Source: Candidatus Poribacteria bacterium
GTDB taxonomy: Bacteria > Poribacteria > WGA-4E > WGA-3G
Length of the DNA stretch: 64,000 nucleotides
Direction of reading: 5' to 3'
NCBI GenBank assembly: GCA_965242965.1
Contig: OZ251518.1
Coordinates: 4,448,001 to 4,512,000 of the forward strand
This document shows positions 1 through 64,000 of the stretch, in pieces. The first letter of the stretch is position 1, and the number at the start of each line of letters is the position of its first letter. Under the pieces are notes generated by a model that saw only the letters and a list, made by a program, of their open reading frames with translations, searched no databases and was not told where the DNA came from. The position numbers and the translations under genes were made by a program.

Positions 1-54
1 CGGCTCTCCCCGCAGGAGGTTGCCGAACGACTAAGGACAGACGATGCAACGTAG
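1..54 (+). CDS. 3' end of upstream gene (RLSPQEVAERLRTDDAT*), possibly proteasome alpha subunit
   Basis: Open frame from base 1 to TAG at 52-54, overlapping the pafA start; identity inferred only from the usual prcA-pafA gene order. Confidence 0.25.
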   Translation, partial: RLSPQEVAERLRTDDAT

Positions 55-1438
55 AATTTATGGGTTGGAGACAGAATTCGGCATTATATGGACACCGGAT
101 GAAGGACGCGCCAAACGGCTCACCGTCCAAAATACCGTGATGTATCTCTTCCGCGAAATTGTCGCCGGGCGAAACTATCCTGATGTCTTTCTAGAAAATG
201 GGGCGCGGTTTTACCAAGACATCGGATGCCATCCGGAATACGCGACACCGGAATGCGATGATGTCGCCGAACTCGTCGCACACGACAAAGCTGGCGAGCG
301 CATCATCACGCGGCTCGCCAGCACCGCGGAACGGCGCATGCGGAACGATGGCTTCCGGGGGAAAATCTCCATTTTCAAAAACAATCTGGATACCTCCGGG
401 AATACCTACGGATGCCACGAGAACTACTTGATGGAGCGGCACATTAACTTCCGGCAACTGGCGGCGCAGCTCATCCCCTTTTTTGTCACACGGCAAATTT
501 TTGCAGGGGCAGGTAAAATCACGTTGAATCACCGCCAATTTACCGGAAAGTCGAGCGCGAAGGCCCTCTCGGAAATCTATGCTATCTCGCAGCGCGCCGA
601 ACATATCCGCGAAGAGATTTCCATCGCTACGACGACAGCACGCGGTATCATCAACACGCGCGATGAACCGCACGCCAACCGGGAGAAATACCGCCGGTTA
701 CACGTCATCGTTGGCGATTCCAACATGTCCGAATTTTCGACTTTCTTGAAAGTAGGCACGACGGGTATCGTCCTCCGCATGATAGAGGATAACTTCATTC
801 GGAAGCCGTTCACACTCCGAAAACCGGTGGAGGCTATCCGGCAAATTTCCGACGACACCACCTGCACACGGCAGGTGGAAATGGAAAACGGGAAGTGCCT
901 CTCTGCCGTTGAACTCCAGTGGGAGTATCTGGAGTGTGCGAAGCGTTACCTTGAACAAGCCGATTCCGATCCGACTACTGAACAGGTGATGGCGCGGTGG
1001 GAATACGTGCTTACCTGCCTTGAGAAGGATCCGATGCAGTTAGAACGCGAGGTTGACTGGGTGATAAAGTGGAAGTGGCTGCAAACTTACGCCGCGAAGC
1101 GTTCCTTGAAATGGAGTTCGCCGGAGATTCGGCTGCTGGATCTGAAGTATCACAACGTTCGTCCGGAGTCGAGTCTCTACTATACTCTTGAAGAACGGGA
1201 TGAACTTGAACGGATTGTTGACAATGAGCAGATTCGCCACGCGGAGCATTATCCGCCGAAAGGGACCCGGGCCAAATTCCGCGGCAAGTTTATCAAGAAA
1301 ATCAACGAAGGGAAGATGCTCGGCGGTGTCAATTGGAGTTACATCCATATTTATGAGCCGCACCAAATCCTCTATCTCTCCGAAGACCCGTTTAAACCCG
1401 AGTTTGATGAGGCGAGTCGGACAGTTTATTCCATTTAA
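44..1438 (+). CDS. pafA: Pup/UBact-protein ligase PafA family
   Basis: RRIYGLETEFG, NGARFYQDIGCHPEYATPEC, GNTYGCHENYL, RGIINTRDEPHA, RRLHVIVGDSNMSE motifs. Confidence 0.9.
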   Translation: MQRRIYGLETEFGIIWTPDEGRAKRLTVQNTVMYLFREIVAGRNYPDVFLENGARFYQDIGCHPEYATPECDDVAELVAHDKAGERIITRLASTAERRMRNDGFRGKISIFKNNLDTSGNTYGCHENYLMERHINFRQLAAQLIPFFVTRQIFAGAGKITLNHRQFTGKSSAKALSEIYAISQRAEHIREEISIATTTARGIINTRDEPHANREKYRRLHVIVGDSNMSEFSTFLKVGTTGIVLRMIEDNFIRKPFTLRKPVEAIRQISDDTTCTRQVEMENGKCLSAVELQWEYLECAKRYLEQADSDPTTEQVMARWEYVLTCLEKDPMQLEREVDWVIKWKWLQTYAAKRSLKWSSPEIRLLDLKYHNVRPESSLYYTLEERDELERIVDNEQIRHAEHYPPKGTRAKFRGKFIKKINEGKMLGGVNWSYIHIYEPHQILYLSEDPFKPEFDEASRTVYSI

Positions 1439-1504
1439 CCGCCGATACATTCATTTTGCGCGTTTCCAAGCGCGCACCTGTCTTACCACGAAGGAGGCTT
1501 TTTG

Positions 1505-4135
1505 ATGACACAACCGAAGTATGTTTACTTCTTTGGTGCCGGTGAAGGGGAGGGCGATGCAACGATGCGGCTCCACCTCGGCGGCAAAGGAGCGAACCTT
1601 GCAGAAATGACGAACCTCGGCGTTCCAGTGCCACCCGGCTTTACTATTGCGACTGAGGTTTGCAAACTATACTACGAAAACGAGAAGCAGTATCCAGCCG
1701 GATTGGATGCGCAGATTGACGAGAACCTGCAGAAAGTGGAAAACGCGATGAACGCCAAGTTCGGCGACGCGGAGAACCCGCTGCTCCTTTCTGTCCGTTC
1801 CGGTGCCGCTGTCTCAATGCCGGGGATGATGGATACTATCCTGAACCTCGGGCTGAACGATGACACGGTGAAGGGGCTCATCGCGCGTTCTGAGAACGAA
1901 CGCTTCGCTTACGATGCGTATCGCCGCTTCGTTCAGATGTTCGGCAATGTCGTGCTCCGGGTAGCGCACGACGAATTTGAGCATCTGCTTGAAGCGCGGA
2001 AGAAAGCGAAGGGTGTGACGTTGGATACGGAACTGGATGCCGCCGATTTGCTGGCTCTCGTTCACGAATTCAAACAGATTACTAAACGGAAGACCGGGGA
2101 CGATTTCCCGGATGAGCCGCGGCAGCAATTGGATATGGCACGTGACGCGGTGTTTGAGTCCTCAGGCAATCCGCGCGCTATCACGTATCGCCGCCTCAAC
2201 GACATTTCCGAGGAGCTCGGCCGCACCGCTGTCAATGTCCAAGCGATGGTATTCGGGAATATGGGCGGCAGTTCTGGCACAGGTGTCGCCTTCACGCGCA
2301 ACCCCTCTACCGGCGCGAACGTGTTTTACGGGGAATTTTTGATGAACGCGCAAGGCGAAGACGTTGTCGCCGGCATTCGCACCCCGCTCCCTATCGCTGA
2401 ATTGCAGAATCTCTCGCCGGCTGCTTATACGCAGTTAGTGGACATCGGCCAGCGGCTTGAGAAGCACTACCGCGATATGCAAGATGTTGAGTTCACGATT
2501 CAAGATGGACAGCTCTTCATGCTCCAGACGCGGAATGGGAAACGGACTGGGCAGGCCGCTGTCCGTATCGCCGTGGAGATGGTAGAGGAAGGCTTGATTG
2601 ACAAAAACACCGCGCTCACCCGAGTGCCGGCTGGAGACTTGGATCAGCTCCTGCATCCGCGCGTTAACCCGAATGCTACTGTTGAGGTTATCGCGCAGGG
2701 GTTACCTGCTTCGCCCGGTGCGGCTGTTGGCAAAGTCGTCTTCACGGCGACACGTGCGGAAGAGCGCGCCGCTGCCGGTGAAAAAGTGATTCTGGTGCGC
2801 GCTGAAACCTCGCCGGAGGATATCGGTGGGATGGATGCTGCGGAAGGTATCCTCACCGCCCGCGGGGGTATGACGAGCCACGCCGCTGTCGTCGCGCGTG
2901 GGATGGGGAAATGTTGTGTCGCTGGCTGCGGTTCCCTCTTCATCCACGAAGACGCGCGCGAGTTTTACGCCCAAGGGAAACGTTACGCCGAGGGCGATTA
3001 CATCACGTTGAACGGCTCCACAGGCGATGTACTGAGCGGCCAGGTAGCTCTTATTCAGCCTGAATTGAGTGGACAGTTCGGCACACTCATGGAATGGGCA
3101 GATGAGGTTCGCAAGTTGGATGTCCGCACGAACGCGGATACGCCGGAGGATGCAGAAAACGCTAGAGGATTTGGCGCGGAGGGTATTGGGCTCTGCCGCA
3201 CCGAGCACATGTTCTTCGGCACCGGCATTGACGCGGTGCGCGAGATGATCCTCGCTGACAGCACGGATGAGCGTGAACAAGCTCTTGCGAAGTTGCTACC
3301 GCACCAGAAGTCCGATTTTATCGGTATTTTTGAAGCAATGGCGGGTTATCCCGTGACTATCCGCACGCTGGATCCGCCGCTGCACGAATTCCTGCCGAAA
3401 ACGGAGACAGAAATCAATGAACTCGCGGAACGTCTCGGTGTCTCCGCGCAGAAACTGCGTGAGCGCGTTGAGGAGTTGCACGAATTTAACCCGATGCTGG
3501 GACATCGCGGTTGCAGGCTCGGCATTGTGTATCCGGAGATAACCGTGATGCAGGCGCGCGCCATCTTTGAAGCCGCGGTAGATGTCGCGCAACGCGGGAT
3601 TCAGGTATTGCCGGAGATTATGATTCCGCTCGTCGGGCATATCAACGAATTCTCCTTGCAGCGCAAGGTAGTCGTTGATACGGCGAAGACTGTCTTTGAA
3701 GAGGCGGGTATTCACATTGAATTTCTCGTCGGCACGATGATTGAGCTGCCGCGCGCCGCTATCACTGCAGACAAAATCGCCGGAGAGGCGGAGTTCTTCT
3801 CCTACGGCACGAATGATCTGACGCAGACGACGTTCGGGATGAGCCGCGATGACGCGGAGAAATTCCTCGGTGAGTATGTCGCAAACGGTGTGCTGGAGTA
3901 TGATCCGTTCCAAGTTCTAGACCAGGGTGGTGTCGGGGTTCTCCTGCAGATCGGGACTGAGAAGGGACGCGCAACGCGCCCCGAGCTCAAAGTCGGCATC
4001 TGTGGCGAACACGGCGGCGAACCGCACTCTGTGAAGTTCTGCCACGGGTTAGAGTTCAATTACGTATCCTGTTCGCCGTTCCGCGTGCCGATTGCACGTC
4101 TTGCGGCGGCGCAGGCGGTAATTGAAGAGGAATAG
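1505..4135 (+). CDS. ppdK: Pyruvate, phosphate dikinase
   Basis: LGGKGANLAEM, SVRSGAAVSMPGMMDT, GGMTSHAAVVARG phospho-His motif, GICGEHGG; AAGGAGG RBS. Confidence 0.97.
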   Translation: MTQPKYVYFFGAGEGEGDATMRLHLGGKGANLAEMTNLGVPVPPGFTIATEVCKLYYENEKQYPAGLDAQIDENLQKVENAMNAKFGDAENPLLLSVRSGAAVSMPGMMDTILNLGLNDDTVKGLIARSENERFAYDAYRRFVQMFGNVVLRVAHDEFEHLLEARKKAKGVTLDTELDAADLLALVHEFKQITKRKTGDDFPDEPRQQLDMARDAVFESSGNPRAITYRRLNDISEELGRTAVNVQAMVFGNMGGSSGTGVAFTRNPSTGANVFYGEFLMNAQGEDVVAGIRTPLPIAELQNLSPAAYTQLVDIGQRLEKHYRDMQDVEFTIQDGQLFMLQTRNGKRTGQAAVRIAVEMVEEGLIDKNTALTRVPAGDLDQLLHPRVNPNATVEVIAQGLPASPGAAVGKVVFTATRAEERAAAGEKVILVRAETSPEDIGGMDAAEGILTARGGMTSHAAVVARGMGKCCVAGCGSLFIHEDAREFYAQGKRYAEGDYITLNGSTGDVLSGQVALIQPELSGQFGTLMEWADEVRKLDVRTNADTPEDAENARGFGAEGIGLCRTEHMFFGTGIDAVREMILADSTDEREQALAKLLPHQKSDFIGIFEAMAGYPVTIRTLDPPLHEFLPKTETEINELAERLGVSAQKLRERVEELHEFNPMLGHRGCRLGIVYPEITVMQARAIFEAAVDVAQRGIQVLPEIMIPLVGHINEFSLQRKVVVDTAKTVFEEAGIHIEFLVGTMIELPRAAITADKIAGEAEFFSYGTNDLTQTTFGMSRDDAEKFLGEYVANGVLEYDPFQVLDQGGVGVLLQIGTEKGRATRPELKVGICGEHGGEPHSVKFCHGLEFNYVSCSPFRVPIARLAAAQAVIEEE

Positions 4136-4147
4136 GTGATGCGTTCT

Positions 4148-4176
4148 GGTAGGCGCGCTTTGAAGGCGCGCCTACC
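4148..4176 (+). terminator. Hairpin after ppdK (GGTAGGCGCGC-N7-GCGCGCCTACC), terminator or REP-like
   Basis: Perfect 11-bp stem just after the stop; GTAG-headed; no clear U tract. Confidence 0.5.
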
Positions 4177-4199
4177 GAATATAATGGAGGGATGAGAAC

Positions 4200-4799
4200 A
4201 TGCATGCCCAAGAAATCAGCGCGCCGCTCGCCGGTGCCTATCCACCTCCACCGCTCGTGCCGAAGGGTGTACCGACGACACCTGTCACGATGACGTTGGA
4301 AGAATTCCTCGCCAGCGATTTGGAGGGATACGAATACATTGAAGGAGAATTAATACCGAGAATGCCTACCTCAATGAAACACGGCACGGTTAGCATCCAA
4401 CTCAGTTCGCGCTTATTTCAGCACGTTCATGAGAATCAGTTGGGGAATGTCTATCCGGCATCCACAGGGTTCCACGTCGGGGAACGGATGCTCATTCCGG
4501 ATATTGCGTTTCTGTCCAAGGCACGCATCCCCGATGACGCAAATAAGGCATCTCCAATTCCACCAGACCTCGCCGTGGAGGTAGTTTCTCCGACAGACAT
4601 GTTGGACCGGATTGTGTCAAAGGCGTTTGCGTATCTGGCAGCCGGCACACAGCTGGTATGGGTTATTGAACCGAAGTCAGAAACGGTGCTGGTGTATCGT
4701 TCGGAAACCGATATCAAGTTGCTGACGCGAAACGACACGCTCACCGGTGAAGATGTCGTGGAAGGGTTTTCTTGCCCCGTGGCAGAACTTTTTGCCTAG
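4200..4799 (+). CDS. Uma2 family (DUF820) PD-(D/E)XK putative endonuclease
   Basis: YEYIEGEL, PDIAF, PDLAVEVVSP, VWVIEP motifs. Confidence 0.88.
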   Translation: MHAQEISAPLAGAYPPPPLVPKGVPTTPVTMTLEEFLASDLEGYEYIEGELIPRMPTSMKHGTVSIQLSSRLFQHVHENQLGNVYPASTGFHVGERMLIPDIAFLSKARIPDDANKASPIPPDLAVEVVSPTDMLDRIVSKAFAYLAAGTQLVWVIEPKSETVLVYRSETDIKLLTRNDTLTGEDVVEGFSCPVAELFA

Positions 4800-4833
4800 T
4801 TCCAAAATCAACGCATTACGGAGGGATAAGAAG

Positions 4834-5430
4834 ATGCATGCACAAGAAATCAGCGCGCCGCTTGCCGGTGCCTCTCCACCTCCACCGCTCGTGCCGAAGG
4901 GTGCACCAACGACACCTGTCGCGATGACGTTGGAAGAATTCCTCGAAAGCGATTTGGAGGGATACGAATACATTGAAGGAAAATTAATACCGAGAATGCC
5001 TACGTCAATGGAACACGGCACGATTAGCGTCGCCCTCATTTTGTCACTAGGTTCGCACGTTCGTGGCAATCAGTTGGGGGATGTTTATACTGCCGCGGGG
5101 TTCCACGTTGGGGAACGGATGCTCATTCCAGATATTGCGTTTCTGTCCAAAGATCGGATACCCGATGATACAGATAAGGCATCACCAATTCCACCAGACC
5201 TCGCCGTAGAGGTAGTTTCCCCGACAGACGCGTCGGCCCGGATTGAGGAAAAGGCGTTCGCCTACTTGGCAGCTGGCACGCAGCTGGTATGGGTGCTGCG
5301 GCCAAAATCGAAAACTATCCTGGTCTATCGCTCGGAAACCGATATCCAGCTGCTGACACAGAATGACATCCTCACCGGTGAAGATGTCGTGGAAGGGTTT
5401 TCTTGCCCCGTGGCGGCACTTTTTGCATAA
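4834..5430 (+). CDS. Uma2 family putative endonuclease, tandem paralog
   Basis: Closely similar to 4200-4799; GGAGGG RBS before ATG 4834. Confidence 0.88.
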   Translation: MHAQEISAPLAGASPPPPLVPKGAPTTPVAMTLEEFLESDLEGYEYIEGKLIPRMPTSMEHGTISVALILSLGSHVRGNQLGDVYTAAGFHVGERMLIPDIAFLSKDRIPDDTDKASPIPPDLAVEVVSPTDASARIEEKAFAYLAAGTQLVWVLRPKSKTILVYRSETDIQLLTQNDILTGEDVVEGFSCPVAALFA

Positions 5431-5445
5431 CAAGGACACACTATC

Positions 5446-5886
5446 ATGCTTATCGCAGATGTAAACGCAATGGATGGGCGCACTTATCCCGCCCGCCGAA
5501 CAACCAAAAACCTCGTCGGCGGTGCCTCACCTATTCAGATAGACGAATTTTGTATGGGATTCGTCACGCTAGAACCGAACGGCGGACAAGTCCCGTGGCA
5601 CAACCACGAACAAGAGGAGATTTACTTCATCGTTGCAGGCGTAGGTGAAATGTGCCTCGGTGAGGAACGGCAGACGCTCACTGCCGGACAGACTGTCTTC
5701 ATTCCGTCGTGGGTTTTCCACCAGTTGACGAACACCGGTGATACACCGATGCAGATGATTTATTGCTACGGCCCAGCCGGTGATGTCGCGCACTGGAAGC
5801 AAGAGTTAGCTGGAACACTCCCGAAAGCGGGTGTGGACGCGCCGCCGCTCCCGGCAGGCTCGGCACCGCAATGCACGCACCGATAA
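5446..5886 (+). CDS. Cupin domain protein
   Basis: PWHNHEQEEIYF...IPSWVFHQLTN cupin metal motifs. Confidence 0.85.
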   Translation: MLIADVNAMDGRTYPARRTTKNLVGGASPIQIDEFCMGFVTLEPNGGQVPWHNHEQEEIYFIVAGVGEMCLGEERQTLTAGQTVFIPSWVFHQLTNTGDTPMQMIYCYGPAGDVAHWKQELAGTLPKAGVDAPPLPAGSAPQCTHR

Positions 5887-5925
5887 ACGGAACACGCGCT
5901 GCGGCGTGGTATTTTCAAAATTTCC

Positions 5926-5954
5926 TTGACTCCATTTTTCTGTTTTTGTATAAT
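5926..5954 (+). promoter_or_regulatory. Sigma70-like promoter TTGACT-N17-TATAAT
   Basis: Near-consensus boxes with 17-bp spacing upstream of the LamG gene. Confidence 0.7.
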
Positions 5955-6032
5955 GCACATGTCTTTATCGAGAAAGCAGGAAAAGCCTATGCTTTAGGAA
6001 ATCTCGCGGACAACCTCAGCCGGACTATCAGC

Positions 6033-6908
6033 ATGCGATTTATATTCCGTTTTCTTCTGTTGTCTTTATGCTTCTCGGCAACGGAAACGTTTGCTGTTGA
6101 AATACCACCCTCGCCTGCAGGCGGTGGATGGTTCCAAATTTACGCCCCTGGTGACTTTGCTTTTGCCGCCGATCACCGCGACTTTGATATTAACCTGCAA
6201 AAAAATGGATTCACTATTGAAGCGTGGATTTATGTCACCCGGCCTATAAAACCCTTCGTCTGGGCAGAAAACCCGGAGGAACAAAAGTTACAAGACTTAT
6301 GGGTTGTTTTTGAGAAGGCTGGCAGTTATCGGTTGTTCATATTATCAAACCATCGGGCACGCTTTCTCCTATGGGGCCCGGGATTCACACATACCTTTAG
6401 TTTCCCGGGGCATCAGTTGCAAGTGAATCAATGGCACTACGTTGCTGTCATGTTCGCCGAAGACTATTATCAACTTGTTGTTGATAACAGACTTCGGGGT
6501 TCGCTCTATCTGAATGGAAAAGGCCTGCAGGACTTAAACAATACCGATGGCGTGTTCTCTATAGGCGGAGGAAAAGAGCCTCCTAACGGTAACATTGATA
6601 AGAGATGGCTCTGGAATCCCTTTCCTGCCGGGCTGATTGATGAAGTCCGCATTTCAAACATCATCCGTTATCCGAAAGATGAGATAAAAGCGAACGAATG
6701 GAATGATGTCATAGAAATCCCGAAAGTTCGCTATGAAAAAGACGAACACACTATTGCTCTCTGGCATTTTGATTTTGAAAAAATAGGGGATTCCAGATGG
6801 AGTGATGCTAGCGGAAATGGACATCACTTACGCTACAAAGGCGACTATTTGGGGGTTCAACCGCAAAATAAGTTAACGACAATGTGGGGCAAACTCAAAG
6901 GGCGATGA
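6033..6908 (+). CDS. Secreted LamG/concanavalin-like domain protein with C-terminal KLTTMWGKLK tail
   Basis: Signal peptide MRFIFRFLLLSLCF; FTIEAWI, NQWHYVAV, GLIDEVRISN, ALWHFD, DASGNGHH motifs. Confidence 0.8.
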   Translation: MRFIFRFLLLSLCFSATETFAVEIPPSPAGGGWFQIYAPGDFAFAADHRDFDINLQKNGFTIEAWIYVTRPIKPFVWAENPEEQKLQDLWVVFEKAGSYRLFILSNHRARFLLWGPGFTHTFSFPGHQLQVNQWHYVAVMFAEDYYQLVVDNRLRGSLYLNGKGLQDLNNTDGVFSIGGGKEPPNGNIDKRWLWNPFPAGLIDEVRISNIIRYPKDEIKANEWNDVIEIPKVRYEKDEHTIALWHFDFEKIGDSRWSDASGNGHHLRYKGDYLGVQPQNKLTTMWGKLKGR

Positions 6909-6927
6909 GCGCAGATAGCCTAACTGT

Positions 6928-7082
6928 CTTGTAAACCGTGGTCCCCCGCACCAACACGTAGCGCGGGGGCCTGTCCCCCGCGATGCATCGAGAACTTGTA
7001 AACCGTGGCCCCCGCATCAACACGTAGCGCGGGGGCCTGTCCCCCGCGATGCATCAAGCATTTGTAAACCGTGGCCCTCGCA
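6928..7082. repeat. Tandem ~68-bp units carrying the REP GTAGCGCGGGGGCCTGTCCCCCGCG
   Basis: Two full units plus a partial third. Confidence 0.8.
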
Positions 7083-7099
7083 CGCTTGTAAGGATAGAC

Positions 7100-8272
7100 A
7101 TGAAAAATCAGAATCAAAACGTCCACCGCGTCGGCATTATCATGAACGGTGTCACCGGCAGGATGGGCACGAACCAACACCTCCTCCGCTCCATTTTGGC
7201 GATTGTCGAGGAAGGCGGTATCCCACTCGGTAACGGCGAGGTGATTGTCCCAGAGCCAATTCTCGTCGGCAGGAATCCGGCGAAACTTGAAAAGTTATCG
7301 GAGCTCACCGGGGTCGAGAAGTGGAGCACCGATGTGGCCGCTGTCCTCGCCGATGACGCATATCCTGTCTATTTTGACGCGCAGGTTACGTCGCGTCGCG
7401 TGGATGCAGTGCGCACAGCGATTGCAGCGGGCAAGCATATCTATTGCGAAAAACCCACCGCCACGTCAACGGCGGATGCCTACGCGCTCTACGAAGAAGC
7501 AGTAAAGGCGGGAGTCAAAAACGGCGTTGTTCAAGACAAACTCTGGCTCCCCGGGCTCCGCAAACTGAAACGTCTCATTGATGCCGATTTTTTCGGGAAG
7601 ATTATCGCTGTCCGCGGCGAGTTCGGATACTGGGTCTTCCGAGGCGATGCTATTCCAACGCAGCGTCCCTCCTGGAACTACCGTGCAGAAGATGGCGGCG
7701 GCATTATCCTCGATATGTTCAGCCATTGGCGATACGTGCTTGACAACCTATTCGGCGCGGTGAAAAGTGTCTCCTGTTTCGCCGCCACGCATCTGGATAA
7801 GCGGTGGGACGAAGAAAATCAGCCTTACGCTTGCACAGCAGAGGATGCGGCGTATGCGACATTTGAATTGGAGGGCGGCATCGTCGCGCACTTTAATTCG
7901 TCGTGGGCAGTCCGAGTGAGACGCGATGATCTTTTGACAGTCCAAGTAGACGGCTTGAACGGCTCAGCTGTTGCTGGTTTGCGGGAGTGCTGGATTCAGC
8001 CGCTCTCTGCGACACCACGGCCTGTCTGGAATCCGGACATTGAACAGCCGATTCAGTTTTTTGACGGCTGGCTCAAGGTGCCGGAACAGGAAACAGCCGA
8101 TAACGCCTTCAAAGCGCAGTGGGAGTTATTCCTCAAGCATGTCGTAGCCGATGAACCGTTTCCGTGGACACTCCTCGCCGGTGCGAAAGGCGTGCAATTG
8201 GCGGAAAAAGGCATGGAATCGTGGAAAAATCGGCGATGGATGGATTTGCCGGTGTTGCCGCCACTTGATTGA
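7100..8272 (+). CDS. Gfo/Idh/MocA family oxidoreductase
   Basis: NGVTGRMG, HIYCEKP, GGGIILDMFSH. Confidence 0.88.
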   Translation: MKNQNQNVHRVGIIMNGVTGRMGTNQHLLRSILAIVEEGGIPLGNGEVIVPEPILVGRNPAKLEKLSELTGVEKWSTDVAAVLADDAYPVYFDAQVTSRRVDAVRTAIAAGKHIYCEKPTATSTADAYALYEEAVKAGVKNGVVQDKLWLPGLRKLKRLIDADFFGKIIAVRGEFGYWVFRGDAIPTQRPSWNYRAEDGGGIILDMFSHWRYVLDNLFGAVKSVSCFAATHLDKRWDEENQPYACTAEDAAYATFELEGGIVAHFNSSWAVRVRRDDLLTVQVDGLNGSAVAGLRECWIQPLSATPRPVWNPDIEQPIQFFDGWLKVPEQETADNAFKAQWELFLKHVVADEPFPWTLLAGAKGVQLAEKGMESWKNRRWMDLPVLPPLD

Positions 8273-8282
8273 AAAGGAGGCG

Positions 8283-9746
8283 ATGATTATGACAACCCCG
8301 AACGTAACTCTGGAAAAAATTGACGCATACCGCTGGCGCATTCCGAAAAGTCATCAGAAGGGGATGCGCGTTGACGGTATCGTCTATGCCAATGAAAAAC
8401 TGCTGGAACAAGCGAAGAGCGACGAAGCATTGCAGCAAGTCGCAAACGTCGCGCACTTGCCCGGGATTGTCAAGCATTCGCTTGCGATGCCTGATTTGCA
8501 CTGGGGTTACGGCTTCGTCATCGGCGGTGTCGCCGCCACAGACCCGAGTGCTGACGGCGTTGTCTCCCCCGGCGGCATCGGCTACGACATCAATTGCGGC
8601 GTGCGCCTCGTCAGGACAAACCTCAATGTGAAACAGTTAGAAGGCAAGACGAAAGCACTTGTCGGCAAACTGTTTGAAAATGTTCCCTGCGGTGTCGGTT
8701 CTAGCGGCAAAATCCAACTCACGGTGCAGGAAGAACGGCAGATGTTAGAAAAGGGCGCGCTTTGGGCAATTGAGCGCGACTATGGGCACCCGCAAGATTT
8801 ACATTTCACCGAAGCCTCTGGATTTCTCCAACACGCGAACGCCGATGCCGCCAGTCAGCGCGCCTTGGAGCGCGGGAAAAATCAACTCGGCACACTCGGT
8901 TCGGGGAACCACTTCTTAGAAGTCCAATTCGTCGATAGGATTTTCTACCGGGAGGCGGCCGAGGCGATGGGCCTGAGCGAAGGCAATGTCTGTGTCATGA
9001 TTCACACCGGTTCGCGCGGGTTCGGCTATCAGATTTGCGACGAACACGTCAAAAGCTGGGTGAAAGTTGCCGAACGATACGGAATTAACCTGCCAGACCG
9101 GCAGCTCGCCTCTGCGCCGATTAACTCAAAAGAGGGACAAGATTACATCACGGCGATGGCGTGCAGCGCGAACTACGCTTGGAACAATCGGCAGTGCATT
9201 ATGCACCTCGTCCGGCGGACGTTCATGCAGTTTTTGGAGACGACAGAGGATGAACTCGGCTTGGAGCTCGTCTACGATGTGGCGCATAACATCGGGAAGT
9301 TTGAGAAACACACGGTAGATGGCGAGGAACGCGAGTTGTTCGTCCATCGCAAAGGCGCAACGCGTGCCTTCCCCGCGGGACATCCGGAGATTCCGGAAAA
9401 ATATCAGAAAGTCGGACAACCTGTCCTAATTCCCGGCGATATGGGCACTGCGTCTTACGTGCTTGTCGGGAATCCGGGCGCAATGGCGGAGACCTGGGGC
9501 ACCACCTGCCACGGCGCGGGCAGAGTCCTCTCTCGCCGGAAGGCGATAGCGTTGACGAAGGGACGTTCGATTCGCGATGACTTGGAAGCACAAGGCATTT
9601 TCGTGCGCGCCGAAGGCAGACGCACCCTTCAGGAAGAAGTCCCCGAAGCATACAAGGATGTCGATGAAGTCGTCCGCGTCGTGGACGAAGCGGGACTCTC
9701 GCGTCGCGTCGCACGCCTCCGGCCGATTGGCGTTGTGAAGGGATAG
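8283..9746 (+). CDS. rtcB: RNA-splicing ligase RtcB
   Basis: AMPDLHWGYGF, GYDINCG, GSGNHFLE, HTGSRG, HRKGATRA, HGAGR; AAGGAGG RBS. Confidence 0.95.
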   Translation: MIMTTPNVTLEKIDAYRWRIPKSHQKGMRVDGIVYANEKLLEQAKSDEALQQVANVAHLPGIVKHSLAMPDLHWGYGFVIGGVAATDPSADGVVSPGGIGYDINCGVRLVRTNLNVKQLEGKTKALVGKLFENVPCGVGSSGKIQLTVQEERQMLEKGALWAIERDYGHPQDLHFTEASGFLQHANADAASQRALERGKNQLGTLGSGNHFLEVQFVDRIFYREAAEAMGLSEGNVCVMIHTGSRGFGYQICDEHVKSWVKVAERYGINLPDRQLASAPINSKEGQDYITAMACSANYAWNNRQCIMHLVRRTFMQFLETTEDELGLELVYDVAHNIGKFEKHTVDGEERELFVHRKGATRAFPAGHPEIPEKYQKVGQPVLIPGDMGTASYVLVGNPGAMAETWGTTCHGAGRVLSRRKAIALTKGRSIRDDLEAQGIFVRAEGRRTLQEEVPEAYKDVDEVVRVVDEAGLSRRVARLRPIGVVKG

Positions 9747-9780
9747 CGACTATTTCAGCAACGGCAGGGGAGAACGCAAA

Positions 9781-10896
9781 ATGAAATACGACATGCTGCT
9801 CAAAGGTGGCACCGTTATTGATGCCGCACAAGGTTTGAATGCGAAACTTGATGTCGCTATCGCCGATGGGACTATCGCCGCAATTGAAGCCGATATCCCG
9901 AAGGACACCGCTGCGCACACCGTTTCTGTGACAGATAAATATGTCACCCCCGGGCTCGTTGACATCCACACGCATGTCTATCACAGCGTGACGACGTGGG
10001 GGATTCGCGCCGATGCTGTCTGTCCAACCGCCGGCACGACTACGGTGGTAGATGCCGGCAGTCCGAGTTGGGTAACGTTTCCGGGGTTCAAGGAATTCAT
10101 CGCGAAGCCTTCGCAGACAGAGGTTCTCACCTACATCCATATTTCTGGCATCGGGCTTGTCTACGGGCCCGTGGGCGAAATGCACGACCTGGCTTATGCG
10201 AATCCGGGGCGCGTTGCGGAGACGTTACAAGAGCATCGCGATATTACCGTCGGGGTGAAGGTGCGGCAAGGCAAAATGCAAGTTGGAGATAACGGCGTAG
10301 AGCCGCTAAAACTCGCTATTCAGGCGGCGGAACAGGCGGGCACGCCTGTCATGTGCCACATCGGTGCTGGTGTGCCGCTTCCTGACGTTCTAGCATTGTT
10401 GCGCCCGGGCGATGTGCTGACGCACTGCTTCCAAGGCAATGGTGATAACATCGTTGATGAGAAAGGGCGCGTTATTCCTGAAGCCTGGAAGGCGCGTGAC
10501 GATGGCGTTATCTTTGATGTCGGACACGGCGGCGGGAGTTTCCGGTATGAAATCGCGCAACGCGCCATGGAGCAAGGCTTCATCTCCGATGTCATCAGCA
10601 CCGATCTCCACACCGGCAACATCAACGGTCCTGTCTACGATCTGCCGACGACGCTCTCGAAAATCATGCACCTCGGCTTGTCGCTTGCAGAGGTGATTGA
10701 GAAGGCTACCTTCAGTGCCGCCAAAGCCATCCGCCGTGAAGCGCAACTCGGCCACCTCAAAATCGGGACAGTCGCAGATGTCGCTGTCTTTGAGCTGCTT
10801 GACGGCGAATTTGCGTTTTTTGATTCACACGGGACGAAGTTTATCGGCGATAAAAAACTGAAATCTGTCTTAACTATCCGCGAGGGAAGACTTTAA
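9781..10896 (+). CDS. Amidohydrolase/deacetylase (dihydroorotase-like) metallohydrolase
   Basis: PGLVDIHTH, TTVVDAGS, FDVGHG, ISTDLH. Confidence 0.85.
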   Translation: MKYDMLLKGGTVIDAAQGLNAKLDVAIADGTIAAIEADIPKDTAAHTVSVTDKYVTPGLVDIHTHVYHSVTTWGIRADAVCPTAGTTTVVDAGSPSWVTFPGFKEFIAKPSQTEVLTYIHISGIGLVYGPVGEMHDLAYANPGRVAETLQEHRDITVGVKVRQGKMQVGDNGVEPLKLAIQAAEQAGTPVMCHIGAGVPLPDVLALLRPGDVLTHCFQGNGDNIVDEKGRVIPEAWKARDDGVIFDVGHGGGSFRYEIAQRAMEQGFISDVISTDLHTGNINGPVYDLPTTLSKIMHLGLSLAEVIEKATFSAAKAIRREAQLGHLKIGTVADVAVFELLDGEFAFFDSHGTKFIGDKKLKSVLTIREGRL

Positions 10897-10898
10897 GC

Positions 10899-11315
10899 AT
10901 GGCGAGCATCACGACAAAATTAAGCGGCTGTTATCGCCGAGTCTTGATTTTTTTGCTGGCGATTGTCGCCGTGACTCTCATCGCTGGTGCTTTTGTTTAC
11001 ACTCGCGTCGGCGGGGTTGAAGGCTTGCGGCATTGGATGGCAGAACGCGCATTGAACGGTGTTGAAAAGCACGTGCTGACGAATCGTCCTGATGGGATTC
11101 CGCAAGAACGGATAGTCACACAATTTGCGAGTGTTCGCGAGGCGGTGCGCAATCGCCGGATCGATCTTGAGCAACTCTACGATGCGCTGAAATCTTACCA
11201 GACTGCGGTTGCCGATTTACAACGCACACCTGTCGGTACATCGACGAAACTTTCAACGCCAGAGGTGGAGCGATTTTTAGTTATTCTCGCGCAGGCAATT
11301 GTGCCGGAAGGCTGA
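10899..11315 (+). CDS. Hypothetical protein with N-terminal transmembrane anchor
   Basis: ORF abuts the previous gene; hydrophobic VLIFLLAIVAVTLIAGAFVY segment. Confidence 0.65.
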   Translation: MASITTKLSGCYRRVLIFLLAIVAVTLIAGAFVYTRVGGVEGLRHWMAERALNGVEKHVLTNRPDGIPQERIVTQFASVREAVRNRRIDLEQLYDALKSYQTAVADLQRTPVGTSTKLSTPEVERFLVILAQAIVPEG

Positions 11316-11343
11316 ACAGAAGCAGGGTGCCTTCCGCTGGCAC

Positions 11344-12272
11344 CGTAGGGCGAGGGGCCTGTCCCTCGCCGTGCTATCGGGCACGCGAGCACTCATCCCT
11401 CTGTAGGGCAGGAGCCCCTGATCTTGCCCGTTCGGGATCAGGCGAGCCCGAACTACAGTCTCTTCAAGGTCCGTAGGACCTTAATGTCTATAGCACATGC
11501 AGTCCGCTAAGTCCTCAAGGTCCTTTAGGTCCTTAATGTTTTTCGGTTGCGTGTGCTGCAGATTAAGAACCTAAAGGACCTTAGTGTTTTTTTGGTCGGG
11601 GTTTCTATAGACATGCAGGACCTAAAGGACCTGAAGAGATGTTTTCACGGGTGTTATCGCGGGGGACAGGCCCCCGCACTACGGTTAAAAAAAGCGTGCC
11701 GTTTACCGTAGGGCGAGGGCCTGTCCCTCGCCGTGCCTCGGTCGGGGAAACGGCGTTGGTTGGCGTGCGTTTTTCGCGCGGGTCGGGCACTCGCGGGGGA
11801 CAGGCCCCCGCGCTACGGGCCCGGAAGGGGTTCGCCTCGCCATCGCGGGGAACAGGCACCCGCGCTACGGTGAAAAAACGTGCCGCTGACCGTAGGGCGA
11901 GGGCCTGTCCCTCGCCATGCCTCGGTCGGGAAGGAAACGGCTTTATCGGCGTGCGTTTTTCGCGCGGGTCGGACGATCGCGGGGGACAGGCCCCCGCGCT
12001 ACGGGCCCGGAAGGGTTCTCCTCGCCATGCGCCGTTCGGGAGCAGGCGCTCCCGAACTACAGTCTCCAACCCCTATAATCTTGCTAATCTTGGAAATCTT
12101 GGAAATCCTGCTCATCTCTGGAGCACGCGTGCGATCGCGGGGGACAGGCCCCCGCGCTACGGGCCCGGAAGGGTTCTCCTTGCCATGCGCCGTTCGGGAT
12201 CAGGCGAGCCCGAACTACAGTCTCCGGGTCCCCTAATCTTGATAATCGTGATAATCCTGGAAATCCTGCTCC
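11344..12272. repeat. Large composite REP-like cluster (GTAG hairpins in inverted pairs, AAGGTCC..GGACCTT palindromes, 9-bp AATCTTGGA-type units)
   Basis: Multiple copies of GTAGGGCGAGGGCCTGTCCCTCGCC and CGCGGGGGACAGGCCCCCGCGCTAC. Confidence 0.85.
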
Positions 12273-12319
12273 AGACAGTTAGAAACGGACGGCTAGAGAC
12301 ATCCATGATAAATTGGCTA

Positions 12320-12925
12320 TTAACTCTGCTGCGTCACCATGCTAGCGAGGATGCCGAGGATTTTGTCACACTCGCGGATAGCATAATTCTGCCTATCAAT
12401 AGAGAACCGCTTGTCCGTGAGTTTCATGAATTTCCATGCGAGTCCGGTTGTGCTTACGCCGTAAACGGTGGGAATGTCATTCCCTTTTTTCGCATTAAAG
12501 CGTTGTGCGGCAAGCATTTCGGCGGCGCATTGCCCGATACCGAGCGTCATGTCATCCTTCTTCGCTTCCACCAGCGCGATAACAGGTGCCTGTAAAACAT
12601 GCTGCACAGGTGAAAGACTCACCAAGAAATCACAGACACCTACCAACCCATCATCGGCATTGATACTGAAATCAATCCCTGAAAAGACGCTGATGCGCCA
12701 GTCTAAATGCTCTTGCAGTTCAAACAGCATCCCGGCGACAATCAGTTCTGATTTCGCCTTTTCGGTGTTGATTGCCGCCGCCAACCACACTTTTCTCTCC
12801 AGGTCTGTGATAAAATGCGCCCGCGGGGCCACTGGTTCCACTGCAGCGAAGAGATCTTCGGAGTCAACGATATCTAATTCAAACGTCTCGACGACTTTGT
12901 CTAACGTGAAATTGCTATAAGCCAT
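12320..12925 (-). CDS. Conserved hypothetical protein, probable PD-(D/E)XK fold
   Basis: GVCDFLVS...ALVEAKK...GQCAAEM...YGVSTTG pattern. Confidence 0.7.
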   Translation of the reverse strand: MAYSNFTLDKVVETFELDIVDSEDLFAAVEPVAPRAHFITDLERKVWLAAAINTEKAKSELIVAGMLFELQEHLDWRISVFSGIDFSINADDGLVGVCDFLVSLSPVQHVLQAPVIALVEAKKDDMTLGIGQCAAEMLAAQRFNAKKGNDIPTVYGVSTTGLAWKFMKLTDKRFSIDRQNYAIRECDKILGILASMVTQQS

Positions 12926-12938
12926 CGAAAATTCCTCC

Positions 12939-13544
12939 TTACACTTTCTGCGTCACCATGCTAGCGAGGATGCCGAGGATTTTGTCACACTCGCGGATAG
13001 TGTAACTCGCCACATCTATGTAGAGGTGCCTCTCCATTAACTTCATGAATTTCCATGCGAGTCCGGTTGTGCTTACGCCGTAAACGGTGGGAATGTCATT
13101 GCCTTTTTTTGCATTGAAGCGTTGTGCGGCGAGCATTTCGGCGGTGCACTGCCCGATGCCCGAAAGAAAGTCATCCCGTTTTGCTTCAACGAGCGCGATG
13201 ATAGGTGCCTGTAACAGATACTGCACAGGCGATAGGCTTACCAGAAAATCGCAGACACCTATCAAGCCATCACCAGCATCAACGCTGAAGTCAATCCCAG
13301 AAAAGAGGCTGATACGCCGGTCGAACTGTTCACGGAGTTCCACCAGCACCTCGGCAACAATCAGTTCTGACCTTGCCTTTTCCGTGTTGATCGCTTCCGC
13401 TAACTGAACCTTTCGCTCCAACGCCGTGTTGAGATGGGGCCCCAGTGCCATCGGTTCTACTTCGGCGAAAAGATCTTCGGAGTCGACGATGTCTAATTCA
13501 AACGTCTCAATGACTTTGTCCAACGTGAAATTGCTGTAATCCAT
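12939..13544 (-). CDS. Tandem paralog of 12320-12925
   Basis: Same length (201 aa) with long identical blocks. Confidence 0.7.
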   Translation of the reverse strand: MDYSNFTLDKVIETFELDIVDSEDLFAEVEPMALGPHLNTALERKVQLAEAINTEKARSELIVAEVLVELREQFDRRISLFSGIDFSVDAGDGLIGVCDFLVSLSPVQYLLQAPIIALVEAKRDDFLSGIGQCTAEMLAAQRFNAKKGNDIPTVYGVSTTGLAWKFMKLMERHLYIDVASYTIRECDKILGILASMVTQKV

Positions 13545-13563
13545 GGGAAATTGCCTCTTTCTG

Positions 13564-14151
13564 TCAATAATTCCCCGGAAACATCAACCGTTCCACGTGT
13601 TCAATCAAGATGTGCAACACCTTAATATGAATTTCTTGAATCCGGTCTGCCGTGTCGCCAGGGGCGATGAGACAGATATCGCAGTGGTGCTTCAACACGC
13701 CGCCGTCTCTGCCGAGTAATCCAAATACCTGCATCTCACGCGATTTTGCCGCTTCCGCCGCACGGACGATGTTCGCAGAATTTCCACTGGTGGAAATCGC
13801 CACGAGCAAATCGCCGGGGTGCCCGAGGGCTTCTATCTGCCGCGCGAAAATCTCGTCAAACCCGAAGTCGTTCGCTGTGCAAGTGATATGTCCGGCATCG
13901 CTGAGCGCGATGGCCGGCAAAGGTTTCCGGTCTGCGCGGAATCTGCCGGTGCATTCTTCAGCGAAATGGATGGCATCGCATAAACTTCCGCCGTTTCCAC
14001 AGGTGAAAATCCTGCCGCGTCGTTCAAAAACGTCGCGCATCAGTTGCGCAGTCGCGGCGATGGTTGCGATGTTTTCAGGGTTTTGGATGAACCGGGTAAG
14101 CGCGTTTTGTGCTTCTAACAGCGCGCGCCGGATGCTATGTGAGATGTCCAT
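13564..14151 (-). CDS. gmhA: Phosphoheptose (sedoheptulose-7-phosphate) isomerase
   Basis: CGNGGS..DA.HFAEE, NDFGFD, ISTSGNS, RIQEIH. Confidence 0.9.
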   Translation of the reverse strand: MDISHSIRRALLEAQNALTRFIQNPENIATIAATAQLMRDVFERRGRIFTCGNGGSLCDAIHFAEECTGRFRADRKPLPAIALSDAGHITCTANDFGFDEIFARQIEALGHPGDLLVAISTSGNSANIVRAAEAAKSREMQVFGLLGRDGGVLKHHCDICLIAPGDTADRIQEIHIKVLHILIEHVERLMFPGNY

Positions 14152-14168
14152 GGGCATTCCTTATTAAA

Positions 14169-15917
14169 TCAAATCCGAAAAATCTCCCCCAACTTCCCAC
14201 CAAGCACCTTCCCAGCACCCAACAGACACGCAATCAGAATAAGCATCCCCACAACTCCCAGCGCGCTCGCGGTATACGCACCGTGGTCTGGCCGCTGCGA
14301 GAGGGACCAGATCGCTTTGGTAATCGGATAATGCTGGTCCCGCATGGCTAAGATGAGGCTGTCGCTCACCTCTAACATGGAGAATGAAAAAACTAAAATC
14401 GCACCGGCAAGGATATTGGCGATGACGAGCGGTAACGTGATTTTATATAACGTTCGCATCGGGGTCGCGCCCATGTTTTGTGATGCCTCTTCATAACTAA
14501 CGCTTGTCTGCTGGAGCCCGGCATAGATGGAACGGAGCATGTAGGGCAAACGCCGCACGGAATAACTGATAATCAGTAGGAACGTCGGGTTCTGCCTCGG
14601 GTCTAGCACGGAAACGATGCCATCGGGCAAATGACGCAGGAGAAGCGTCGTATCCGCGAAGCTGCCGAGGTAACCGAACGCAATCGCAACGCCGGGCAAT
14701 GCCAATGGCAACATCGCAACGGCATCCAGAAGGTTCTGGAACGGAATCCGTTTGCGTGTCAAAAGATATGAGACGACGATTCCCACCAGCATCGCAAGCA
14801 GTGTGCTGCAAATGCTATACTTCAGGCTGTTAAGGATGCTCGGCAGTGTATCGGAATGCGTGAACGTCTCAACGTAGTGCGCGAATGTCCACGATTGCGG
14901 CAGCACGCTCAACCGCCACTGACTTGAATCCGGCGTTAGCGACACTAAAATAACGCTGATGTGCGGCAGCAGTGCCATCAGCGTCAAGCCGCCGATGAAG
15001 AGGTAGATGATGGCGCGCATTCCCGCATTTGCATCGGTTTCACGCGAGGTGACATGCCCGCGCCCAAGCATCTCGTAGTGCTTACTGCCTGTCCAACGCT
15101 TGGAAACGTAAAAAGCGAATGCTGTTAGCACGATAATCAGCACGACGAGCGCGTATCCCATCGGATTAGCGTTTGCTTCGGTGACTTGGCGGAAAATGCG
15201 CACCGCGATAACTTCGTTATAGTCAAAGATGAGCGGTGTCCCGAGGTCAGTGAATGCCCAGATAAAAACGAGAATCGCGCCTGCGAAGTAGCCGGGCATC
15301 ATCAACGGCAAGGTTATCCGCCGAAAGACTTGGGCGCGCGATGCGCCCATATTCTCCGCCGCTTCCTCTAAACTCGGGTCTACGTTCGCAAGGGCAGCCA
15401 CGATGTTCAGATACATGATCGGATACAGGTGCAATGTGGATAATAACACAACTCCCCAAAACCCGCCGCCGAACCAGTCGATCGTCTCCGTAATGTCGAT
15501 CAGTTTCAGTTTGACGAGAAGCATGTTGACGCTGCCGAATCTACCGAAAAACTGTTGCATCCCGATTGCCCCAACAAACGGCGGCATAATCATCGGAATC
15601 AGAATGATGGAACGCAGCAGGTCGCGCCCCGGATACCGGTACCGCGTCAAAAAATAGGCGAGCGGCAGACTCACGATGCTCGTGACTAACGTTACCATCG
15701 CACCGATTTTAAAACTATTGACGACGAGCGTGCGGATACTCGGGTTTGTCACCATCAGTTTGAAATACGTCAGGTTGAAAGTATTCCCGATCCAGAACGC
15801 CTCCTTGAAAACGTAGAGGAGCGGGTAGATGAGGAACACCACAAAGAACAGCGTTGTCAGCGCGAGGATGAGGCTGATCGATGGCGTTAAGTCGTATCTT
15901 CTCCGAATTTTGTCCAT
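14169..15917 (-). CDS. Fe3+/thiamine-type ABC transporter permease (FbpB-like, two TM modules)
   Basis: Two EAA loops (LEEAAENMGA, YEEASQNMGA) and many TM helices. Confidence 0.85.
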   Translation of the reverse strand: MDKIRRRYDLTPSISLILALTTLFFVVFLIYPLLYVFKEAFWIGNTFNLTYFKLMVTNPSIRTLVVNSFKIGAMVTLVTSIVSLPLAYFLTRYRYPGRDLLRSIILIPMIMPPFVGAIGMQQFFGRFGSVNMLLVKLKLIDITETIDWFGGGFWGVVLLSTLHLYPIMYLNIVAALANVDPSLEEAAENMGASRAQVFRRITLPLMMPGYFAGAILVFIWAFTDLGTPLIFDYNEVIAVRIFRQVTEANANPMGYALVVLIIVLTAFAFYVSKRWTGSKHYEMLGRGHVTSRETDANAGMRAIIYLFIGGLTLMALLPHISVILVSLTPDSSQWRLSVLPQSWTFAHYVETFTHSDTLPSILNSLKYSICSTLLAMLVGIVVSYLLTRKRIPFQNLLDAVAMLPLALPGVAIAFGYLGSFADTTLLLRHLPDGIVSVLDPRQNPTFLLIISYSVRRLPYMLRSIYAGLQQTSVSYEEASQNMGATPMRTLYKITLPLVIANILAGAILVFSFSMLEVSDSLILAMRDQHYPITKAIWSLSQRPDHGAYTASALGVVGMLILIACLLGAGKVLGGKLGEIFRI

Positions 15918-15962
15918 TCAGGCTAGACTTCCTTCTGTTTCTCAATTTATCGTTACCGGGCG

Positions 15963-16275
15963 GCATCGAGACTGGGCGGTTTCTCCTACCTCGCCGAACG
16001 ATCGCGGGGGACAGGCCCCCGCGCTACGGGGGAGAAAAGCCCTCCCTTCACCGTAGGGCGAGGGCCTGTCCCTCGCCGTGTTGTCGTAATCCGTTCATCG
16101 TTATCGGGCGGCATCGAGACCCGGAGAGTTCTCCTACCTCGCCGAACGATCGCGGGGGACAGGCCCCCGCGCTACGGTAAGGGGTAATGCCTCTTCAATC
16201 CGTAGGGCGAGGGCCTGTCCCTCGCCGTGCTATCGTAATCCGTTTACCGTAGGGCGAGGGCCTGTCCCTCGCCGT
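15963..16275. repeat. REP-like cluster with duplicated ~130-bp unit
   Basis: Repeated GTAG hairpins in both orientations. Confidence 0.8.
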
Positions 16276-16344
16276 GCCGCTGAATAAAAACGAACTTTTA
16301 TCCATTATACCTTATATTGCGCAGAATTGCACGTATTTTTTCTA

Positions 16345-16373
16345 TTGACAACTTATCGCAATTTTGCGATAAT
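16345..16373 (+). promoter_or_regulatory. Promoter TTGACA-N17-GATAAT overlapped by palindrome TTATCGCA-N4-TGCGATAA
   Basis: Boxes at 16345-16350 and 16368-16373; inverted repeat at 16353-16372. Confidence 0.7.
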
Positions 16374-16556
16374 AAAACTATATTTTACCCGGACGGTAGA
16401 AATACGGTATTGCATCAAGACCAGGAGGTCTCTCCTACGGGGGATGGCCGGCTACCGTAGCGCGAGGGCCTGTCCCTCGCGAATGCAGATATTGCATCGA
16501 TACTTGGCGGTCTCGCCTACATTTGTGTCTGTCCTATATCAAAACAGCATCACACT

Positions 16557-17678
16557 ATGGCAACAGTCAAACTAGAAAACGTCACAAAACGCTTCGGGGA
16601 CTTAGTCGCCCTAGACAATATCACCTTTGATGTCCAAGACAGGGAGTTCTTCGTCCTCCTCGGACAGACCGGGGCGGGGAAGACAACGACGCTCCGCTGC
16701 ATCGCCGGTCTGGATAAACCCGAAGAAGGCGAAATCTATCTCGACGATGTCACCGTCAACGATAAAACACCGGCGGCGCGCGATGTCGCCTTCGTTTTTC
16801 AATCGCACATTCTCTATCCGCACCTCACCGTTTACGATAACATGGCGTTTCCTTTGCATCCGCGGAAACTGCCTGCAGAGGAGATCGACCGGCGTGTCAA
16901 GGATATCGCGCAAATGTTACACATTGAGCATCTCCTCATGCGGATGCCGAGCCAATTGAGCGGCGGTGAAACGCAACGCGTCGGACTCGGTAGGGCAATG
17001 GTGCGAAGACCACGGGTATTCCTCATGGATGAACCTATCTCCAATCTGGATGCGAAACTCCGCACCGAAATGCGCGCCGAAATCCGATGGCGACAGCGGG
17101 AACTCGGAACGACAACCTTCTATGTTACGCATGACCAGGTTGAAGCGATGTCCATGGCAGACCGGATTGCAGTGCTGGAAGCAGGGAAAGTCCAGCAGTT
17201 GGGAACGCCTTCGGATATCTATAACCATCCGGCGAATCTGTTTGTCGCCGGTTTCATCGGCAGCCCAAGCATGAATTGCATCCCGTGTGAGCTCTCCCAC
17301 GCCAACGGCACGTTGCAGTTCACACTCGGCACGGGTGGAGGCACTCTCGCGATTCAGGATGCCGACATCGCCAAAAAGGTCAGCGAGACTGCGGAAAACC
17401 GCGACGTTATCTTCGGCGCGCACCCGGAAGATGTCCTCGTCAGTCATCAACCGATGCCGAACGCGTTTCAGGCAGAAGTTTACAGCGTTGAACCACTCGG
17501 AGCGGAGACAATCGTTGAATTGACGCTCGGCACGGATGCGGCTGGCGCGCATACGATTCTCAAATCCCGCGCCACGCCGACTTTTGACGCGCAAATCGGC
17601 GAGTTCCTCTACGTTACGTTCGGCGCAGAACGCATTCATTTTTTTGATAAAGCGACAGGGATGGCAATCGGGACATAA
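16557..17678 (+). CDS. MalK-like ABC transporter ATP-binding protein
   Basis: Walker A GQTGAGKT, LSGGE, LMDEP, VTHDQ, C-terminal TOBE-like region. Confidence 0.9.
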   Translation: MATVKLENVTKRFGDLVALDNITFDVQDREFFVLLGQTGAGKTTTLRCIAGLDKPEEGEIYLDDVTVNDKTPAARDVAFVFQSHILYPHLTVYDNMAFPLHPRKLPAEEIDRRVKDIAQMLHIEHLLMRMPSQLSGGETQRVGLGRAMVRRPRVFLMDEPISNLDAKLRTEMRAEIRWRQRELGTTTFYVTHDQVEAMSMADRIAVLEAGKVQQLGTPSDIYNHPANLFVAGFIGSPSMNCIPCELSHANGTLQFTLGTGGGTLAIQDADIAKKVSETAENRDVIFGAHPEDVLVSHQPMPNAFQAEVYSVEPLGAETIVELTLGTDAAGAHTILKSRATPTFDAQIGEFLYVTFGAERIHFFDKATGMAIGT

Positions 17679-17707
17679 CACCTACAAGCAAAGAAGCGAG
17701 GTAACTT

Positions 17708-17836
17708 ATGAATTGGCGAGTGAGACTTTTCAATGTCATGCCGAATTTCGTCAAGCGGATCGGCTGCGCGCTGCTCCGCAAACTCGGCTATGAACCCGAT
17801 GTCTGGCTAGAAAATTTCCTCAAAAAACACCGGTAG
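17708..17836 (+). CDS. Putative 42-aa small protein
   Basis: GAGG RBS, ATG, open frame MNWRVRLFNVMPNFVKRIGCALLRKLGYEPDVWLENFLKKHR*. Confidence 0.4.
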   Translation: MNWRVRLFNVMPNFVKRIGCALLRKLGYEPDVWLENFLKKHR

Positions 17837-17940
17837 GCGAAACCTCCCGGTCTCGACAGGTAGGAGAGACCTCCTGGTCTCGACAGGTAGGCGAAACCTC
17901 CTGGTCTCAAACCGGTAGGAGAGACCTCCTGGTCTCGATG
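17832..17940. repeat. Four tandem REP-B hairpins (GTAGGAGAGACCTCCTGGTCTCGA type)
   Basis: Direct tandem copies with a period of about 27 bp. Confidence 0.8.
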
Positions 17941-17973
17941 CATTCCTCCCGGTCCCGAAAGGAGAAACAAAAC

Positions 17974-19599
17974 GTGAAAGGCGGAGATATTCTCATTGAA
18001 TGTTTGAAAGCGCAAGGTGTGACTGCCGTTTTTGGCATGCCCGGCACACAAAATATCCAGATTTACGATGCCTTGCTGCGACGCGGTGCCGACACGGTCG
18101 ATCACTATCTCGTCCGGCACGAATATGCGGCGACGCAAATGGCAGATGGCTTCGCGCGTTCCACCGGCGAAGTCGGGGTTGCGATTACCGTGCCAGGTCC
18201 CGGCGCAAGCAACGCTTCGACAGGGATTTTAGAGGCGTTCACGGATCGTTCCCCGGTCTTGCTCATCACCGGGCAAAGCCACACAGATCTCTACAGCAAA
18301 TCCCCAGACAAGATGTTTCACGGGTTGGATCAGATGCGGTTTTTCGAGTCATTCACAAAATACTGCGCGATTGCGCACACGGTTGCCGAAATTCCGCTCG
18401 TCGTTGAGAACGCCTTTAAGGCAATGCGCACGGGCCGCCCGGGTCCGACGGTGTTGGAATTCCCGATGGATGTCGTCATGGGTGAAGGCGATGTCCGCAT
18501 TCCATCGCGGCTTGAACGTCCAGTGGGACACTATCCGGACGATGCTTCGATGCGCGATGCCGTTGAGACTATCCGCAAGGCGAAGCGTCCACTGATTTTC
18601 GCAGGTTCCGCTGTCTTTCACGCAAATGCACGGAACGAGTTGCGCTTGCTCGCCGAGAAACTGAACGCGCCTGTCATTGTCACGCGCTGCGCAAAAGGCG
18701 TTTTACCGGAAGACCATCCGTTGGCGTTGCAAATCTGCTACGGCTATTTAGGGAAACAAGCGTTGCAACACACTGATTGCCTCATCGGCATCGGGCCGCG
18801 GTTTACGTCTATTGATACGCGGAGTTGGAGTATGCAACTGCCGCAGCCGTTTATCCAAATTGACGAGGATGCAAATGAAATCGGACGCGAATACCCGTGC
18901 GATATCGGTGTCGTCGGCGATTTGCGGCTCACGTTGCAGGCACTGATTGAAGATGTCGCCGCTGCTGAGGACAGTTGGAGTGCAGTGCTGTCTCCCCACC
19001 GCGCCGAATTCAACGCACAACCCTCTCTTCCTATTATCCATGAGTTACAGGATGTCCTCCCGCGCGATACCATCTATGCCGTTGATGTCCACGCGCTCGG
19101 CTACGCCTCCTTCGCCGAATTTCCCATCTATGACCCGAGGACGTTCCTCTATCCGAACATCGGCGTGGCATTAGGGCACGCCTTCCCGGCGGCACTCGGC
19201 GCGAAGATAGCACATCCAAACCGTCCCGTTATCTGCTTTAGCGGCGACGGCGGCTTCCTCATGGGCGCGGTTGAGATGGCAACGGCGATGAAATACGGCA
19301 TCAACGTCGTATCCATTGTGATTAACGACGGTGCCTTGTCCGCTATCAAAGGTTCGCAATTGAAAGGCTGCGAGGGACGCACGATTGATACCGACTTGCA
19401 AAATCCGGATTTCGTTCAGTTGGCGGCGGCTTTCGGCGCGTATGCGAGGAAGGTGGAAAACGTGTCAGACTTCAAGCCGACGTTACGCGACGCGCTCGCC
19501 GCTGAAAAACCGGCACTCATCGAGGTAATGATGCAGGATAAGCAGGCGGAGATTATCGGCTCGATCGGCTGGTTGCAAGGGGATGGACTTCGCAGGTAG
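17974..19599 (+). CDS. Thiamine pyrophosphate-binding enzyme (acetolactate synthase-like)
   Basis: VFGMPG, VRHE, GPGASN, GDGGF..IND ThDP motif; GTG start after AGGAG. Confidence 0.88.
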   Translation: MKGGDILIECLKAQGVTAVFGMPGTQNIQIYDALLRRGADTVDHYLVRHEYAATQMADGFARSTGEVGVAITVPGPGASNASTGILEAFTDRSPVLLITGQSHTDLYSKSPDKMFHGLDQMRFFESFTKYCAIAHTVAEIPLVVENAFKAMRTGRPGPTVLEFPMDVVMGEGDVRIPSRLERPVGHYPDDASMRDAVETIRKAKRPLIFAGSAVFHANARNELRLLAEKLNAPVIVTRCAKGVLPEDHPLALQICYGYLGKQALQHTDCLIGIGPRFTSIDTRSWSMQLPQPFIQIDEDANEIGREYPCDIGVVGDLRLTLQALIEDVAAAEDSWSAVLSPHRAEFNAQPSLPIIHELQDVLPRDTIYAVDVHALGYASFAEFPIYDPRTFLYPNIGVALGHAFPAALGAKIAHPNRPVICFSGDGGFLMGAVEMATAMKYGINVVSIVINDGALSAIKGSQLKGCEGRTIDTDLQNPDFVQLAAAFGAYARKVENVSDFKPTLRDALAAEKPALIEVMMQDKQAEIIGSIGWLQGDGLRR

Positions 19600-19698
19600 G
19601 AGAGCCCTCCTGGTCTCGATTCTTCGGGTAGGAGAGGCCTCCTGGTCCGCTGCAAGTGATGTCCCCGTAGGCGAGACCTCCTGGTCTCGATTGCGCAT

Positions 19699-19735
19699 AA
19701 AAAAAGCGCGGGTAGTGAACCGAAGTTCACCACCC
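19699..19735 (-). terminator. Intrinsic terminator with UUCG tetraloop
   Basis: Minus strand GGGTGGTGAAC-TTCG-GTTCACTACCC followed by GCGC and T7. Confidence 0.65.
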
Positions 19736-19806
19736 TTACTCGTGTAGCGATGGCGAGGGATAGGCTCCGCCATCGCTGCTGTCATCCGGCCTGTAGGGTA
19801 TCGCGC

Positions 19807-22182
19807 CTACTTTGATTTCAACGCGCTCCAGCGCGTCGCCAGTTTACCGCGCGCGGCGACATGTCCTTTCAACCGTATCGTGCCTATTGCCTGACGCTCA
19901 CCACCCAACGAAACCTCCTCTAACCGGTAATAGTAGATGACGTTCGGCTTGGCAGAGGTGTCTGTCCACGTGTAGGTGTGCTTTTCACCTGACGTGCCAG
20001 TCCCGGGAATAAGCGCGGGAGTGACTCGGATAAACGCGCTGTCCCGCGCTGTGCTACGCAGGATATTGAATCCCGCGGTATCCACCTCTGATGCGGTGGC
20101 CCAGGTGAGCACCACCCCTGCATCGGTGCGCGCCGAACGGAAATGTGACAACACCACAGGCAATGGCCCACCTGTGCGATACCCGGGGGTGCCGATATCT
20201 GTCGACAGCCCATAATAAGTTCCAACCGCTAGCGAGACAGATGCCGCGCTCACCCAACTCTCGGCGGCGGTGCCAAGCAGCGGCGCGCCTGCTTGATACT
20301 GCCGCAGCATCGACGCACGCCGCCCATCAACTGTCTCATCAGATGGCACCTCCCACGCAGGCGTATCTTTTGTGCGACGCTCCCCATCTAAATTGCCCAC
20401 CTAGTCGATGAGCGTTCCCGCCGTATTATATAACTTCAGCGAGAACCCCGCCGCATTCAATACATCATTGCGACGCGCCCGCTGGTCGAAGGCATTTGGA
20501 TGCTCAAAGTAGAGGTTGTAGAGTTTTCCTTCTGGGAATTGCCCGGATGTCTCACCGCGCCAGGTGACGAACAGCACCGTCTGATTCGGCAACACCGTAA
20601 ACGGCTTCAGCGAGACAGTTTCGTGCCGATGCCGCCGCGCGTTTTCTACGTCCAGCGACTCCACCTCCAGATGCCAGCCTTCCAGATTCACTGCCGCTGT
20701 TCGAGAACTATTGTAGAGTTCTATCCACTGCGGCGCGGAGCGACGGCCCACCTTGTTAGGCAACATCAACTCACTGATGCTGAGCGTGCCAATGGGCACT
20801 TGTCGCGTGACAGCAGTGTTTGCATACCCGGGTGTGCCGAGGCTCGTGGCCGGGTTTGCATGCAGCCGGTACCCGAGGCCGCCCTGGTATCCAGCGGCTG
20901 TCCATGCAGAGGCGAGGTATCCACGGGTATCCTCGTCGGTGCGCTGCCAGACTTCGCCTACTGTGAAAGGTGGCGCATCGCTGGCAGACAGCGTGTCTTG
21001 AAGGGGCCACACCTGTGTGTCGTTATCAAAGTCCCAGGCGGTGCGGAAGTAATTGCCTGCGACATCTTCAAACGCGGCTGGCTGGCCATTTTTATCGGTA
21101 GCACTGCGCAGCAGCAACAGATAGCGCGTTGCAGGCAATCTCAATTGTTCCGCGACGAGATAGCGATGCTGTGCGCCTTTTTTCCCTGTGCCTGCCTCAA
21201 TGTTTATGCCACCCGCCAGGGCGGTCTGACTCGGTGCAGTGTTGACGATGAGAAGGACTTCTCCAGCCGGGAGGATGTATTCGGGAAAGGTGACGATATC
21301 GGCATCATGCGTGTCTGCGTCAACAATGCTCACTTCCCAGTTAGCGAGGGATAGAGCTGCATCGCTGATGTTTCGCACCTCCAGCCAGTCATCTCTGTCG
21401 TCTTGCGCATTGCAAATCTCGTTGAAAAGCAGCCGATTCATGGCAACAATAGATGGACGCGGCTCGCGGACGTAGAACAGGTACCGCTCTCCCGCGAGCG
21501 ATAGACTTTTCCCTTCGTCTCCATAAAGGAATCCCTGCCCTGTGTGAGGATTGCGTAGGATTCCATCGACAAGGCTCACTTCTGAGTCTTCCACCAGTTT
21601 TCCGTAGACAAACTCCCAGTGCGAGGACCCGTTGCCGATGTAGCGATTGGCGAATGCCCGTTTCGGAACCGGATCGTCGCCTGTCAAGATTTCAATGTAA
21701 GGTCTTTGTTCGGGGAGAGCAGTGGGGTCGGCGAGGCGCACGAAGTCTTCGCTAAAAGTTATCCGCAGTTGCACTGCTTCACCGGCAGCATACGTCGGTG
21801 TCGCCTCTGGTGGGACAACGCCGAACGCTTCTTGGACGACAGGTTCAGCAGCCTGTCCTTCTGGAACAACCGCACGTTCTTCTATAAAACGATCATCTGG
21901 GACAGTTCCTCCAGCTGCTGGGACTAGAGTGCCAAGAGGATCATCACGTTCCAGGATTCCATCTCGCAGTGTCCCTGTGGTAGTCGTGCCATCCGCGGGA
22001 TAATAGACGTGAATAGTCTGCTCTTCCTCTTCGTAGGGGTTCACGGGCTCATCTAAGTCAATACTATAGATGAATACCACCTGCGTGGCCTGAGCCGGGA
22101 AGATCGGTTGCATTAACACGACTCCTCCCGTGAGGAGCACCAGAACTAAACGGGTAAGCATTGAAAACGTATTTTTCAGCAT
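19807..22182 (-). pseudogene. Secreted lamin-tail-domain protein interrupted by one in-frame TAG at 20401-20403
   Basis: ORFs 20401-22182 and 19807-20400 are contiguous in one frame and together align by eye with the C-terminal half of 49268-53338. Confidence 0.8.
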
Positions 22183-22210
22183 GAGAGATATCTCCTTTCT
22201 GTAGTAAACT

Positions 22211-22982
22211 GAGGGTGTTTCATAAATCGCTCAACGTCGTGGGGAAACCCGCTCGGATGCGCGTGTGGCATCCGAGGGCCCCGCGCTACGATGAAAAAAT
22301 GGTTCTTGAGCTATCGCGGGGGACAGGCCCCCGCGCTACGATAAAAAAACGCCACCCCCGCACCGTAGGGCGAGGGCCTGTCCCTCGCCATCGTTCAATC
22401 TCCACGCTGATTCTGTAGTTCAGGATCGCCTGATCCTGAACTGTTTGCGATCAGGCGATCGCAAACTACAGAGGTGGGCCCGAGGCGCGCCCGGTAGGCG
22501 AGACCTCCTGGTCTCGATGCAATAGGGCGGCGCGCCGCCCGAGGCCGCGGCGGCAGAAAGCCTCTTCATCGTAGGGCGAGGGCCCTCGCAGGTTTCCCTC
22601 GTCATCGTTTTGCCGCCAAACCTCCTCACCTCTGTAGGTCAAGATCGCCTGATCTTGACCCGTTTGTGATCAGGCGATCACAAACTACAGAGGGGAAACA
22701 CATCGTGACGATAGAGATCGCGGGGGACAGGCCCCCGCGCTACGATGAAAAAAACGCTATCCCCTTATCGTAGGGCGAGGGCCTGTCCCTCGCCATGCCT
22801 AGGTCTACCGAACGATCGCGGGGGACAGGCCCCCGCGCTACGGTAAAAAAAACAGTTCTTGAGCCATCGCGGGGGAAACCCGCTCGGATGCGCGTCTGGC
22901 ATCCGAGGGCCCCCGCGCTACGGGAACATCGAGACCGGGAGGGCTCTCCTACCGGGAAGAAATCGACTTATGAAACACCCTC
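22211..22982. mobile_element. Non-autonomous MITE-like element filled with REP hairpins
   Basis: Terminal inverted repeats GAGGGTGTTTCATAA(A/G)TCG and flanking 8-bp direct repeat AGTAAACT (22203-22210, 22983-22990). Confidence 0.75.
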
Positions 22983-23185
22983 AGTAAACTTGCTTACAGT
23001 TCTTGTTAAGGGTTATTGTGTTCATTTCCGGATAGGTAGGAGAAACCTCCTGGTCTCGATGCCCTTTTGGTAGGCGCGCCCGCGGATTGAAACCCCTGCA
23101 CCATCGGACATGGATGGGCCGCCTACCGGAGAAAATGGCGTTCTCACCCAGCTCCCTAATAAGGCGAGCGGGTTCCGCTTGCACG

Positions 23186-24529
23186 CTAGGAGAGTTGCCC
23201 TAAACTCGCGGTGCTATCGCCTAATTGCGGTAAATGGACATCCATGCGATTGAGCAAGGATAGCCACAGATTGTTCAGCGGTGTCTCCTTTGGATACCGG
23301 ATATGTCGCCCACTTTTCAGGGTGTCGCAACCGTTACCTGCCAGCAAAATCGGCAAGTCGTGGTGACTGTGGCGATTGCCATCTGCGTTTCCACTGCCGT
23401 AGACAACCATGGAATGATCGAGCAGTGAACCTTCGCCTTCCGGGGTTGCGTCCATTTTTTCCAACAGGTATGCCAACTGCTGCGTATGGAATATGTTAAT
23501 CTGGCAGATTTTCGCCTTCTTCTCTTCATCGCCGCCGTGATGCGAAAGATCGTGGTGTCCCTCAGAGACGTTGATAAACGGATACGGCTTGTTACTCCCT
23601 TCATTTGCCAACACAAAAGTGACGATGCGCGTGACATCCGCCTGAAAAGCAAGGACAATTAGATCCATCATGAGTCGCAGATGCGCCTGATAATCCGCTG
23701 GGATTTCGGCAGGGACGGCGTAATCCGGCGTTTCTATCGGCGGAAACTTTTCAACGGCATCGATGCGGCGTTCAATGTCTCGAATCGCGGTGAAGTATTC
23801 GTCAAGTTTGCGGACATCGTTGCCGCTGACGTGGCGGAGCAAATCTTTTGAATCCTGTCTCACAAAATCAAGAATGCTTTTGCGTTCTCCATCGCGCTGT
23901 TGCCTTTGCGAATCTTGCATAGAGGTAAAGAGGCGTTCAAAGGCGAGTTTTGGATGCACCTCTTTCGGGAGCGGTTGCGTGGCGGAACGCCAAGAGAGCG
24001 TTGAGGAATAAACGCAGCTATACCCAGAATCGCAATTGCCTGCTTTTCTCCCCGGGTCGATGCCGAGTTCAAGCGAGGGGAGCCGTGTGCGATTGCCGAT
24101 ATGGGCAGCGGCGGCCTGATCGACCGAGGTACCAGCGTGGATGTCGGCACCGTCGGTTTTACGAGGTTGCGCGCCGGTAAGGAATGCCGCCATCGCTCGC
24201 GCGTGGTCTCCGCCGCCATCGCCGTTTGCGCGCGCCTTATCCGCTGTGAGCCCACTCAGCACCAGCGTTTTCTCTTTCACCTGTTCCAACGGTTGCAAGA
24301 TAGCGGTGAGTTCATAGTCGCTTCCCACCTGCGCCGGTGTCCAGTCAGCCATATTTTTCCCATTCGGCACGTAAAGGAACGCCATCCGATTGGGGGCTGT
24401 TTGCACGCTAGGTGCGGGCGCGTTCGCCCATGCCGTTATGGGCCCCATCGCTTCCAGCCACGGGACGGCAATGCTCACGCCGAGCCCGCGCAAAAAGGTT
24501 CTACGTGAAAGGTGTTTTGATGTGTTCAC
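23186..24529 (-). CDS. DUF1552 family protein with Tat-like RRTFL leader
   Basis: LSRRTFLRG, YVPNG, SVDQ, PSLELG, CDSGYSC, HHDLSHH, GNRHSH. Confidence 0.85.
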   Translation of the reverse strand: MNTSKHLSRRTFLRGLGVSIAVPWLEAMGPITAWANAPAPSVQTAPNRMAFLYVPNGKNMADWTPAQVGSDYELTAILQPLEQVKEKTLVLSGLTADKARANGDGGGDHARAMAAFLTGAQPRKTDGADIHAGTSVDQAAAAHIGNRTRLPSLELGIDPGRKAGNCDSGYSCVYSSTLSWRSATQPLPKEVHPKLAFERLFTSMQDSQRQQRDGERKSILDFVRQDSKDLLRHVSGNDVRKLDEYFTAIRDIERRIDAVEKFPPIETPDYAVPAEIPADYQAHLRLMMDLIVLAFQADVTRIVTFVLANEGSNKPYPFINVSEGHHDLSHHGGDEEKKAKICQINIFHTQQLAYLLEKMDATPEGEGSLLDHSMVVYGSGNADGNRHSHHDLPILLAGNGCDTLKSGRHIRYPKETPLNNLWLSLLNRMDVHLPQLGDSTASLGQLS

Positions 24530-27018
24530 GGTCTCTCCTTCGTGCCGCGTCGTAACCGAAACGGCTCGCTTTTGACGATTTCTGTTATCAGCACAGAGCT
24601 GCGGTAATCCTGCGCTTCTAGCTGCGCGACAATCCTGTCAAGCGTCATCCGGTCGTAGTAGGCTAAGCCTCTGCCCAACGCATACGTCAACATTTTCTCT
24701 GCAAGACTGCGCACAAAACGTGCTTTCCTATTTTTGAGAATCTCCTTCAGGTCAGCGATGCCTTGGAACGATGTGCCATCTGGCAGTGTAGCGGTTGTAT
24801 CAATCTCAATGTCCCCGTCCTTCGTCCGGAACGCACCGATAGCATTGTAGTTTTCGAGTGCGAAGCCGAGTGCATCCATTTGTGCATGGCAGTTGGCGCA
24901 CCCCGGGTCTTTTCGGTGTTGCTCAAGCCGTTCTCGCAAAGTTGTCCCGCTCACCGTCTCATGCTCCTCGGCGAGTTCCGGAACATCCGGTGGAGGCGGC
25001 GGTGGCGGGGAACCGAGCACCTGTTCTAAAACCCAGCGGCCCCTTTTGACTGGGGAGGTGCGGGTAGGATTTGAGGTAACTGTCAGGACGCTTGCATGTG
25101 TCAAGATTCCGCCGCGCGAGCGACTTTGCAAGGCGACGCGCCGAAACGCATCTCCCCGAATTTTTTCACCGCCGGGACGGCTCACCGGGTGCCCCATCCA
25201 ATTCCCTTGTGTATCCACAATACCGTAATGGTTCGCTAACGGCTGATTGAGAAAGGTGTAGTCGGCATCCAGCAACTCCAAGAGACTTCTGTCCTCACGG
25301 AAAATGGAGTCTAGAAAGAATTCGGTCTCCTGCAACATCGCCTGCCGCAATTTGCGGGTAAACGTTGGAAAACGCGCCGGATCTGGTGCGACAGTGCCAA
25401 GCCGTTGGATTTGCAGCCATTGTGTCCCAAAGTTGCGTGCCAATTCCGATGCCCTCGGGTCTGCCAGCATCCGCTTAACTTGCGCATCAAGGTTGGCAGT
25501 CAGCTGCTCTTCCTCAGCGAGCGCGAGGAGTTCATCGTCTGGCATGCTACTCCATAAGAAGTAAGACAGCCGCGAGGCAAGCTGGAACTCGTCAATCGGA
25601 TAGGGGCCTGAGACAGTTTTCCCCAGTGCCTCTAACTCCCAGCGAAAGAGGAACTTCGGTGAACAGAGAACGACTTTAATCGCCGCTTGGATGCTTGCCT
25701 CCCACTTCTCTCCATCGGCTTGGATGGCTTCGGCAAACTGCACGAGGTTTTCGACTTCTTCCTGCGTCGGCACTCTGCGATACGCGCGGCGCAACAGACG
25801 GCCCAGCACTTCACGCGTCTGTGCGGCTTGCGGAAGGTTCGGCGTGCATGCCAAGATTTTGTGATGCGAGGCAGGCCGCGTATCAAGCGGCCCCTTTGAG
25901 CCGAGCCTATGAATTCGGAGTTTGGCTGTCGGTTCACCCGCGGCAGGTTTCACCATCGCAATGCCTGCCTTTTCGACATGTGCGATACGGCTCACAAGCG
26001 TTTCAATCGTCTGCGGCTGCTTCGGGTTGCGAGCGGTAATCTCAAAGGTTTCCAAAATTTTGATGCCGTTGTCCTTTGTCAAGTCAACGCCGACAAGTTG
26101 TCCCAGTTCCTCTACGGTAGAAACCTCCTCCAATGCCTCACCTTGAACAAACAGAGCAACCTTGACAGGGGTTTGCTCATCAGTTAGTGGAGTTTGCCTG
26201 AGCTCCTCTTCAACTGAAAGCACTGCGCGGTAGATGACTTCAGCATCGGCAACAAACTTGAGATACGCGCCGCCTGTGGTAAAAGGGCCCGTTTTCCATG
26301 CGACATCGGCAGTCGAATCCAGCAGACGGAAGCGGGTCTCGGGTATATCCTTGTGCCTCGGATCCAACCGCCGCACGTTTTGGTAGCGTGTTACAGGTGG
26401 CGGCGCATCTACCAAGATAACGCGCGATGCAATCATCTCTGCCGCTCTCAGGTAGGCTTCCATTAAGAGGGGAGAGAGACTCAATACGTCACCGATAGTG
26501 TCAAATCCGTATCCGATACCGTCGGCAGGGAAATTTTGCGTGGCATCGAAGTCAACACCGAGCAGGTCGCGGACAGTGTTTCTATATTCAACTTTATTGA
26601 GTCGGCGGACGGTAATTCGCCCCGGGTCTGGCGGCACCGCCTGCTCGGCACGTTCAAAAATCGCTTCAATATATTGAACAAACGACTCCACTTCTACTAT
26701 CGCCGGTTGCTCGCTATCATGGGGCGGCATTTGGCTGGTGGTTACCATGTCCAAGACAAGTTCCCAGACATCCCAATTCTCAATCAACGCGAGGTTATCC
26801 GAGTTCGGGTTTGCAAGTTGTTCAGAAAGTGAATCAAGCGGCAGATCAGCGGCAGGTTGCTCGCCGGCGTGGCAGGAGAGGCAGTATTGCTCCAAGAAGT
26901 AGGCATCCGCTTGTGCAAAGTCAGGTGCGGCATCGGCCCACAGGGTGGAGAGGGTTGGAACAAGTGCCACCATCCAGATGAAACAGAGGCTTGGTAAGGC
27001 ATAATGGCGTGGTGTCAT
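24526..27018 (-). CDS. DUF1592/1588/1587/1595/1585 protein with planctomycete-type cytochrome c motifs
   Basis: CLSCH and CANCH heme motifs, RRLNKVEYRNTVRDL, LASRLSYFLWSSMPD, TSPVKRG; GGAGG RBS before ATG 27018. Confidence 0.85.
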   Translation of the reverse strand: MTPRHYALPSLCFIWMVALVPTLSTLWADAAPDFAQADAYFLEQYCLSCHAGEQPAADLPLDSLSEQLANPNSDNLALIENWDVWELVLDMVTTSQMPPHDSEQPAIVEVESFVQYIEAIFERAEQAVPPDPGRITVRRLNKVEYRNTVRDLLGVDFDATQNFPADGIGYGFDTIGDVLSLSPLLMEAYLRAAEMIASRVILVDAPPPVTRYQNVRRLDPRHKDIPETRFRLLDSTADVAWKTGPFTTGGAYLKFVADAEVIYRAVLSVEEELRQTPLTDEQTPVKVALFVQGEALEEVSTVEELGQLVGVDLTKDNGIKILETFEITARNPKQPQTIETLVSRIAHVEKAGIAMVKPAAGEPTAKLRIHRLGSKGPLDTRPASHHKILACTPNLPQAAQTREVLGRLLRRAYRRVPTQEEVENLVQFAEAIQADGEKWEASIQAAIKVVLCSPKFLFRWELEALGKTVSGPYPIDEFQLASRLSYFLWSSMPDDELLALAEEEQLTANLDAQVKRMLADPRASELARNFGTQWLQIQRLGTVAPDPARFPTFTRKLRQAMLQETEFFLDSIFREDRSLLELLDADYTFLNQPLANHYGIVDTQGNWMGHPVSRPGGEKIRGDAFRRVALQSRSRGGILTHASVLTVTSNPTRTSPVKRGRWVLEQVLGSPPPPPPPDVPELAEEHETVSGTTLRERLEQHRKDPGCANCHAQMDALGFALENYNAIGAFRTKDGDIEIDTTATLPDGTSFQGIADLKEILKNRKARFVRSLAEKMLTYALGRGLAYYDRMTLDRIVAQLEAQDYRSSVLITEIVKSEPFRLRRGTKERP

Positions 27019-27079
27019 GGATGTATTTCCTCCGCGAGATGAACTGCACGACAAGCCAAAAAGAAGTTTCACTGAAAAA

Positions 27080-27152
<73 letters not shown>

Positions 27153-27191
27153 TTATTGGAGATACACGAAAAGCGAAAACTTATAGAGAGA

Positions 27192-27263
27192 CTCCCCCAG
27201 ACGGACTCGAACCGCCGACACGGTGGTTAACAGCCACCTGCTCTACCACTGAGCTATGGGGGA
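27192..27263 (-). tRNA. tRNA-Asn(GTT), second copy
   Basis: Identical to the first except one base shorter in the D loop. Confidence 0.95.
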
Positions 27264-27275
27264 TTGTTAGTCTTA

Positions 27276-27304
27276 ATTATACCCTATCTCGCACTGAAAT
27301 GCAA
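27276..27304 (-). promoter_or_regulatory. Putative tRNA promoter TTGCAT-N17-TATAAT
   Basis: Boxes immediately upstream of the tRNA pair. Confidence 0.6.
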
Positions 27305-27335
27305 ATAAATATGCGAGATAGGGAAAAAACGATTT

Positions 27336-27641
27336 TTAAGCGAGTCGCTTCCGCAGCAACCGCCGCAAGTCAAACCTGCCCTGAGAAACACCCCAGATGA
27401 TGCCGGCAATGAGGAATGCCCACGCACCACACCATTGAACATGACCGAGGATACTCCAAGTTGTTTCTGCGAGTTCCGTGTAACGTCCGTCCATGTGGCG
27501 CTCATGAAGCGCGCCCACAGTGTTGCGAGCAATAAAACTCACCCCCCGCATCCATAAGAAGCCCGCGACGACTCCCAAGAAAACTCTCAGCAACAGAATT
27601 CCAGCGAACCGAAGCGCGGCTTTGAAGTTCTGCATCAACAT
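27336..27641 (-). CDS. Small hypothetical membrane protein (2 TM)
   Basis: GGAGG RBS and two hydrophobic segments. Confidence 0.55.
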   Translation of the reverse strand: MLMQNFKAALRFAGILLLRVFLGVVAGFLWMRGVSFIARNTVGALHERHMDGRYTELAETTWSILGHVQWCGAWAFLIAGIIWGVSQGRFDLRRLLRKRLA

Positions 27642-27761
27642 GAGTTTTCACCTCCCGATTTTTCGTTAACGGTAATTCACGAGGCGTTCATTATTAATTA
27701 TACACGTTTTTGCACTGAAATGCAAATTAAAACGCGCTTTTTTTCAAAAAAACGGTATTTT

Positions 27762-30095
27762 TTAAGGTTTCGCCGAAAATATCTGAATTTTGTCACCCGA
27801 TTTTGCTACCACACTTCGCGCTGGGATGACGAAACCTTCATGCTCAAAAGCCGCCTCTCCGAAGTTCGCTAACAATTCAACGGCATTCCCAAACTCGGTG
27901 CGTTGGACAAATCTGTCGGGGCTCAGCCATTCAAAATCTGTCATCGCCTTTCCGCCGATTTTTCGGTGAAGCGGCGAGAAAAACGCGTAGTGTCTTTTGA
28001 TGCGCGCGGCCTGCTTTTCAAACGCCGCCAGATTCAGATGATACAACGGCGGCACGTTATAGAGCAATTCCAACAGAGTCAGGTTCTCCGCCGCCTCCCG
28101 AAACTTTAGACTGCTAGCGAGCCAATGATTCGTCGTTATCAGCGAATCATGAAACACCGTTTGATAGAGCGGCAACCGAAACCTCGGGTCAAAATAGAGA
28201 TGCAGATAGCGTTGTTTGAGAGGCACCTGCTTGACAAAAATTGCGGGTGCTTCAGGCGGCCAGTAGCCGCCGATGTAGTAGGGTGAATCTTTCGCCTTCA
28301 TGTCCGCATCACCCCATCCGATGACAGGTGTCATCATTCCGTGTGCGAAGTGGAGAGTCGCCGCGGCATAGGCGGCACCTCCTTCCGAACCGACTACCTT
28401 ATGATGCGTATCCCGAATCCACGCCATTCGCTTTAACCGTGCCTGCATGTCATCAAGTTGCGTCGCCGGATGTTCCGCCGAATAATCGTCAAAGAGTTCG
28501 CCGTATGCATCGCAATCGATGAACCACGAATTGAACGGCGTTGGCATTTGCGCGACGATGGCGTTCACCCGCTTTTCAACGAACGGTTGCGCCACCAAGG
28601 GGCTTAAATGATACCCTTTCTGCTGAAACCCTCTGTTTTTTGTGCCATCAGCGTTGACAATCGCGCCGCGTTCGTAAAGTGCCAAATCAAACTGCGCCGT
28701 TTCCCATGTCTCCGGCTCCTGTGGATGATGGATGCTGTGATAGGAATCGTAGGGGCCTATCAGATAGCCGAGCTCTTTTGCCTTTGCGACAGCGACAGGG
28801 TGGCGAAACCCTTCCTGCCACGAATCCACGCCGAGCCAGAGCCGGTCCAACCCATTTTCGGTGAATCTCTCCAAGAGTTTCAGGGAGAGTCCGCCTCCCC
28901 ATTCATCTGGATGCCGAAGTTCATCAGGAAATATCGCGTAGAAGAGAAGACTGTTGATACGGCAAACTTCCGTGAACGAAAGGGATGCAACGTCTTTCGC
29001 GAGTAATGTTTCCGCTTCCAGTGGAAGAGATGTCTCAGATTTTTGGACGCGCGCGGACAAACGCTGTGTTGTCTCGTGCGTCTCTAACAGTTCGCTCAAA
29101 GCACGACAGACAACCCGTTGCGCGTAGGGGTCCGGCAGTCCCTCCTTCACGGCTTGCTGCGCTTCCGGATTTAGTTGTTCCCAGAGCTCCTTCTCCACGT
29201 AGGAGAGACCTCCCGGTCTCGATGATGTTTCTCTATTTAGCTTTGCCGCGAATGCCTGTCTGTCGGTTATATCGTATCGGCTGAGGAGCGAACCGCCCCA
29301 CAGATAGATATGCGCCGCACCGAGCAGCTTCTCAGCCGCCGGTAGTTTCGCGACTTTTTCAGCAAAGGTGACGAATTCCGCATTTTGCATCAGCCAGCGT
29401 CGATAGTATTTCGCCGGTGCGACAGGCGATGCTTCGCCCAACGCAATCCGCACGCCGTAAACTTTCCGCTCCCAATTGGGCATAAACGCATGCGAGAGTT
29501 GCATACCCAAGCCAGATTCCATCGTTGCCCTGAAGGCCGCCCTGAAGGAAATTCGGTTATTGAACGGATTCGTCAAAATATAGGTAAGCGTCCATTCGCC
29601 GAAATCTACGCCCCAAAACGGCATTGCGAGTCCCGCTGTGGTATTTATCTGCCCTTGTTCGGACAAGAAGTCTTGCCACAATTTGTCATCTTTCGGGACA
29701 TAACTTCCCTCAAAAAACGGGAGCATGTAGCCGTGAAGTGCGGGCGTGTCCGGAATTATCGGCCACGTCAAATTCCCCGCTGTCGCCGAGACGAATTCAA
29801 CAGCGAGGGATGCGTCAATCAATTCAACGCTGACGGTGAGGGATGCTTCTGGCAGTTCCCAACTCGCCCGGTTTTCGTGTTGGACGAGTGCGGTTACGTT
29901 TCCGAGTCCGGTTTGTCCTTTTGAAATTGGCACCGTCGGTTTGCCTGTCGGGCGCGCGAGGACTTCAAGCGATTGCGGCGCGATTTCAACAGTCCATTTC
30001 TCATTGCTCAGCCGAACGATTTCGGGAGTAGCACTGAAACCGATTGCATGCATCAGAAACACCCCGATACACATCCCATATTTTGCGATGCGCAA
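27762..30095 (-). CDS. Putative glycoside hydrolase related to GH101/GH129
   Basis: GAAHIYLWG, GYLIGPYDSY, WFIDCDA, VVGSEGG, FRLPLYQTVFHD; probable TTG start after GAGG. Confidence 0.65.
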   Translation of the reverse strand: MRIAKYGMCIGVFLMHAIGFSATPEIVRLSNEKWTVEIAPQSLEVLARPTGKPTVPISKGQTGLGNVTALVQHENRASWELPEASLTVSVELIDASLAVEFVSATAGNLTWPIIPDTPALHGYMLPFFEGSYVPKDDKLWQDFLSEQGQINTTAGLAMPFWGVDFGEWTLTYILTNPFNNRISFRAAFRATMESGLGMQLSHAFMPNWERKVYGVRIALGEASPVAPAKYYRRWLMQNAEFVTFAEKVAKLPAAEKLLGAAHIYLWGGSLLSRYDITDRQAFAAKLNRETSSRPGGLSYVEKELWEQLNPEAQQAVKEGLPDPYAQRVVCRALSELLETHETTQRLSARVQKSETSLPLEAETLLAKDVASLSFTEVCRINSLLFYAIFPDELRHPDEWGGGLSLKLLERFTENGLDRLWLGVDSWQEGFRHPVAVAKAKELGYLIGPYDSYHSIHHPQEPETWETAQFDLALYERGAIVNADGTKNRGFQQKGYHLSPLVAQPFVEKRVNAIVAQMPTPFNSWFIDCDAYGELFDDYSAEHPATQLDDMQARLKRMAWIRDTHHKVVGSEGGAAYAAATLHFAHGMMTPVIGWGDADMKAKDSPYYIGGYWPPEAPAIFVKQVPLKQRYLHLYFDPRFRLPLYQTVFHDSLITTNHWLASSLKFREAAENLTLLELLYNVPPLYHLNLAAFEKQAARIKRHYAFFSPLHRKIGGKAMTDFEWLSPDRFVQRTEFGNAVELLANFGEAAFEHEGFVIPARSVVAKSGDKIQIFSAKP

Positions 30096-30100
30096 ATCGC

Positions 30101-30859
30101 TTACCTCGCTAATTCTTCCCACAAGGCGCGATAATAGTTCATCACGCGTACTGCATCGGAACTTCCCGCGATTTCTGCCAAGCAGTAGCCGGCATAGCCG
30201 GAATCTCTCAATGACGTGAACAGCTCCCGCCACGGATACTCGCGCCGATGCAACTCGGTGATATGCACCAAGCCGATTCTGCCTTTCACGAGGTTGAAAT
30301 TATGCTGAATCGTGCCGTTTTCCACCTCGCCGAAGTTAGAATTCCAGCAGACGTAAACGTTGCCGTGGTCTGCCACATCAAGGATAGTCCGAATGTGCGG
30401 CAATTCCGATGTGCCGCCGCCATGCACCTCAAGGCGAATCTGCACACCGAGGTTTGCTGCGAATTCGGCACACTCGCGCAGGGAAAGTCCGATTTGCTCC
30501 AGCGTCTTTTCTACCGGCACCTCTTTGGGGAGCCCGTTTGGACGAACCTTCACCCCGGGCGCGCCGACATCCGCTGCCAACTGCGAGTAAACCTTCGTCC
30601 CCTCTATATTCTGCCGCACCACCTCTGCATCGACGGCATGGTAGTCAAACGCTGAACCTAACCCCGCAATCTCAATGGGCGAATCGGCGAACTGTTGTTT
30701 CACGGCGGCGCGCTCGCTCGCCGAGAGTTCTACCTCAACGCCGTGCGCATGCGTCGTCCGCAATTCAACGCCCGCGAACCCCGTTTCCACGCACCGTTCG
30801 ATGATGGTAGGAATATCCCAATCTTTCGCCATGTTATAGGTAACCAAACCGAGTTTCAT
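30101..30859 (-). CDS. Sugar phosphate isomerase/epimerase (xylose isomerase-like TIM barrel)
   Basis: GFAGVELR, IRLEVHG, GY.G....E pattern. Confidence 0.8.
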   Translation of the reverse strand: MKLGLVTYNMAKDWDIPTIIERCVETGFAGVELRTTHAHGVEVELSASERAAVKQQFADSPIEIAGLGSAFDYHAVDAEVVRQNIEGTKVYSQLAADVGAPGVKVRPNGLPKEVPVEKTLEQIGLSLRECAEFAANLGVQIRLEVHGGGTSELPHIRTILDVADHGNVYVCWNSNFGEVENGTIQHNFNLVKGRIGLVHITELHRREYPWRELFTSLRDSGYAGYCLAEIAGSSDAVRVMNYYRALWEELAR

Positions 30860-30978
30860 AAATGCTCCTTTTTTTCTATTAGGCTTCGCAAACGCGCTCA
30901 TTTTCCACCGGCAGGCGCGGGTTACAACCGCGCACGGACGAGATGGCGCGCTTTGCGAGTGCCTACAACGTGTCCTAT

Positions 30979-31560
30979 CTATTCAAAAAGTTCTGCCACT
31001 TGACAGGCGAACCCTTCCACGACATCCTCACCGGTGAGCGTATCCCCGGGTCGGAGCAGCGTCATATCTGTCTCCGAACGATACACCGTGACGGTTTTTG
31101 CGATGGGTTCGATCACCCAGACGAGGCGTGTTCCTGCGTTCAGATAGATAAATGCCTTTTCGATGACACTATACAACTTATCCGATGGGGAGACTACCTC
31201 CACGGCGAGGTCTGGTGGTACTGGGGATGCTTTTCTCAGATCAGCGGGTATCCCTGCCGCTGAGAGAAAAGCGACATCCGGCCTGAGCACACGCTCGCCT
31301 ACCCGAAACCCCGCCTCTGCGAGAACCTTCCCTCCCAATCGATTTTCGCGTACGTGCACGAGCAGAAAACTACTGATATTCACGCAGATTTCAGCGTGTT
31401 CCAAGGACGTAGCGGACATGGGAATGAGTTCTCCTTTGACGTATTCATAATCGTCTAAGTCGCTGTCCAAGAATTCCTCCAACGTCATTGTGGTGGGCAA
31501 TGGCGCGGGAATTTCTGGCGGCCATCCGTGCGCCTCTATTGGATTCACCATCACATGCAT
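30979..31560 (-). CDS. Uma2 family putative endonuclease
   Basis: Paralog of the 4200/4834 genes (PDVAF, PPDLAVEVVSP). Confidence 0.88.
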   Translation of the reverse strand: MHVMVNPIEAHGWPPEIPAPLPTTMTLEEFLDSDLDDYEYVKGELIPMSATSLEHAEICVNISSFLLVHVRENRLGGKVLAEAGFRVGERVLRPDVAFLSAAGIPADLRKASPVPPDLAVEVVSPSDKLYSVIEKAFIYLNAGTRLVWVIEPIAKTVTVYRSETDMTLLRPGDTLTGEDVVEGFACQVAELFE

Positions 31561-31639
31561 CCTCCGTTTGCGATATCAATTTTTCGGTGATTTATGTCCT
31601 ACAATTAATGATACCATGTCCGGCGCGTATTTGCAAGTC

Positions 31640-33561
31640 TTATCGGTAAAACGCGCGGTTCAGTTCCTTGTCCGCATCGCTGATGCCAAAATTCTCGTCC
31701 TCCATCTCCGAGAGGTTAACGTAGAGCTGATTCTTATCCAGCAGCTCCATCAACAGCGACTGCTGCTTTTTCACGTCGCCGATGGCGATGAAATCATCTA
31801 TCGCATCTTCAGGCACTTCGGGATTGATATACCAATTGAGGAATGACCCCCCCTTGCCATTTCGCGCCAGAGAACCACGAGTTCGTCGCTAGTGCGCGCC
31901 GCTTGGATGCGTTCCACGAAAGCGGCGTTATAGGGCATCAGTTCACAGAAAATGAAATCGCCACCATCCTGCCAATTGACAGATTGAGAAATGCCACCTT
32001 TTTCGCCCGCGAGAACCTTTTTTAGTCGTGCTGCCGTGACGGTTGCCACGTAGTCCATCTGTTCCACGAGAATCCATTGGCGGTTCATTTTGTGCGCAAC
32101 CGCCGCCGTTGTGCCTGAACCTGCGAAAAAGTCTAGAATAATATCGCCGCTTTCTGTCAACCACTTGATAATCCGCATGAGAATCTCTTCGTTTTTTTCA
32201 TGCGCAAACGGTGACTGACGGCCCGCAACGCTAATATCTGTCCAATTTTCGCTCAGCAACATCGTATCGGTTGCGGGAATGTAGTGCTCAGGGGTACCGT
32301 TTTTGCTCAACCGAACCAATTCAAAATCGGCGTGATTCAAGATGCTATTTTCGCGGCGATACCGGTGATAAGCGTCGTCAATGTGCGCATCGGTGATGTC
32401 CGCTTCGGCAATTCCTTGCGCCTGCAGATAGTCGATGAGCGTCCGATAGTTTTCAACGGCATCGTGTGTGCGCCGCTGCGCCCAACGCCACTGTCCTGTT
32501 GCTGGCGTGATGCCGAAAAGTTCAAAGCGCATCGTCGGCCGGTCTGTGCCGCGCCAGTGGTTGTTCCACGAACTCGCACGGTTACCCTTCAATTTCTTAA
32601 ACAGATTCGGGATTTTGATGTGACTCTCCTTGCTGTAAAAGAGAATCGTATCGTAGCCCGCGTTCAATTTATCGATGGCATCAAACTGCTTTTGAAGGCT
32701 TTTTTGCCCTTTCTTCACGATAATTCCGTTCCGAAAGTTGGCGCGCCCAAACACCTCGTCGCAGAGACATTTGAGATAGGCTAACTCGCGATTGTCGATC
32801 TGGATGAGGATAAACCCATCGGGACTCAGCAGTGCCTTTGCTACCTCCAACCGATTTTTCATGAAGGTGAGCCACGTGGAATGCGTAAAACTATCGTTAT
32901 ACTGAAACGAGTCATTGTCTGTATTATACGGCGGATCGATGTAGACACACTTGACCTTGCCCCGGAACTGCAACTTCAAACTGTGCAATGCCAACAGATT
33001 ATTACCCTTAACGAGCAGGTTCTCCTGAATCGTGCCATCATCGGCGCGTTTGAGTGCAGCTACCGGCTGTTCGCCGGCGAGCGTGTGTCGCTGCCAATTC
33101 GTCATCACCTTCGGCGCGAGAAGTCGGTTAATCTCATCAGGCGCGAGGAGCTCGTTGAAGAATACCTCGGTGCGTTTTTCCTCTTCGCGCGTCTGGCCGC
33201 CTTCCAAGACGCAGTCCTTGTAGGGCCAGACGAGTGCGACTTCGCCGCGTTCCGGCAGAAACTTTTCGTCAATGTTCAACCCGATTTTATTGCGAAATCG
33301 GGTATATGCATTGGCGAGGAAGTTTTTATCGGAGAGATAGGTAATGAAGGCGTTATAGTTGAATACCCACCGCCCGTTAATTTCGTCAAAGAACTGTGCC
33401 TCAATCTCCTTGTCTGTCATTAACAGCGTGAGGAGGCCGGTGTCAAGTTGCCATGCGCAGTCTTTGATGGCGGCGGGGATGAGTTGGCCTGCGTTGTCAA
33501 CGAATCGCGCCTCTGTTTTGAGTAGGCGAATGAGTTTTTGGTTGAAGTTCTCTGTTGGCAT
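31640..33561 (-). CDS. mod: Type III-like site-specific DNA amino-methyltransferase (Mod), frameshifted near the C-terminus
   Basis: YIDPPY catalytic and DFFAGSGTT SAM motifs in beta order; Mod-like tail (SFLNWY...LDKNQLYVNLSE...NRAFYR*) lies in another frame after G7 at 31847-31853. Confidence 0.85.
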
Positions 33562-33593
33562 CGGTGGTTTCCTTTCGGCGTTTGCTATCAAGT

Positions 33594-33778
33594 GAGAGTG
33601 TTTCATATCTCGTTGTTGTCAAAATGGTTTCGTGATACCCCGAACGCTTGCGTTTCCCCTGTAGGAGAGACCTCCTGGTCTCGATGTTCCCGTAGCGCGG
33701 AGGACAGGCCCCCGCGCTACGGGGCAATCGAGACCCGAGGGCTCTCCTACCGAACACATCGAGATATGAAACACCCTC
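33594..33778. mobile_element. Short MITE-like element with the same terminal inverted repeat family
   Basis: GAGAGTGTTTCATATCTCG ... CGAGATATGAAACACCCTC (18/19) enclosing REP hairpins; no target duplication seen. Confidence 0.55.
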
Positions 33779-33786
33779 ATATTACC

Positions 33787-34566
33787 TCACAGCCGAATAT
33801 CTATCTCAAATAGCTGCCAATGGACAATTTTCCAATCCGATTGTTCCCGTCGAAAATCGAATTGGCAGCGAGCCTCAATCTCGCGCAAATCGCGTTGTTC
33901 CCCTTTCTCTGCTGTCACGTCAAGCGACAGAACGACCGAGGCTTTCCGCGCGTGCGTCACGTCCGCCTGAACGTTTTTAAAGAGGAATTCCAGCGAAACG
34001 TATTCTTCAAAGAGTTGCGTTATCGCCGGGACAACGTCGTCATAATTTTCGGGGATAATGCCGGAAAGCACGCCGAAAAGCGTCGCCTCGTCATCGGCGG
34101 CGACGTAGGTTTCCGAGAAGAGTGCCTCGATATCCTCCAAGTTTTCGATGTCTAGCGATTCCAGCAGCGCAGAAAAAGCATCCAGAAATTCTTGGAGTTC
34201 CTCTGTTGTGTCGCGAAGCGGCATTAATTCAACGTTCAGCACTAAGCGTTCCTGTCCGAGCGCGAAGAACTGCTGATAGGGTTGGTAATCCGCGTCTTCC
34301 ACGATGAGGGTATAGGCATCGGCGTAAGGCATGCCTTGGAACGTGTAAACGCCGTCGATGCCGGTTTCCATGGACTGCTCTAGCAATGTGACGACTGCGC
34401 CGGGAATCGGGTTGTCAGTGCCTCCGTGTGTGATGGTGCCGGAGACGGTACCGTATTCAATGACAATCGGCGTGGCGGGTTGTTCCGCGGGCTCTTCTTC
34501 GTCTGCACCGCCGCATGCGAACAGGCATAAGAGTAAGAGGAGGGTAATGTTTTTGTGGCGTATCAT
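33787..34566 (-). CDS. Lipoprotein with carboxypeptidase-regulatory-like domain and NTF2-like C-terminus
   Basis: Lipobox LFAC; GTVSGTI..PIPGAVVTL..T..DGVY motif. Confidence 0.65.
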   Translation of the reverse strand: MIRHKNITLLLLLCLFACGGADEEEPAEQPATPIVIEYGTVSGTITHGGTDNPIPGAVVTLLEQSMETGIDGVYTFQGMPYADAYTLIVEDADYQPYQQFFALGQERLVLNVELMPLRDTTEELQEFLDAFSALLESLDIENLEDIEALFSETYVAADDEATLFGVLSGIIPENYDDVVPAITQLFEEYVSLEFLFKNVQADVTHARKASVVLSLDVTAEKGEQRDLREIEARCQFDFRREQSDWKIVHWQLFEIDIRL

Positions 34567-34699
34567 GAGGGGATTTCCTTTCGTCTGCGTCTTGGATTTG
34601 TAGGACTAACAGGTAATACGGACGCAGCACGAACCCGGTGTGCGCGGTTGCAAACCGCGCACACCGGTGACGAGTGATAGCATTCGCGGCCATATTGAA

Positions 34700-35596
34700 C
34701 TACTTCTTCACTTGCGCTTTTATGCGGCCGAAGATAAATTCGCAGGCACTATACTTTTTTCGGTTGTCAATATAACAACTGAGTTTGCGCAAATCCCTAC
34801 CGTCGATAATCCAATTCTTATCTAAATCCATTCCTCGGATCCTGTCGATAGAATCGCGCGGTTCCCAAGTAGCAAAAGCACGGTTGAGATACGCGCCATA
34901 GTTGTCAATGAGAAGCCGTAGATCGTTATTATCTACTCTCCCATTGTAGTCAACATCCCCATTAGAACGTTGATTCACTAACCGCGTGTTGAATACACGA
35001 ATCGAATTTGGCTCGGGGGACAAGTTAGGTTCGTAATAAAACTTGTCGGCACCGTTATCATAAAAAAGTTGAACTCTCACAAATTCAACCTTCGGATTCA
35101 CGCCAGGGGTCAGGATGCGGATGTTCCTGAACTTTAGCCTGACCAATGTCCCAGAAGGTCTTCGGTGAAAATTCCCTTTATCGAGATAAACGGTATCTAA
35201 TCCGTGCGTATGAATCAGGCGTTCCTGAAACCATACGCGATCGCGACGATTAAGGCCCGCCGTGAGATTTTTCTCATAAACTGCTGCTGAGAAAAAACCC
35301 TCACGAGGAATTGGCGCGACAGCCTCATCGAATATCAAGACTTGCGGCGAGTATCGGAAATCGATTTGAAAACCGACTATCCTTCTTCGTTCCACATCCT
35401 GATACGCATTGAGGATTTTGACGTTAATGAAGAATTCCTGAAACGATTTCTGCGGCATCACCGTTTGATAGTCCTCAAAGTAAACTACCGGGTCAGTGTG
35501 CTCCAGGACCCGGGGGTATTGTGCGTTAGACACACTCGCCAGAGTCATCACAAATAAAATGACTAAGGCAATCAAACCTGGTTGATAGAATTTCAT
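34700..35596 (-). CDS. Secreted protein with cohesin-like and dockerin/EF-hand-like segments
   Basis: Signal peptide; GFQIDFRYSPQVL, SGTLVRLKF; GDVDYNGRVDNNDL and DLDKNWIIDGRDL loops. Confidence 0.55.
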   Translation of the reverse strand: MKFYQPGLIALVILFVMTLASVSNAQYPRVLEHTDPVVYFEDYQTVMPQKSFQEFFINVKILNAYQDVERRRIVGFQIDFRYSPQVLIFDEAVAPIPREGFFSAAVYEKNLTAGLNRRDRVWFQERLIHTHGLDTVYLDKGNFHRRPSGTLVRLKFRNIRILTPGVNPKVEFVRVQLFYDNGADKFYYEPNLSPEPNSIRVFNTRLVNQRSNGDVDYNGRVDNNDLRLLIDNYGAYLNRAFATWEPRDSIDRIRGMDLDKNWIIDGRDLRKLSCYIDNRKKYSACEFIFGRIKAQVKK

Positions 35597-35878
35597 GCTA
35601 ACCACCTTTATGTTAGAGTCTGTGCCGACCGGGATGAGCCCGTGACGACACCTATTAATTTTTTCCGTTGCACTGCATGCTTGCAGATACCGCAATGCTT
35701 GACGGTGAATACACCTCAGCGTCGCAACAGTTCGCAAACTCGCCGGTGTTTTTTGAGTTGCGTGCTTCAACGCAAGTGAACGCAGCGCGCTTAATCATGA
35801 ACAGCAGTATTAGGATACCACAAAACGCCAAAAATGGGAAATAAAAAACGTTCGCGTAGCATTTTGTGGAACAACAGA

Positions 35879-35907
35879 ATGATACCACGTAAAAATCCTT
35901 TTGTCAA
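35879..35907 (-). promoter_or_regulatory. Promoter TTGACA-N17-TATCAT with extended -10 TG
   Basis: Direct sequence match about 280 nt upstream of the 35596 start. Confidence 0.6.
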
Positions 35908-35926
35908 GGAAAATGCAGTTTTTAAT

Positions 35927-36430
35927 GAGGGTGTTTCATATTTTGATGCGTTCGGTAGGAGAGACCTCGGGGCTCGATGTTCCCGTAGTGCGGGGGGGGG
36001 CTCGGAGGTTTCCATACGCGCATCCGAGCGGGTTTCCCCAGCGATGGCTCAAGAACCGTTTTTTATCGTAGCGCGGGGGCCTGTCCCCCGTGGTGGCTCA
36101 AGTTTTTATCGTAGCGCGGGGGCCCTCGGATGCCATACGCGCATCCGAGCGGGTTTCCCCCGCGATCTCCATCGTGACGATGTGTGTTTCCACCTCTGTA
36201 GTTCGTGCTCGCCTGATCACAAATAGGTCAGGATCGGGCGATCCTGCCCTACAGGGGTGAAGAGGTCTGGTTGCAAAACGATCGCGAGGGACAGGCTCTC
36301 GCGCTACGGGCCGTGAGCGGTTATCTGAAAGAGAAAGGACAGGCCCTCGCACTTCGGGACGCGATCTCGGGATGAGAACGATTGTTGTCTCAACCGGGCG
36401 ATCGCGAGGGACAGGCCCTCGCGCTACGGG
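35927..36430. repeat. REP cluster beginning with a solo GAGGGTGTTTCATA terminus
   Basis: Same end module (terminus, REP-B, REP-A) as at 22982 and 33778. Confidence 0.75.
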
Positions 36431-36557
36431 GCACGAGGCGGTTATCCGAACTACGGAATGCAAGGCGGTTATCCGAAAGAGAAACGATTTTCCTTGACTT
36501 TGCAAAGGAGATGTGCTAACCTATTCTCCATAAATTATCATTACAAAGGTGCAGTGA

Positions 36558-37598
36558 ATGGAACAATGGATTGAACAATTGGTGACTGGATTAGCCAGCC
36601 CGTTCCTTTTCCTTATTATCGTCGTGACGCTTTACACGCTCGGAAAAGGCGCGGATTGGCTCGTTGATGAAGCAGTGGTGCTCTCCTCGCGCTGGGGCAT
36701 GGGGAAAGCTGTCATCGGCGCGACGATTGTTAGCATAGGGACGACAACACCGGAAGCCGCTGTCTCCGTGCTTTCCGCAATTCAGGGGAAACCGGGGCTA
36801 GCACTCGGAAACGCAGTAGGCTCAATTATTTGTGATACGGGGCTCATCCTCGGACTCGCATCGCTCATCGCGCCGCTGCAATTTAATAGACAGTTGGCTT
36901 CAAAACTATCGAACGTGCAGGTAGGTGCAGGGATTCTGTTGGTGGTAGGATGTTTCCCGTGGACATCGCCGGCGAAAGTTTTTAGTCAAGGCGGAACGCT
37001 GCCGCAACTCATCGGCTTTGTCTTTATCGTTTTGCTAGGGCTCTATGTTTGGCAGTCTATCCGCTGGGCAGCCTCAATAACCGATGAACCGAGTGAAAAT
37101 GGGGATGAACCAGAGGACGCATCCGCGAATTCCCTCGCCATCCTAGCGAAACTCATCGGCTCAATTGTGATTATCGTCATCTCGGCGCAAATTCTAATTC
37201 CGAGTGTGAGCGTTATCGCGCAAAGAATCGGGGTCCCGAAGCATATTATTTCCGCGACGCTGGTGGCGTTCGGCACATCGCTACCGGAACTCGTCACGGC
37301 GGTTACGGCGGTGCGGCGCGGGCACGGCGAACTCGCTGTCGGAAACATCATCGGCGCGGATATCCTGAACGTTCTCTTCGTCGCCGGTGTCTCTGCAGCA
37401 GCAACCCCAGGCGGTTTGCAGGCAGACGGACAGTTTTTCCAATTTCTCTTCCCGGCGATGCTGTTCATTCTCATCGTCTTCCGGTGCGGGATTTTCGTTT
37501 CGGGAAATCAGTTGAAACGTCCGTTCGGGATAGTGCTAGTCGGAACGTGGTTAGCCGTGACGATTCTGAGCTATATTTTGTCTATTGAGATGCATTAG
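36558..37598 (+). CDS. Ca2+/Na+ antiporter (YrbG/CaCA family)
   Basis: Two alpha repeats GTTTPE..GNAVGS and GTSLPE..GNIIGA. Confidence 0.9.
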   Translation: MEQWIEQLVTGLASPFLFLIIVVTLYTLGKGADWLVDEAVVLSSRWGMGKAVIGATIVSIGTTTPEAAVSVLSAIQGKPGLALGNAVGSIICDTGLILGLASLIAPLQFNRQLASKLSNVQVGAGILLVVGCFPWTSPAKVFSQGGTLPQLIGFVFIVLLGLYVWQSIRWAASITDEPSENGDEPEDASANSLAILAKLIGSIVIIVISAQILIPSVSVIAQRIGVPKHIISATLVAFGTSLPELVTAVTAVRRGHGELAVGNIIGADILNVLFVAGVSAAATPGGLQADGQFFQFLFPAMLFILIVFRCGIFVSGNQLKRPFGIVLVGTWLAVTILSYILSIEMH

Positions 37599-37606
37599 TC
37601 AAAATT

Positions 37607-37635
37607 TTGACAAATTTGCGCGATTTTGCTATAGT
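37607..37635 (+). promoter_or_regulatory. Promoter TTGACA-N17-TATAGT
   Basis: Near-consensus boxes; palindrome GTCAAAATTTTGAC overlaps the -35. Confidence 0.6.
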
Positions 37636-37791
37636 GCATCTCACACGCAAACGTGGACTCTTTTCCGAATCTTTTAGACGGCGTTTCAATTATACACGTG
37701 GCATCTGTAGGGCAAATGAGTTTGACTCGTCAAGCTCAGCGTCCTGAAGACAGATTTGGTAGGATACGCTACAATGTTTGAGGAGGAAAAA

Positions 37792-38949
37792 ATGGATAAG
37801 AATCAGATACCGGCGGCGGAGACGCAGTATTATCGCGCCACCGCTTTTGCTGACGCTAAACCGGAACATGCAGCTCCCGGTGCTACGCCTGAACGGCTGG
37901 CACACCTGAAGGAGCACGGGTTTGTTATCATCAACGATTTTGTCAATAACCCTTGGATTCCGATTCTCCGAGATGCGGGCCGGCGGGTAACCGAGGCGTG
38001 CGCACCGGAGAACGGCTATAGCCAGATCGATTGCTCGAAAGGTTACGTCCACCGCACAGGCGGCGATGAACCGTGGGCGATTCGGGGGATTATCCATCCT
38101 GATTTCAAAGAACCGTGTTTCGCTGAATTCCACGGATGCCCCGATTTCCTCAACTTCGTCAGTTCGTGGTGCCATGGGCTCCAGCCGGAAGAACTCTCGC
38201 TGAGCGGCATGCTCTTGTGGTGCAACCCGCGGCATCGCGAGAATAAACTGGGCTGGCACCGAGACGTGACGTGGTGGGGGACCGGGAAGAGCTATTTCGC
38301 GCAACGCGAAGTCCGAGGCGAGGGACCCGAGGCGTATTCCGAGGAGGTCGAACGCATCCGCTGGAAGGAAATCCGAGAACGGAACGCGCAGTCGCTCACC
38401 GAACGAAACGGCGTGAGCATGTTTTTGGCATTAACCGATGACGAATGCCACGAACTCGTGCCGGGCAGCCACAATCGATGGCGCACACCGTTTGAGCACG
38501 ATGTGCTACTGCCAAAATCCATGAAGGACCAGGGGGTACCGCATACACCCAGTTGGGACGGCGAAGAACCGCTGCCGGGCCAGGTCGCGATTCGGCTCAA
38601 GGCAGGCGAGGCACTCATCCGCAACGGCGCAACTATCCACACCGGGCACACCGTGCCAAACCGGGAACGGAACACGCTCTCCATCGGCTGGTCCAAGTGG
38701 AAAGGCGAATCGGATGAGGAACCGTCTGTTGCGGATGTCCGGCACGCGTGGCAACTCGATCCTGCCGTGCGCGAGGCACTCCCTTATGACTGGATGCAGA
38801 TAGCGTGGGACCGCTGGGCGGCAACCCAGAAACTCGGCGATACGCTGGAAGACCGGTATACCGGGTTTGACATCAAGCACATCAAGGAGGGACAGGTGCT
38901 TGGTTGGCGCGGTGAGTTGGAGCGGCAAGCTGCTGCTAATGAGCTGTAG
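37792..38949 (+). CDS. Phytanoyl-CoA dioxygenase (PhyH) family Fe/2OG oxygenase
   Basis: WHRD, VPGSH, distal H in TIHTG. Confidence 0.8.
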   Translation: MDKNQIPAAETQYYRATAFADAKPEHAAPGATPERLAHLKEHGFVIINDFVNNPWIPILRDAGRRVTEACAPENGYSQIDCSKGYVHRTGGDEPWAIRGIIHPDFKEPCFAEFHGCPDFLNFVSSWCHGLQPEELSLSGMLLWCNPRHRENKLGWHRDVTWWGTGKSYFAQREVRGEGPEAYSEEVERIRWKEIRERNAQSLTERNGVSMFLALTDDECHELVPGSHNRWRTPFEHDVLLPKSMKDQGVPHTPSWDGEEPLPGQVAIRLKAGEALIRNGATIHTGHTVPNRERNTLSIGWSKWKGESDEEPSVADVRHAWQLDPAVREALPYDWMQIAWDRWAATQKLGDTLEDRYTGFDIKHIKEGQVLGWRGELERQAAANEL

Positions 38950-39410
38950 GGCGAGGGCCTGTCCCTCGCCATGCTGTTCGTTAAATCGTAGGGCGAGGGC
39001 CTGTCCCTCGCCATGCCATCTGTTAAACCGTAGGGCGAGGGCCTGTCCCTCGCCATGCCATCTGTCAAACCGTAGCGCGGGGGCCTGTCCCCCGCGATCT
39101 CCATCGTCAAAAGGTGGCGTTTTAGGTCCTTTAGGACCTAAGAACCGTTTTTTCATCGTAGCGCGGGGGCCTGTCCCCCGCGAGCGTTGGATTGCGCGTG
39201 CACACATGATCGCGAGGGACAGGCCCTCGCGCTACAGGCCGCGGGGCGCGCTTGATTCATCGAGAGATCGCGAGGGACAGGCCCTCGCGCTACAGGCCGC
39301 GGGGCGCGCTTGATTCATCGAGAGATCGCGAGGGACAGGCCCTCGCGCTACAGGCCGCGGGATGGGCTTGATTCATCGGGCCTCGCCTTACGGGCCGCGG
39401 GGCGCGCTTG
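38945..39410. repeat. REP-A tandem arrays (~42-bp and 57-bp periods)
   Basis: Visible direct repeats of GTAG hairpins, converging orientation. Confidence 0.8.
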
Positions 39411-39411
39411 A

Positions 39412-40398
39412 TTAAAATGGCTCCGGCACTAACCGCACGAACGGCAATGACACCCTATCCAACGCTTCCCGAATTGCCGCGTCAAGTTCCCAACCGATGC
39501 CGCCGAGGGTATCGTCAAGCTGCGCGATGGTATCGCTGCCACTGATGGCAACGGTGACTTCAGGATGCGACAATACCCACGCCACGGCGAGTTGCGCCGG
39601 CGTTTTACCGAGTTCACTCGCGAACTGCTTCAGCGTAGAGATAACCTGTCCGGTCGCGCCGCTCATCCGCCGGTCGAATTCGTCGCGGTAGCGTGTCGCC
39701 CACAGCGTCCCCTCCGGCGGCGGTTCATCGGACGAATAGACACCGCTCAGTAAACCGACAGCGAGCGGACTATAAGCCATCACGCCTAACCCTTCCGCCT
39801 GCACTAAACCGAACATGTCGCTCTCCAGATCGCGATTCAGCAGATTATACATATTTTGAACGCACATATAGGATGCAGCGTGGCTCTTGTCGGAAATCCA
39901 GAGTGCCTTGCAGACCTGCCACGCTTGATGATTGCAACACCCGATATAGCGGACCTTGCCCGAACGCACCAGATCATCGAGCGCACGGATGGTTTCCTCC
40001 TGCGGTGTCCCGGCATCAAACGCATGGATGAGGTAAACGTCGATATAGTCTGTCTTGAGCCGCGCCAGGGAACGTTCTACCTCACGCAGAATGTGGTAAC
40101 GTGATAACCCGGCATCATTCGGGCCAGGGCCGATGTTGCTGAAAACTTTGGAGGTAATCACCACATCGTCCCGTTTGCCTCGGATGGCTTTGCCGAGGAT
40201 GACTTCTGAACGTCCGATGTTGGCTCTGTCGTCCATCGGTCCGTAGATATTAGCGCAATCAATGAGGTTGATGCCAGACTCAATAGCATGTTCAATGAGG
40301 CGTTGCGCAGCGCGTTCATCGCCTTGTCCTCTAAAACCCAATCCTAATGCGAGTGGACTGACTTTGAGTCCTGCTTTTCCGAAATTGATGTAGTCCAT
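39412..40398 (-). CDS. Aldo/keto reductase
   Basis: IDCANIYG, SLARLKTDYIDVYLIH, GKVRYIG, YSPLA. Confidence 0.9.
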   Translation of the reverse strand: MDYINFGKAGLKVSPLALGLGFRGQGDERAAQRLIEHAIESGINLIDCANIYGPMDDRANIGRSEVILGKAIRGKRDDVVITSKVFSNIGPGPNDAGLSRYHILREVERSLARLKTDYIDVYLIHAFDAGTPQEETIRALDDLVRSGKVRYIGCCNHQAWQVCKALWISDKSHAASYMCVQNMYNLLNRDLESDMFGLVQAEGLGVMAYSPLAVGLLSGVYSSDEPPPEGTLWATRYRDEFDRRMSGATGQVISTLKQFASELGKTPAQLAVAWVLSHPEVTVAISGSDTIAQLDDTLGGIGWELDAAIREALDRVSLPFVRLVPEPF

Positions 40399-40416
40399 GA
40401 TGTTGTTCCTATCCCT

Positions 40417-40778
40417 AGTAGGAGAGACCGCCCGGTCTTGATGCAATAGCGGTAGGCGAGACCTCCTGGTCTCGATGGTTTTTCATATCGGGACAAGGAT
40501 GTCCCTCCTACCTAAAACGAAGCACACCCGTAGGAGAGACCTCCTGGTCTTGACAGTAGGAGAGACCTCCCGGTCTCGACAGCATTGCGCGGGACAGGCC
40601 CGCGCACTACGATTTAATGGCCGGCATTGCGCGGGACAGGCCCGCGCACTACGGGTTAACGGATGGCATTGCGCGGGACAGGCCCGCGCACTACGATTTA
40701 ATGGCCGGCATTGCGCGGGACAGGCCCGCGCACTACGGTTATATCGGTGCTTGGCGCGGGACAGGCCCGCGCACTACG
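40417..40778. repeat. REP-B/REP-C copies plus a five-copy ~42-bp array of GCGCGGGACAGGCCCGCGCACTAC
   Basis: Tandem copies at about 40582-40778. Confidence 0.8.
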
Positions 40779-40829
40779 CGCGCCATGCGTATCAAACGCG
40801 AACGGATAGAATTGGCATGAAAACCGCGC

Positions 40830-41807
40830 CTACGACATCGCGTTGCAAACCTCCTGAATCACCTCATCCGTGCGGATGCCCTCGCCTTCACCTTCAAAGT
40901 TGAGGAGGATACGGTGCCGTAGCGCGGGCAGCAGCACGGCATCTACGTCCTCAAACGCGACGTTGTAGCGTTCGTCTAGCAGTGCCTTGATTTTCGCCGT
41001 TAAGGCGATCGCCTGCACACATCGGATGCCCGCGCCGAGGTGGACATAACGTTTGACGATATCCGGTGCATCCTCGGCATCGGGGTGCGTCATGCGGACA
41101 ATGCGGATGATGTGGCGTTCAACATGTTCCGCAATGAGGACCTGGCGCACGAGTCGGCGCATCTCATTGAGCGTCTCGGCATTCGTCACTTTCTCAACCT
41201 GAATCTCAACATCGGAGGTGGTGCGGCGCAAGATTTGAACGATTTCGTCCTCACTCGGAAATTCGACGAGCAGTTTGAAGAGAAACCGATCCAACTGCGC
41301 TTCCGGGAGCGGATAGGTGCCCTCCATTTCAAGCGGATTTTGTGTGGCAAGCACACAGAAAGGTTCTTGCAGTCGATGGCTCGCGCGTCCGACGGTGACG
41401 GTGCGTTCCTGCATCGCTTCAAGGAGCGCGGATTGCGTGCGCGGTGTCGCGCGGTTAATCTCATCGGCGAGGATGAGCTGCGAGAAAACAGGGCCCTCTT
41501 GGAATTCAAACTGCCTTCTGCCGTGTTCATCCTCAACGAGCAGTGTTGTGCCAGTGATGTCCGAGGGCATCATATCCGGCGTGAATTGGATGCGCTTGAA
41601 ACCCAGGTCCAGCGTTTCGCTGAGCGTAGAGATGAGTTGCGTTTTGCCTAAGCCGGGGATGCCTTCAAGCAAAGCGTGCCCATTGGCGAGGAGGCAGAGC
41701 AGGATGCCTTCAATAATCGCGTCTTGCCCGACGATACGCTTTTGCACCTCGGTCTTGACGTTATTGAAGGTCTCGCGGAAGATGAAGATTTGGGCTTCTA
41801 AATCCAT
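40830..41807 (-). CDS. MoxR family AAA+ ATPase
   Basis: LEGIPGLGKT, RIQFTPD, LADEINRA, ATQNPLEMEGTYPLPEAQLDRF. Confidence 0.92.
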   Translation of the reverse strand: MDLEAQIFIFRETFNNVKTEVQKRIVGQDAIIEGILLCLLANGHALLEGIPGLGKTQLISTLSETLDLGFKRIQFTPDMMPSDITGTTLLVEDEHGRRQFEFQEGPVFSQLILADEINRATPRTQSALLEAMQERTVTVGRASHRLQEPFCVLATQNPLEMEGTYPLPEAQLDRFLFKLLVEFPSEDEIVQILRRTTSDVEIQVEKVTNAETLNEMRRLVRQVLIAEHVERHIIRIVRMTHPDAEDAPDIVKRYVHLGAGIRCVQAIALTAKIKALLDERYNVAFEDVDAVLLPALRHRILLNFEGEGEGIRTDEVIQEVCNAMS

Positions 41808-41866
41808 GTTTTTATATTCCCGCAAGGCGTTCAAACAGAGAGGAGACAAATTAACCGCATTTGGTA

Positions 41867-42277
41867 TTAGGCGGTTGGTTCCCGTTTGAGCGAGGCCAAT
41901 TCCTCTTGCAGTACGGCGAGTTGCTGTTGTTGTGCATCAATCAACCGTTGTTGCGATGCAATTTTTGCGTCTTGCGCCGCGTCACGTTCGCGTTGTGCCG
42001 CCTCTTTCTCATCCACACCGCGTTGATTTTGACGCTCGCGATAGAGAGGCAGCCCGATAACCGCTATAATCAAGGCGATTTGTCCACCTAAGAGCGCGAC
42101 AATCAAATTTCCCTGAAAATTGAAATGAGCCGTGAACTGTCCTGTCACCCGCGTTTCGGATTCCTTGACAATTTCGCGAATCTTGCCTAAATCCTCAACG
42201 CCCAGCTCCGAAAAAACGGGCGCGCTCAAAAGCATAATCCCCGCAACAACGAATCCGACGAACCAATGCTTGTTCAT
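41867..42277 (-). CDS. Hypothetical membrane/coiled-coil protein
   Basis: Signal-like N-terminus, one TM, Q/E-rich tail; AGGAG RBS. Confidence 0.6.
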   Translation of the reverse strand: MNKHWFVGFVVAGIMLLSAPVFSELGVEDLGKIREIVKESETRVTGQFTAHFNFQGNLIVALLGGQIALIIAVIGLPLYRERQNQRGVDEKEAAQRERDAAQDAKIASQQRLIDAQQQQLAVLQEELASLKREPTA

Positions 42278-42446
42278 CAGGCGTTCTCCTGGTCCGTGCC
42301 TTAACCGCTTTTACAGTCGGTAGACAGGAAAATGCCCTTTGAAAACTCACAGCGGTGGCAAGTTTCCTGTCGCACGGATAGATAATTTTATTATACCATA
42401 TCAGATCCGGAAAAAACAAATTTATCCGCAATTCAGTGCTCCCCAG

Positions 42447-42703
42447 TAGGAGAGACCTCCCGGTCTCGACTCCCCAGTAGGAGAGACCTCCTGGTCTCGA
42501 TTTCTGCCTTGATATGCGTATCGGGACAAGGATGTCCCGCCTACCCGGTCCATCGGGACAAGGATGTCCCTCCTACCCGTATCAACACCTCGGTAGGCGA
42601 GACCTCCCGGTCTCGATGCATCCCAGGCTCGCTGCTTGCTGTGTGTATCGGGACAAGGATGTCCCTCCTACCCAGTCTATCGGGACAAGGATGTCCCTCC
42701 TAC
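42447..42703. repeat. REP-B and REP-C (ATCGGGACAAGGATGTCCCTCCTAC) cluster
   Basis: Multiple visible copies. Confidence 0.8.
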
Positions 42704-42745
42704 CCAAAACGAGGCCCCACTAACAAAATCGCGAAAGACAAAAAA

Positions 42746-43795
42746 TCACCAACTTTTACCAGAAACGTAAAGCGCGCGATTTTCCATCGGGAGGGAAACG
42801 CGCAAGCCGCCCAAGCGGTGCGATTCAATGATACCCATCAACATCTCTTGGCTGCGGCGCGCGAGATGAACAGGACCCTTCGTCTCCCGGTCTTCGTCAA
42901 GTGCCTCTGCGACATCCAAGATGCCCATGACGGTGCCAGTGGCGCGCGAGACTTCGGGAAACGGCACTTCCTCAAGGAAAGTCCCATCTTTCTTGCGAAA
43001 TTGGCATTCTCGGCTGTTGTTAAGGACACGAATCTTACCGCCGGTGCCGCAGACTTCAAACTCAGGGCCGGTGCCAGCCGTGTTATAGCCGTGCACGCCG
43101 TTCGCGAACCGGACATAGCCGCCCGTTATCGCGGGATCGATGTTCAGGCGATTGCCCTCCCAATCCGAGTCTTTACAGTTGATAGTCCCCTGCACGAAGT
43201 CTACGCCCGGGTCTCCCGCGAGGAACATGAGCATATCGGCGGCGTGCGTTAAGCCCCAGAGCGCGGAAGAGGCTCCGTATTGCGCGATGGTGCATTGGAC
43301 ATCGCCGATTTCACCGGCATCGACGAGTTCGCGCACTTTGCGGTAGAACGGCATGTAGCGGCGTTGCGTGCCGTAGTTGAACTTCACGCCGTGCTTTTCC
43401 ACGACATCTACCATCACATCCGCTTCTTCCATAGAGCAGCAGAGCGGTTTTTCGCAGTAGATGCCTTTGACGTTGTTCTCGGCGGCGAAGACAGTCATGT
43501 CGGCATGCGGCCCGGGGCGCGTGGCGATACAGACGATGTCAGGCTTTTCGACTTCGATCATCTGTTGGTAATCGGTATAGGCGCGCTCGGCACCGTAGCG
43601 TTGCCGGATCGATTCGGCTTTCTCTGGCACCATATCCGAAACGGCAACCAGGTCGGTTCTATCGCATGCGACAGCGGCGGCGGCGTGTGAGAAGGGCTGC
43701 CAGATGAAACTATCGGGACGGTTGGCGACTTCATCGTCAATAGTCGCTCCCATCCGTCCACATCCGATGAGACAGGTTTTGTAGGTGCGTGGCAT
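42746..43795 (-). CDS. Gfo/Idh/MocA family oxidoreductase
   Basis: IGCGRMG, IYCEKP. Confidence 0.85.
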   Translation of the reverse strand: MPRTYKTCLIGCGRMGATIDDEVANRPDSFIWQPFSHAAAAVACDRTDLVAVSDMVPEKAESIRQRYGAERAYTDYQQMIEVEKPDIVCIATRPGPHADMTVFAAENNVKGIYCEKPLCCSMEEADVMVDVVEKHGVKFNYGTQRRYMPFYRKVRELVDAGEIGDVQCTIAQYGASSALWGLTHAADMLMFLAGDPGVDFVQGTINCKDSDWEGNRLNIDPAITGGYVRFANGVHGYNTAGTGPEFEVCGTGGKIRVLNNSRECQFRKKDGTFLEEVPFPEVSRATGTVMGILDVAEALDEDRETKGPVHLARRSQEMLMGIIESHRLGGLRVSLPMENRALYVSGKSW

Positions 43796-43878
43796 AGGTT
43801 TCCTCCTTGTCCGGCGGCGCGGTTGTCTTCACGCAGTATTGGCGCGCCTACCGGGTTATGACAGTTAATATATTGATT

Positions 43879-44302
43879 CGTAGGGCTTGGGCCCTCGCAT
43901 GCCCCACGCGCATGCGAGCGGGTTTCCCTCGCCAGGCACCGATCGCGGGGGACAGGCCCCCGCGCTACGGTATCCTGAGCGGCCCGTTTTACCGTAGGGC
44001 GAGGGCCTGTCCCTCGCCATGCCAACGATCGCGGGGGACAGGCCCCCGCGCTACGGTAACTCTGACCTTCTCCTTCACCGTAGGGCGAGGGCCTGTCCCT
44101 CGCCAGGCACCGATCGCGGGGGACAGGCCCCCGCGCTACGGTATCCTGAGCGGCCCGTTTTATCGTAGGGCGAGGGCCTGTCCCTCGCCAAGCCAACGAT
44201 CGCGGGGGAAACCCGCTCGGATGCGCGGATGGCATCCGAGGGCCCCCGCGCTACGGGAAAAAACGGCACCCTTCACCGTAGGGCGAGGGCCTGTCCCTCG
44301 CC
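43879..44302. repeat. REP-A inverted-pair array
   Basis: Alternating head-to-head GTAG hairpins; unit shared with 45803-45945. Confidence 0.8.
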
Positions 44303-44319
44303 AGCCAACCCCATTCACC

Positions 44320-45780
44320 TTAATCCCCGGTGTAGAGTTTACCGAAATAGGGACGAAAACCGGCAGGACCGGGGTAACCATCCCAGTAGTTCGGATTTTC
44401 TGGGAATTCGGCTTCGCCGCCGCTGCGTAGCCATGCCATGAGCGCGGCATCAGTACCACGGCGTTCAATTTCGTCCAAGGCAGCAGCATGCAACTTCGCG
44501 ACGACATCAGGATGCTCGTTCTGAACTTCCTCCAAGGCACCGCGCCTGATTAGCCGCGAGGTCTCCGGTTTCGTTGATACCTCTAAACTCCATTCGCCAT
44601 CAAAAGCGGTGAAGAGATTCATATTCGGGTTGTTTGAGGCGTTGCTCCATCTCTCAATGCTGCCGCCGGATAAGGCGAGCTGCCGTTCTCCCGATTTCCG
44701 TTCGCGCGCGGGCGTTAAAATGTCAAACCCATCAAGGTTTCCTTCGGGGGCTTTTTCGCCGAGGATGTTGAGGATTGTCGGGAAGAAATCCTGTGGTTGA
44801 ACGATGACGTTGCTTCTGCCAGCGTCTCCCTCCGGCAAGCGAATGAAGAGTGGGACATGCGCTTCTTGCTCGCGGACAGGCTGTCCTTTGCCAAAACGTC
44901 CACGCTCGCCGACGTTGGTACCGTGGTCCCCCGTTAAAATAACAGCGGTGTTTTTCTCTAATCCGGTGGATTTCAGTGCGGCTAAGAATTGCCCGAAGCC
45001 GTGGTCCATCCATGTCAACTTCGCGGCATATTGCGCTTTGATGTGCGCCTTCGCCTCGTCGGAGAGGTTCGGGTTGCCTCTGCCGCCGCCGAGTGTGCGA
45101 GGATCGACTCGGCCGTCGTAGCCGGGACTCTTGTCATATTTCTTCATGAACGCCAGCGGCGCGTCCCACGGTTCGTGCGGATCGAAGCAGTCCACCCACA
45201 GGAAGAAGTTCTCGCGATTGGCATTATCCTTGAGGAATTGCGCGACGGTGTTAAACAACTTCGCGCAATTCCAATCCTCTGGATTTTTGCGATTTCGGTT
45301 GGCGCGGGCGTAACTCCGCAGCATGCCAGATTCGGCTGCCTTATCGTCGATGCAATCAAACAGCGATTGCTTAACCCAGTTGTCTGGCCATTCAACGTTA
45401 TCGGTAATCCAATCCCTATCCACTTCCGCGCCTCGGACGAATGTCCAAGCGTGGAAGGGCCAGTCGAAGTTGTGTCCGCCATTCACGAGGTGCGGCGTGT
45501 CATGAATGAGTTGTGTTGCGTATCCGTTTTCTGCGAGCGTCCACGGTAACGTCAGGCGTTCGTGCCGGAGCGGTTTCCACGGGTGGAACGGCGCGCCGTA
45601 TTGCCCGGTGATGACATCGGTGCGGTAGGGGATAGTCGGGAAACTGGCACAGAAAGCGTTGTCAAATGCCCATGCGTTCGCTGCGAATGCGTCAATGTTC
45701 GGCGTTTCTATCCAGTCGTTGCCGTTCGCGCCGATGTAGTCGTAGCGGAGTGTATCAATAACAATATAGGCGAGGTTCAT
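44320..45780 (-). CDS. Sulfatase/alkaline phosphatase superfamily hydrolase
   Basis: IVIDTLR, TPNID, DPHEPW, TGDHG; Thr in place of the catalytic Cys/Ser (TIPYR). Confidence 0.8.
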   Translation of the reverse strand: MNLAYIVIDTLRYDYIGANGNDWIETPNIDAFAANAWAFDNAFCASFPTIPYRTDVITGQYGAPFHPWKPLRHERLTLPWTLAENGYATQLIHDTPHLVNGGHNFDWPFHAWTFVRGAEVDRDWITDNVEWPDNWVKQSLFDCIDDKAAESGMLRSYARANRNRKNPEDWNCAKLFNTVAQFLKDNANRENFFLWVDCFDPHEPWDAPLAFMKKYDKSPGYDGRVDPRTLGGGRGNPNLSDEAKAHIKAQYAAKLTWMDHGFGQFLAALKSTGLEKNTAVILTGDHGTNVGERGRFGKGQPVREQEAHVPLFIRLPEGDAGRSNVIVQPQDFFPTILNILGEKAPEGNLDGFDILTPARERKSGERQLALSGGSIERWSNASNNPNMNLFTAFDGEWSLEVSTKPETSRLIRRGALEEVQNEHPDVVAKLHAAALDEIERRGTDAALMAWLRSGGEAEFPENPNYWDGYPGPAGFRPYFGKLYTGD

Positions 45781-45974
45781 TTCGGTTCTCCTTAATCAGA
45801 AGATCGCGGGGGACAGGCCCCCGCGCTACGGTATCCTGAGCGGCCCGTTTTACCGTAGGGCGAGGGCCTGTCCCTCGCCATGCAACGATCGCGGGGGAAA
45901 CCCGCTCGGATGCGCGTGTGGCATCCGAGGGCCCAAGCCCTACGATATCCAGAACGGCCCCTTTTAACGTAAAA

Positions 45975-46718
45975 CTACCATTTTGGAATCGCACCGAGCA
46001 ACAACTTCTGTTGCGGCGTGCCGTTATCTCGAAGTTTGGTAACGCGCGGGCCGTCAAACGGTTCACGGGATTTCATCCATGCATTCTGATAGCACATCAG
46101 ACAGACGCGTCGCCGTTGCGTTGAAGTATTGGCGGCACCGCGGTGCCACGTCCAGCCATCGAACATCACTGCTTGTCCCGGCGATACCAGCACCCGTTTC
46201 TCGTCAGGCAGTTGGACATGACTCGGCGGTGGCCGGAAAGGTGCTCTGTGGCTGCCGGGTTGAATTACCGTCGGTCCCGTATCATTTGTGATTTCGTCCA
46301 GATAGTAACCGCAATTAATCTGCGCGGGGAGACTGCCGTAGGGCGTGCCGTGCGGTGCGACGGGCCAGGGTCCATCGCGATGCCAATTCTGGTCTGGGGT
46401 ACCGGGCTCGGTGATGCGCGCCGTTGCGCTGTGCAACTGAACGCACGTGCCGAGAATCGCCTCCATGCGCTTCATCACGGGAGGGTTGTCCAGCAGCACG
46501 GCGAATCTGTCGTCTTCTTCAAGCAACTCGCCGATGAATTGGCTGTTGTCGCGTCTGGCGTAACTTTCGTCAAGTGCGGCGCGTAACTCCTCAATCTGTT
46601 CAGGCGTTACGGCGTTATCCACGATGAGATAGCCCCACTTGAGGAAGAAATTGACTTCCTGTTGCAGTTGATAGTCCAAGTCAACGTTGAGTTGCGATGG
46701 AACGGAAAAGTCGGCCAT
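45975..46718 (-). CDS. PhyH family dioxygenase
   Basis: WHRD, PGSH, WHRG. Confidence 0.85.
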   Translation of the reverse strand: MADFSVPSQLNVDLDYQLQQEVNFFLKWGYLIVDNAVTPEQIEELRAALDESYARRDNSQFIGELLEEDDRFAVLLDNPPVMKRMEAILGTCVQLHSATARITEPGTPDQNWHRDGPWPVAPHGTPYGSLPAQINCGYYLDEITNDTGPTVIQPGSHRAPFRPPPSHVQLPDEKRVLVSPGQAVMFDGWTWHRGAANTSTQRRRVCLMCYQNAWMKSREPFDGPRVTKLRDNGTPQQKLLLGAIPKW

Positions 46719-46735
46719 GGGTTTTCCTCCACAAA

Positions 46736-47034
46736 GTAGGGCGAGGGCCTGTCCCTCGCCACCGTGAATGCAGGGAGTAGGAGAGACTCCTGGTCTCGAT
46801 GCTTGCTGTGGTTATCGGGACAAGGATGTCCCTCCTACCTGTAGGCGAGACCTCCCAGTCTCGATTTCCCGCGTTGCCTATCGGGACAAGGATGTCCCTC
46901 TACCCGTAGGCGAGACCTCCCAGTCTCGATTTCCCGCGTTGCCTATCGGGACAAGGATGTCCCTCTACCCGTAGGCGAGACCTCCCAGTCTCGATTTCCC
47001 GCGTTGCCTATCGGGACAAGGATGTCCCTCCTAC
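46736..47034. repeat. Three tandem ~65-bp REP-B/REP-C doublets
   Basis: GTAGGCGAGACCTCCCAGTCTCGATTTCCCGCGTTGCCTATCGGGACAAGGATGTCCCTC repeated. Confidence 0.85.
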
Positions 47035-47846
47035 TGGATTGCACCGCGGTCGGCGGTCGCCCATTCTTCCCACCGTTCTTCGTCAGGACGGAGGAACCCG
47101 GAGTTGCATCGCGGTTGCAACTGCTCATCCACACCGAGGAGCCGCATGAACCGATGGTTATTCGCCGCTTTCGCTTCGGCGAGCAACTTTTGCGTGTGCG
47201 GCCCGCTGTGATGGTCCGTGTGTTTCAGCCATGTTAGATTGTAATAGATACTAAAGAAATAGCGCAACTGCCCGGAAGTGTTCGGCGTGCCGGAATGCAC
47301 CAACCCGTTATGCGTCACCACGACATCGCCAGCCTTCATGTGAACGAGGGTTTCATCGGGATGCGGTTGCGCTCGTGCTGTATCTTCTATCGTCAGCGGT
47401 GCGCGGTGTGAACCGACTATGACGCGAAACGGTCCAAACTCATCCGTCAGCTCCTGCAGGTAAGAGATGGCGTTGATGGCGTTCGGCCGGTGATAGGCAT
47501 CGGTGTAAGGGACATGCGCCCACCGGTCGCGGTGCCACCCCGAGACTCGCCCCTCGGCCTTTTCGGGTTCAATGGAGGCAAATGCGGCGAGCGTCAGGTT
47601 ATCCAACTGCACGAAAGGCCCCATCACCTTCTCCACAAATTCAAGGATGTCGGGTTGCGTGACAGCGGGCCACATCAAATCGGGTGCGGCTTCCAGCATG
47701 TTTCCGAACCAGGTTTGCCCATCATTTTCGGCGGAGAGTTGCTGGTGCTTCTCGCGCCAGAGTTGCATCTGTGATGCGTCAAAAACCTGCTCAAAAATAG
47801 TGAAGCCGTTAGTTTTGTATTCCTCAAACCGTTCGTTTGTCGTCAT
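47031..47846 (-). CDS. PhyH family dioxygenase
   Basis: WHRD, VGSH, LVHSG. Confidence 0.85.
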   Translation of the reverse strand: MTTNERFEEYKTNGFTIFEQVFDASQMQLWREKHQQLSAENDGQTWFGNMLEAAPDLMWPAVTQPDILEFVEKVMGPFVQLDNLTLAAFASIEPEKAEGRVSGWHRDRWAHVPYTDAYHRPNAINAISYLQELTDEFGPFRVIVGSHRAPLTIEDTARAQPHPDETLVHMKAGDVVVTHNGLVHSGTPNTSGQLRYFFSIYYNLTWLKHTDHHSGPHTQKLLAEAKAANNHRFMRLLGVDEQLQPRCNSGFLRPDEERWEEWATADRGAIQ

Positions 47847-48796
47847 TGCCGTGTTCCTCCGAGGATATCCGTTGCGAGTTGCATCGTTTTCACCGCTTCG
47901 TCTAAATTCGCGGCAGGAAACGAAACGGGTGTATCGTTTTTGACGCAATCTAGGAAATACCTGTCTTGTTCAACGGTGCCGCCGGTGCCTGCGCCAGTCA
48001 ATTCGTGTTGTGTGCCATCGCAAAAAACGGTGCCGCGTGAGATGCCTTCCAAATAGGCGGAGATGTCTCTGCCGTGAATCTCATATCGTTCAAGGCGCGC
48101 ATCGGTGGTATAGTTGGCGATGAGTTGCGCGACGCAGCCGTTGTCAAACAAAATCAACGCGGCGTGGACATCTTTGAACGCCGAGATGGAGCGTCGAACG
48201 ACACTATACACTTCTTGCACGTCCGCTTCGGCGATGGCGCGCAAGGCATCGAGCGCGTGGATAGGCGTTTCCAAGAACATGTTGTCCATCAGGTGTTCCG
48301 GGAATTTGCCGGAATTGTCCAATCGGGTGATGCTCTTATGAAATTCGCCGACGAGTTGCGTGACGGGCCCGCGCGCTTTCACGAGTTGCTTCGCTTTGAG
48401 AATGATAGGATGAAAACGCCGATTCCAGCCTACCATGCCTTTCGCGCCGGTTCGCTTGGCGGTATCCCGCAAAGTGATTGTCTCCGCGACGCTCATCCCC
48501 GGCGGTTTTTCGAGCAACGTATTGACACCGCGCGCGAGGCAAGGGAGTGCGGCTTCGCCGTTCAGATGCGCCGGTGTAGCGACGAAGACTGCGTCCAATG
48601 TCTCGTTGTCCAGCAAGGCATCGATGGTTTCGTAGCGGTTCGCGATGTTGAATGCCTCGCCTGCGGCGTTGCGCGCGTCTTCAACCAGTTCGCAGATTGC
48701 AACGACGGTGGTATCTTCAAATTGCGAGAGAATCTTGAGATGGCCGCGCCCGCGGCCCCCGCAGCCGATAACTGCGACGCGTAAGGGGAATGCCAT
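47843..48796 (-). CDS. Gfo/Idh/MocA family oxidoreductase
   Basis: IGCGGRG, LEKPP, WNRRF. Confidence 0.85.
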   Translation of the reverse strand: MAFPLRVAVIGCGGRGRGHLKILSQFEDTTVVAICELVEDARNAAGEAFNIANRYETIDALLDNETLDAVFVATPAHLNGEAALPCLARGVNTLLEKPPGMSVAETITLRDTAKRTGAKGMVGWNRRFHPIILKAKQLVKARGPVTQLVGEFHKSITRLDNSGKFPEHLMDNMFLETPIHALDALRAIAEADVQEVYSVVRRSISAFKDVHAALILFDNGCVAQLIANYTTDARLERYEIHGRDISAYLEGISRGTVFCDGTQHELTGAGTGGTVEQDRYFLDCVKNDTPVSFPAANLDEAVKTMQLATDILGGTRQ

Positions 48797-48832
48797 AATG
48801 TTTCTTGCTCCTCGGTTTCGCATTTTTTGATT

Positions 48833-48861
48833 AGTATAGCATGTTATTAAAAATGTGTCAA
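48833..48861 (-). promoter_or_regulatory. Promoter TTGACA-N17-TATACT
   Basis: Near-consensus boxes upstream of the 48796 start. Confidence 0.65.
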
Positions 48862-48916
48862 CGAAAAAAAACGCGTGCGAGGAATTATTCCTCGCACGCG
48901 CGACGGAGTTTGAAAC

Positions 48917-49256
48917 GATCGCGGGGGACAGGCCCCCGCGCTACGGTGATCGAGAGCGGCCCGTTTTACCGTAGGGCGAGGGCCTGTCCCTCGCCATGCA
49001 ACGATCTCGGGGGACAGGCCCCCGCGCTACGGTAGCCAAAACCGTCCCTTCTGTAGGTCAAGAGCGCCTGCTCTTGACCCGATTGCGATCAGGCGATCGC
49101 AATCTACAGAGGGGGAGCTCGCCATGCCACGATCGCGAGGGACAGGCCCCCGCGCTACGGTAGCCAGAACGGCCCGTTTTATCGTAGGGCGAGGGCCTGT
49201 CCCTCGCCATGCTGCGGTAATCGAGAGATCGCGGGGGACAGGCCCCCGCGCTACGG
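48917..49256. repeat. REP-A/REP-D cluster
   Basis: GTAG hairpins including GTAGGTCAAGA..TCTTGACC. Confidence 0.8.
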
Positions 49257-49267
49257 TGACATTGAGT

Positions 49268-52200
49268 TTACTCCTGCTGCTTGACTTCACCGAACGTGGT
49301 CAGCATCCGATTAGATGCAGAAACAGGACCCGGCAACAACCGCGTCACTAACGTCTCTGGCTTCCCATCAAACGCAACTTCCTCAATCTGATAGTAATAC
49401 TCAATCCCCGGCTTCGCAGACGCATCCGTAAACGTATACGTTTGACGTTCACCTGTCGTGCCGGCACCGGCGATTAAGGCAGGATTCAAGAGCGTGAAAC
49501 CGCTCGCGCGCTTTTCGCTGCGACGCAGGTTAAAGCCCGCGTTGTCGACTTCTGACTCGGTTGTCCATGTCAGGACGACCTCGCCGGTTTCATTGCGTGT
49601 CATCGAGAAACGTGATAACTCTACCGGCAATGCACCGCCTTCACGATGCCCCGGTGTGCCGATGTCATCAGCATGGCCGTAATGGAGAGACTCATCAAAC
49701 GGCTTGATGCGCGATGCCAACACCCAACTCGCACGCTTTTGTCCCGGCAGCGCAACACCTTTATCATAACGCCGAATGACAGAACTCCGCGAACCTTCCT
49801 CAAAACTCAACGGTAATGCCCACGCCGGCGCATCGTCCGAACGCCGGTCGCTGTCCCTGTTACCGACTTCGTCTACCAGATTCCCGTTTCTATCGGAGAG
49901 TTGCAGGTAGAACCCCTCGGTACTTAAGAACGTATCGCGCGCCCACTTGATGCGCAGATTCTTTTCATGCAATGCGAGCAGATCGTAAATTCTGTCCGCC
50001 GGCAGATACGAATCCGACGATGCACGCGCCGGTCCCGCCACAATCAACACCGTCTGATTCGGTTGAATCACTTTTTCTCCTAATGTCAACGTGACAATCG
50101 GTCTGCCGATTAAATCCTCAGAATCCACATTCTGAATCTCCAACCTCCACCGATTGAGATTAATGGCATCCGTTTTGGAGTTGTTATACAACTCGATCCA
50201 CTGAGGCAGTGTGCCGCCACCGGAATCAAACATGATTTCGCTGAAGGTGATACTGCCTTTCGGCGTGGCAGACCCTGGTTTTACTGCACCATTCGGATAT
50301 CCCGGTGTGCCGGAAGTGGCAGCGGACTCTGTCACCTTTCTATCATAACCGATACCAGTGAACGCTGATTCTGCCCAGGCATCTCTATGATACCCAACGA
50401 TATCCGCTTTCGCGCGCTGCCAGACTTTGCCTGAGCCGAGGGCATCTTCGGTGTCACCACCAGGTGCCTGCAACACTTGCAAGGGCCAGACATGCGTATC
50501 ATAATCGCCAGTCTGCTCGCGGACAAATGCATCGGTGTCACTGCCGCCACCACCGGCGACATCAACGAACGCCTCGTTCAGACCGAGTTTCTCCCTCGCA
50601 TTCCGGAGAATTAACAGGAATTTCCCATCATCTGGCAGGGACAACCCCGATTTGATGAGATATTGGTGAGAAGAGCCTTTTGTCTCGACCTCGGCAGTCT
50701 CCACGTTATCACCACCGGCGAGCGCATTGCCTTCCGCCGTTGGATCGCTGTTCGTTATCAACAGCAGCCCATTCGCCTGCACACTTGCATCGGGGAACAC
50801 GATGAGCGACGTATCTTCCTTCTTACCATCCTGCACGATGCTGAGCTCCCACTCTTTCAAGGAGACTGCCGAACCCGTGACATTGCGAAGTTCCAGCCAA
50901 TCATCAGCATCGCCGCTTCCATTGCCGAGTTCGTTGAAAACAATAGGAGCCTCCGGCACCTCCGATGCAGCCGCCTTCGGTGCTGCTTCCTCGAAAATCG
51001 GGTAGACCGGCACCACCGGTGTATCCGAGACTATCGGTGAAACCTCCGGCAACGGCTCTACCACCGGCACCGTTTTTGGCGCAGTGCCAGATGCCGCCGC
51101 AGCCGCCTCTGTCCCAGACTGCCGCTCAGCCGGCGCACCGAGGGGGCCAGAAAGCAAACTCGTCTGTTCAGGAACCATTATCTTGACAGAGGGGACACGC
51201 ACTGCCTCTGCCACCGTGTCCGTTGCTGCTACCGTATACGCGAATGTCACTTTCGTCGAATTCGTGTCTTCTGAGGCAGTCCAGACAGCATGCCGCGCAT
51301 TCGCCGGCACCTCTTCGCCCAGATACAGCGTGAGATACGGCGGGTTGTCGCCTTCATAACGGAGATTCTCCCTGTCATACGTCACTTCCACTTCAATCTT
51401 ATCCCCGGCGGTATAGGCACCGGCGGGAGGCGCGACAATCTCCGGCGTTTCTATGACACGCAATGCGGTATCCACGGGCAACGGCAACCTATTGGATGCC
51501 AGACTCTCGTTGCCGGCGATGTCTTGTGTAGCACCCGCCGGCACACTGATGGACACATCTCCCCTAAAACCGAGAGCCGGGGTAATCGTCGCCTTGTAAA
51601 CCAGTGCCGAGGCAGAGTTCTGCACAATATTCGGGCCCCGATGATCGAGCCCAACATAGGCAATCTCAACATCCCAGTCAGCGGGGTTGACACCGGTGCC
51701 GGTGAGCATCACATCCTCGGCGGTAAAACTCGTGCCCACTTCGTCAGCGATGGCAGCCGGGCTACCGCCCCCCGGACCCGGAGGGATACTGTTGAAAAAG
51801 CGGAATTGCACCTCAAATGCCCCAGTTTGCACATCGCTTGCCGTGAAATCCGTGTGTCTCAAAAGCTCGCCATTCTTTATCAAGCCGGGAATCCACACCG
51901 TCGCCGGGATGGTATCCACGAGGTATTTGATGATGCCTTTTTTGTAAGCAGCAACGATCTCAGGCCGATTCTCCTCACGATAACTGGGATGCGGATTCGC
52001 GTGCGCAATACTCTCAAGAGCCGGCATGTCCGTAAAGAACGCCTCCAATTCCTTTTCAAGGGAGACGCAGGTGTCAAAGTCGTTTCCTGCCAGATCTCTT
52101 ATCCACCTCACCTCGTCTGTCTCAAGACGGACAGTATCAGGAGCCCGGCAAAAATTCTCGTGCGTATTCCGCCAAAAAGCGGCACTCCACACCTGCAGCC

Positions 52201-53338
52201 CACCGAAGGTATGCTGTCCTTCTGTCACGGGAAGCGAAAAAGTAAGGGAGTCTTCTCCCGAACCCTCTTTGTATTTCAGTTCCGCCTCGTAACCGTCCCC
52301 CTTGATATAAAAAGTCGGTTGCTTGGCAGGATCGGTGCTTACTTTTACCGGCTCGCTAAACCGCACGGTGATGGCGATCTCGTCGCCGGCTTTGTAATAG
52401 GCGGCTTCATGCGTCACCTCGTCTAATGCCACGGTCGACCAGCCGGGTGCCTCCACGTGAGGACATGCCTTGATGTAGTCATCGCCGAATAGTCCGTGAT
52501 TCTCCAAACACGTTTGGCGCACCTCGTGATAGCGGGATTTTCCGGACTGTCCGGCAGGCGGCGGGGCTATCGTCAGTCGATGCGTCTCCGTATCCGTCGC
52601 GATTGTCGGCGGAATGCTATCTATTGCAGGCAAACTCAATGTGCCCAACCACGTGAGCGTGCCTGGATCAACCCAATCGCCTCCTTCCTTAATACGCCCA
52701 TCTGGCAACGCTATTAGAGGGGTATCAGTGAGCCAACCGCTGTTTTCCGCTGTCTCCCCTGTCCCTATTCTGTAGGTGTAGAGCGCGGTGAACGCATCGA
52801 GGTTAGTCGTCGCTAGATCAAATCCGTGGTGATTCGGTCGGAGCGTGTAACCGCTGCCTCCGTTTGCCCAATCCAGGCGGATGTTTGTGTTCCACCGAAC
52901 CGCCGATACATTCTGCAACCGAACCGCAATCCCGATGATATCACCGGGCCCAAGGGCATCGTCAGAACCGACTTCCTCACCACCGATAGGATAACCGGTG
53001 GCTAAATCGATTTTAACGTATTTCACGTAGGGATCTCTTGAATTTCTCAAGTACGACTCTTCTGGCCCGAACATCCCTTCCCGCAGCGGGCCTGACCCGG
53101 CATATCTGTGTGGGGCACCGGTACGCAGTTGGTTGCGATTTCTCAACAGCATCGGCAATGCGTCCAAGTCTACGTCATCCCGACTGACGAAGTCAGAATC
53201 ATCAAGTTTGAAAATCTTAATCCACTCTATGCGGATATCCGCCTCGGCACCCTTCGGGATAGCGAGGACAGAAACACCGATGGCGAGGAGCAGGAAAACG
53301 AAAAACCTCGCCGATAAAAAAAGCGATTTCTTCATCAT
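49268..53338 (-). CDS. Large secreted protein with Ig-like regions and two lamin-tail-like domains
   Basis: Signal peptide; IVFNEL..DWLELRN and ITFSEIM..QWIELYN; GTPG motifs; LPVELSRF C-terminal domain. Confidence 0.8.
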   Translation of the reverse strand: MMKKSLFLSARFFVFLLLAIGVSVLAIPKGAEADIRIEWIKIFKLDDSDFVSRDDVDLDALPMLLRNRNQLRTGAPHRYAGSGPLREGMFGPEESYLRNSRDPYVKYVKIDLATGYPIGGEEVGSDDALGPGDIIGIAVRLQNVSAVRWNTNIRLDWANGGSGYTLRPNHHGFDLATTNLDAFTALYTYRIGTGETAENSGWLTDTPLIALPDGRIKEGGDWVDPGTLTWLGTLSLPAIDSIPPTIATDTETHRLTIAPPPAGQSGKSRYHEVRQTCLENHGLFGDDYIKACPHVEAPGWSTVALDEVTHEAAYYKAGDEIAITVRFSEPVKVSTDPAKQPTFYIKGDGYEAELKYKEGSGEDSLTFSLPVTEGQHTFGGLQVWSAAFWRNTHENFCRAPDTVRLETDEVRWIRDLAGNDFDTCVSLEKELEAFFTDMPALESIAHANPHPSYREENRPEIVAAYKKGIIKYLVDTIPATVWIPGLIKNGELLRHTDFTASDVQTGAFEVQFRFFNSIPPGPGGGSPAAIADEVGTSFTAEDVMLTGTGVNPADWDVEIAYVGLDHRGPNIVQNSASALVYKATITPALGFRGDVSISVPAGATQDIAGNESLASNRLPLPVDTALRVIETPEIVAPPAGAYTAGDKIEVEVTYDRENLRYEGDNPPYLTLYLGEEVPANARHAVWTASEDTNSTKVTFAYTVAATDTVAEAVRVPSVKIMVPEQTSLLSGPLGAPAERQSGTEAAAAASGTAPKTVPVVEPLPEVSPIVSDTPVVPVYPIFEEAAPKAAASEVPEAPIVFNELGNGSGDADDWLELRNVTGSAVSLKEWELSIVQDGKKEDTSLIVFPDASVQANGLLLITNSDPTAEGNALAGGDNVETAEVETKGSSHQYLIKSGLSLPDDGKFLLILRNAREKLGLNEAFVDVAGGGGSDTDAFVREQTGDYDTHVWPLQVLQAPGGDTEDALGSGKVWQRAKADIVGYHRDAWAESAFTGIGYDRKVTESAATSGTPGYPNGAVKPGSATPKGSITFSEIMFDSGGGTLPQWIELYNNSKTDAINLNRWRLEIQNVDSEDLIGRPIVTLTLGEKVIQPNQTVLIVAGPARASSDSYLPADRIYDLLALHEKNLRIKWARDTFLSTEGFYLQLSDRNGNLVDEVGNRDSDRRSDDAPAWALPLSFEEGSRSSVIRRYDKGVALPGQKRASWVLASRIKPFDESLHYGHADDIGTPGHREGGALPVELSRFSMTRNETGEVVLTWTTESEVDNAGFNLRRSEKRASGFTLLNPALIAGAGTTGERQTYTFTDASAKPGIEYYYQIEEVAFDGKPETLVTRLLPGPVSASNRMLTTFGEVKQQE

Positions 53339-53509
53339 AAAATACTCTCCTGTATGAAATAGCGTGAATGGGAAAAAAGTAGCGTTCTCGGAGAAAACAG
53401 GGTAACCGCGGGCGGGTGCCCACGGTTATCCTGCCCCTTAATACCCCTAGTGGGGAGTGAATTTTCCCCGGAACAACGCTGGTAACCGTTGCATCGGACG
53501 ATGCAACGC

Positions 53510-53562
53510 AAAAAGCCCCGTGGCAGGCGCGGACTCGCAAAGGCGAGCGCGTGCCACGAGGC
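53510..53562 (-). terminator. Terminator-like hairpin inside the 5' leader of the 1356-aa gene
   Basis: Minus strand GCCTCGTGGCA...TGCCACGGGGC followed by T5. Confidence 0.55.
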
Positions 53563-53653
53563 GAAAGAAAATAGGCGCGTGCAAAGCACGCGGATTTTGG
53601 GTTGGAATTCAGATAATCTCCCCAGCTCGCCTTCCTGCTGAGAACGTCAGAGG

Positions 53654-53815
53654 TTAACGGGCATTTAGGACGGGGGGGGTAAATCTGATTATGTTCAGTG
53701 CAGTATCATCAACAGGACGCGCAAACGGAGACACGGCGCGCCGCCGGCGCGGCGGGCGCATCGGATGCAGACACTTCGGCGTATCCGCAGAAATGCAAGC
53801 GATTTGAGATGTCAT
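53654..53815 (-). CDS. Putative 53-aa leader peptide (uORF)
   Basis: AAGGAG RBS, ATG 53815, MTSQIACISADTPKCLHPMRPPRRRRAVSPFARPVDDTALNIIRFTPPVLNAR*. Confidence 0.4.
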   Translation of the reverse strand: MTSQIACISADTPKCLHPMRPPRRRRAVSPFARPVDDTALNIIRFTPPVLNAR

Positions 53816-53877
53816 GTTTCGCGCTCCTTTTCGTTGATGAGGGTTTACTATCGCACCAAATTTGTGTTAATGAATAT

Positions 53878-53906
53878 ATTATACCACATTTTCGCGCGTT
53901 TGTCAA
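53878..53906 (-). promoter_or_regulatory. Perfect sigma70 promoter TTGACA-N17-TATAAT with extended -10
   Basis: Exact consensus on the minus strand. Confidence 0.8.
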
Positions 53907-53962
53907 ATTAAAATGTGATTTTTAACAGATTTCCGCGTTTTTTGTCAAAAAACTTGACTTAA

Positions 53963-54331
53963 CCGTAGCGCGAGGGCCTGTCCCTCGCGAACGTTTGATT
54001 ACCGTAACTTGTAGGTTGCGATCGCCCGATCTTGACCCTGTTGCGATCAGGCGATCGCAACCTACAGAGGGGGAAACTCCATCGCGTCGACCTCACCGTA
54101 GGGCGAGGGCCTGTCCCTCGCGAACGTTCATCGCATCCCAGGCATGGCGGGGGACAGGCCCCCGCCCTACGGTGAAGAGAAGCCTGCTCCGACCACCGTA
54201 GGGCGAGGGCCTGTCCCTCGCGATCGCTCGATCACTGGAGCGTTTTCCCGATTCCCGTAGTGCGAGGGCCTGTCCCTCGCGAACTTTCATCGCGCCACGG
54301 GCACGGCGGGAGACAGGCCCCCGCCCTACGG
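53963..54331. repeat. REP-A/REP-D cluster
   Basis: Multiple GTAG hairpins. Confidence 0.8.
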
Positions 54332-54349
54332 TAAAAGGGCGGCGTGCAT

Positions 54350-57300
54350 TCAATTCCGCGCTTCGGGAATAACCGTCAACATCACCCGAACCCCATCCCG
54401 CAAGACGACAACTTCAACCGATTCTCCGATTTTCACCGCATCCAAAGCGTAGGTGTAATCGTAGATATTGGCAATCTGTTGCCCGCCAAATTTGATAATC
54501 ACATCGCCGCCTTTTAACCCTGCTTTATCGGCGGGACCGCCGGCGCGGACACCGGAGAGTTTCACGCCGGCAGTATCGGTGCTATAATCGGGAATAGTGC
54601 CTAAGTAAGCGCGAAGCGTGTCGCGCGAACCGCCGCCCGACTGACTCCGCTCAACTTCAACGTATTCGGGACGTTCCGCCGCAGCCGCGATGTCTAAAAT
54701 CATGCTGTTTACCAACGCAACCACGCGCTCCATGCCTTCATAGTTGAGGTGCTCCACGTCATCGGTGGGACGGTGGTAATCCTCGTGGGCACCGGTGAAG
54801 AAATTCAGCACCGGCACTTTTTTCGGATAGAACGCCGTCACATCGGTTGGCAAATACGGATCCGCCTGCAAGGTCAGGTTGAAACCGACAGGGACATTCT
54901 GCTTCTCAATCAGCGCGGGCCAGGCATTCGATGAGCCAACGCCTTGTAGGATCAGGGTGTTCTCTTCCAGCCGTCCCACCATATCAAAATTGAGATACGC
55001 GGTGATCTGCTCCAACGGCACCACAGGATTTTCAGCGAAGTAAGAAGAGCCGATGATTCCGATTTCTTCCCCAGACCAGAGTGCGAAGATGATGCCTCTT
55101 GCACGTGTTTCGGGCGTTTTGCTGAGTCGCTCCGCCAATTCTAAAACGACAGCGGTGCCGGAGGCGTTGTCATCTGCACCGTTGTGAATCTGTCCTTCTT
55201 CGCCTTTCCGTGCGAGTGAACCTATTTCGCCGTAGCCGAGTCCGTCATAGTGCGCGCCGATGACGATGTATTCTGTATCAGGATGGGAGCCTGCTGCATC
55301 GGGACCGGGGGGCTCGCCTACAGCATCGAGACCGGAGGGCTCGCCTACAGCATCGAGACCAGAGGGCTCTCCTACGGGGAGTCGAGACCGGGAGGTCTCT
55401 CCTACGGGACTGACAGGCGGTAGCAACGCAATCACGTTCCGAGCGGTTTTCTTCACTTTTTCGACCGAAACGGTGATTTTGATAGTGACATCGGGCAGCG
55501 GAAATTGCCCGATAAAATGCGGATTCTCCACATCAAGTCCGGCTTGAACCTCTTTGAGTTGCTTTCCTGCGGGCGCGAACAGCGCGTTCGCCACGGTATC
55601 GCTGATGGAGGCGGCGACGATGCCGGAATCAGCGAGGCTGTTATCAAAATCCAGCGGAATCAGTTTGCCGGCATTGGGCGAATTCGGTCCGGCGACAACG
55701 AGGAACGCCTTCGCGCCGCGTTCCCGCGCCTGCATCGCCTTATAGCGGAGTCCGGCGTATCTATTGAGTTCCTGCCGACGTTCAGGTTCAACTTCTTCGG
55801 GGACATACCGGAGTGCGAGGACGATTTTGTCGGTGACATCAATGCCGGCGTAGGCATCGTAGCCGACTCCCATTTCACCGGGGACGGTGAGTCCGTATCC
55901 GACGAAAACGACTTCGCCTTCAACTACGCCGTTTCGCGAAAAAGAGAGCGGCATAAAGTCAGTTTCCACGCCAAATTCCAATGTTTCGTTTGTTTTTTGT
56001 GTGTGTCCCGCGTGCTGTCCGTCCTCTGTCGGCCGCGTGAGCCAGAAGCGATTTTCGTTTGGAATGAGTTTTCTGCCTGCGGTGAATTGGAATTTTTGAA
56101 AGTAGGCGGATTCAGAGGGCTCTCCCAATACCGCGGGATCGCGGGGGACAGGCCCCCGCGCTACGGTAGACGGCCGTTTCCCTTTCACCGTAGGGCGAGG
56201 GCCTGTCCCTCGCCATGCATCGGCAGAGTCAGAGGGCTCTTCTAAGACCGAGGGATCGCGGGGGACAGGCCCCCGCGCTACGGTAGACGGCTGTTTCCCT
56301 TTCACCGTAGGGCGAGGGCCTGTCCCTCGCCATGCCTCGGAATCCGAAGAATCTCCTACCGGTATCAGGCCCAACTCCTTAAACTGTTCGGCGATGTAAT
56401 TTGCCGCCTGTTTCGCGCCATCGGAGCCTGTCATCCTGCCTTCCAATGCATCGTCGGCAAGGAATTCAATATGCTTTCGGAGGCTGGTTTGCGTTCCGTT
56501 TGCTGGAGCGAGTTCATCATCCGGGACGTTCGTGTGCGCGCTTTCCGGTGCCGCCGCTAACGCCGATAATGCGGCTTGATGATTCCACGCCGCCAGATAG
56601 AGCTGCGAAACATCTTGGCTGTTGCGGTTTGATGTCCAGCACAGTGTGTTTCCATCAGGCGAGAAGACCGGGAGTCCATCGAACCCCTCTGTGTGCGTCA
56701 CGCGGATGGGTTCGTGCCGCCCGGCGGCATCCACCAAAAATAACTCAAAGTTGGAAAACCCGAACTTGTTGGAGGCGAAGATGACATACGCGCCGGAGGG
56801 ATGGAAATAGGGTGCCCATGACATGCTGTCAAAATCGGTGAGTCGTCTCACGCGCGAGCCGTCCGTGCGCATCGTGTAGATGTCGGATTTACTTCCATCG
56901 GGTGTGAAGTGCCGCCAGACGATGTGTTGCCCATCGGGTGTAAAAAAGGGACCGCCGTCGTAACCCGGCTTATCTGTCAACCGCTGCTGGTTTGAGCCAT
57001 CGGCGTTCATGATGTAAATTTCGCCGAAATAGGCAGGATCGACTTCGAGCTGCTTCAATTCCTTCGGTGACAACCCGCTTTTGGGATATGCATCGCGCAG
57101 GGAGCAGAAAACGATGCGCGTGCCATCAGGCGAGTAAGATGCCTCCGCATCGTAGCCGGGGGCATCTGTCAACTGCTCAAGCTTACTTCCATCGCGCTTG
57201 GCAGAGAAAATGTCCATCGCCTCATCGTAATCCCAACTATAGCGGCGTTCCTTTCCCGACGCGCGAAATTCCAGTTCCTCCGCCTGCTTAGCAGAGGCGA

Positions 57301-57625
57301 ATATATCGTGGTGCGTTGAGGCGTAAAGCACTTCATCGGTGCCGGGGCGAAAGAAGGCGCACGTCGTCTTCCCAACGCCGGTTGACACGCGGTGCGTATC
57401 GCCGCTCTTCAAATCCATGAGATAGATCTGGTAGAACGGGTTGTCGGGTTCACGTTCGCTCTGGAAGATGAGCGCGGTGCCGTTTTCGGAAAAGTATCCT
57501 TCTCCGGCGCGCTTGCCGCTGTAAGTTAATTGCCGCGTGTTGTCGAGGAATTGTGATTCTTCGGCAGCCGCGGAAATGGTGAAGCACAGCGCGCAAAGCA
57601 CGCCTATCCATGTTATGAAACGCAT
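54350..57625 (-). CDS. Secreted M28 family aminopeptidase with PD40/TolB-like repeats, PA and PDZ domains; two in-frame REP insertions
   Basis: GAHYD, NGADDNASG, SGEE, NFDMVG, DYHRPTD; YDGGPFFTPDG repeats; GGPADKAGLKGGD PDZ. Confidence 0.9.
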   Translation of the reverse strand: MRFITWIGVLCALCFTISAAAEESQFLDNTRQLTYSGKRAGEGYFSENGTALIFQSEREPDNPFYQIYLMDLKSGDTHRVSTGVGKTTCAFFRPGTDEVLYASTHHDIFASAKQAEELEFRASGKERRYSWDYDEAMDIFSAKRDGSKLEQLTDAPGYDAEASYSPDGTRIVFCSLRDAYPKSGLSPKELKQLEVDPAYFGEIYIMNADGSNQQRLTDKPGYDGGPFFTPDGQHIVWRHFTPDGSKSDIYTMRTDGSRVRRLTDFDSMSWAPYFHPSGAYVIFASNKFGFSNFELFLVDAAGRHEPIRVTHTEGFDGLPVFSPDGNTLCWTSNRNSQDVSQLYLAAWNHQAALSALAAAPESAHTNVPDDELAPANGTQTSLRKHIEFLADDALEGRMTGSDGAKQAANYIAEQFKELGLIPVGDSSDSEAWRGTGPRPTVKGKQPSTVARGPVPRDPSVLEEPSDSADAWRGTGPRPTVKGKRPSTVARGPVPRDPAVLGEPSESAYFQKFQFTAGRKLIPNENRFWLTRPTEDGQHAGHTQKTNETLEFGVETDFMPLSFSRNGVVEGEVVFVGYGLTVPGEMGVGYDAYAGIDVTDKIVLALRYVPEEVEPERRQELNRYAGLRYKAMQARERGAKAFLVVAGPNSPNAGKLIPLDFDNSLADSGIVAASISDTVANALFAPAGKQLKEVQAGLDVENPHFIGQFPLPDVTIKITVSVEKVKKTARNVIALLPPVSPVGETSRSRLPVGEPSGLDAVGEPSGLDAVGEPPGPDAAGSHPDTEYIVIGAHYDGLGYGEIGSLARKGEEGQIHNGADDNASGTAVVLELAERLSKTPETRARGIIFALWSGEEIGIIGSSYFAENPVVPLEQITAYLNFDMVGRLEENTLILQGVGSSNAWPALIEKQNVPVGFNLTLQADPYLPTDVTAFYPKKVPVLNFFTGAHEDYHRPTDDVEHLNYEGMERVVALVNSMILDIAAAAERPEYVEVERSQSGGGSRDTLRAYLGTIPDYSTDTAGVKLSGVRAGGPADKAGLKGGDVIIKFGGQQIANIYDYTYALDAVKIGESVEVVVLRDGVRVMLTVIPEARN

Positions 57626-57682
57626 TTCAATTTTCTCCTATTGTGTGAGAGATCGCTACGGTGAAAAAAACGTGCCGATTCC

Positions 57683-58062
57683 CGTAGGGCGAGGGCCTGT
57701 CCCTCGCCAAGCCACGATCGCGGGGGAAACCCGCTCGCATGCGCGTATGGCATGCGAGGGCCCCCGCGCTACGGGAATTGAGCACCGCCTACTCCTGTAG
57801 GTCAAGATCGCCTGATCTTGACCTGTTTGCGATCAGGCGATCGCAATCTACAGAAGGGAAGCGCAAGGGCCTATCCCGCGCCAGGCTCTGGGGCACGGAA
57901 CGATCGCGGGGGACAGGCCCCGCGCTACGGTGAAAAAACGTGTCGATTACCGTAGGGCGAGGGCCTGTCCCTCGCCATGCCACGATCGCGGGGGACAGGC
58001 CCCCGCGCTACGGGCCAAGAGGCGTTCCCCTCACCGTAGCGCGAGGGCCTGTCCCTCGCGAT
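57683..58062. repeat. REP cluster
   Basis: GTAG hairpins of types A and D. Confidence 0.8.
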
Positions 58063-58085
58063 CGCACGCCGCACCAAGCTTTGCC

Positions 58086-58937
58086 CTACAAATACTGCGC
58101 CGCCATCTTTTTCAGGAACGCGAGGCCATCCGTGGCAAGACTCTCCGCACTCGGCGCGATATCACGCCAGATACAGGTTGCGGCGGCAATCTCTTTGACT
58201 GCCGGCGTAAACGACTCGATTACCAGCCATCTGTCGTAGTTCAGTTGCGCGAGCGCGCCGAATACGTCATCCCACGGGACTAAGCCGGTGCCGGGGGTAC
58301 CCCGGTCGTTTTCGCAGCAGTGGACATGATGCAACTGAGTGCCAGTGTCAAGAATGGCTTGCCCCTGGTTCTTTTCTTCGATGTTCATGTGGAAGGTATC
58401 CAGATGCACCTTGAAGTAAGGGCTGCCGACTGCTTCGGCGAGTTTGACGGCATCCTCGGCGATGTTCACAAAATAGGTCTCGAATCGGTTGAGCGGTTCA
58501 CTGGCGAGAGTTACGCCGTGCTTCCCCGCGAATTCAGCGACTTCCTGGAGTCCTTCGACGCACCAGTCCCATTCCTGCTGATTCCTACCTCTGCCGACGA
58601 GTTTCCCGACGGCACTATACATCGGTCCGACGTATGTATCGCCGCCGAGTTCAGCGATGATCTCGATGGCGCGTTTGAGGTAAGTTTTGCCGTTTTCGCG
58701 CACGGCCGGGTCTTCGTCGATTGGGTTCCGGTCGGGGCTCATGATATTGCATCCGATGACTTGCAATCCGGTTTCTTTGAGAGTGGTTTGCGTATGCGGG
58801 ATGTCTACCGTCTCGGGGTCAAAAATGGGAATTTCCACGCCATCAAATCCCATTTCGGCGACTTTCGGGATGAGTTCTACCGTTTCGCGATCAAACTTAT
58901 CTGCCCAGAGTAATAAATTGACACCAAATTTTGGCAT
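58086..58937 (-). CDS. D-psicose/D-tagatose 3-epimerase family protein
   Basis: GFDGVEIP, EPLNRFE, LDTFHMNIEE, ENDRG.PG.G. Confidence 0.85.
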   Translation of the reverse strand: MPKFGVNLLLWADKFDRETVELIPKVAEMGFDGVEIPIFDPETVDIPHTQTTLKETGLQVIGCNIMSPDRNPIDEDPAVRENGKTYLKRAIEIIAELGGDTYVGPMYSAVGKLVGRGRNQQEWDWCVEGLQEVAEFAGKHGVTLASEPLNRFETYFVNIAEDAVKLAEAVGSPYFKVHLDTFHMNIEEKNQGQAILDTGTQLHHVHCCENDRGTPGTGLVPWDDVFGALAQLNYDRWLVIESFTPAVKEIAAATCIWRDIAPSAESLATDGLAFLKKMAAQYL

Positions 58938-59015
58938 TTTGTGTTGTTCTCCTGTAGAATTGAAGGTCTGTTTTTTAGTTTAGCAGAAAGTGCAATGTGT
59001 TGCAAGTTAAATGTT

Positions 59016-59640
59016 GGAGCAGGATATGGAGCAGGATATGAGCAGGATTTACAAGATTAGTCAAGATTGAGCAGGATTAGGAGCAGGAAACTGTAGTTCG
59101 GGAGCACCTGCTCCCGAAACGGCGCATGGCGAGGCTAACCCCTCTCTGGCCCGTAGCGCGGGGGCCTGTCCCCCGCGATCGTTCGATCTGCGCAAAAACC
59201 GCGCGCCGACCCAGGCCGTTTCCCCGATCGAGGCACGGCGAGGGACAGGCCCTCGCCCTACGGTAAACGGAGACGGCCTTGCATACCGTAGCGCGGGGGC
59301 CTGTCCCCCGCGATCGTCCGATCCGCGCGAAAAACGCACGCAGACTAACGCCGTTTCCCTCTCGATCGCGGCACGGCGAGGGACAGGCCCTCGCCCTACG
59401 GTGAAAGGAGACGGTCTTGCATACCGTAGCGCGGGGGCCTGTCCCCCGCGATCGTTCGATCTGCGCGAAAATCACCCGCCAACCAACGCCGTTTCTCGTT
59501 CCGATCGAGGCATGGCGAGGGACAGGCCCTCGCCCTACGGTCAGCGGCACGTTTTTTCTTCACCGTAGCGCGGGGGCCTGTCCCCCGCGAGCGTTCATGT
59601 GCCCGGTGGCATGGCGAGGGACAGGCCCTCGCCCTACGGT
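59016..59640. repeat. GAGCAGGAT short repeats followed by a REP-A inverted-pair array
   Basis: Inverted counterpart of modules at 11700-12272. Confidence 0.8.
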
Positions 59641-59682
59641 CAGCGGCACGATTTTTCAAAATGCCGCTGCCAAACCAATGCG

Positions 59683-60546
59683 CTAACGTGAGATAACGCC
59701 GTGTTCCTCAAGCCAACCTTTCAATGGGACATCCGCATCTTTCGGCGAGAAATGGCCATTGGCATTCGTGCCGCCGCCGAGCAGCTGTTGACGAATCGGG
59801 TCATTCCGGTCAAATATCTCCGGCGGGATAGTCATGTCATCTTTACTCCGCAGCCATCGGTATCCGTAGCCGTAGAAAAGCCCTTTGCGCGTGATGTCTG
59901 AATCGTTTTCGCTGCGCGCATGCCAGATACGCCGGTCGAAGAAAACGGCATCGCCGGGTTTGCAGCAGACCGGGATCGCGCCTTCGGGATGCGAACCGTC
60001 CTGCGGACGCTCTAAAGTATCCCACAGATGACTGCCCGGAATAATGTAGAAATTCCCGCGCCCGACTTCCGAACAATCGGAAAGCCAATAGACTACTTTG
60101 ATGGAGAGACGCGGCCGCGGCGAGCTCTCAATCTCGATGTTGACGCGCCCGCTATCCTGATGCCAGCCGAGCGATGCCGGTGTGCCGCGAAGTTCCTCCA
60201 AACGCGGCGGCGTGATAATCAGATGACTATGATACGAATAGATATTCCAGCCTAACGCGCCCCACACCTTCGGGAACGTCTTATACCAATCCAGAATGTT
60301 GACAAACATCTGGTCCTTCCCGAGGAAATTCGGGTAGAAGAAGTTCTTGTCCGGGGTCATCGGACTTTTAGTGTAGGGATCGTAGCCCGCGTCCAAATGT
60401 TGGTTGTAAATCCGATCAACGCGCGCCTCTAACCGCGCAACTAAATCTGGTGGTAAGGCGTTTTCGACGATGAAATACCCATCCTCGTTCAACCCGCGGT
60501 GCTGCTCATCGGTGAGCTGGTGTTGCAGATGGCGTTCGTCAAGCAT
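59683..60546 (-). CDS. PhyH family dioxygenase
   Basis: WHQD, IPGSH, IWHA; AGGAGG RBS. Confidence 0.85.
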   Translation of the reverse strand: MLDERHLQHQLTDEQHRGLNEDGYFIVENALPPDLVARLEARVDRIYNQHLDAGYDPYTKSPMTPDKNFFYPNFLGKDQMFVNILDWYKTFPKVWGALGWNIYSYHSHLIITPPRLEELRGTPASLGWHQDSGRVNIEIESSPRPRLSIKVVYWLSDCSEVGRGNFYIIPGSHLWDTLERPQDGSHPEGAIPVCCKPGDAVFFDRRIWHARSENDSDITRKGLFYGYGYRWLRSKDDMTIPPEIFDRNDPIRQQLLGGGTNANGHFSPKDADVPLKGWLEEHGVISR

Positions 60547-60730
60547 AGATTTTTCCTCCTATGTAAGTGAGGGTGTTTCATAAATCCGTTTCGGTATTTA
60601 TCCTGCCTTGGAGGGCGGGCGAATACCGGAAGGTATCGGGCCCACCGCTGTAGTTCGGGATCGCCTGATCCCGAACGGGTCAAGATCGGGGGATCTTGAC
60701 CTACAGGGGTGATGCGTCAGGAGGTCTCTC

Positions 60731-61684
60731 CTACTGGGGGAGAGGGCCTTCGATTGCGTCAACGAGATGGATTGAGTGAATCACGTCGCGGAGGTCTGTG
60801 AGTGGCACTTTCTTGTTGCGCACGCAGTCGACAAAATGGCGATGCATCGTCAGCACGCCTTCGTAACTCGCCGTGTCACGCGAGTCAACGCCATCCACTT
60901 CCCAACCGCCCATGACGCTTCGGTTGTTGTCCTCGTAAATCTCAATTTCCTCAGGGATTTTCATATAGCAACCGATGCCGACTCCGTGCAATTCGGAGCG
61001 TAGCACGCGCCCACCCGATGCACGATTTCCGAAAAGCACGCCGGTGACGTTGTTATCAAATCGGACAAAGGCGGTGTAGAAGTTCCGCTGTTCTGCATCG
61101 AACGTATCGCGATGCGCAGTGACCTCCACCGGTTCGCCGCCTGCCATGTAGCGTAGCAGATCGACGACGTGGCAGACATCGTTCCAGAGGGTTGTCGTGA
61201 ATTCGCGATTCTGCCCCAGAATCTGCTTGTTGAACGTCGTCACCGCAAGCGAGACGGGGCCCTTTTCAGCGACGCGCCGCATCGCCTCGCGCGTCACGGC
61301 GGCATATCGCCGCTGAAACCCCACCATGCAGTAGACATCGTTGGCAATGGCGGCTTCCAGCAGTTGTTGGGTTTCGTCGCTTGTCGCGCCCGGCGGTTTT
61401 TCGATAAACAGATGCTTCCCGGCATTAAGGCAATCCAGCGCGGGTTGCAAAATCCACTTCTCGTTCATAACGCAGTAAACGATGTCCAATTCTTGCGTAT
61501 CCAACATCTTCCGGTGATCGGTGAACGTATGGGGGAATTCGTATTTTTGCGCGACTTGTGCCAATTTTGCTTCATCAAGTTCACACGCCGCGAGCATCGC
61601 AACGTCGTCTTCAAGTCGGTTGACACTCGGATAATGCGCGCCTTGGCTGCGTCCGCCTGCACCGATAAATCCTGCTTTCAACAT
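60731..61684 (-). CDS. Gfo/Idh/MocA family oxidoreductase
   Basis: IGAGGRS, IEKPP, GFQRRY. Confidence 0.85.
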   Translation of the reverse strand: MLKAGFIGAGGRSQGAHYPSVNRLEDDVAMLAACELDEAKLAQVAQKYEFPHTFTDHRKMLDTQELDIVYCVMNEKWILQPALDCLNAGKHLFIEKPPGATSDETQQLLEAAIANDVYCMVGFQRRYAAVTREAMRRVAEKGPVSLAVTTFNKQILGQNREFTTTLWNDVCHVVDLLRYMAGGEPVEVTAHRDTFDAEQRNFYTAFVRFDNNVTGVLFGNRASGGRVLRSELHGVGIGCYMKIPEEIEIYEDNNRSVMGGWEVDGVDSRDTASYEGVLTMHRHFVDCVRNKKVPLTDLRDVIHSIHLVDAIEGPLPQ

Positions 61685-62082
61685 GGGGAAACTCCTTCGC
61701 AATCTCAACTATGATTTCATTTTACCATATTGCCGAAAATATTTTCAAGCGATTTTTTCAGGGTGTTTCATAACTCCGTTTCGGTAGTTATCCCTATTGG
61801 GAACGAATATCGAGCAAGCGATGTCCCCGTAGGAGAGACCTCCTGGTCTCGATTTTTCGTATCGGGACAGGGATGTCCCTCCTACCGGGAAAACATCAAG
61901 ACTCCCGCTGTCGTTTGCAAGCACCTGAGCACAACCCGTTCAGGAGCAGGTGCTCCTGAACTACAGGCGGCGCGCACCCGAGCCCTGTAGTTCGGGTGCG
62001 CCTGCACCCGATCGGGTCAAGAGAAGACACGCCTGCCCGAGAGAATAAGTCTAGTAGTTTGCAAGTGCTTGTTAAAAAAAAC

Positions 62083-62111
62083 TTGACAAACTTCGTTTTT
62101 TGTAATAGACT
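62083..62111 (+). promoter_or_regulatory. Putative promoter TTGACA-N17-TAGACT
   Basis: Perfect -35 and plausible -10 upstream of the 62158 start. Confidence 0.5.
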
Positions 62112-62157
62112 GCATTGTAGAATCTGCACCCCGGTCTGTTTTTCATGGAGAAATTCT

Positions 62158-63822
62158 ATGACGACTCTACAAAAGAGCCTCATCGGCACCATCTTCCTCG
62201 GCATCTGTTTGGGATTGATGTGGCGCGCGGGACAAGGGATAGGGGACGCTAACCTCGTCTGGTATAGCGTAGTCCCGCCGTTGCTCGCTGTCACACTCGC
62301 TATTCTGACAACGCGCCTGATTTTAAGTTTGGGCATCGCTGTCGGGCTCGGGCTGGTGCTTGCTTGGATAAGACAAGACCGGACACCCTCTGGTTTCCTC
62401 GCGGAAGTAGTCTGGTTCGCTCGCGAGGTTAGCATCAAAAACGGCGATGCAATCGATCTCTTCAATATCTGGGTAATCCTGTTCGTTTTCCTGATTATGG
62501 CGACAATTTCTGTGGTGGTAGCATCGGGTGGCATTGCAGGCGTTGTGACGTGGCTGGCACGGTTTGCCAAGGGCCCGCGCTCAACGCAGGTGATTACCGC
62601 CGTTATGGGAATTGTCATTTTTATCGGTGACTATTCCAACGCCATGCTCGTCGGGCCGACGATGCGTCCCTTGACGGACCATCATCGGGTGAGTCGTGAA
62701 AAGTTGGCATACATCGTTGATTCGACGAGCGCGCCGATTGCGGGGCTCGCGTTTGTCAGCACATGGATAGGCTATGAAATCGGGCTTTTTAACGATGTCG
62801 CGAAATCGATCGGGATTGAACGCGATGGGTATTCGATGTTTTTTGATGCGCTCGGGTTTCGGTTTTACTGCATCCTGACGCTCATCTTTGTCATCGTCAA
62901 CGCAATCAGTGGGAGAGACTATGGGCCCATGCGGAAAGCAGAAACGCGGGCACGCGAGACAGGCGCAGTCGCTGAACCGAATGCCCAATTCCTGAAAGAC
63001 ACCTCATCGTCCAAACCCGCGTCACGTGCTGTCACACAGCCTTTTTCAGCGGTTTTGCCGCTGCTAACCCTTTTTACTCTGTTACTCGGTGGTTTCTGGA
63101 TAGATGGCGCGGGGACAGGTTCGCTCCTCTCCCTCACGGCGTGGCGCGACGCGCTATCAAATGCAGATAACGTCAAAGTCCTCGCCGTTGCCGCCGCCAG
63201 CGGGTTCTTCGTCGCGCTTGTCTGCGCAGTCGGGCTATCCAAAATGCGATTTTCGGATATAGGCACCGCCGTATGGACAGGCGTGAAGTCTAGCCTCACG
63301 CCGTTGAGTATCCTGCTGTTGGCCTGGGGATTAAAAGCGAGTTGCGACAGACTCATGACTGGTGATTTTCTCGCGGCGATGCTGCAGGATGTTGTCTCGC
63401 CGCTCTGGTTTCCTATCCTCGTCTTTGCGTGCGCCTCCGTGTGTTCCTTTGCTACCGGCACCAGCTGGGGCACTATGGCGATTCTCATCCCCACCGCGAT
63501 TCCCGTGGCATTCGCGCTTGACGGAGATGTCTACGGCTTGACTACCGTTATCTGTTTAGGTGCAGTGCTTGACGGGGCAATCTTCGGAGACCACTGCTCA
63601 CCGCTCTCGGATACGACAATCCTGAGTTCTATCGCGAGCAACTGCGCGCCGATACACCATGTCCGAACGCAACTGCCTTACGCGCTCACCGTTGCAGGTA
63701 TCGCCTTCGTATGTGGATACCTACCGGCGGCGTTGAACGTTTCTTCCGCTATCAGCATTGCAACTGGCACGGGGGTTATTGTGTTACTGTTTTATGGGTT
63801 GTCGCGGCTGCGTTCGTCTTAA
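62158..63822 (+). CDS. Na+/H+ antiporter NhaC family membrane protein
   Basis: SREKLAYIVDSTSAP, FATGTSWGT, GAIFGDHCSPLSDTT. Confidence 0.88.
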   Translation: MTTLQKSLIGTIFLGICLGLMWRAGQGIGDANLVWYSVVPPLLAVTLAILTTRLILSLGIAVGLGLVLAWIRQDRTPSGFLAEVVWFAREVSIKNGDAIDLFNIWVILFVFLIMATISVVVASGGIAGVVTWLARFAKGPRSTQVITAVMGIVIFIGDYSNAMLVGPTMRPLTDHHRVSREKLAYIVDSTSAPIAGLAFVSTWIGYEIGLFNDVAKSIGIERDGYSMFFDALGFRFYCILTLIFVIVNAISGRDYGPMRKAETRARETGAVAEPNAQFLKDTSSSKPASRAVTQPFSAVLPLLTLFTLLLGGFWIDGAGTGSLLSLTAWRDALSNADNVKVLAVAAASGFFVALVCAVGLSKMRFSDIGTAVWTGVKSSLTPLSILLLAWGLKASCDRLMTGDFLAAMLQDVVSPLWFPILVFACASVCSFATGTSWGTMAILIPTAIPVAFALDGDVYGLTTVICLGAVLDGAIFGDHCSPLSDTTILSSIASNCAPIHHVRTQLPYALTVAGIAFVCGYLPAALNVSSAISIATGTGVIVLLFYGLSRLRSS

Positions 63823-63855
63823 TATTTGATATGAGGGAAGTGTCGGTAGGTGCTC

Positions 63856-64000
63856 TGTAGTTTGTGATCGCCTGATCACAAACGGGGCAAGATCAGGCGA
63901 TCTTGCCCTACAGAGTCTGGCGCGCGGACGCTGGCGAGGGACAGGCCCTCGCCCTACGGTGAAGTGCCGTTTTTTCCGTAGCGCGGGGGCCTGTCCCCCG
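63856..64000. repeat. REP cluster running off the window end
   Basis: GTAG hairpins of types D and A. Confidence 0.75.

Follow-up and report, generated by a model that had tools for sequence, protein, structure and literature searches.

We consider it likely, from sequence comparison, that a REP-filled unit of 772 bp in Candidatus Poribacteria is a non-autonomous DDE element that was mobilised in trans and whose repeat array was remodelled afterwards. The unit is a gene-less element of MITE type at 22211-22982 of the window, i.e., the whole stretch of 64,000 nucleotides that was analysed. Its parts, together with the neighbouring gene, are as follows.

19807-22182, minus strand: lamin-tail-domain gene (PF00932), a neighbour outside the element, with an in-frame TAG at 20401-20403.
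22203-22210, no strand: left copy of the target duplication, AGTAAACT, 8 bp.
22211-22229, plus strand: left terminal inverted repeat (TIR), matching the 3' end of an autonomous IS at 19/19 positions.
22225-22299, plus strand: left end module, a spacer plus a long-loop GTAG REP.
22239-22953, no strand: mosaic array of about 14 GTAG-tagged hairpins from three families.
22878-22963, minus strand: right end module, a spacer and a 7-bp-stem REP that directly abuts the following REP.
22964-22982, minus strand: right TIR, 18/19 against both the left TIR and the 3' end of the IS.
22983-22990, no strand: right copy of the target duplication, 8 bp.

The octamer AGTAAACT abuts both outer borders of the element as a perfect 8-bp duplication, and the termini are complementary at 18 of 19 positions, confirming at 22211-22982 the inverted repeat and duplication that an earlier note on this DNA had described around 772 bp. 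Because the duplicated 8-mer is almost palindromic, the boundary between TIR and duplication is ambiguous in this copy by itself; the autonomous IS described below sets the border at the first G of the terminus and the length of the duplication at 8 bp. A 15-bp terminus matched the window nine times with three or fewer mismatches, against 1.07 matches expected, and none of 100 shuffles reached nine. Seven of these matches are clear copies; the other two, at 28147 and 40474, were taken as chance and set aside.

The interior had been described as mostly REP hairpins of several types, with no transposase, and this description stood. Searching the window by tblastn with the transposase of the candidate helper IS gave zero matches, and none of 41 ORFs (likely genes picked from the ORF lists, and thus a subset of all ORFs in the window) matched a transposase family in Pfam. 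Among the hairpins, the first family comprises a type with an 8-bp stem and 5-nt loop plus a long-loop variant, the second two 9-bp-stem doublets (22412-22472 and 22631-22691), and the third a 7-bp-stem type (22494 and 22952). The element contains 15 GTAG/CTAC tetranucleotides, 11 of which clear the hairpin filter; by eye, the remaining tags are three long-loop or variant hairpins and one stray. As defined in Table 1 of PMC3733652, the GTAG REP superfamily has an unpaired GTAG flanking a stem-loop of 5-13 bp and is clustered in intergenic DNA, a definition that the interior fits. Repeats present elsewhere in the window cover 91.5% of the element, and the computed folding of the array is much more stable than that of 20 shuffles (z -15.7). 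All ten matches of the element in Rfam lay far under the gathering score, and no family was assigned.

The window as a whole is rich in such repeats: its 64 kb contain 112 GTAG hairpins that pass the filter, and the main REP core occurs 80 times. Since most of the other Poribacteria loci compared have zero such REPs, the expansion is lineage-specific. In the literature, GTAG REPs are tied to HUH/RAYT enzymes, and a RAYT presumably serves the REPs here as well. A HUH-motif pattern for a RAYT gene had no match in 248,982 bases (the window plus 14 Poribacteria loci), a result that says little about the presence of a RAYT genome-wide. A further palindromic repeat family, with GGACCT/AGGTCC words, occurs at 11460-11640 of the window and also inside an 863-bp element of another genome, AGPOR5.

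If the unit moved by DDE transposition, an IS with the same ends should exist, as the earlier note had pointed out. A genome scan with the terminus, in which the flanking bases were left free, yielded at least 35 loci; among the matches listed, 14 were from Poribacteria (two of which overlap on the same contig), six were from Chloroflexota and 15 were others, the last group (including L031) being single matches used for the terminus scan only. A complete autonomous IS of 1,110 bp was found at L033 10001-11110: its two ends agree in the 17 terminal bases, it is flanked by an exact duplication of 8 bp, and its ORF encodes 332 aa. L032 carries a copy that is 82.8% identical and has a 7/8 duplication. 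The anticipated IS with a DDE transposase was thus found in other Poribacteria. The 772-bp unit has the features of a MITE, i.e., TIRs, a duplication, no internal transposase and an autonomous IS sharing its termini, the last resting on L033 and L032, with none seen in the window's own lineage. Three further loci (L003, L005 and L029) hold internally deleted copies of the IS, and the ends of four Poribacteria contigs fall only a few bases from the terminus, which would be expected of a multi-copy element. The IS-bearing loci contain zero or one copy of the main REP, the helper transposase was not found in 87 kb of the REP-rich genomes (the window plus the AGPOR5 loci), and among the genomes seen there were zero co-occurrences of the helper IS and a REP-filled MITE in one genome.

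Some loci from the scan have other arrangements. At L029 9920-11741, two IS 3' ends in direct orientation lie around a 534-aa ORF, which we take to be pectate-lyase-like. In a Ktedonobacteraceae genome, an element of 3,320 bp (L018 4115-7434) shares the terminus and is flanked by an exact duplication of 7 bp; it carries a DDE transposase that is split, along with several passenger ORFs, and looks like a transporter IS. The second match in L031 was in the same orientation, with no transposase-like ORF apparent, and was dropped.

The helper transposase scores above the PF13612 cut-off of 27 bits (33.7 and 39.2 bits), and residues D121, D213 and E269 are invariant across 20 aligned homologs, picked from at least 120. 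Among 3354 candidates, 1136 were homologs of the transposase; the Atlas neighbours of a stored homologue were DDE_Tnp_1 clusters or unnamed clusters. The nearest NCBIfam match was NF033520 (IS982), which was not passed (55.0 and 58.7 bits against a cut-off of 130); neither were the IS5 and IS1182 models, whose cut-offs are 110-270 bits and on which the two Poribacteria proteins scored 25 bits or less. Moreover, of 30 near-full-length relatives, picked from at least 150, none passed an IS-family NCBIfam cut-off. The IS982 family is described as single-ORF DDE ISs of 845-1282 bp with direct repeats of 2-10 bp and PF13612 (PMC7335449), and the helper IS is similar in size and organisation, being about 1 kb (1110 bp) with a single ORF, a D/D/E triad and an 8-bp repeat. 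However, the IS982 ends described there begin with AC, following the rule 5'-AC(N)6T(N)5TT, whereas the ends of L033 and L032 begin with GAG, and the protein averages about 290 aa in IS982 compared with 332 aa here. GAG-starting ends are also present in a 34%-identical relative of the helper IS from Spirosoma. By the NCBIfam models and the ends, we file the helper as an unclassified group within the IS5/IS982/IS1182 clan, of which a named ISNCY member may exist. The group is abundant, yet it is uncovered by the NCBIfam family models. Against plasmids, the transposase matched one record (34%) and a distant homolog eight (28-34%), under the names ISNCY, IS982, plain transposase and hypothetical; the terminus gave five plasmid matches with E values of 0.7-9, i.e., chance. 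A Parageobacillus element was rejected, its ends being only loosely similar to those here.

The IS and the 772-bp unit share their ends and little else: past position 19 of the TIR, just 7-12 of 41 bases match. They also share a target preference. Twelve IS-type insertion flanks (four with few interior bases before the contig end, and omitting the second ends of three paired copies as well as L023, the interior of which is not IS-like) gave the consensus A-N-T-T-A-A-N-T, with A1, T4 and T8 each in 12/12. By this helper-IS matrix, the duplication of the 772-bp unit ranks in the top 0.17% of 8-mers in the window, and that of the 863-bp AGPOR5 element fits the consensus in full and outscores almost every window 8-mer. 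For the remaining REP-capped flanks the fit is poorer (top 0.1-21%), which is what older or rearranged copies would be expected to show. These ends make it highly improbable that the termini belong to a HUH/tyrosine-transposase system with TIRtron-type repeats, rather than to a DDE element. TIR repeats tied to RAYT-like enzymes are on record, some of them fused to degenerate GTAG units (PMC3733652), but the same ends here flank a DDE transposase gene and an 8-bp duplication in L033 and L032, and IS200/IS605-type enzymes are described as acting without TIRs and larger duplications (PMC2817692); this explanation is largely refuted.

The window and the AGPOR5 genome contain further REP-capped termini.

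33594-33778, no strand: sister element of 185 bp, paired TIRs around REP hairpins, duplication gone.
35927-36309, plus strand: solo TIR; the REP array that it caps and the right half of the 772-bp element are colinear.
60569-60712, plus strand: solo TIR capping a REP array.
61759-61966, plus strand: solo TIR with its first base altered, capping a REP array.
L026 10001-10863 (AGPOR5): REP-filled element of 863 bp with a perfect 8-bp duplication.
L026 12797-13059 (AGPOR5): REP-filled element of 263 bp with a 13/15 flanking repeat, not 8 bp.

There are four paired REP-filled elements (772, 185, 863 and 263 bp), all with different interiors. The duplication is a perfect 8 bp in two of them, a 13/15 repeat in one and absent from one; the 863-bp element bears out the expectation that further paired copies with duplications would be found. 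The two AGPOR5 elements are separate MITEs, a single 3-kb element at L026 10001-13059 having been rejected. The smaller lies at the stop codon of what we take to be a jag-like gene and before what is presumably a tRNA-modification GTPase gene. Among REP-capped termini, four of 12 are solo (one of the four is present in two overlapping loci); none has a partner end within 3 kb, and the flank recurs nowhere. At all seven window termini the nearest filtered GTAG hairpin lies 58-205 bp inward and 932-7751 bp outward, distances that depend on a filter that overlooks some hairpins, e.g., a REP at 23035, beyond the right end of the 772-bp unit. When the window was compared with the 35 loci from the terminus scan for an orthologous site, it gave repeat matches only.

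Whether the REPs moved with the TIRs is addressed by the sequence immediately inside the ends. The left inner 90 nt of the 772-bp unit is 94.8% identical over 77 nt to one end of another element, in AGPOR5 (L026 13059), and the right end module is 93.6% identical over 78 nt to an AGPOR5 solo end (L026 19768); between these AGPOR5 sites and the 772-bp locus there was no gene-level similarity. Over 397 nt, the right half of the unit aligns colinearly with the array at 35927, at 76%. In 87 kb there are seven direct junctions between the two terminal REP types, the query among them, and every one lies 43-83 bp from a TIR, although the first REP type is present in 40 copies. Because TIR-spacer-REP junctions recur at unrelated loci, TIR-REP modules appear to have been copied as units. 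Gene conversion could explain part of the module similarity, and for several termini uncapped arrays are among the top matches of the inner 90 nt. End types are mixed among elements. In 87 kb, copies resemble one another at 94-95% in their end modules and at 76% over a colinear stretch of about 400 nt, with no two full interiors alike. Since the four paired elements differ inside, the cargo is probably a non-fixed package, with stability limited to the terminal REP modules. The idea that REP arrays may travel with a DDE transposase is partly supported: the end modules recur with the TIRs, and the array interiors differ from copy to copy.

On these observations we suggest the following course of events. 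A transposase of about 330 aa, encoded by the 1.1-kb Poribacteria IS, would recognise the 17-19-bp TIRs and insert anything between them at an AT-rich, near-palindromic 8-bp target (A-N-T-T-A-A-N-T) in intergenic DNA, duplicating the target. In the REP-rich Poribacteria lineage, TIRs would have become fused to GTAG REP hairpins, and the resulting end modules, TIR and REP jointly, would have been copied to new sites, so that REPs could hitch-hike on DDE transposition. Thereafter, REP turnover and recombination with the numerous uncapped arrays may have reshaped the middle of the array; the varied interior lengths, the shuffled end types and the removed or swapped (solo) ends would be the outcome.

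Two other histories would leave the same elements behind. In one, which we regard as unlikely, the site first received an IS or a short, empty MITE, which made the duplication, and REPs later invaded or replaced its interior in place, so that no REPs moved by DDE transposition. REP arrays do occupy most intergenic spaces of this genome (28 similarity clusters in the window), interiors vary among copies, and L003, L005 and L029 are internally deleted IS copies. However, an IS converted in place should keep one of each IS end, whereas both ends of the unit resemble the IS 3' end; IS sequence is missing past position 19; and identical TIR-spacer-REP junctions are found at unrelated loci in two genomes. 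Conversion in place may still apply to the middle of the array. The other history, in which two independent solo TIR-REP ends were united by separate insertion or recombination and the flanks match through target preference, draws on the commonness of solo termini (4/12), the mixed end types between elements and the strength of the target preference. We judge it very improbable: two independent targets drawn from the matrix would be identical at 8/8 positions with a probability of about 0.014, yet the duplication is perfect in two of the four pairs. We therefore retain mobilisation in trans followed by remodelling as the preferred account. DDE carriage would be a side route of REP spread, because only five of the 28 repeat similarity clusters in the window carry the terminus; most REP clusters there have no TIR, which bounds the effect.

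The same terminus bounds fixed-length MITEs at five of the Chloroflexota loci.

L022 10001-10172, L035 10001-10172 and L004 2850-3021: MITE of 172 bp, copies 97% alike.
L002 4202-4332 and L019 10001-10131: MITE of 131 bp in two copies that are 86% alike; a 4-bp duplication flanks one of them.

Around the 172-bp MITEs the duplications are exact, 5 bp long and of two different sequences, and a hairpin inside this type fits the CGTC-1 pattern taken from PMC3733652, with an 8-bp stem starting with AT and a 4-nt loop. By eye, most Chloroflexota copies appear to be inserted in the loop of a GTAG-type hairpin. The duplication length of 4-5 bp points to a different transposase for these MITEs, for which no gene was found. 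CGTC REPs are described in PMC3733652 without a dedicated transposase. A tentative reading, spanning the GTAG arrays in Poribacteria and the CGTC-type hairpin in Dehalococcoidia, is that the IS group recurrently spawns 'REP shuttles', in which MITE ends capture host palindromic repeats and seed them at new sites; we think this doubtful. If true, REP arrays in general could be founded by a DDE route, and CGTC REPs would have a vehicle for the first time.

The architecture is known in kind, since MITEs holding a REP or a repeat array are already published. QMITE2 of Coxiella burnetii (PMC5896051) is likewise a MITE with TIRs, site-unique direct repeats of 7-11 bp and an internal GTAG REP, and its truncated copies without TIRs resemble plain REPs. 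However, QMITE2 is described as 150-190 bp long with one REP and no named mobiliser, whereas the Poribacteria elements span 185-863 bp, hold a mosaic of REPs from several families, about 14 at most, and have a candidate helper IS that agrees in ends, duplication length and target. BrickBuilt of Porphyromonas gingivalis (PMC4596501) has IS5-type TIRs starting with GAG and a variable array of up to 991 nt; as reported there, both ends are kept in 4 of 19 copies, there is no transposase remnant, and the array is a private 23-nt minisatellite, whereas the cargo here is the general GTAG REPs of the genome. REP/BIME units, REPINs and RAYTs (PMC3733652, PMC2817692, PMC3184786) share the GTAG hairpins, the 7-9-bp stems and the intergenic dimers or clusters; in the accounts of BIMEs in these papers, TIRs and duplications are not described. 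The reverse link between ISs and REPs, i.e., insertion of ISs into REPs, is well known (PMC3184786).

What is new is the mosaic REP cargo, the stable TIR-REP junctions, the matching helper from an unclassified IS group and the Chloroflexota parallel. A search of openly available article text found no report of Poribacteria REPs or MITEs or of a TIR-bounded array of several REP families, and the literal 14-bp terminus had zero occurrences, on either strand, in open literature text. The main text of PMC11602168 makes no mention of Poribacteria, and the supplements with its MITE catalogue may bear on novelty. The spread of REP clusters is usually credited to RAYTs; the fusion of TIR and REP, together with a candidate transposase whose target and duplication length are known, makes a second, DDE-driven route testable.

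These elements also point to a source of insertions into 5'-UTRs in Poribacteria. As the earlier note had stated, the terminus of the 772-bp unit lies 28 bp from the start of the lamin-tail gene, at 22182, and the gene carries a nonsense codon, the in-frame TAG; the unit is a few bases upstream of the ribosome-binding site of the gene. The named homologs of the protein are from Poribacteria, as are the loci that share the REPs, and the host is most likely a member of the Poribacteria. A relative of 793 aa that is 96.6% identical (P0122, 10 members) has Q at the position of the TAG at 20401, which is either a nonsense change at strain level or an error of assembly. Amber recoding was rejected because TAG terminates 14 of 33 genes in the window and the relative has Q. 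A promoter scan of 22100-23250 gave zero sigma-70-like sites, and an effect on transcription is therefore unsupported; terminator-like sites numbered three, against 1.1 expected.

Elsewhere in the window, a type III restriction-modification methyltransferase gene (31560-33606) is frameshifted near 31850, at seven consecutive Gs, with no restriction-subunit gene adjoining and the 185-bp sister element just upstream. The nearness of the elements to two disrupted genes, lamin-tail and methyltransferase, is suggestive only. Uma2-family ORFs number three (4200-5430 and 30979-31560), including a tandem pair, ORFs of 356 aa (34700-35770) and 201 aa (12939-13544) have no Pfam match, and two tRNA-Asn(GTT) genes stand in tandem at 27080-27263.
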